NCBI GenBank assembly: GCA_964499705.1
Contig: CAZCME010000024.1
Location: forward strand, 56,677 to 76,676
DNA length: 20,000 bases
Reading direction: 5' to 3'
Source of the DNA: an uncultured bacterium
Lineage (GTDB): Bacteria > UBA8481
Shown: positions 1 through 20,000 of the stretch, one piece after another
Layout of the letters: each line of letters begins with the position of its first letter
How positions within the stretch are numbered: position 1 is the first letter of the stretch
Made by a program: the position numbers and the translations under genes
Notes under the pieces: model-generated
The model's database searches: none
What the model saw: the letters and a program-made list of their open reading frames with translations, nothing else
Told to the model about the DNA's origin: nothing

Positions 1-611
1 AGCTTGTCGGGAGAATCCATGGATCCCGACACATCGATGAGAAAGACGAAGTTGCTGGAGGGAAGTTTCTCGCGCGGAATCTCCTTCCCCTTCAGCCCGA
101 TCCGGACGAGAAGGTGGTCGGCGTTCCAGGGACACGCGGCCGCTTCCGCGTGGATCGCGAACGGGCCTGCTCCTCCCGAGGGGCCGTCGTAGTTGTACGG
201 AAAATAATTGATCAGCTCCTCGATGCGCACCGCGTCGTGGGGCGGCAGCGTGTTCGAGGTGAGAAAACGCCGGACGTTCGCATAGGAAGCTCGATCGACG
301 TCGATGGAGAACGTGGAGAGCGGGTGGACGGTGGCGTCCTGGAAGTCGTTCTCCACGATGCGGGCGTACTGCTCCCTGTCGACTGGCGGCGGACAGACGG
401 CGATCGTGGGCGCGCCTGTAATGTAACACTCCCCGCCGTAAATGCCGCCGGAAAGCGCGGCCTGGTTCTGTCCCATCGTCCCCGTGCCGACCGATGCGGA
501 AAACATGTTTCTCATGGGACCTCCGAGCGCGATGCATCCGCCCACCCCCATCATCGCGGCGAAACAGATCGTGATCCCGATATAAACCGACTTTTTCGTT
601 ACAGAGCTCAT
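1..611 (-). CDS. YfbK-like von Willebrand factor type A domain protein (5' part; runs off window start)
   Basis: Absent from the ORF track; translated by hand from ATG at 611 with GGAGG upstream. MSSVTKKSVYIGITICFAAMMGVGGC... then STFSIDVDRASYANVRRFL...LPPHDAVRIEELINYFPYNY...CPWNADHLLVRIGLKG...NFVFLIDVSGSM (MIDAS DxSxS), typical of the YfbK/vWF_A family. Confidence 0.9.
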   Translation of the reverse strand, partial: MSSVTKKSVYIGITICFAAMMGVGGCIALGGPMRNMFSASVGTGTMGQNQAALSGGIYGGECYITGAPTIAVCPPPVDREQYARIVENDFQDATVHPLSTFSIDVDRASYANVRRFLTSNTLPPHDAVRIEELINYFPYNYDGPSGGAGPFAIHAEAAACPWNADHLLVRIGLKGKEIPREKLPSSNFVFLIDVSGSMDSPDK

Positions 612-689
612 TTTCGTCACCTCCTGCCGCTATGACGGGAACGCCGGAATGATTATTCGAAGATTCGCAGGCCGCTTCCGCCGCATCGC

Positions 690-718
690 TTGACTGTATA
701 CAAACGTATACTTATAAT
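690..718 (+). promoter_or_regulatory. sigma70-type promoter TTGACT-N17-TATAAT with GTATAC-N4-GTATAC operator-like dyad in the spacer
   Basis: -35 at 690-695, -10 at 713-718, GTATAC at 696-701 and 706-711. ATG at 725 follows the -10 after 6 nt with no SD. Confidence 0.75.
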
Positions 719-724
719 TAACTC

Positions 725-1029
725 ATGAGAAATCGCCTTGTCACGCCGGAGCGGATCGCGCTCCTCAAGAAACATGTCCGCGCCCGAGGATCGCTCCCGT
801 CGTTCCGGGAGCTCGTCCGCCTCCTGGACTGCTCCTCGCCCAACACGGCGACGCGCTTCTATAGCGCGCTGGAGAAGCTCGGCTACATCCGCCGGGAGCG
901 GATCGGCGGAACGCGCACGGAACGCGAGACGCTTCTCCCGTCCGCGCTCCTCACCGGCCTCCCCTGCTACGAGAGCATCGCGGCGGGATGGCCGTCGCCG
1001 GCGGAGGATGAACTCTGCGACATCATCAC
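725..1029 (+). CDS. LexA/UmuD-like protein (N-terminal winged HTH plus start of S24 peptidase domain); 3' end lost in assembly gap
   Basis: LexA-like HTH LPSFRELVRLLDCSSPNTATRFYSALEKLGYIRR, followed by SIAAGWPSPAEDE resembling the UmuD/LexA Ala-Gly autocleavage region (AGFPSPA). Confidence 0.8.
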
Positions 1030-1129
1030 NNNNNNNNNNNNNNNNNNNNNNNNNNNNNNNNNNNNNNNNNNNNNNNNNNNNNNNNNNNNNNNNNNNNNNN
1101 NNNNNNNNNNNNNNNNNNNNNNNNNNNNN
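1030..1129. other. Assembly gap (100 N)
   Basis: Run of exactly 100 N, a common placeholder for a gap of unknown size. Confidence 0.99.
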
Positions 1130-2392
1130 GCGCACGTCGACGCCGACGCGTTCTTCGCGTCGGTGGAGCAGGCGATGCATCCGGAGTATCGCGGCAAGCC
1201 GGTCGTGACCGGCAAGGAACGGAACATCGTCGCGGCCGCGTCGTACGAGGCGAAAGCCAAAGGCATCAAAAGGGGCGTCGCGCTCTGGGACGTCAAAAAG
1301 CTCTGCCCGGACTGCATCATCCTCCCGAGCGACTACGAAACCTACTCGATCTATTCGCTCCGGATGTTCTCGATCCTCCGGCGGTACTCCCCCCTCGTGG
1401 AGGAAGCCTCCATCGACGAAGCCTATGTCGACCTGACAGGCGTCGCGCGGTATCACCGGAAGGGATACAAGCGGATCGCAATGGAGATGCAGCGGGCGGT
1501 CCGCGACGAGCTGGGGATCGGGATCTCGATCGGCGTGGGTCTTTCCAAGAGCATCGCGAAACTGGCGTCGAAATACAGAAAGCCCGCCGGCATAACGGCG
1601 GTCTCCTCCGGAATGCGATCGCTCTTCCTGAAGACCCAGAAAGTCGGCAACGTCTGCGGGATCGGCCCGAGCGCGCAGGCGCTATTGGCCAAGCAGGGCA
1701 TCGTGACGGCCGACGACTTCGCGCGCCTTCCGGAAGGACTCGTCAAGCGCATGCTCGGGAAGCTCGGCGTGGAGCTGTGGTTCGAGTTGAACGGCGCGGT
1801 CGTCCGGCCGGTGACGACGGAGGAGACTCCGCCGCGGCAATCGATCATGAAATCGAAGACGTTCGCGCCGCCGTCGCGGGACCGGAACTTCATCCGCGCG
1901 CAATGGATCCGCAACCTCGAATCGGCCTGCATCAAGGCCCGCCGTCACGGACTCCTGGCCTCGCGCGTCGCGCTCTTTCTCCGCAAGAACGATTTCGACC
2001 ACGTCTCCGACGAAGTGAAGCTCATCCAGAAATCCAGCCTCCCGAACCAGGTGATTCCCCTCCTGGACCCGCTCTTCGCGGAGCTCTTCGATCCCCGCAT
2101 CGAGTATCGCGCCACGGGCGTCATCCTCTCCGACCTCGCCTGCGATGCCGGAATCCAGTACAGCCTCTTCGACGACCCCTCTCTGACGGAAAAGAAACGC
2201 GATCTCTACGACGCCGTCGGCGAGCTCGGAGAACGCTACGGCAAGCACACGGTCTCCTCGGGCGCGTCGCTTTATCTGCGGCGGGATAAAAAAACATCGC
2301 GCGCGGACGCTCCGGCGCGGAAGAAGAATCTCCTGAAGGGCGAAACTTTCCGGAGAAGGCTCAACGTGCCCTTGTGGGATGTGAGGTTGTAA
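1130..2392 (+). CDS. dinB: Y-family translesion DNA polymerase (DinB/Pol IV-like); start lies in the gap
   Basis: HVDADAFFASVEQ, AASYEAK, EEASIDEAYVD catalytic motifs, AKLASKYRKPAG, and a C-terminal QYSLFD beta-clamp-binding-like motif. Confidence 0.9.
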   Translation, partial: AHVDADAFFASVEQAMHPEYRGKPVVTGKERNIVAAASYEAKAKGIKRGVALWDVKKLCPDCIILPSDYETYSIYSLRMFSILRRYSPLVEEASIDEAYVDLTGVARYHRKGYKRIAMEMQRAVRDELGIGISIGVGLSKSIAKLASKYRKPAGITAVSSGMRSLFLKTQKVGNVCGIGPSAQALLAKQGIVTADDFARLPEGLVKRMLGKLGVELWFELNGAVVRPVTTEETPPRQSIMKSKTFAPPSRDRNFIRAQWIRNLESACIKARRHGLLASRVALFLRKNDFDHVSDEVKLIQKSSLPNQVIPLLDPLFAELFDPRIEYRATGVILSDLACDAGIQYSLFDDPSLTEKKRDLYDAVGELGERYGKHTVSSGASLYLRRDKKTSRADAPARKKNLLKGETFRRRLNVPLWDVRL

Positions 2393-2420
2393 AACCGGGC
2401 GCATCCACTACCATCCCCGA

Positions 2421-2666
2421 ATGCCGCGCCCCGAACTCGTCCAAGGTCTCATGCGATTCAGCGGAGTCGGAATCGAGTTTGCCGTCTCGGTCGGATTCTT
2501 CACGTGGCTGGGCGTCAAGGGCGACGAGCATTTCAAGAGCGATCCCCTGCTGACGCTGCTGGGTCTCGCGTTCGGTCTCGCGATGGGGTTTATAATGTTG
2601 TACAAGGCCGTGAAGGCGATCCCACGGGAGGTTAAAATAAAAAAAATACATGATCCTCGTCAGTAA
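2421..2666 (+). CDS. AtpZ/AtpI-family small membrane protein of the ATP synthase operon
   Basis: 81 aa, two TM segments (GVGIEFAVSVGFFTWLG..GDEHF..PLLTLLGLAFGLAMGF), first gene of the atp cluster. Confidence 0.75.
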   Translation: MPRPELVQGLMRFSGVGIEFAVSVGFFTWLGVKGDEHFKSDPLLTLLGLAFGLAMGFIMLYKAVKAIPREVKIKKIHDPRQ

Positions 2667-3012
2667 ACTTCTCGGAGGCTTCCTCGCGATCGCGACGCTG
2701 CTCTCCATTCCCCTATGGTCGCACGAATCGTCCACCACCATCATTTCGCTCATGCTTCTCGTCATGGCCGTGGGCGCCCTGGCGGCCGGGCTCATCTTCA
2801 AGGGCCGCGCCTTCGGCACGACCGGCGTCTTCGCGGCCTTCGGCCTGGGGATGCCCCTGAAGCTCCTGGCGCTCGTCGCCGTCTACTTTCACGCCGTCGG
2901 AATGGAAGGCAGCGTCAGCTCCGAAATCGTCTTTGCCATCGCAAGTTTCCTGCTTTTTCACCTCTGGACATCGTACCTCTTTCAGGTATCATCTCACGCG
3001 TTAAAAAAATGA
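2650..3012 (+). CDS. AtpI-like four-TM membrane protein
   Basis: 120 aa hydrophobic protein between the atpZ-like gene and atpB; its TGA overlaps the atpB ATG (ATGA at 3009-3012). Confidence 0.65.
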   Translation: MILVSKLLGGFLAIATLLSIPLWSHESSTTIISLMLLVMAVGALAAGLIFKGRAFGTTGVFAAFGLGMPLKLLALVAVYFHAVGMEGSVSSEIVFAIASFLLFHLWTSYLFQVSSHALKK

Positions 3013-3800
3013 CGTCGGAAGAACTGTTACATCACATCATCAACCAGCGATTCGGACCGATTGTCCCGGTCGGAGCGCTGCACTTCCAGCTCTCGCAGCA
3101 CCTGCTGATGCTCTGGATCGCCGCGGCGTTCGCGATCCTCTTCGTCGCTCTCGCGGCACGGCAGCGCAGGGCGGGCGGAGGGCGGATAGCGGCGGCGGCG
3201 GAGCTCTTCATCCTGGCGGTCCGCGACGGCGTCGTCATGCCGGCCCTCGGACACCACTACGGCCCGAAATACCTGAAATTCTTCCTCTCGATCGCGCTTC
3301 TCATTCTCTTCTCGAATCTCCTCGGCCTCATCCCCGCCGTTCACATCGGTCACTTTGTCCTCGGCGGAACGGCCACGAGCAATTTCTGGATCAACCTCGG
3401 CCTGGCGACGCTGATGTATGTCTTCGGAATCTTCTGCGCGATCCGGGAACATGGCGTGGGTGGATACGTAAAATCGTTTCTGCCCCACGGGATCCCGATT
3501 CTCCTGGCCCCGTTGATCTGGATCATCGAGTTCGCCGGGATCATCATCAAGCACGGAGTCCTCGCAATCCGCCTCACGGCGAACATGATCGCGGGCCACC
3601 TCGTCATCTTCGCGATTCTCGGGATGATCATCATCCTCGGGGAGATGATGCCGTCGTTGAAATACGCGATCGCGGCCGGTCCCGTGCTCCTGGCTCTGGC
3701 GATCTTCATGCTGGAGCTGCTGGTGGCGTTCATCCAGACCGCGGTCTTCACGATTCTTTCGGCGATCTTCTTCGGCATGGCGGTGAATCCCCACCACTGA
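3009..3800 (+). CDS. atpB: F0F1 ATP synthase subunit a
   Basis: Start reassigned to ATG 3009 (MTSEELLHHI). ILFSNLLGLIP, TATSN, IIEF..IIKHGVLAIRLTANMIAGH with the essential Arg, LELLVAFIQTAVFTILS. Confidence 0.95.
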   Translation: MTSEELLHHIINQRFGPIVPVGALHFQLSQHLLMLWIAAAFAILFVALAARQRRAGGGRIAAAAELFILAVRDGVVMPALGHHYGPKYLKFFLSIALLILFSNLLGLIPAVHIGHFVLGGTATSNFWINLGLATLMYVFGIFCAIREHGVGGYVKSFLPHGIPILLAPLIWIIEFAGIIIKHGVLAIRLTANMIAGHLVIFAILGMIIILGEMMPSLKYAIAAGPVLLALAIFMLELLVAFIQTAVFTILSAIFFGMAVNPHH

Positions 3801-3885
3801 TATTGACGATTTACGATTGACGAGGAACGAATTAAGATTGGAAATATGACCCCGCTTCCGCGGGGGAACACTATGGAGGATCAAC

Positions 3886-4137
3886 ATGGATCAGCTGATG
3901 GCAGGAAACGGAATGGCCCTCTTCGGGCTTGGAATCGGAGCGGGCATCACGGTGCTGGGCGCGGCGAAAGGCATCGGCCAGCTCGCGGCATCGGCTCTGG
4001 AAGCGACGGGCCGCCAGCCTGAAGCGGCGGGCAGCATCCAGACGCAGATGATCATCGCGGCCGGTCTCATCGAAGGCTTCACCTTCTTCGCGCTTGCGGC
4101 CATCTGGTTCGGCCTCGCCGCCAAAATCGGCGGTTGA
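3886..4137 (+). CDS. atpE: F0F1 ATP synthase subunit c (likely H+-type)
   Basis: GGAGG SD; Gly-rich helix, RQPEA loop, LIEGFTFF carrying the ion-binding Glu; lacks the Q..ES/T Na+ signature. Confidence 0.96.
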   Translation: MDQLMAGNGMALFGLGIGAGITVLGAAKGIGQLAASALEATGRQPEAAGSIQTQMIIAAGLIEGFTFFALAAIWFGLAAKIGG

Positions 4138-4715
4138 TGCACACGCTTTCCCTCATAGCGTCCGCTCTGACGGCCGCCGCCGAGGCGGCCGCGGAGGCGG
4201 CGGAGGGCGCCCACGGAGCCGACGCTCTGCTGGCTCCCGACCCGACGCTGACGATCGCGACGTGGGTCACCTTCTTTCTCTTCGTGATCCTCATCGGCAA
4301 GTTCGGCTGGGGTCCGCTTGTCGCGGCCCTGGATGCGCGCGAGAAGTCGATCTCCGATAATCTCCAGCGCGCCGAGTCGGGCCGCAGGGAAGCGGAGCAG
4401 CTTCTCGCCACCTATCAGAAAAAGCTCGAAGAGGCCAAGGGCGAAGCGGACGCCCTCATTGTCGCCGCCCGTACACGCTCCGAGGAGGTCGTGCAGAAGA
4501 TGACGACCGAGGCGAAGCATCAGGCGACAGCGATCGCGCAGAAGGCTCAGGAGTCCATCGAAGCGGAACGGCTCCGCGCCGTCACGGAACTCCGCACGAT
4601 CGTCGCGGAGGCCTCGGTCTCCCTGGCCGGCAAGATCCTGCAGGAAGAACTCACTCCCGCCCGCCATACCAGGCTCATCGATTCGGTGGTCGCGGGAATC
4701 GCCACGAAGCGATGA
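4137..4715 (+). CDS. atpF: F0F1 ATP synthase subunit b
   Basis: ATG at 4137 overlaps the atpE stop. TM segment TWVTFFLFVILIGKFGWGPL, then LDAREKSI and a long coiled coil; Ala-rich N-terminal extension. Confidence 0.93.
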   Translation: MHTLSLIASALTAAAEAAAEAAEGAHGADALLAPDPTLTIATWVTFFLFVILIGKFGWGPLVAALDAREKSISDNLQRAESGRREAEQLLATYQKKLEEAKGEADALIVAARTRSEEVVQKMTTEAKHQATAIAQKAQESIEAERLRAVTELRTIVAEASVSLAGKILQEELTPARHTRLIDSVVAGIATKR

Positions 4716-5209
4716 TCCGGAGCCCGCTCCTCGCGCGAAAATACGCCAAGGCCCTCTATGACGCGACGAACGGCAAGGCCGATTTGACGGGCCTGGCCAC
4801 CGCCGCGAAGACAAACCCGGCGGAACTGGCGAGACCCGGGATGTCGCGGGCGGACCTGAATGTGCTCGTGGGCGGAGAACCGAAGTCCCCCGAGATCCGG
4901 AATTTCCTCGGCATTCTGCTCCGGAGGAAACGTCTTCGGCTGCTGCCCGAAATCCTCGACATGTACGAATTGATCGCGGAGGAAGCCGTCGGCGTGAAGC
5001 GCGCGACGGTCACGTCCGCGACGCAGATCGACGCGGCGGGCCGCGCGAGACTGGAGACCACGCTGGCCGCTCTGCACAGCGCGAAGAGTATCAAGCTGGA
5101 TGTCGATGTGAGGCCGGAGATGATCGGCGGCATCATGATCCGTGTCGGAGATCAGCTGGTGGACGGAAGCGTAAAGTCGGTGCTGGAGGATTTCCGCAGC
5201 AGATTTTGA
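4712..5209 (+). CDS. atpH: F0F1 ATP synthase subunit delta
   Basis: LARKYAKAL, NFLGILLRRKRL, ATVTSA, VRPEMIGGIMIRVGDQLVDGSV. Confidence 0.93.
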   Translation: MIRSPLLARKYAKALYDATNGKADLTGLATAAKTNPAELARPGMSRADLNVLVGGEPKSPEIRNFLGILLRRKRLRLLPEILDMYELIAEEAVGVKRATVTSATQIDAAGRARLETTLAALHSAKSIKLDVDVRPEMIGGIMIRVGDQLVDGSVKSVLEDFRSRF

Positions 5210-5216
5210 CAATATT

Positions 5217-5276
5217 TTAACCACGAACCACACGAACATCTTAAAATATTTGTTTTTTCGTGTGGTTCGTGGTTAA
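5217..5276. repeat. Perfect 20-bp inverted repeat (possible terminator or REP-like palindromic element)
   Basis: TTAACCACGAACCACACGAA (5217-5236) and TTCGTGTGGTTCGTGGTTAA (5257-5276) around a 20-nt AT-rich loop, followed by TATTTTT. Confidence 0.85.
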
Positions 5277-5294
5277 TATTTTTAGGAGGCATGT

Positions 5295-5537
5295 ATGACA
5301 GAACCAGTATCAGCCGACACGAAACCCGTAGTCCTGGAACTCGAACCCGGAAATTACGCCTGGTGCGCCTGCGGCAAATCGGCCAACCAGCCATTCTGCG
5401 ACGGCTCACATCGAGGCTCGGGCATCACGCCGATCGCCTTCACCGTCACGGAGAAAAAGAAGGCCGCCTACTGCCTCTGCAAGCACTCCGCCAACAAACC
5501 GTTCTGCGACGGAACGCATAAGACGATCTCGAAATAG
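5295..5537 (+). CDS. CDGSH iron-sulfur domain protein with two CDGSH motifs (MiNT/CISD3-like)
   Basis: AGGAGG SD at 5284-5289; WCACGKSANQPFCDGSH and YCLCKHSANKPFCDGTH. Confidence 0.93.
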   Translation: MTEPVSADTKPVVLELEPGNYAWCACGKSANQPFCDGSHRGSGITPIAFTVTEKKKAAYCLCKHSANKPFCDGTHKTISK

Positions 5538-5620
5538 CTCCTCTCGGAGAAATGCGTCTTTCCTCAGTTTGAACTTTGAGCTTTTCCTTATCCTCAAGCC
5601 GGAAAGCGTTCACCTTGGCT

Positions 5621-5640
5621 AATGATAAGGAGTTATCATT
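5621..5640. promoter_or_regulatory. Fur/Zur-family operator-like palindrome, copy 1
   Basis: AATGATAA-GGAG-TTATCATT, a perfect 8-4-8 dyad just upstream of a -35 element; matches the copy at 13203-13222. Confidence 0.7.
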
Positions 5641-5644
5641 TTAT

Positions 5645-5672
5645 TTGACGATAGGATGATCGCGTGTACAAT
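5645..5672 (+). promoter_or_regulatory. sigma70-type promoter TTGACG-N16-TACAAT
   Basis: -35 at 5645-5650, -10 at 5667-5672, ATG at 5679 six nt later with no SD. Confidence 0.65.
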
Positions 5673-5678
5673 AGTCGC

Positions 5679-5972
5679 ATGCTCAGGCTCGGTCGATTCC
5701 TCCTTCTGCTCGCCATTTTCGTCGCGGCGATGCCGCTTATCCACACGCACGAGCTGGAGGCCGCACGCGGCGATCATGATGCGGAGCGCGACGCGCATGA
5801 GGGGAGCTGCCTTCTTACGGTTCTTCAAAAGTGCTGCGCTCAGCCTGACCTGCCCGCTCTTCTGGCGGACGATCCGGTCTTTCTCTCGTGGATGCCGGTT
5901 GCAGCATTCGCCGATGCCGAAGCCGCGGACATTCTCGATTTTTCCAGCCTCCGTTCTCCGCCTCTCGCCTGA
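5679..5972 (+). CDS. DUF2946/CruR-like His/Cys-containing leader protein ending in RSPP
   Basis: 97 aa: signal-like hydrophobic N-terminus, HTHE..DHD..AHEGSCLLTVLQKCC, C-terminal LRSPPLA*. Lies directly upstream of an outer-membrane metal-uptake gene. Confidence 0.7.
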   Translation: MLRLGRFLLLLAIFVAAMPLIHTHELEAARGDHDAERDAHEGSCLLTVLQKCCAQPDLPALLADDPVFLSWMPVAAFADAEAADILDFSSLRSPPLA

Positions 5973-6052
5973 TTCTCATCATCCACTCATTCCGCGTCTG
6001 ATTGATCCGGCGCTCTTTCGCCGGTTCCGACTTACAGGAGAATCATGCAAAC

Positions 6053-7432
6053 ATGCGTATCATCATCTTTTCCGCGCTCAGCGTTCTGCTCTGCGCGAAT
6101 CCGCTCCCGGTCCTCGCCTTGACGGACCAGGATGCGCGGGAACTCGTCGAAGAAGTGAGATCATTGAGGCGAGCGGTCGAGGACCAGAATCGCCGGATCG
6201 AAGAGCTGGAGGCGAAAGTCGCCGCAGGAGAACCGTCGGGAACGGAGGCGCCGACGCCCGAATCGCTCGGAGATGCCGGCCCGGCAGCCTCGACGCCATC
6301 CACGCCATCGGCGGGCAGCGTCGTCGGAGCGCGGCAGGCAGCTCAGCCGCAGATCGGTGTCGTCTTTGACGGCACTTACACGGCCGGAAAAAACGTCGCG
6401 GATGAAGCTCAGCTCCGCGCGATCGAGCTGAACGTCGGCGCTCCCATCGATCCCTATTTCGATCTCTTCGGCAAGCTCGTCTTCTCCGCGGATAACTCCG
6501 CCGCCTCCCCGCCGGAAGCGGCCGTCGAAAACGCCTACATCACCGCGCATCTTCCGCTCAATCTCGAGGCGCGCTTCGGGCTCGAATGGATTCCCTTCGG
6601 CGACGTCGGCACGCTCGACATCGACGAGCATCCTCAGGTGGACCAGCCACATGCCATCGCGCAATTCCTCGGTGGCGAGGGATTGAAAGCGATCGGCGGC
6701 CACGTCGAGTGGCTCGCTCCGTTCGCCGCAAATCCGACGCTCTCGCTCACCATCGGCGCGTACAACCGCGCGACGGGCGACGCGAACACGACTGCATCCG
6801 ACAAGGACGGCGACGGTGCGCCCGACGCGCCCGACATGTTTCTCGACGAGGGAGCGTTCAACGTCCGCGACCGCGAGCGGGGTCCGCTCTGGTTCGGCCG
6901 CGCCGCTTCATACTACGAATGGGACGCAGGCCACCATGCGATCCGCGTGGGCGGCTCGTATCTCTCGGACGAAAATGACGCAAGCGGAGCGACGCGAACG
7001 TCCGTCGCGGGGCTCGACGCGAAATACCGATGGCGGCCCGACGCCACCGGCCGCGGGATCACTTTCGCAGGAGAATATCTCCATCATCGCCGCCAGGAAT
7101 CGCCGACGACGCTCTTTCTCGCCAATGGGGGCAATGACCTGTCCAACGGAGGCGGCTACGTCTATGGACAGTATGATTTCGACAAGCGCTGGGGGCTCGG
7201 TTACCGCTACGACAACACCAACACGGCCTTCTCCGCCGCAAGCGAGATCGCGGCCCATTCCGTGTACGGCGAATATCGTCCGACGGAGTTTTCCCGCCTC
7301 CGCGCCCAGTATCGCCATGACGATCGCAACTTCGACGCCACGGCGAACGGCTTGAGGACCGACGACGACGCCGACGTTTTCCTGCTCCAGTTCACGCATT
7401 TCATCGGCTGGCATCCGGCTCACAAATTCTAG
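6053..7432 (+). CDS. Putative outer-membrane beta-barrel metal-uptake protein (porin-like or zinc-regulated receptor-like)
   Basis: Signal peptide, N-terminal coiled coil, amphipathic beta strands (ELNVGAPIDPYF, GGYVYGQYDF..RWGLGYRYD, PTEFSRLRAQY) and C-terminal IGWHPAHKF. First in-frame ATG after the AGGAG at 6036-6040. Confidence 0.75.
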   Translation: MRIIIFSALSVLLCANPLPVLALTDQDARELVEEVRSLRRAVEDQNRRIEELEAKVAAGEPSGTEAPTPESLGDAGPAASTPSTPSAGSVVGARQAAQPQIGVVFDGTYTAGKNVADEAQLRAIELNVGAPIDPYFDLFGKLVFSADNSAASPPEAAVENAYITAHLPLNLEARFGLEWIPFGDVGTLDIDEHPQVDQPHAIAQFLGGEGLKAIGGHVEWLAPFAANPTLSLTIGAYNRATGDANTTASDKDGDGAPDAPDMFLDEGAFNVRDRERGPLWFGRAASYYEWDAGHHAIRVGGSYLSDENDASGATRTSVAGLDAKYRWRPDATGRGITFAGEYLHHRRQESPTTLFLANGGNDLSNGGGYVYGQYDFDKRWGLGYRYDNTNTAFSAASEIAAHSVYGEYRPTEFSRLRAQYRHDDRNFDATANGLRTDDDADVFLLQFTHFIGWHPAHKF

Positions 7433-7441
7433 GAGGCTATC

Positions 7442-8398
7442 ATGTCCATATCATTCATCCCGCGCCCGCTCCGTCGGGCGCTCCTCTGCCTGTCGGCATT
7501 CTGGTTCCTCTCGATGCCGGCGTCCGCGAAGGTCAAAGTCGTGGCCACGCTGCCCGACCTCGCGTCGCTGGCGCGCGCCGTCGGCGGCGATTTGGTTACG
7601 GTCGATCAGCTGACGCAGGCAAATCAGGATCCTCACCATGTCAACGCGTCGCCATCCATGGTTGTGCGCCTCTCGCAGGCCGATCTCTTCGTCATGAACG
7701 GCCTCGACCTCGAGGTGGGCTGGGTCCCCGCGCTGCTCCAGGCTTCTCGAAGCCAGAAGGTGCGGCCGGGCGGTCCCGGATACGTCGACGCCTCCATCAA
7801 GGTGCCCGTGATCGAAGCGCCCTCGGGGCCGATCGATCGGTCGATGGGAGACGTTCATCCTTTCGGCAATCCGCACTACACTCTGGACGCGGGCCGATGC
7901 AAGTGGGCGGCGTGGAATATCGCCAACGGTCTTATCCGCGTCGACGCGGCGAACGCGGAGCAATACATAACCAATTTGAAAAATCTCTACGCGCGCATCG
8001 ATGCTGCGCTCGCCCGCGCCCGGGAGGCGATGAAACCGTACCGAGGGTCGAGCGTCATCATCTATCACGCCCGCCCCAACTATCTTCTCGACCGACTCGG
8101 TCTTCGCGTCGCCGCGACGATCGAACCTCTGCCGGGCATTCCTCCATCGGCCGCGCAGATCGGACGGATCATCAGTTCGCAGAAGAGCAAGGGCATTCGA
8201 GCCGTCCTGATCGAGCCGTGGAACGACCGCCGCGTCGCGGAACAGGTCGCGGCGGGCCTCGGAGAAGGCACGTCCGTGGTCGTTCCCAAGCAAGCTGTCG
8301 GATCGGACCCGGCCGCCGTGGACGCGATCGCTCTGTTCGAACAGAATGTCGCGCTGATCGTGAGCGCGCTTAAGGGTTCGGAAGGAGCGGCCCATTAA
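7442..8398 (+). CDS. Metal (Zn/Mn-type, cluster A-I) ABC transporter substrate-binding protein, ZnuA/TroA family
   Basis: Signal peptide, VVATLPDL, QDPHH, ADLFVMNGLDLE, GDVHPFGNPHY, YH, IEPLPGIPPS. Confidence 0.9.
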   Translation: MSISFIPRPLRRALLCLSAFWFLSMPASAKVKVVATLPDLASLARAVGGDLVTVDQLTQANQDPHHVNASPSMVVRLSQADLFVMNGLDLEVGWVPALLQASRSQKVRPGGPGYVDASIKVPVIEAPSGPIDRSMGDVHPFGNPHYTLDAGRCKWAAWNIANGLIRVDAANAEQYITNLKNLYARIDAALARAREAMKPYRGSSVIIYHARPNYLLDRLGLRVAATIEPLPGIPPSAAQIGRIISSQKSKGIRAVLIEPWNDRRVAEQVAAGLGEGTSVVVPKQAVGSDPAAVDAIALFEQNVALIVSALKGSEGAAH

Positions 8399-8402
8399 CA
8401 AG

Positions 8403-9164
8403 GTGAGTTTTCCTCTCATCGAATTCCGCAACGCAAAATTCGGATACGGTCGGAAGATCGTTCTCGAGAGCGTCTCGATCGACATCCGGCGCGGCGATCT
8501 GCTCGGGCTCGTCGGCCCGAACGGCTCCGGCAAGACAACGCTCCTTCGGGGCATGTTGGGACAACTGAGTCCGCTCGCAGGGGAAGTCTTGCGCCCCCAG
8601 GGGCGACCGAGCCGGATCGGATTCATGCCGCAGCGGGAGAATCTCAACCCGATCTGGCCATTGCGCGTCATCGACGTCGCTCTCATGGGGCGGCTGGTTC
8701 TGCGCGGGCCGCTGCGGAGATTCACGGCGGATGACATCGCCGAAGCCACCCGCGCTCTGGACGCCGCCGGCATCGCGCACCTGGCGCGCGAGCCGGTCTC
8801 GCGCCTTTCGGGCGGCCAGGTCCAGCGCGCGCTTCTTGCCCGCGCGCTCGCGGCGCAACCGGAGATTCTCGTCCTCGATGAACCGACGACGGGGATGGAC
8901 CTGGGAGGTTCGACCGCGATGCTCCGCCTCATCCGTTCGCTGCACAAAGAGCGTCAGCTCACCGTCCTTTTCGTCTCGCACGACCTCAACGCCGTCGCCG
9001 CCGTCGCCACCCGCATCGTCCTCCTTCATGAGGGTGTCGTCCGCGAAGGAGACGCGGAAACGATTCTGTCCGCGGATATTCTCGGACAGATCTATCATCT
9101 TGATGTGGTGATCGGCAATATCGCGGGACATCATGTCGTCGCCGCCCGGGATGCGAGGCCATGA
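8403..9164 (+). CDS. Metal ABC transporter ATP-binding protein (ZnuC-like)
   Basis: GTG start; GPNGSGKTT Walker A, LSGGQ signature, LVLDEPTTGMD, VSHDL. Confidence 0.92.
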   Translation: MSFPLIEFRNAKFGYGRKIVLESVSIDIRRGDLLGLVGPNGSGKTTLLRGMLGQLSPLAGEVLRPQGRPSRIGFMPQRENLNPIWPLRVIDVALMGRLVLRGPLRRFTADDIAEATRALDAAGIAHLAREPVSRLSGGQVQRALLARALAAQPEILVLDEPTTGMDLGGSTAMLRLIRSLHKERQLTVLFVSHDLNAVAAVATRIVLLHEGVVREGDAETILSADILGQIYHLDVVIGNIAGHHVVAARDARP

Positions 9165-9979
9165 CGGCGCTCGCGGAAATCTACGGGCAATCCTTCATGC
9201 GCGACGCGCTCTGCGCCGCCGTCCTCTCCGGCGCCATGCTCGCCTATCTCGGCCTCTTCATCGTCCTCCGCCGCACTGTATTCCTGGGCGCCGCGCTTCC
9301 GCAGCTCGCGGCCCTCGGCGCAGCAGGCGCCATGGTCGCCGGAATCCCGCCGACCGGGGGAGCGCTGGCGGGAACCATTCTCGGCGTCGCCGCGCTCTCG
9401 CTCGTCTCGCCTCGCGGCCGCGTGCCGGCCGACGGCGCCGTCGGCGTCGCTTTCGCGCTCGCTTCCTCCGCCACGCTCCTTATTCTCGCCCGCTCCGCTC
9501 AAGGCGAAACTCATGTGCTCCAGATTCTCTCCGGCGATATCCTCGGAACCACACAGGTGGAGATTTTCTGGATGGCGGGCATCTTCGGAGCGACGGCGCT
9601 GCTGCACTACGCGTGCTGGAAGGAATTCCTGTTCGTTTCGTACGATCCCGATATGGCGGCCACCCTCGGTCTCCGCATCCGCTTTTGGGATGGGCTCCTC
9701 TTCTTCTCCCTCGCCGCCTGCGTGGCGCTCGCGCTACGCGTCTCCGGCGCCATCGTCTCCTTCGCCTTCCTCATCGGACCTTCCGTCGCGGCGCTTCTCG
9801 TCTCCAGACGGTTTCCCGTCATCATCGCGACGGCCATCATCCTGGGCGCTCTTTCAGCGGCGGCGGGCCTGACGCTTTCCTTCTTCGAGGACCTTCCGAG
9901 CGGGCCGACGATCGCCGCGTGTTCGCTTGTGCCGATCCTGCCGGCCATGCTAGGACGATGGTTCGTTCGCGAGGCGTAA
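9161..9979 (+). CDS. Metal ABC transporter permease (ZnuB/MntB, ABC-3 family)
   Basis: LGLFIVLRR, LSGDILG, KEFLFVSYDPDMAATLG, DLPSGPTI; multiple TM helices. Confidence 0.9.
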   Translation: MTALAEIYGQSFMRDALCAAVLSGAMLAYLGLFIVLRRTVFLGAALPQLAALGAAGAMVAGIPPTGGALAGTILGVAALSLVSPRGRVPADGAVGVAFALASSATLLILARSAQGETHVLQILSGDILGTTQVEIFWMAGIFGATALLHYACWKEFLFVSYDPDMAATLGLRIRFWDGLLFFSLAACVALALRVSGAIVSFAFLIGPSVAALLVSRRFPVIIATAIILGALSAAAGLTLSFFEDLPSGPTIAACSLVPILPAMLGRWFVREA

Positions 9980-11986
9980 GGGTAATTTCGTCTTCTCGAT
10001 CCACCGATCGATGGCGGGGCGAGGCGAGTCTCCGAGATAGACAAGCAGGCGGAATTTCCGCGTCGTGCTGACCGTGATGGCGACGGGATCAGCCAGATCG
10101 CGCCTCGTATCGGCGATCAGCGTGATCGTGCTCTTGCCCATCTTCATACGGCGGATGCCGTGGCGCTCGAGAAGATTGATGCGCCAGGTAATGGTGTTGC
10201 TCGGAGCGTCGATCTCGATGCCGAGAACGTTTTCAATGAGGAGCGCGACAGGACCGACGCCGGACCAGCCGCAGAACTTCTGGCGCACGAGGAGCTTTGC
10301 ATCCCATCGCGTGGCCGGAGCTTCATGGTCGGGGGAATAGGCCTCCCAGATCTGCCGGATTCCGTTTCCATTGCGAGGTATGTTCGGCTCGGTCAGCGAC
10401 GGCAGCTTGAACTCATACTGGTCCGGGCTGAAGGAATGATAGACGCGGCTCATCTGCTCAATGTGATTCATCGACGCTTCATGCGCGAAAGTCCGGTCAA
10501 AGCGTTCGATCCCTTTGATGACGGCGAAGTTCGTGGGAGCCCAGATCGCGCCCCGCCAGTAGTGTCCGCGGCCGTCGTAAACCGGATCATCCGCGGACAG
10601 GGTCGGGAAGAGATGAGCGCGATGAAACTCGGCCGGATTCCTGAGGTGCTTTTGGATCATGAGCTTTGCCCGGCGCGCATCCGCGACTCCGGCCACCATC
10701 GGCCAGAAGGACGCGATCGTCTTCCGGGAATGCCAGGCTCCGTCCTCCCTGCGGTCGAAATACATCCCTTCTTCCTCATGCCAAAGGTAGTCATTGATCC
10801 GCCGGGACAGGCTCGCGTATTCATCCTCGTATTTGCGCCGCAGCATTTCATTTCCCGCGGCGGAGGCCAGCCTCGCGATGTGCAGAGCGGCCAGCGCCTG
10901 CTGTGATGAGATGTCGATCCAGGCACCGTGACGGACGTATTCTTCGCGCGGAGAATTATCCATGCCTGATCCGAGATCAGTAATGTGATACAGGCCGTTT
11001 CCGTGCTCGGAACGCGCGTTCTTCTTCACGAACTCGAAGTACCGGTCCAGGACGGGCAGGACGCGCGACAGGCGCTTCGTATCTCCCGTCAGCGTATAGT
11101 ACCGGTCCTCCATCCATGCAAAGAGCGGAGGATTGATGTCGTTCTCGCCCGTGGCCTTGCCGGTCAGCTCATTGTACGTCCGGCAGATATATCCGTCGGA
11201 GTCGCGCTGGAGGCCGTAAAAATTGTCCAGCGTCGGCATGACGGGAAAAACACCGAGACCGTACATCGCATAGGCCACCATGAAGCAGGAATCCCACTGG
11301 TAGATGTTCTCGTTGAAACCTTCGTCGATATAGAGAGGAACGAATCCGTTCCGGACGCGTCCCCGCGTGATCTTCTCGTGCATGAACTTCCACGACGCCC
11401 AGTACAGGTCGATCCAGTCCGCGTGGTCGTCGAGAATAGGTTCCGGCAGTCGGCGCTTCACGGCCGCCGTCAGTTCCGGAGCGGGCCTCGGCTCCGGAGG
11501 CTCCTTCACGATCATGCGAGCGGGCTTGTCCGATCCGAGAGCGTAGACATCCGCCGCACCCGAGATTACAACGGCCTGGTTGCCGTTGGAGATCGCGTAG
11601 AACTGGTCCGTGCCCGGGTCCTTCAGCCAGCTGTCCGTCCGCACGATGATACCGAGCACCTGCGCGTTCCGATCGAAGAATTCCTTCCGCTTCGTTCTGT
11701 AATAGGCCACGCCGTCCAGAACTCCGGTGAAGGAAAACCGGGAGCCCGATCCGTCCTGTTTCCAGAGCCAGAGATTCCAGTCCGCATACTTTCCATCCGG
11801 CCGGAAATAATAGAGCGCAAATTCATCGCGCCTGATCTTCAGCTTCGCGGATGCTGTCTCCACGCGATCCATCGACTCTCTCACAGTCCCCCTGTCACTC
11901 GCATGAACTCGATTTCCTCTGTCTCCGGACAACAACGCGATCGTCATCGCGGCAAGGAGAAGAACGACACCCCGGATCCTGCTCAT
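9950..11986 (-). CDS. Secreted glycoside hydrolase: N-terminal CBM41/pullulanase-associated-like module plus (alpha/alpha)6 GH63/MGH1/trehalase-like domain
   Basis: Signal peptide from ATG 11986 (the track starts at TTG 12007). YYFRPDGKYADWNLWLW resembles CBM41; IYQWDSCF, NPPLFAW, GSGMDNSPR, YWRGAIWAPTN and IWEAYSP are GH63/37-like motifs. Confidence 0.8.
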   Translation of the reverse strand: MSRIRGVVLLLAAMTIALLSGDRGNRVHASDRGTVRESMDRVETASAKLKIRRDEFALYYFRPDGKYADWNLWLWKQDGSGSRFSFTGVLDGVAYYRTKRKEFFDRNAQVLGIIVRTDSWLKDPGTDQFYAISNGNQAVVISGAADVYALGSDKPARMIVKEPPEPRPAPELTAAVKRRLPEPILDDHADWIDLYWASWKFMHEKITRGRVRNGFVPLYIDEGFNENIYQWDSCFMVAYAMYGLGVFPVMPTLDNFYGLQRDSDGYICRTYNELTGKATGENDINPPLFAWMEDRYYTLTGDTKRLSRVLPVLDRYFEFVKKNARSEHGNGLYHITDLGSGMDNSPREEYVRHGAWIDISSQQALAALHIARLASAAGNEMLRRKYEDEYASLSRRINDYLWHEEEGMYFDRREDGAWHSRKTIASFWPMVAGVADARRAKLMIQKHLRNPAEFHRAHLFPTLSADDPVYDGRGHYWRGAIWAPTNFAVIKGIERFDRTFAHEASMNHIEQMSRVYHSFSPDQYEFKLPSLTEPNIPRNGNGIRQIWEAYSPDHEAPATRWDAKLLVRQKFCGWSGVGPVALLIENVLGIEIDAPSNTITWRINLLERHGIRRMKMGKSTITLIADTRRDLADPVAITVSTTRKFRLLVYLGDSPRPAIDRWIEKTKLPLRLANEPSS

Positions 11987-12149
11987 CCCGGGACGACGTC
12001 GACGCAATCAGAGCTCAATACCATCGCTGCAGGTTACTTATTTCCCGCCGACGCGTCATCAGCGTTCTTTGCCCGCTACCGGAGGCCGTAAAACCGCGAA
12101 GCTCAAAATGGAAGGCGATGTTGGCAGGCCCATGAGATAACATGAGCGC

Positions 12150-12710
12150 ATGAAGATCCGAAGGGTCATCCTGATTGTCGCCATTGTCCTCGCGGGACTG
12201 GCGGGTTTCCAAATCTGGAGCGGCACGCGAAACCTGGCGTCCCCGGACGGAAGCATCCCTATCGATTTTCAACATCTCGATTTCTACCGCTTCGAGGTGA
12301 CCGATCTCGGTGAAACGCATGGCGTCATTCCCGATTCCGTCCGGGACTACGACGGCCAGAAGATCACGATCCAGGGATACATGATGCCGCTCGACATGGA
12401 CGGGGACAAGGCGCTCTCGTTCATGCTGGCCCGGGACCAGCAGATGTGCTGCTACGGCGTCACTCCCCCGCCGAACGGCTGGATCTACGCCGAAATGCCC
12501 GATAGCGGAACAACCGACTACGTCATCGATTATCCGATCCTGGTGACCGGAACGCTGGAGGTCGGCGAACGCTATGACGAGGAGGGAATCTTCCTCTCGC
12601 TCTATCGGATGCGCGTGGAAAAAGTCCATCTGCCCGAGAACATGCGCGACCTGACGGAACGCATGCGCAACATGCAGCAGGATATCCTGGATCGCTCCGC
12701 TTCCAGATAG
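12150..12710 (+). CDS. DUF3299-family protein (ZrgD-like), copy 1
   Basis: N-terminal TM or signal; YDGQKITIQGYMMPL, FMLARDQQMCCYGVTPPPNGWI, PILVTGTLEVG, SLYRM. Confidence 0.8.
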   Translation: MKIRRVILIVAIVLAGLAGFQIWSGTRNLASPDGSIPIDFQHLDFYRFEVTDLGETHGVIPDSVRDYDGQKITIQGYMMPLDMDGDKALSFMLARDQQMCCYGVTPPPNGWIYAEMPDSGTTDYVIDYPILVTGTLEVGERYDEEGIFLSLYRMRVEKVHLPENMRDLTERMRNMQQDILDRSASR

Positions 12711-12713
12711 CCG

Positions 12714-12731
12714 GGCGGTTTTTCAGCCGCC
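12714..12731. terminator. Short hairpin between convergent genes (possible bidirectional terminator)
   Basis: GGCGGTT-TTTC-AGCCGCC in the 29-bp gap between two converging stop codons; no strong U-tract. Confidence 0.35.
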
Positions 12732-12739
12732 AAGGCTTC

Positions 12740-13156
12740 TCAAGCGCACTCCGCGCAGATGCCGAAGAGCGTCAGATCATGGCCTTCGCAGATGAATCCG
12801 CGGGGAGTCAAACGCTTCAGATTTTTCGGACAACCGTGGACCTCGTAGAGCCGGTCGCAGCGGCGGCAGAGGAAATGGTGGTGGTGGTGCTTGCCGGCCA
12901 GCTCGTATCGAGGAGGAGCTCCCGGCATGTCCACGATGGCGAGCCGGCCCTCAGCCGAGAGCATTTTCAGGTTACGGTAGACCGTGGCGATCCCGATTCC
13001 GCGGGACCGTCGTCGCGCGGCGGCCAGGATTTCCTGCGGGCCGATCGGTCGGTCGACGGCCTGCATGACCTGGAGAATCGCATTCCTCTGCCGCGTCCTG
13101 CGTTCCATCAGGACGGGCGCGGGAACCGGCCCGGCTTTTCGCGACTTTGCTTTCAC
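12740..13156 (-). CDS. Fur-family metal-responsive repressor (Zur-like by context)
   Basis: RRTRQRNAIL, GIGIATVYRNLK, HHHHHFLCRRC and C-terminal CAEC (two CxxC). Start is GTG 13156 or ATG 13108. Confidence 0.92.
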   Translation of the reverse strand: MKAKSRKAGPVPAPVLMERRTRQRNAILQVMQAVDRPIGPQEILAAARRRSRGIGIATVYRNLKMLSAEGRLAIVDMPGAPPRYELAGKHHHHHFLCRRCDRLYEVHGCPKNLKRLTPRGFICEGHDLTLFGICAECA

Positions 13157-13163
13157 AGGCGCG

Positions 13164-13192
13164 ATAATAATACCGCATTATCATCTGGACAA
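13164..13192 (-). promoter_or_regulatory. Putative promoter of the Fur-family gene, TTGTCC-N17-TATTAT
   Basis: On the minus strand, -35 at 13192-13187 and -10 at 13169-13164; GTG at 13156 follows after 7 nt. Confidence 0.5.
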
Positions 13193-13200
13193 CCGTTTTT

Positions 13201-13224
13201 GTAATGATAACATCTTCTCATTAC
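13201..13224. promoter_or_regulatory. Fur/Zur-family operator-like palindrome, copy 2
   Basis: GTAATGATAA-CATC-TTCTCATTAC (10-4-10, one mismatch) in the divergent fur/rcnA-like intergenic region, overlapping a candidate TGnTAACAT -10. Confidence 0.7.
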
Positions 13225-13277
13225 CTGAGAGGGCTCCCGGAAAACGCCGGCTCGACCGGCATGCTGAAAGGATCGTC

Positions 13278-14006
13278 GTGACGGATCAACCTGTATTCAC
13301 CTTTGCTTCGGCCTTCATCCTGGGGCTCCTGCACAGCATGGAACCGAGCCACGCCAAGGCCGTGCTGGCCTCGTATTTCCTCGATCACCGCCGCACCCTG
13401 GCGGAAGCCTTCTTCTTCGCCGTCGTCGTCACGGTCGCGCATACGCTCACCATCTATCTCCTCGCCGCTCTTCTTCTCGGCTCCGGGTCGCTCCTGCCGG
13501 ATAGCCTGCCCTTCGAGGAACATCACGCGGAAGCGGTGTCGGGATTCCTGATGGTGGCCCTGGGAGCCTGGATGCTTCGCGAAGAGAAGCGGGCCAACTT
13601 TCACAGGGATAACGCGCCCGATCATGATCATGCGTGCGGCCATCTCTTCCATCATCATGGATATCATCACCATCACGACGCCGCGCCCTCTTCCCTGCGC
13701 GGAATCTTCGTCATCGGTTTCTGCAGCGGTTCCATCCCCTGCATGACCGGCATAGCGGTCCTCCTTCAGGCCTGGGTCGCCGAAACACCCGCGCGCGGTT
13801 TCGGCCTGCTGGGCGTCTTCAGCCTCGGCCTCGGACTTGTCGTTCTCGTCATGAGCGTCGCGACGCAGCAGGCCGCGCAGTTCATGAAGCGATACTGGAA
13901 CGGAGCATCGCGCTGGACGAGGTACCTGCCTACAATAAGCGGTTCCCTGATCCTCCTCATGGGAATCTTCGTCCTCGTCCGGTCTCTTCTCGGCGAGGAA
14001 CATTGA
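13278..14006 (+). CDS. RcnA/NicO-like Ni/Co transporter with His-rich loop
   Basis: Start reassigned to GTG 13278 (AAAGGA upstream). LGLLHSMEPSHAKAVLASY resembles the RcnA HxLEPGH motif; TVAHT, His-rich DHDHACGHLFHHHGYHHHHD loop, GSIPC, FSLGLG. Confidence 0.85.
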   Translation: MTDQPVFTFASAFILGLLHSMEPSHAKAVLASYFLDHRRTLAEAFFFAVVVTVAHTLTIYLLAALLLGSGSLLPDSLPFEEHHAEAVSGFLMVALGAWMLREEKRANFHRDNAPDHDHACGHLFHHHGYHHHHDAAPSSLRGIFVIGFCSGSIPCMTGIAVLLQAWVAETPARGFGLLGVFSLGLGLVVLVMSVATQQAAQFMKRYWNGASRWTRYLPTISGSLILLMGIFVLVRSLLGEEH

Positions 14007-14010
14007 CCCC

Positions 14011-14688
14011 ATGCCGAACGTCCTCGAAATCGAAAGTCTTCGAAAATCTTTTCTTGGCCCGGATGGCAAACAATCGACTGTTCTCGATATAGCGTCCTTC
14101 CTCGTCGCGGACGGCGAGAGCGTCGCCATGCGGGGCGAGAGCGGGACCGGCAAAACCACGCTCCTGAATGTCATCGCCGGAATCCTGCGCGCCGACGATG
14201 GCCGCGTCACGGTGGCGGGAAGGGAAATGTCCGCCTTATCGGAACGAGCCCGCGACCGCGCGCGCGCGGATTCGATCGGATATATCTTTCAGACATTCCA
14301 TCTCCTTCAGGGGCTCACCGTTCTCGAGAACGTCACGCTCGGCATGGCTTTCGGAGGCAATTTCGAGAAGGATCGCGGGCGGGAACTCTTGAAGCGCATG
14401 GGAATCGACTCGCACGCGGCCCATCTTCCGCGAACCCTGTCCGTTGGTCAGCAGCAGCGTGTCGCGATCGCCCGCGCGCTGGCCAACAAGCCACGGCTCG
14501 TTCTCGCCGATGAGCCCACCGGCAACCTGGACACGGGTCGCGCCAGGGAGGCCGTTGCTCTCATCCGGGAAGTCTGCCGGGAAAACGGAGCGGCCCTCCT
14601 TCTCGTCAGCCACGATCCCTCCATTCTGGCGGGCTGCGACCGCATCATTCCGCTCGCCGAGATCAACCGCGCGGGTCAAGCTTCATGA
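14011..14688 (+). CDS. ABC ATP-binding protein, LolD/MacB type (ZrgB-like)
   Basis: GESGTGKTT, IGYIFQTFHLL, LSVGQQQRVAIARAL, LADEPTGNLD. Confidence 0.92.
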   Translation: MPNVLEIESLRKSFLGPDGKQSTVLDIASFLVADGESVAMRGESGTGKTTLLNVIAGILRADDGRVTVAGREMSALSERARDRARADSIGYIFQTFHLLQGLTVLENVTLGMAFGGNFEKDRGRELLKRMGIDSHAAHLPRTLSVGQQQRVAIARALANKPRLVLADEPTGNLDTGRAREAVALIREVCRENGAALLLVSHDPSILAGCDRIIPLAEINRAGQAS

Positions 14689-15956
14689 CGAACTCCACGT
14701 TTTCAGTTGTCCGGCTTCTGGTGCGCCGCAGCCTCGCGCAGCATGCCGTCGCCACAGGCATCACAATTCTCTCCGTCGCTCTCGCCTCCGGACTTCTTCT
14801 CTCAGTCTTCGCAATCCAGTCCCAGGCCTACTCCGCCTTCACGGGCGGGCCGATCGGATTCGACGCGATCCTCGGGGCGCGCGGAAGCCAGCTCCAACTC
14901 GTCCTCAATTGCATCTTCCACCTCGAAACCTCCCCCGGAAACCTGCCCTGGAAACTTTTTCGTTCCATCAAGGATGATCCCAGGGTTTCGCTCGCCATCC
15001 CCTACGCGGTCGGCGACAACTATTTTGGATTCCGGATCGTCGGAACGACCGACGAACTATTCACACGCTTCGAATACCAGGCCGGCTCGAAATTCCGGAC
15101 GCGTGAGGGTGGACATTTCTTCGACTCCTCCCGGAAGGAAGCCGTGATCGGCAGCTTTGTCGCTCAGCAGACCGGCCTCCGCGAAGGTTCGAAGTTCTCC
15201 CCGTATCACGGCGTCATCTTCGACGAGAAGATGCTGCACGAGGAGCAATACGTCGTGACAGGCGTCCTGGAACCTACGAATTCACCCGCCGACCGCGTCA
15301 TCTGGATCCCGATCGAGGGGATCTTCCGGATGGGCGGTCATGTGCTCCGCGGTTCCGGCGACGAGTTCAAGGCGGAAGCGGGAGTGGAGATCCCGGACGA
15401 GCATAAGGAAGTAAGCGCCGTCATGCTTAAACTCAAATCGCCCCAATCGGGATTCTCACTGGATCGTCTCATCAACAGGCAGGGCAAAGAGGCGACGCTC
15501 GCGTGGCCGATCGGACGGGTGATGGCGGAGCTCTTCCAGAAGATCGGCTGGGTGAACCGCGTTCTCGAACTCGTCGCTTATCTCGTCGTCGTCGTCGCCG
15601 CCGCGTCGATCCTCGCCAGCGTCTACAACACCTTGCGGGAACGCCGCCGCGAGTTCGCGATCCTTCGGGCGCTCGGAGCGCGCCGCCGCGTCATCTTCTC
15701 CGTCATAGTTTTCGAAGCCACGGCCATCGCCGCCGCCGGTTCTCTCCTCGGCGTCATCGTGTATGCCGGGATTCTGTCTATCGCCAGCAGCATCGTCCGC
15801 GCCGAGACGGGAGTCGTGCTGAACGTCTTTCAGTATCATCCTGTGCTCCTCTTCGGCCCGCTCGGCATGACCGCGCTCGGCGCCCTGGCCGGTCTTCTGC
15901 CCGCGTGGAGCGCCTATCGTACGGACGTCAGTGAAAATCTTGTTCCCCACTCCTGA
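14685..15956 (+). CDS. MacB/FtsX-family ABC permease (ZrgC-like)
   Basis: FDAILGARGSQLQLVLNCIFH, AIPYAVGDNY.GFRIVGT, periplasmic H-containing segment, ERRREFAILRALGA, GLLPAWSAYRTDV. Confidence 0.88.
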   Translation: MTNSTFSVVRLLVRRSLAQHAVATGITILSVALASGLLLSVFAIQSQAYSAFTGGPIGFDAILGARGSQLQLVLNCIFHLETSPGNLPWKLFRSIKDDPRVSLAIPYAVGDNYFGFRIVGTTDELFTRFEYQAGSKFRTREGGHFFDSSRKEAVIGSFVAQQTGLREGSKFSPYHGVIFDEKMLHEEQYVVTGVLEPTNSPADRVIWIPIEGIFRMGGHVLRGSGDEFKAEAGVEIPDEHKEVSAVMLKLKSPQSGFSLDRLINRQGKEATLAWPIGRVMAELFQKIGWVNRVLELVAYLVVVVAAASILASVYNTLRERRREFAILRALGARRRVIFSVIVFEATAIAAAGSLLGVIVYAGILSIASSIVRAETGVVLNVFQYHPVLLFGPLGMTALGALAGLLPAWSAYRTDVSENLVPHS

Positions 15957-15968
15957 GGAGGCCAGCAA

Positions 15969-16508
15969 ATGAAATACCCGGCGATGGTTCTTGTTCTCAG
16001 CGCAGTCTTCGCGGCGGCCGCGTGCGGTGGTAATTCTCGCGAGCCGGTTTCTCAGGCCGGGACGCAGACCGTCACGGTCGCCGTTCCGAAGCCGGAGACC
16101 GACACGGATCACGGTCATCACGCTCACTCCGCGCCGCACGGAGGAACGCTCGTCGTCCTCGGCGAGGAGATGGCTCATCTGGAGCTTCTGCTCGACACGT
16201 CCACCGGCCAGCTCGTCGCGTACGCGCTCGACGGCGAAGCGGAGAACGCCATCCGGTTGAAGCAGCCCGAGATCGAGATCCGGATCGCGGGCAATTCGGG
16301 CATGGCGGGCGACACCATCCGGCTGAAGGCCGTGGCGAATGTTCTGACCGGGGAGACTTCGGGCGATGCGTCGCAATTCGAAGGCTCCCTGAAATCGCTG
16401 TCGGGGAAATCGCGATTCGAAGGAATCGTTCATCGCGTCGAATTGATGGGCATTCTTCATGAAGACGTTCCTTTCCGATATCCTGAAGGCAATGAAGACC
16501 CCGAATAG
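15969..16508 (+). CDS. His-rich putative metal-binding lipoprotein
   Basis: GAGGAGG SD; lipobox-like FAAAAC; DHGHHAHSAPHGGTLVVLG..AHLELL. Confidence 0.75.
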   Translation: MKYPAMVLVLSAVFAAAACGGNSREPVSQAGTQTVTVAVPKPETDTDHGHHAHSAPHGGTLVVLGEEMAHLELLLDTSTGQLVAYALDGEAENAIRLKQPEIEIRIAGNSGMAGDTIRLKAVANVLTGETSGDASQFEGSLKSLSGKSRFEGIVHRVELMGILHEDVPFRYPEGNEDPE

Positions 16509-17262
16509 CGGCGCGGCGAGCTCGCGCAGCTGGAAAGCCGGAAAGAGCGGGCTGCGATTCGCCCTCATCCTCGGCGCATCCGGATTCTTCCTCGGCGGCG
16601 TGATCGCGCTGGGAGTCATGCCGATGATGCCTCGGAATTTCTTCGCGGAGGAGTGGATCAATCCATCCTCATCGGACGGATCGCGAATCGTCGGTGAAGC
16701 ATTGAGCTCCGCGCCCGGATCATCGCCGCCCCCGGCCAGAAAAGATACTTCGTCCACGCGGGCGGGCATCATGCCGATGGTGGCTCCCGTATCGCTGCGG
16801 AAATCCACGGCGGACACGAAGCCTTCCTTATCTTCATCCGTGGACACGAGGACCGCGCCGGGACCCGGCATCGGGCCTTCCGAACCGGGAGGATATCGCC
16901 GCATCGGTTTCGACCTCCTTTCCTCCTTCGATTTCGACAAGGATGGGATCCCGCCTTCCATCAGGGATCTCGACGGCTTCAGGATCCGAATTCAGGGATA
17001 CATGCTGCCGATCGAGTTCGGAGTGAAGGGCCCAAAAAGTTTCCTCCTTCTTGTCGACCAGACCGGATGTTGTTACGGCGTGCCTCCCGAATTGAACGCC
17101 TGCGCCTATGTCGTCGCGAAGGGCGGCGGCGAGACGGAATATATTCCGGACGAGCCGATTTACGTCTATGGTCGACTTGTCGTGAAAGAATCCTACGAGG
17201 ATGGAACGCTCGCGTACATCTACAAGATCACATGCGACAAGATAGCCCGCGTCTACCCCTGA
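16492..17262 (+). CDS. DUF3299-family protein (ZrgD-like), copy 2, with TM anchor and Ser/Pro-rich linker
   Basis: LDGFRIRIQGYMLPI, FLLLVDQTGCCYGVPPELN, PIYVYGRL, YIYKI. Start is ATG 16492 or 16459. Confidence 0.78.
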   Translation: MKTPNSGAASSRSWKAGKSGLRFALILGASGFFLGGVIALGVMPMMPRNFFAEEWINPSSSDGSRIVGEALSSAPGSSPPPARKDTSSTRAGIMPMVAPVSLRKSTADTKPSLSSSVDTRTAPGPGIGPSEPGGYRRIGFDLLSSFDFDKDGIPPSIRDLDGFRIRIQGYMLPIEFGVKGPKSFLLLVDQTGCCYGVPPELNACAYVVAKGGGETEYIPDEPIYVYGRLVVKESYEDGTLAYIYKITCDKIARVYP

Positions 17263-17356
17263 TGGAAATCCAGTAAGAAAACAGGGGCGGAACCGACAGA
17301 TCATCGACCATAGGCACGGCATTCGATATGCTGAAATCACGAGAGGAGAATCAGCC

Positions 17357-17863
17357 ATGAATCAGAAAGCCACATTCGGAGGCGGATGCTTCTGGTGCCT
17401 CGAGGCGGTCTTCGAAAAACTCGACGGCGTGCTGGACGTTTCATCAGGTTATGCGGGGGGCCCGAATTCCAATCCCACCTATGAGGACGTCTGTTCCGGA
17501 AAAACCGGCCACGCGGAAGTCGTCCAGATCACGTTCGATCCCGCGAAGATAACGTTCGCTGCGCTCCTGGATGTCTTCTGGGAGTGCCACGATCCCACGA
17601 CGATGAACCGCCAGGGCGCCGACTCCGGCACGCAATACCGCTCGATCATTCTCTGTCACGACGCCGGGCAAAAAGCGGCGGCTGAACGATCACGCGACGC
17701 GGCGCAAGCGCACTGGCCGGAAAAGATCGTCACGGAGATCGCGCCCCTGACGACATTTTATCCGGCCGAGAGGTATCACCAGGACTACTACCGCAACAAT
17801 TCACATGCCCCGTATTGCATGATGGTGATCCGTCCGAAGCTGCGGAAGATGGGGATGGCATAG
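17357..17863 (+). CDS. msrA: Peptide-methionine (S)-S-oxide reductase
   Basis: GGGCFWC active site, GHAEVVQ, HDPTT.NRQG.D.GTQYRS, AERYHQDYY; GAGGAG SD. Confidence 0.96.
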   Translation: MNQKATFGGGCFWCLEAVFEKLDGVLDVSSGYAGGPNSNPTYEDVCSGKTGHAEVVQITFDPAKITFAALLDVFWECHDPTTMNRQGADSGTQYRSIILCHDAGQKAAAERSRDAAQAHWPEKIVTEIAPLTTFYPAERYHQDYYRNNSHAPYCMMVIRPKLRKMGMA

Positions 17864-18064
17864 GCAGGAGCGGCCCGACATTCCGCTTCAGAAGATCCAT
17901 GGCGGAAGACGGCGGGATGGATTCCAGGGAAGTCGCGACCAGTGCCGGTTCTGCCACTCGCATCAGCTCGTTGAAAGAACGGTCACATCCTGGGAGTCGG
18001 AAGCGAGGCGCACGAGGCTTTTGACACTTCGCCGAACAGGATGCAAAATACACGATCAGAGACA

Positions 18065-19519
18065 ATGACGAACGAACAGCAGTGGCATCTCCACACGCAG
18101 GACGGTCCCCAGGGTCCCTACACGACGACACAGCTCAAGCAATGGCTGGCGGCGGGCCAGATCACACCGCAGTGGTTTGTCTGGCAGGACGGATTCCCCG
18201 AATGGAAACCCATCTCCGATATCCCGGCATTGTCGGCACCCGCCGCTCCTGTCGCTCCGCCTCCGCCGCCGGCCGCTCCTCTGAAACCGGCGCCACCGGC
18301 TGCGAAGGAGAAAGAAGCCGAGCCGCTGGTGCCCGCGCCCGATCCATCGGCCGCCGGGACAAAGGCTCCTGTAAAGGCGAAAAAAGGCATGGGTCGGCGG
18401 GCCGTCAACATCCTCGGTATCGTTCTTGTCATCGCCGGAATCGCCGCAGGCGCGACCAAGGTCTTTGCCCCGGACATATTCGACACGCTGATCGGAACGC
18501 CGCCACCGCCGCCCGTCGTCGCGCCGCCCCGAAAGCCCGTCCCGCCGCCGCCGCCGCCGCTCGACGAATCCGCCCTGCCGGAGGAAATCCAGGCGGAGAA
18601 CGTCGTCATCGTCATCATCGACGGCCCGCGGTATTCCGAAACGTGGGGAGATACCGCGCATCGATATATTCCTCATATCTATAATGACCTTGCTCCCCAT
18701 GGAGTCGTCATCACGAATTTCCGGAACGAAGGCGTCACCAAGACCGTTCCCGGACATGTGGCACTCTGGACCGGCCACTACGAGAAGATCGGCAACGACG
18801 AGAACGTGACTCCCACGCACCCCGGCATGGGGCAGGTCATCATCAAGGAGAAGGACATGGCGCCCGATTCCGTCTGGATCATCGCCTCCAAGGACAAGAT
18901 CGATGTCCTCGCCACGAATTCCGATCCGGCCTGGAAGAACGCCGTGCCGCCGAAGACCCACACGGGCCGCAACGGCACAGGTAACGGCATCGCCGACGAT
19001 TCCGCGACCTATGAGAAGGCGATCGAGATCCTGAAACGAGATCGACCGCGCCTAGCGTTCATCCAGTTCAAGGAGCCCGACATCTCGGGCCACTCCAAGA
19101 AATGGGACTGGTATCTCGCCGGCTTGAAAGCCAGCGACGAGTTCGCGTGGAAGATCTGGCAATTCCTGGAATCCGACTCCCACTACGCGGGGCGCACGGC
19201 CTTCTTCATCACGAACGACCACGGACGCCATCTCGACGACGTCCTGGATAGCTTCGTGAGCCACGGCGACGACTGCGAAGGCTGCCGCCGCATCATCCTT
19301 TACGCCTCAGGCCCGGACTTCCAGAAAGGTGTCGTCGTGGAGAACAAGTGGGAACAGATCGACCTCGCCGTGACCGCGGCGCGCCTGCTGGGCGTCCGCC
19401 TCCCCGGCAGCACCGGCAAGATCATCGCCGATCTCTTCGCCGCCGCCACCGGCGCAAGCGACGCAGCGGAGACCGACACCGAACCTCAAGCGGACACCAA
19501 GCCCCAGAAAGCAAAGTAG
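18065..19519 (+). CDS. Membrane-anchored alkaline-phosphatase-superfamily protein with N-terminal GYF_2 (DUF4339) domain
   Basis: WHL...PQGPY..QL..W...GQITPQWFVWQDGFPEWKPI (GYF_2), Pro-rich linker, TM helix, then VIVIIDGPR, TVPGH, EPDISGH, TNDHGR, QIDLAVT. Start is 18065 or 18041. Confidence 0.8.
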   Translation: MTNEQQWHLHTQDGPQGPYTTTQLKQWLAAGQITPQWFVWQDGFPEWKPISDIPALSAPAAPVAPPPPPAAPLKPAPPAAKEKEAEPLVPAPDPSAAGTKAPVKAKKGMGRRAVNILGIVLVIAGIAAGATKVFAPDIFDTLIGTPPPPPVVAPPRKPVPPPPPPLDESALPEEIQAENVVIVIIDGPRYSETWGDTAHRYIPHIYNDLAPHGVVITNFRNEGVTKTVPGHVALWTGHYEKIGNDENVTPTHPGMGQVIIKEKDMAPDSVWIIASKDKIDVLATNSDPAWKNAVPPKTHTGRNGTGNGIADDSATYEKAIEILKRDRPRLAFIQFKEPDISGHSKKWDWYLAGLKASDEFAWKIWQFLESDSHYAGRTAFFITNDHGRHLDDVLDSFVSHGDDCEGCRRIILYASGPDFQKGVVVENKWEQIDLAVTAARLLGVRLPGSTGKIIADLFAAATGASDAAETDTEPQADTKPQKAK

Positions 19520-19550
19520 CTCTCCCATCCAGAAGCAAAAGCCTTCCCGC

Positions 19551-19579
19551 TTGCCTATTGCTCCACGCGTTGCTATCAT
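19551..19579 (+). promoter_or_regulatory. tRNA promoter TTGCCT-N17-TATCAT (extended -10)
   Basis: -35 at 19551-19556, TG at 19571-19572, -10 at 19574-19579, 15 nt before the tRNA. Confidence 0.6.
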
Positions 19580-19594
19580 TTTTCGCATCCGCAC

Positions 19595-19669
19595 GGCGGT
19601 ATCGTCTAACGGTCAGGACAGCGGCTTCTCAAGCCGTCAATCGGGGTTCGATTCCCCGTACCGCTACCA
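19595..19669 (+). tRNA. tRNA-Glu(CTC)
   Basis: Acceptor stem GGCGGTA/TACCGCT, anticodon arm GCGGC-TTCTCAA-GCCGT (CTC at 19628-19630), T arm CGGGG-TTCGATT-CCCCG, encoded CCA. Confidence 0.95.
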
Positions 19670-19772
19670 GTTTTCGTCGACGATAGCGATCTCACTACAG
19701 CACTTCACGCTCCCCTCCTCCACCAAAGGAAAACATACCGACGGGCCGGCGAGGGATTACTCCGGAGGTCGA

Positions 19773-20000
19773 CTACGGGATCCAGCCGGGCAATGCGGCG
19801 GCCTGTTTCACCCAGCTTGCCATCTGCGCCTCGTCAAGCTCGTCGCCTTCGTGAATGTCGAGGTAGCGATTGTCTTTGACCTTGCTGGGGCCGGGAGGGA
19901 CCGGTTTCAGCGACGTGCCTCGGAAGAAGGATACCTTGACGTAGCGGGTGAAGACGTGGAACCCCAGGAACCAGCCCTGGCCCTCGATGCCGTAGAACGG
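19773..20000 (-). CDS. DUF1801-family protein (3' part)
   Basis: Hand translation: PFYGIEGQGWFLGFHVFTRYVKVSFFRGTSLKPVPPG.SK....RYLDIHEGDELDEAQMASWVKQAAALPGWIP*. Confidence 0.75.
   Translation of the reverse strand, partial: PFYGIEGQGWFLGFHVFTRYVKVSFFRGTSLKPVPPGPSKVKDNRYLDIHEGDELDEAQMASWVKQAAALPGWIP

Follow-up and report, generated by a model that had tools for sequence, protein, structure and literature searches.

A putative ribosome-arrest leader gene upstream of a porin-like barrel and a ZnuABC-type importer in an uncultured bacterium

Organization of the locus

The window, a stretch of 20,000 nucleotides from contig CAZCME010000024.1 of an uncultured bacterium (UBA8481), carries what we read as a five-gene metal-uptake operon, consisting of a small leader gene followed by genes for a porin-like barrel, a ZnuA-type binding protein, an ABC ATPase and a permease (Table 1). 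For the barrel (P0002) no Pfam family was found, the best match being BBP2 at E = 0.045. Its AF2 model contains 16 strands (pLDDT 69.4) and in a Foldseek comparison resembled porins, including OprO and OprP at a TM score of 0.51, with general porins at a similar level; the phosphate-selective porin O/P-like family (PF07396) gave no Pfam match. On the basis of this model, P0002 is a candidate for a porin-like fold. Its Atlas structure neighbours include Porin_O_P-like clusters, an observation that we regard as a lead only. Homologues of P0002 were present in 68 of 301 diverse genomes.

The best solved relative of the binding protein (P0003) is the zinc-specific ZnuA of Synechocystis, and all 32 operon-linked ZnuA homologues retain a His at DPH, PH and (Y/F)H, three positions which we take to be the zinc ligands of the Synechocystis protein. 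The best NCBIfam matches of the importer were AztC, AztB and AztA, all below their cut-offs, and the occurrence of PF01297, PF00950 and PF00005 in one operon, together with the three His, corresponds to a cluster A-I importer (ZnuABC/AztABC type). Genes for ZnuA (PF01297) and an ABC-3 permease lay downstream in all seven metagenome loci scanned, and in 24 of 28 genome loci the gene directly behind that of the barrel was ZnuA-like; the ZnuABC context pointed out in an earlier sequence-only reading of this DNA is thus conserved and of the three-His type. At one related locus (L024), a CobW/COG0523 gene adjoins the leader.

Table 1. Features of the leader-barrel-importer locus and of the Fur-family gene region (positions refer to the window).
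Feature	Position	Strand	Remarks
Palindrome AATGATAA-ggag-TTATCATT	5621..5640	.	Candidate Fur-family operator; ends 4 nt before the -35
Sigma-70-like promoter TTGACG-16-TACAAT	5645..5672	+	10/12 consensus matches
Leader gene P0001, 97 aa	5679..5972	+	ATG 5679, TGA 5970-5972; C-terminus LRSPPLA
H22-T23-H24-E25 codons	5742..5753	+	H-x-H just after the hydrophobic segment; candidate metal ligands
C44-L-L-T47 codons	5808..5819	+	Align with CxxC of related leaders
R-S-P-P codons CGT TCT CCG CCT	5952..5963	+	Predicted arrest site
Alternative, weaker anti-SD GUUCUCC	5953..5959	+	Inside the RSPP codons; pairs with 6037-6043
Main anti-SD strand GCC UGA UUCUC	5967..5977	+	Overlaps the leader stop; pairs with 6038-6048
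Leader-barrel spacer, 80 nt	5973..6052	+	C-rich, G-poor; possible Rho loading region
Inner hairpin CCGGCG-CTCTTT-CGCCGG	6007..6024	+	Arms 6007-6012/6019-6024; enclosed by the long-range helix
SD AGGAG (6036-6040) and sequestered strand (6038-6048)	6036..6048	+	
Outer-membrane porin-like barrel P0002, 459 aa	6053..7432	+	Signal peptide; N-terminal helix residues 25-57
ZnuA-type periplasmic metal-binding protein P0003	7442..8398	+	PF01297, E = 3.6e-47
ABC transporter ATPase P0004	8403..9164	+	PF00005; best NCBIfam AztA, 180 bits (cut-off 220)
ABC-3 family permease P0005	9161..9979	+	PF00950, E = 2e-44; AztB-like, below cut-off
Fur-family regulator gene	12740..13156	-	PF01475, E = 5.8e-21; candidate repressor of both palindrome promoters
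Second palindrome copy AATGATAA-catc-TTCTCATT	13203..13222	.	Between the Fur-family gene and a NicO-like/MacB-type ABC/DUF3299 set

The search for sigma-70-like promoters returned two sites against 0.2 expected. The -10 element ends 6 nt upstream of the leader's ATG, suggesting that the leader mRNA is leaderless or nearly leaderless, and no SD-like sequence was found upstream of this ATG. The same promoter-to-ATG geometry was seen in four of 18 representative loci, compared with a background of 0.0038 per position. When up to two mismatches were allowed, the only other copy of the upstream palindrome in the 4.67-Mb genome was the one at 13203-13222, and a reversed-pattern control had no match in the same genome. 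NCBIfam did not assign the Fur-family regulator to Zur, Fur or PerR. A Fur-family repressor acting at the upstream site would probably add transcriptional control of the operon.

The leader gene and its relatives

P0001 is composed of an N-terminal hydrophobic segment, H-T-H-E, C-L-L-T and a C-terminal R-S-P-P-L-A. Its first residues, M-L-R-L-G-R, are followed by 15 hydrophobic residues, an arrangement read from the sequence and kept in the alignment. The ORF coordinates, the length and the position of the RSPP codons given in the sequence-only reading were all correct, as was its list of residues (H22, T23, H24, H33, H40, C44, C52 and C53); from the ligand set that it proposed, however, only H22, H24 and C44 are conserved in an alignment of 25 sequences, unlike the CC pair and the remaining His.

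The leader ORF is a real, conserved gene. Among 64 metagenome loci with a barrel homologue, which were gathered with the barrel alignment and not with the leader alignment, 46 had an intact [RH][AGS]PP leader just upstream and five a frameshifted one, 10 contained too little DNA and three had no detectable leader. R[AGS]PP leaders (13 RAPP, one RGPP and six RSPP) were found in 20 of the 28 genome loci (the best 30 of the 68 hit genomes minus the window's own and G003), and none was detectable before the barrel in six. The closest genome relative, G003, has a leader ending in RAPPLA with the same barrel behind it, and RSPP is also present in the leader of L039. All nine close relatives, which form a clade with the window's leader, end in SPR[A/G/S]PP (A in seven, G in one and S in one) plus two to four residues; together with the leader counts, this bears out the expectation that the motif would be conserved in homologous loci. 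Invariant within the clade (n = 9) are L9, A12, A16, P19, H22, H24, C44, L46, L49, K51, S90, R92, P94 and P95. In the 25-sequence alignment, H22, C44, P94 and P95 are invariant and H24 and R92 nearly so, and the sole C-terminal feature common to all of more than 40 diverged leaders is an R/H-x-P-P located one to seven residues from the stop, the central part of the protein not being conserved. C44 aligns with the first Cys of a CxxC that is kept in 15 of the 25 aligned leaders, in line with the earlier description of CLLT as standing in place of CxxC, and in all 10 members of the window's clade the second Cys is replaced by T, S, A or G. The Cys-to-Arg distance is 46-49 (42-45 residues between) in 22 of the 25 sequences, and in the other three the script took the second Cys; in P0001 it is 48 residues, with 44 residues between T47 and R92.

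A word-indexed search with P0001 alone matched nothing but P0001 itself, and a narrowed leader-alignment search of metagenome contigs had no match. The leader-alignment search of genome contigs picked out L006, which was rejected because its 16 matching residues lie opposite a real gene and agree by chance. A weak match to P0001 in G010 (E = 0.0016) has stops inside.

Pfam DUF2946 (PF11162, gathering score 23.7 bits), the family to which the sequence-only reading had proposed a comparison, did not match P0001 even at E <= 10, and NCBIfam gave no match; the link to DUF2946 runs through relatives instead, with the clade member P0015 just passing at 24.1 bits and P0008 scoring 22.5. At E <= 1, nine of 25 and four of 21 leaders matched DUF2946, one of the 46 reaching the cut-off. 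In a six-frame search of the window's own genome PF11162 missed the leader, and its matches at C3 and at positions 19489-19719 of the window were noise; in the 301 relatives it found nothing at E <= 1e-5. Three leaders of the window's clade score weakly on DUF6153. The spacing of P0001 agrees with the 45 +/- 1-2 residues between Cys motif and RAPP described for DUF2946 leaders (PMC9426467). The gene lies first in its operon, with a promoter-like site upstream and a long spacer behind, and is followed by genes of zinc type and not of copper type. Its motif near the stop is a variant of RAPP and not the canonical form, and the invariant CXXC of DUF2946 leaders, including the second Cys that is required for copper control in CruR, is absent. 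In ApdA and ApdP, RSPP is partly permissive for arrest; it is strongly avoided in proteomes, and in the tested contexts it arrested less strongly than RAPP or RGPP (PMC12992588). Unlike the genes of the Sec/YidC monitoring substrates (SecM, ApdA, ApdP, ApcA, MifM and VemP), that of the leader is followed not by sec or yidC but by the porin-like barrel and ZnuABC-type genes. The best reading places P0001 on a diverged branch of the DUF2946 (CruR/CutF) nascent peptides, one that is largely missed by the Pfam model.

Pairing between the leader's end and the barrel's SD

The sequences TGATTCTC (5970-5977) and GAGAATCA (6038-6045), the latter at the SD of the barrel gene, are exact reverse complements, and the pairing is extended, with one mismatch, by G5967-C6048 and C5968-G6047. 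This complementarity, its extension and the enclosed hairpin had all been described in the sequence-only reading and were recovered at the same positions. The distance from the SD to the barrel's ATG is 12 nt, which is long. An out-of-frame ATG occurs at 6045, inside the sequestered strand. The inner hairpin was rejected as an intrinsic terminator, having no T-run behind it, and no terminator-like site was found on the + strand between 5400 and 6200; at the corresponding position L002 has a different 8-bp G+C hairpin. C and G fractions of the spacer are 0.33/0.19 in the window, 0.43/0.24 in L002 and 0.42/0.18 in L007, three high-G+C loci.

The minimum-energy fold of 5940-6070 includes the stop/SD helix, but the energy of the whole region does not stand out (z = -1.14, with 26 of 200 shuffles folding equally well). 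In the partition function, 6038-6045 pairs with 5970-5977 at p = 0.76-0.88 (8 central pairs) and the alternative anti-SD, whose position corresponds to the usual one in most relatives, pairs at p of about 0.07-0.09. The duplex between tail and SD region reaches -14.4 kcal/mol, compared with -9.1 +/- 1.9 for shuffled tails, and is equalled by 1% of 300 shuffled tails; the window's tail ranks first of 18 for its own SD. The stop/SD helix is real and on its own modestly better than chance, and it gains weight because tail/SD pairing recurs in related loci.

Cognate tail/SD duplexes scored -322.9 in 18 metagenome clusters, against -262.2 +/- 11.6 when permuted, and -234.0 in 18 genome loci, against -193.7 +/- 8.9, with 0 of 20000 permutations reaching the cognate value in either set; the G+C content that cognate pairs have in common is a partial confounder of these tests. 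At the level of single loci, pairing was no better than in shuffles in six of the 18 metagenome clusters, including the window's nearest relatives among them, L002 (0.097) and L007 (0.11), and in 13 of the 18 genome loci. Perfect tail/SD pairings of 11-13 bp with flanks differing between loci were present in L011, L015, L030, L039 and L042, so that pairing with changed sequence does occur in relatives, in line with the earlier reading, which had asked for covariation of this helix. In most relatives the anti-SD is formed by the Ala-Pro-Pro codons themselves (-2 to +9), and the arrest codons show a bias in favour of GCA CCU: the first Pro is encoded by CCT in 12 of 18 (4.7 expected) and the Ala by GCA in nine of 13 (2.8 expected).

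By analogy with the toeprint of CruR (PMC12992588), the Pro codons at 5958-5960 and 5961-5963 are predicted to occupy the P site and the A site, respectively. Counted from a P site at 5958, +13 marks the start of the main anti-SD. A ribosome at these codons would reach only the 5' part of 5970-5977 and not the whole stretch, as the earlier reading had proposed it would, and whether the helix opens hinges on the assumed footprint. In the model, masking to 5970 left the helix intact and masking to 5973 or 5976 abolished it, with a weak 4-bp GGAG pairing with 6026-6029 taking its place; the stall may therefore not free the SD.

A model for control by arrest and its alternatives

As a whole, we consider it fairly probable that P0001 is a divergent CruR/CutF-type arrest leader of the five-gene operon, in which the stall is the ON state and is released by a metal, likely zinc. 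Judged from its sequence, the 97-residue leader most likely stalls its own ribosome, and the context of its gene indicates that it is probably zinc-responsive; because the same set-up is found across many bacterial families, it resembles a zinc version of the known copper-sensing leaders. The mRNA would probably start at or beside the ATG, and the hydrophobic N-terminus would direct the nascent chain to the membrane. On reaching R-S-P-P, the ribosome would stall with its P and A sites on the two Pro codons; C44 would then be about 50 and H22/H24 about 70 residues from the peptidyl-transferase centre and, at these distances, outside the exit tunnel. The stalled ribosome would occupy or destabilise the anti-SD strand (5967-5977 and 5953-5959) and also cover the entry of the C-rich spacer, so that the barrel could be translated and transcription could run on into the znu genes. 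If metal, most likely zinc, is plentiful, the nascent chain would bind it through its His/Cys motif, and folding or a pulling force would release the arrest; the ribosome would terminate, the helix re-form and expression fall. A bolder version, which we offer tentatively, makes P0001 the first zinc sensor among nascent peptides and the leaders a widespread class that couples external zinc to porin-ZnuABC uptake. Here, zinc captured outside the ribosome by the H-x-H/Cys motif of the exported chain would draw that chain from the R-x-P-P arrest, the arrest codons GCA CCU CC would in many members be both stall site and anti-SD, and the window's clade would be derived, with the second Cys lost and the anti-SD moved to the stop codon.

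The same arrest leader could have a mainly transcriptional output, as in CruR, which works via Rho (PMC9426467), the stall keeping Rho off the C-rich spacer, whereby RNA polymerase would continue into the barrel and znu genes, and the SD helix being secondary or incidental. We regard this as rather unlikely: the spacers of the window, L002 and L007 are rich in C and poor in G, many relatives with spacers of 100-220 nt show tail/SD pairing no better than shuffles, and a leaderless start would hold the first ribosome near the polymerase, but composition alone predicts Rho sites weakly, and the tail/SD complementarity in two locus sets and the codon bias of the anti-SD would be left unexplained. 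Rho and SD-helix outputs can, moreover, coexist. Control of the opposite sign, as in CutF, where copper induces stalling (10.1101/2025.02.05.636593), appears unlikely. In that case metal would strengthen the stall and keep the SD shut, and without metal the terminating ribosome would melt 5970-5977 and allow coupled initiation; the anti-SD of the window's clade, at +10 to +20 from the P-site codon, is consistent with this, as in the model cover to +12 leaves the helix and a ribosome at the stop codon removes it. In most relatives, however, the anti-SD (-2 to +9) falls within the ribosome during the stall, and there the stall must hence free the SD; that the sign should differ inside a single family is possible, though less economical. 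Termination is also brief, and the 80-nt spacer speaks against simple coupling.

It is very improbable that the small protein is no regulator at all, being a stable exported metal chaperone or porin accessory, or a metal-insensitive secretion monitor, with the helix incidental. CutF was at first regarded as a chaperone (PMC9426467), P0001 has an export-like N-terminus and His/Cys residues, and no family model names it; an invariant R/H-x-P-P near the stop of more than 40 diverged leaders with an unconserved middle argues against such a role, as does the avoidance of RxPP in proteomes otherwise (PMC12992588). The fixed Cys-to-Arg spacing fits a nascent chain measured against the ribosome and not a folded protein, and neither sec nor yidC lies downstream.

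Among the closest known counterparts of the arrest leader that we favour is CruR (Bp2923) of Bordetella pertussis, a DUF2946 protein encoded upstream of the TonB-dependent transporter gene bfrG (PMC9426467). Both are small first genes of metal-uptake operons with an N-terminal export-like segment, R-x-P-P two or three residues before the stop and a Cys motif about 45 residues upstream, followed by a long spacer and an outer-membrane uptake gene, and for both the proposed logic is that the stall is ON and metal releases it. P0001 differs in having RSPP instead of RAPP, C-L-L-T instead of CxxC and a conserved H-x-H besides, a porin-like barrel and ZnuABC in place of a TonB-dependent transporter and PepSY_TM, zinc as the likely metal in place of copper, and an SD-sequestering helix where CruR is reported to act through Rho; moreover, the RAPP of CruR uses frequent codons, whereas P0001 and its relatives use biased ones. 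CutF of Rhodobacter capsulatus, a DUF2946-like protein encoded upstream of cutO (PMC9973294; 10.1101/2025.02.05.636593), shares with CruR the arrest at a C-terminal Pro motif and has a stem-loop that shields the next SD. Its nascent chain is exported and metal is sensed outside the cytoplasm, as we propose for P0001, but it controls a detoxifying oxidase, copper induces its stall, its motif is an EF-P-dependent PPP and its Cys motif is CxxxC; since the operon described here serves uptake, the opposite sign is expected. SecM, ApdA, ApdP and ApcA (PMC10951233, PMC10987492, PMC12992588) are likewise small exported proteins with an R-A/G-P-P-type core near the C-terminus, and as in secM-secA the arrest in P0001 would control the downstream gene via an SD-sequestering structure. 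Unlike P0001, these leaders (RAGP/RAPP/RAPG) precede sec or yidC and report export activity, and as described they are without a conserved His/Cys motif at a fixed distance. In Streptomyces lividans, SLIV_16130 and SLIV_18480 are experimentally arresting RAPP/RGPP leaders with conserved Cys/His that were proposed to be metal sensors and lie upstream of metal-related genes, being actinobacterial and copper-linked by prediction (PMC12992588). Neither porin nor ZnuABC genes are downstream of the Streptomyces leaders, to which the weak DUF6153 scores of three leaders of the window's clade may be a link.

To our knowledge, post-transcriptional sensing of transition metals by a nascent peptide has been described for copper only (CruR and CutF). 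The CruR authors point out that neither copper nor zinc has a known riboswitch (PMC9426467). A literature search for arrest peptides with zinc uptake gave no match, and one for CruR with zinc returned copper work plus an unrelated match; the main text of PMC12992588 contains no zinc, porin or ABC transporter, and PMC9973294 mentions neither zinc nor ZnuA. Such leaders may already be listed in Table S1 of PMC9426467 or in the Fig. 4 source data of PMC12992588. If the leader is zinc-responsive, nascent-peptide sensing would extend to a second metal and to a porin-ZnuABC route instead of a TonB-dependent transporter. Given that the barrel occurs in 68 of 301 genomes, that 20 of 28 loci have a leader and that 45 of 46 leaders fall below the Pfam cut-off, many genomes may carry an unannotated regulatory gene before a zinc importer. 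The bias of the arrest codons offers a simple rule, open to testing, by which stall-coupled SD switches could be designed, and RAPP, RGPP, RSPP and HAPP, as well as CxxC versus CxxT, are natural variants with which arrest strength and metal selectivity can be compared.

The leader gene and its proposed DUF2946 kinship

We read P0001, the 97-aa leader of the window, as a predicted arrest leader in which an RSPP stall would control a porin-like barrel and a ZnuABC-type importer (Table), with stalling, ligand and sign of control all predicted; the observation made in the sequence-only reading was confirmed, its coordinates were all correct and its interpretation is supported at sequence level. 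P0001 opens with M-L-R-L-G-R, followed by a run of 15 hydrophobic residues, carries H22-T-H24-E, C44-L-L-T and C52-C53, and ends in L-R92-S-P-P95-L-A. A profile search of 1.84 billion representatives combined with a word-indexed search returned eight relatives of 91-108 aa, and the small ORF is a genuine gene. In the nine-sequence alignment L9, A12, A16, P19, H22, H24, C44, L46, L49, K51, S90, R92, P94 and P95 were invariant, and the arrest-type motif proposed for the leader proved to be conserved, since all nine leaders ended with SPR-x-PP followed by 2-4 residues (x being A in seven, G in one and S in one, the window). Among 61 genomes searched a single relative was found, G003 (same family, 40% identity), in which the leader has RAPPLA as its last six residues and a homologue of the 459-aa barrel comes next.

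Features of the window bearing on the leader and its operon
Feature	Position	Strand	Remark
Palindrome AATGATAA-nnnn-TTATCATT	5621-5640		Perfect, Fur-box-like; just upstream of the -35 hexamer
Sigma-70-like promoter TTGACG-16-TACAAT	5645-5672	+	Ends 6 nt before ATG 5679
Leader ORF P0001, 97 codons	ATG 5679 to TGA 5970-5972	+	Sequence reading
RSPP codons CGT TCT CCG CCT	5952-5963	+	Sequence reading
AGGAG Shine-Dalgarno (SD) sequence	6036-6040	+	ATG of next gene at 6053, 12 nt from the SD
459-aa protein (barrel)	6053-7432	+	Signal peptide; no Pfam family
ZnuA-family binding protein	7442-8398	+	
ABC ATPase	8403-9164	+	
ABC-3 permease	9161-9979	+	
Fur-family regulator gene	12740-13156	-	Adjoins second palindrome copy
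NicO-like / MacB-type ABC / FtsX / DUF3299 gene set	13260-17262		

P0001 had been likened to DUF2946 leaders. A direct match to the Pfam model did not stand, as none was obtained with P0001 even at E <= 10; kinship through relatives did. DUF2946 was a recurrent weak match among them (at E <= 1, 9/25 leaders in the alignment and 4/21 from genomes); such matches mostly reached from the Cys motif to the model's final residue, and one member of the window's clade, P0015, scored above the cut-off (24.1 vs 23.7 bits). In PMC9426467 the DUF2946 family is characterised by a CXXC, an RAPP located three residues from the end, 45 residues (within one or two) separating the two motifs, an export signal and a place as first gene of metal operons. 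The first Cys of CxxC is the counterpart of C44 in the alignment, as had been suspected from CLLT; CxxC is kept in 15/25 relatives, and the second Cys position is T, S, A or G in the 10 sequences of the window's clade. P0001 has 44 residues separating the Cys motif from R92, and 22/25 leaders show a Cys-to-Arg distance of 46-49; in the same 25-sequence alignment, an H-x-H that directly follows the hydrophobic segment matches the Cys in conservation. On account of the recurrent weak matches, the Cys alignment, the 44-residue spacing and the conserved H-x-H, the window leader would represent a DUF2946-like branch that has diverged and largely escapes the current model; taken singly, P0001 fails two membership tests, model score and CXXC.

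Three leaders of the window's clade (P0012, P0014 and P0015) also matched DUF6153 weakly (best E = 6.5e-4, below the cut-off), a family that may likewise consist of proline-motif leaders. A table of Zur-regulon genes in PMC4176598 shows a DUF2946 gene of Caulobacter ahead of the efflux genes czrCBA, a hint of non-copper use of DUF2946. Variant leaders upstream of barrel homologues included one ending K-T-S-P-P-H-S-A, without Arg (L083 926-1195), and two that keep RAPP and lack the Cys motif (L094 1073-1393 and L092 2885-3184).

The leader-barrel-ZnuA module

Searching metagenome contigs with the barrel yielded 64 loci, many of them close kin. An intact same-strand small ORF ending in [R/H][A/G/S]PP plus 1-4 residues lay just upstream in 46 of these; 10 had too little upstream DNA, three had upstream DNA and no such ORF, and in five (L040, L048, L060, L065 and L066) the leader ORF was frameshifted, as were the barrels on the same contigs, for which sequencing error is more likely than decay. 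At <80% identity, 18 leader clusters were obtained, window and G003 included (12 RAPP, 3 RGPP, 2 RSPP, 1 HAPP). For a more independent sample, a barrel profile was run against 301 genomes, nearly all from different families, and matched in 68; the loci of the best 30 of these 68 were taken, 28 after leaving out the window's genome and G003. An R[AGS]PP leader preceded the barrel in 20/28 (13 RAPP, 1 RGPP, 6 RSPP), a degenerate KTSPP form was present in one, upstream DNA was missing in one, and no leader was found in six. The module is widespread, and because 6/28 genome loci and 2/18 clusters carry it, RSPP counts as a natural variant that recurs in this family, and decay of the motif is rejected. 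According to PMC12992588, the Ala-to-Ser change is partially permissive for arrest in ApdA and ApdP, and few tetrapeptides are avoided in proteomes as strongly as RSPP.

The ZnuABC-type operon described behind leader and barrel is present in the window and recurs in relatives. ZnuA and the ABC-3 permease followed the barrel in 7/7 metagenome loci scanned with Pfam, and with a home-made ZnuA profile a ZnuA-like gene was found directly after the barrel in 24/28 genome loci, one of the other four ending at the barrel. His was kept at the DPH, PH and (Y/F)H positions in 32/32 of these binding proteins; the best solved relative of P0003, the window's own, is the zinc-specific ZnuA of Synechocystis, in which the three His positions are matched in the alignment and serve as zinc ligands. 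The AlphaFold2 model of the barrel, built from 17 sequences (mean pLDDT 69.4), comprises 16 strands plus, at residues 25-57, an N-terminal helix, and its Foldseek matches were porins (OprO and OprP at TM 0.51, also chitoporin and MOMP), none with a plug domain; on this model the barrel is a porin-like channel, and a TonB-dependent receptor was rejected. The link to a porin and ZnuABC makes zinc the probable metal.

Upstream, the leader is flanked by ATP synthase genes and a CDGSH protein; in L024 a CobW/COG0523-type GTPase gene (1116-2384) overlaps the leader start codon by 4 nt, so that the leader is not the first gene there. The barrel family shares a C-terminal G-x-H-x-x-H-x-F (window 7396-7432; G452 and H454 invariant, H457 and F459 nearly so) and invariant acidic residues including D106, E125, D133, D137, E159, E341, E407 and E412, which together may form a cation or metal site.

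Pairing between the leader tail and the barrel SD

The complementarity between stop region and SD and the inner hairpin noticed at first sight are both present: TGATTCTC (5970-5977) is the exact complement of GAGAATCA (6038-6045), and with one mismatch the helix continues out to 5967/6048; a hairpin (6007-6012/6019-6024) lies within it. The minimum-energy fold contains this helix, whose 5970-5977/6038-6045 core has an ensemble pairing probability of 0.76-0.88, while the fold of the whole region shows no unusual stability (z = -1.14). Within the RSPP codons, 5953-5959 offer 6037-6043 a second partner, at p of about 0.07-0.09. The window tail/SD duplex reaches -14.4 kcal/mol vs -9.1 +/- 1.9 for shuffled tails, a value attained by 1% of 300 shuffles.

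The pairing recurs in homologues with changed sequence, though not in all loci. In L011, L015, L030, L039 and L042 the Ala/Ser-Pro-Pro and next codons form a perfect 11-13-bp duplex with the next SD, with flanks that vary between loci; G003 has GACCTC at its stop pairing with a GAGGTC at its SD, and a different G+C hairpin in between. Summed cognate duplex energies were -322.9 vs -262.2 +/- 11.6 permuted for the 18 metagenome clusters and -234.0 vs -193.7 +/- 8.9 for 18 genome loci (0 of 20000 each), permutation tests that are helped by G+C shared within a locus; in composition-preserving shuffles, the fairer control, 0.05 was reached by 12/18 clusters and 5/18 genome loci, and missed by L002 (0.097) and L007 (0.11), for example. 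The trend is real, yet some loci do not follow it.

Codon choice in the arrest motif is non-random. Relative to barrel-gene usage, the first Pro codon was CCT in 12/18 (4.7 expected) and the Ala codon GCA in 9/13 (2.8 expected; P about 1e-4 for each), and the GCA CCT CCT of G003 consists of codons used 1/42 and 0/33 times in its barrel gene. GCACCUCC is similar to the anti-SD of 16S rRNA; on an mRNA, an SD is what it naturally pairs with.

In three low-G+C loci (L024 2700-2930, L026 2151-2489 and L030 2599-2937) a DsrE-like ORF of about 112-115 aa lies between leader and barrel, and the leader anti-SD pairs with the SD of this ORF in L026 and L030, not in L024. In the window, an out-of-frame ATG 4 nt past AGGAG opens a 26-codon ORF (6045-6125) that overlaps the barrel start and could compete for, or report on, SD access.

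Predicted control of the operon

For CruR, toeprinting located the two Pro codons in the P and A sites (PMC12992588). Counted from the P-site codon, the anti-SD of most relatives occupies about -2 to +13, inside the stalled ribosome, so that stalling must free the SD there; for an uptake operon this would mean stalling when metal is scarce and release when metal is bound, as in CruR. In the window's clade the main anti-SD is shifted to +10 to +20. A stalled ribosome protects mRNA to about +15 and unwinds it to about +11. In the fold model the helix stays when the mRNA is masked up to 5970 and is lost with masking to 5973 or 5976, GGAG then forming weak pairs with 6026-6029; the footprint edge therefore decides whether a stalled ribosome opens the window helix, and a ribosome at the stop codon is predicted to open it in any case. 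Given this footprint-dependence, the output may also be another one: Rho-dependent attenuation in the spacer, which is rich in C and poor in G (C/G 0.33/0.19 in the window, 0.43/0.24 and 0.42/0.18 in the two nearest loci), or a reversed logic like that of CutF, whose stall is reported to melt a stem-loop shielding the next ribosome-binding site.

DUF2946-type arrest leaders are already known, as are stem-loops that shield an SD. In the literature searched, including term searches inside PMC12992588 and PMC9973294, we found no link of such leaders to a porin and ZnuABC and with it, probably, to zinc, no branch almost wholly below the Pfam cut-off that accompanies this barrel, no loss of the second Cys, no RSPP as a common natural arrest core and no arrest codons doubling as anti-SD; supplementary gene tables of these papers may list such genes.

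A second layer of control, at transcription, is suggested for the leader operon. The promoter ends 6 nt from the ATG and no SD-like sequence was found before it; the leader mRNA is therefore probably leaderless or nearly so. Among 18 representative loci, four (window 5645-5679, L050, L052 and L068) had a -35/-10 pair ending 6-8 nt before the start codon and no SD, compared with a per-position background of 0.0038. When up to two mismatches were allowed, the palindrome had one other copy in the 4.67-Mb genome, at window 13203-13222, and the reversed-pattern control zero; this copy sits at the divergent promoter between the Fur-family gene and the set encoding a NicO-like transporter, MacB-type ABC/FtsX and DUF3299. 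Family models did not assign the regulator to Zur, Fur or PerR. The arrangement suggests one metal regulon of two operons, in one of which the leader would add post-transcriptional control. An additional AT-rich inverted repeat lies at about 13160-13185, and an unusual fusion of a LexA-type DNA-binding domain with a Y-family (impB/mucB/samB) polymerase core (555 aa) is encoded at 725-2392 on the + strand.
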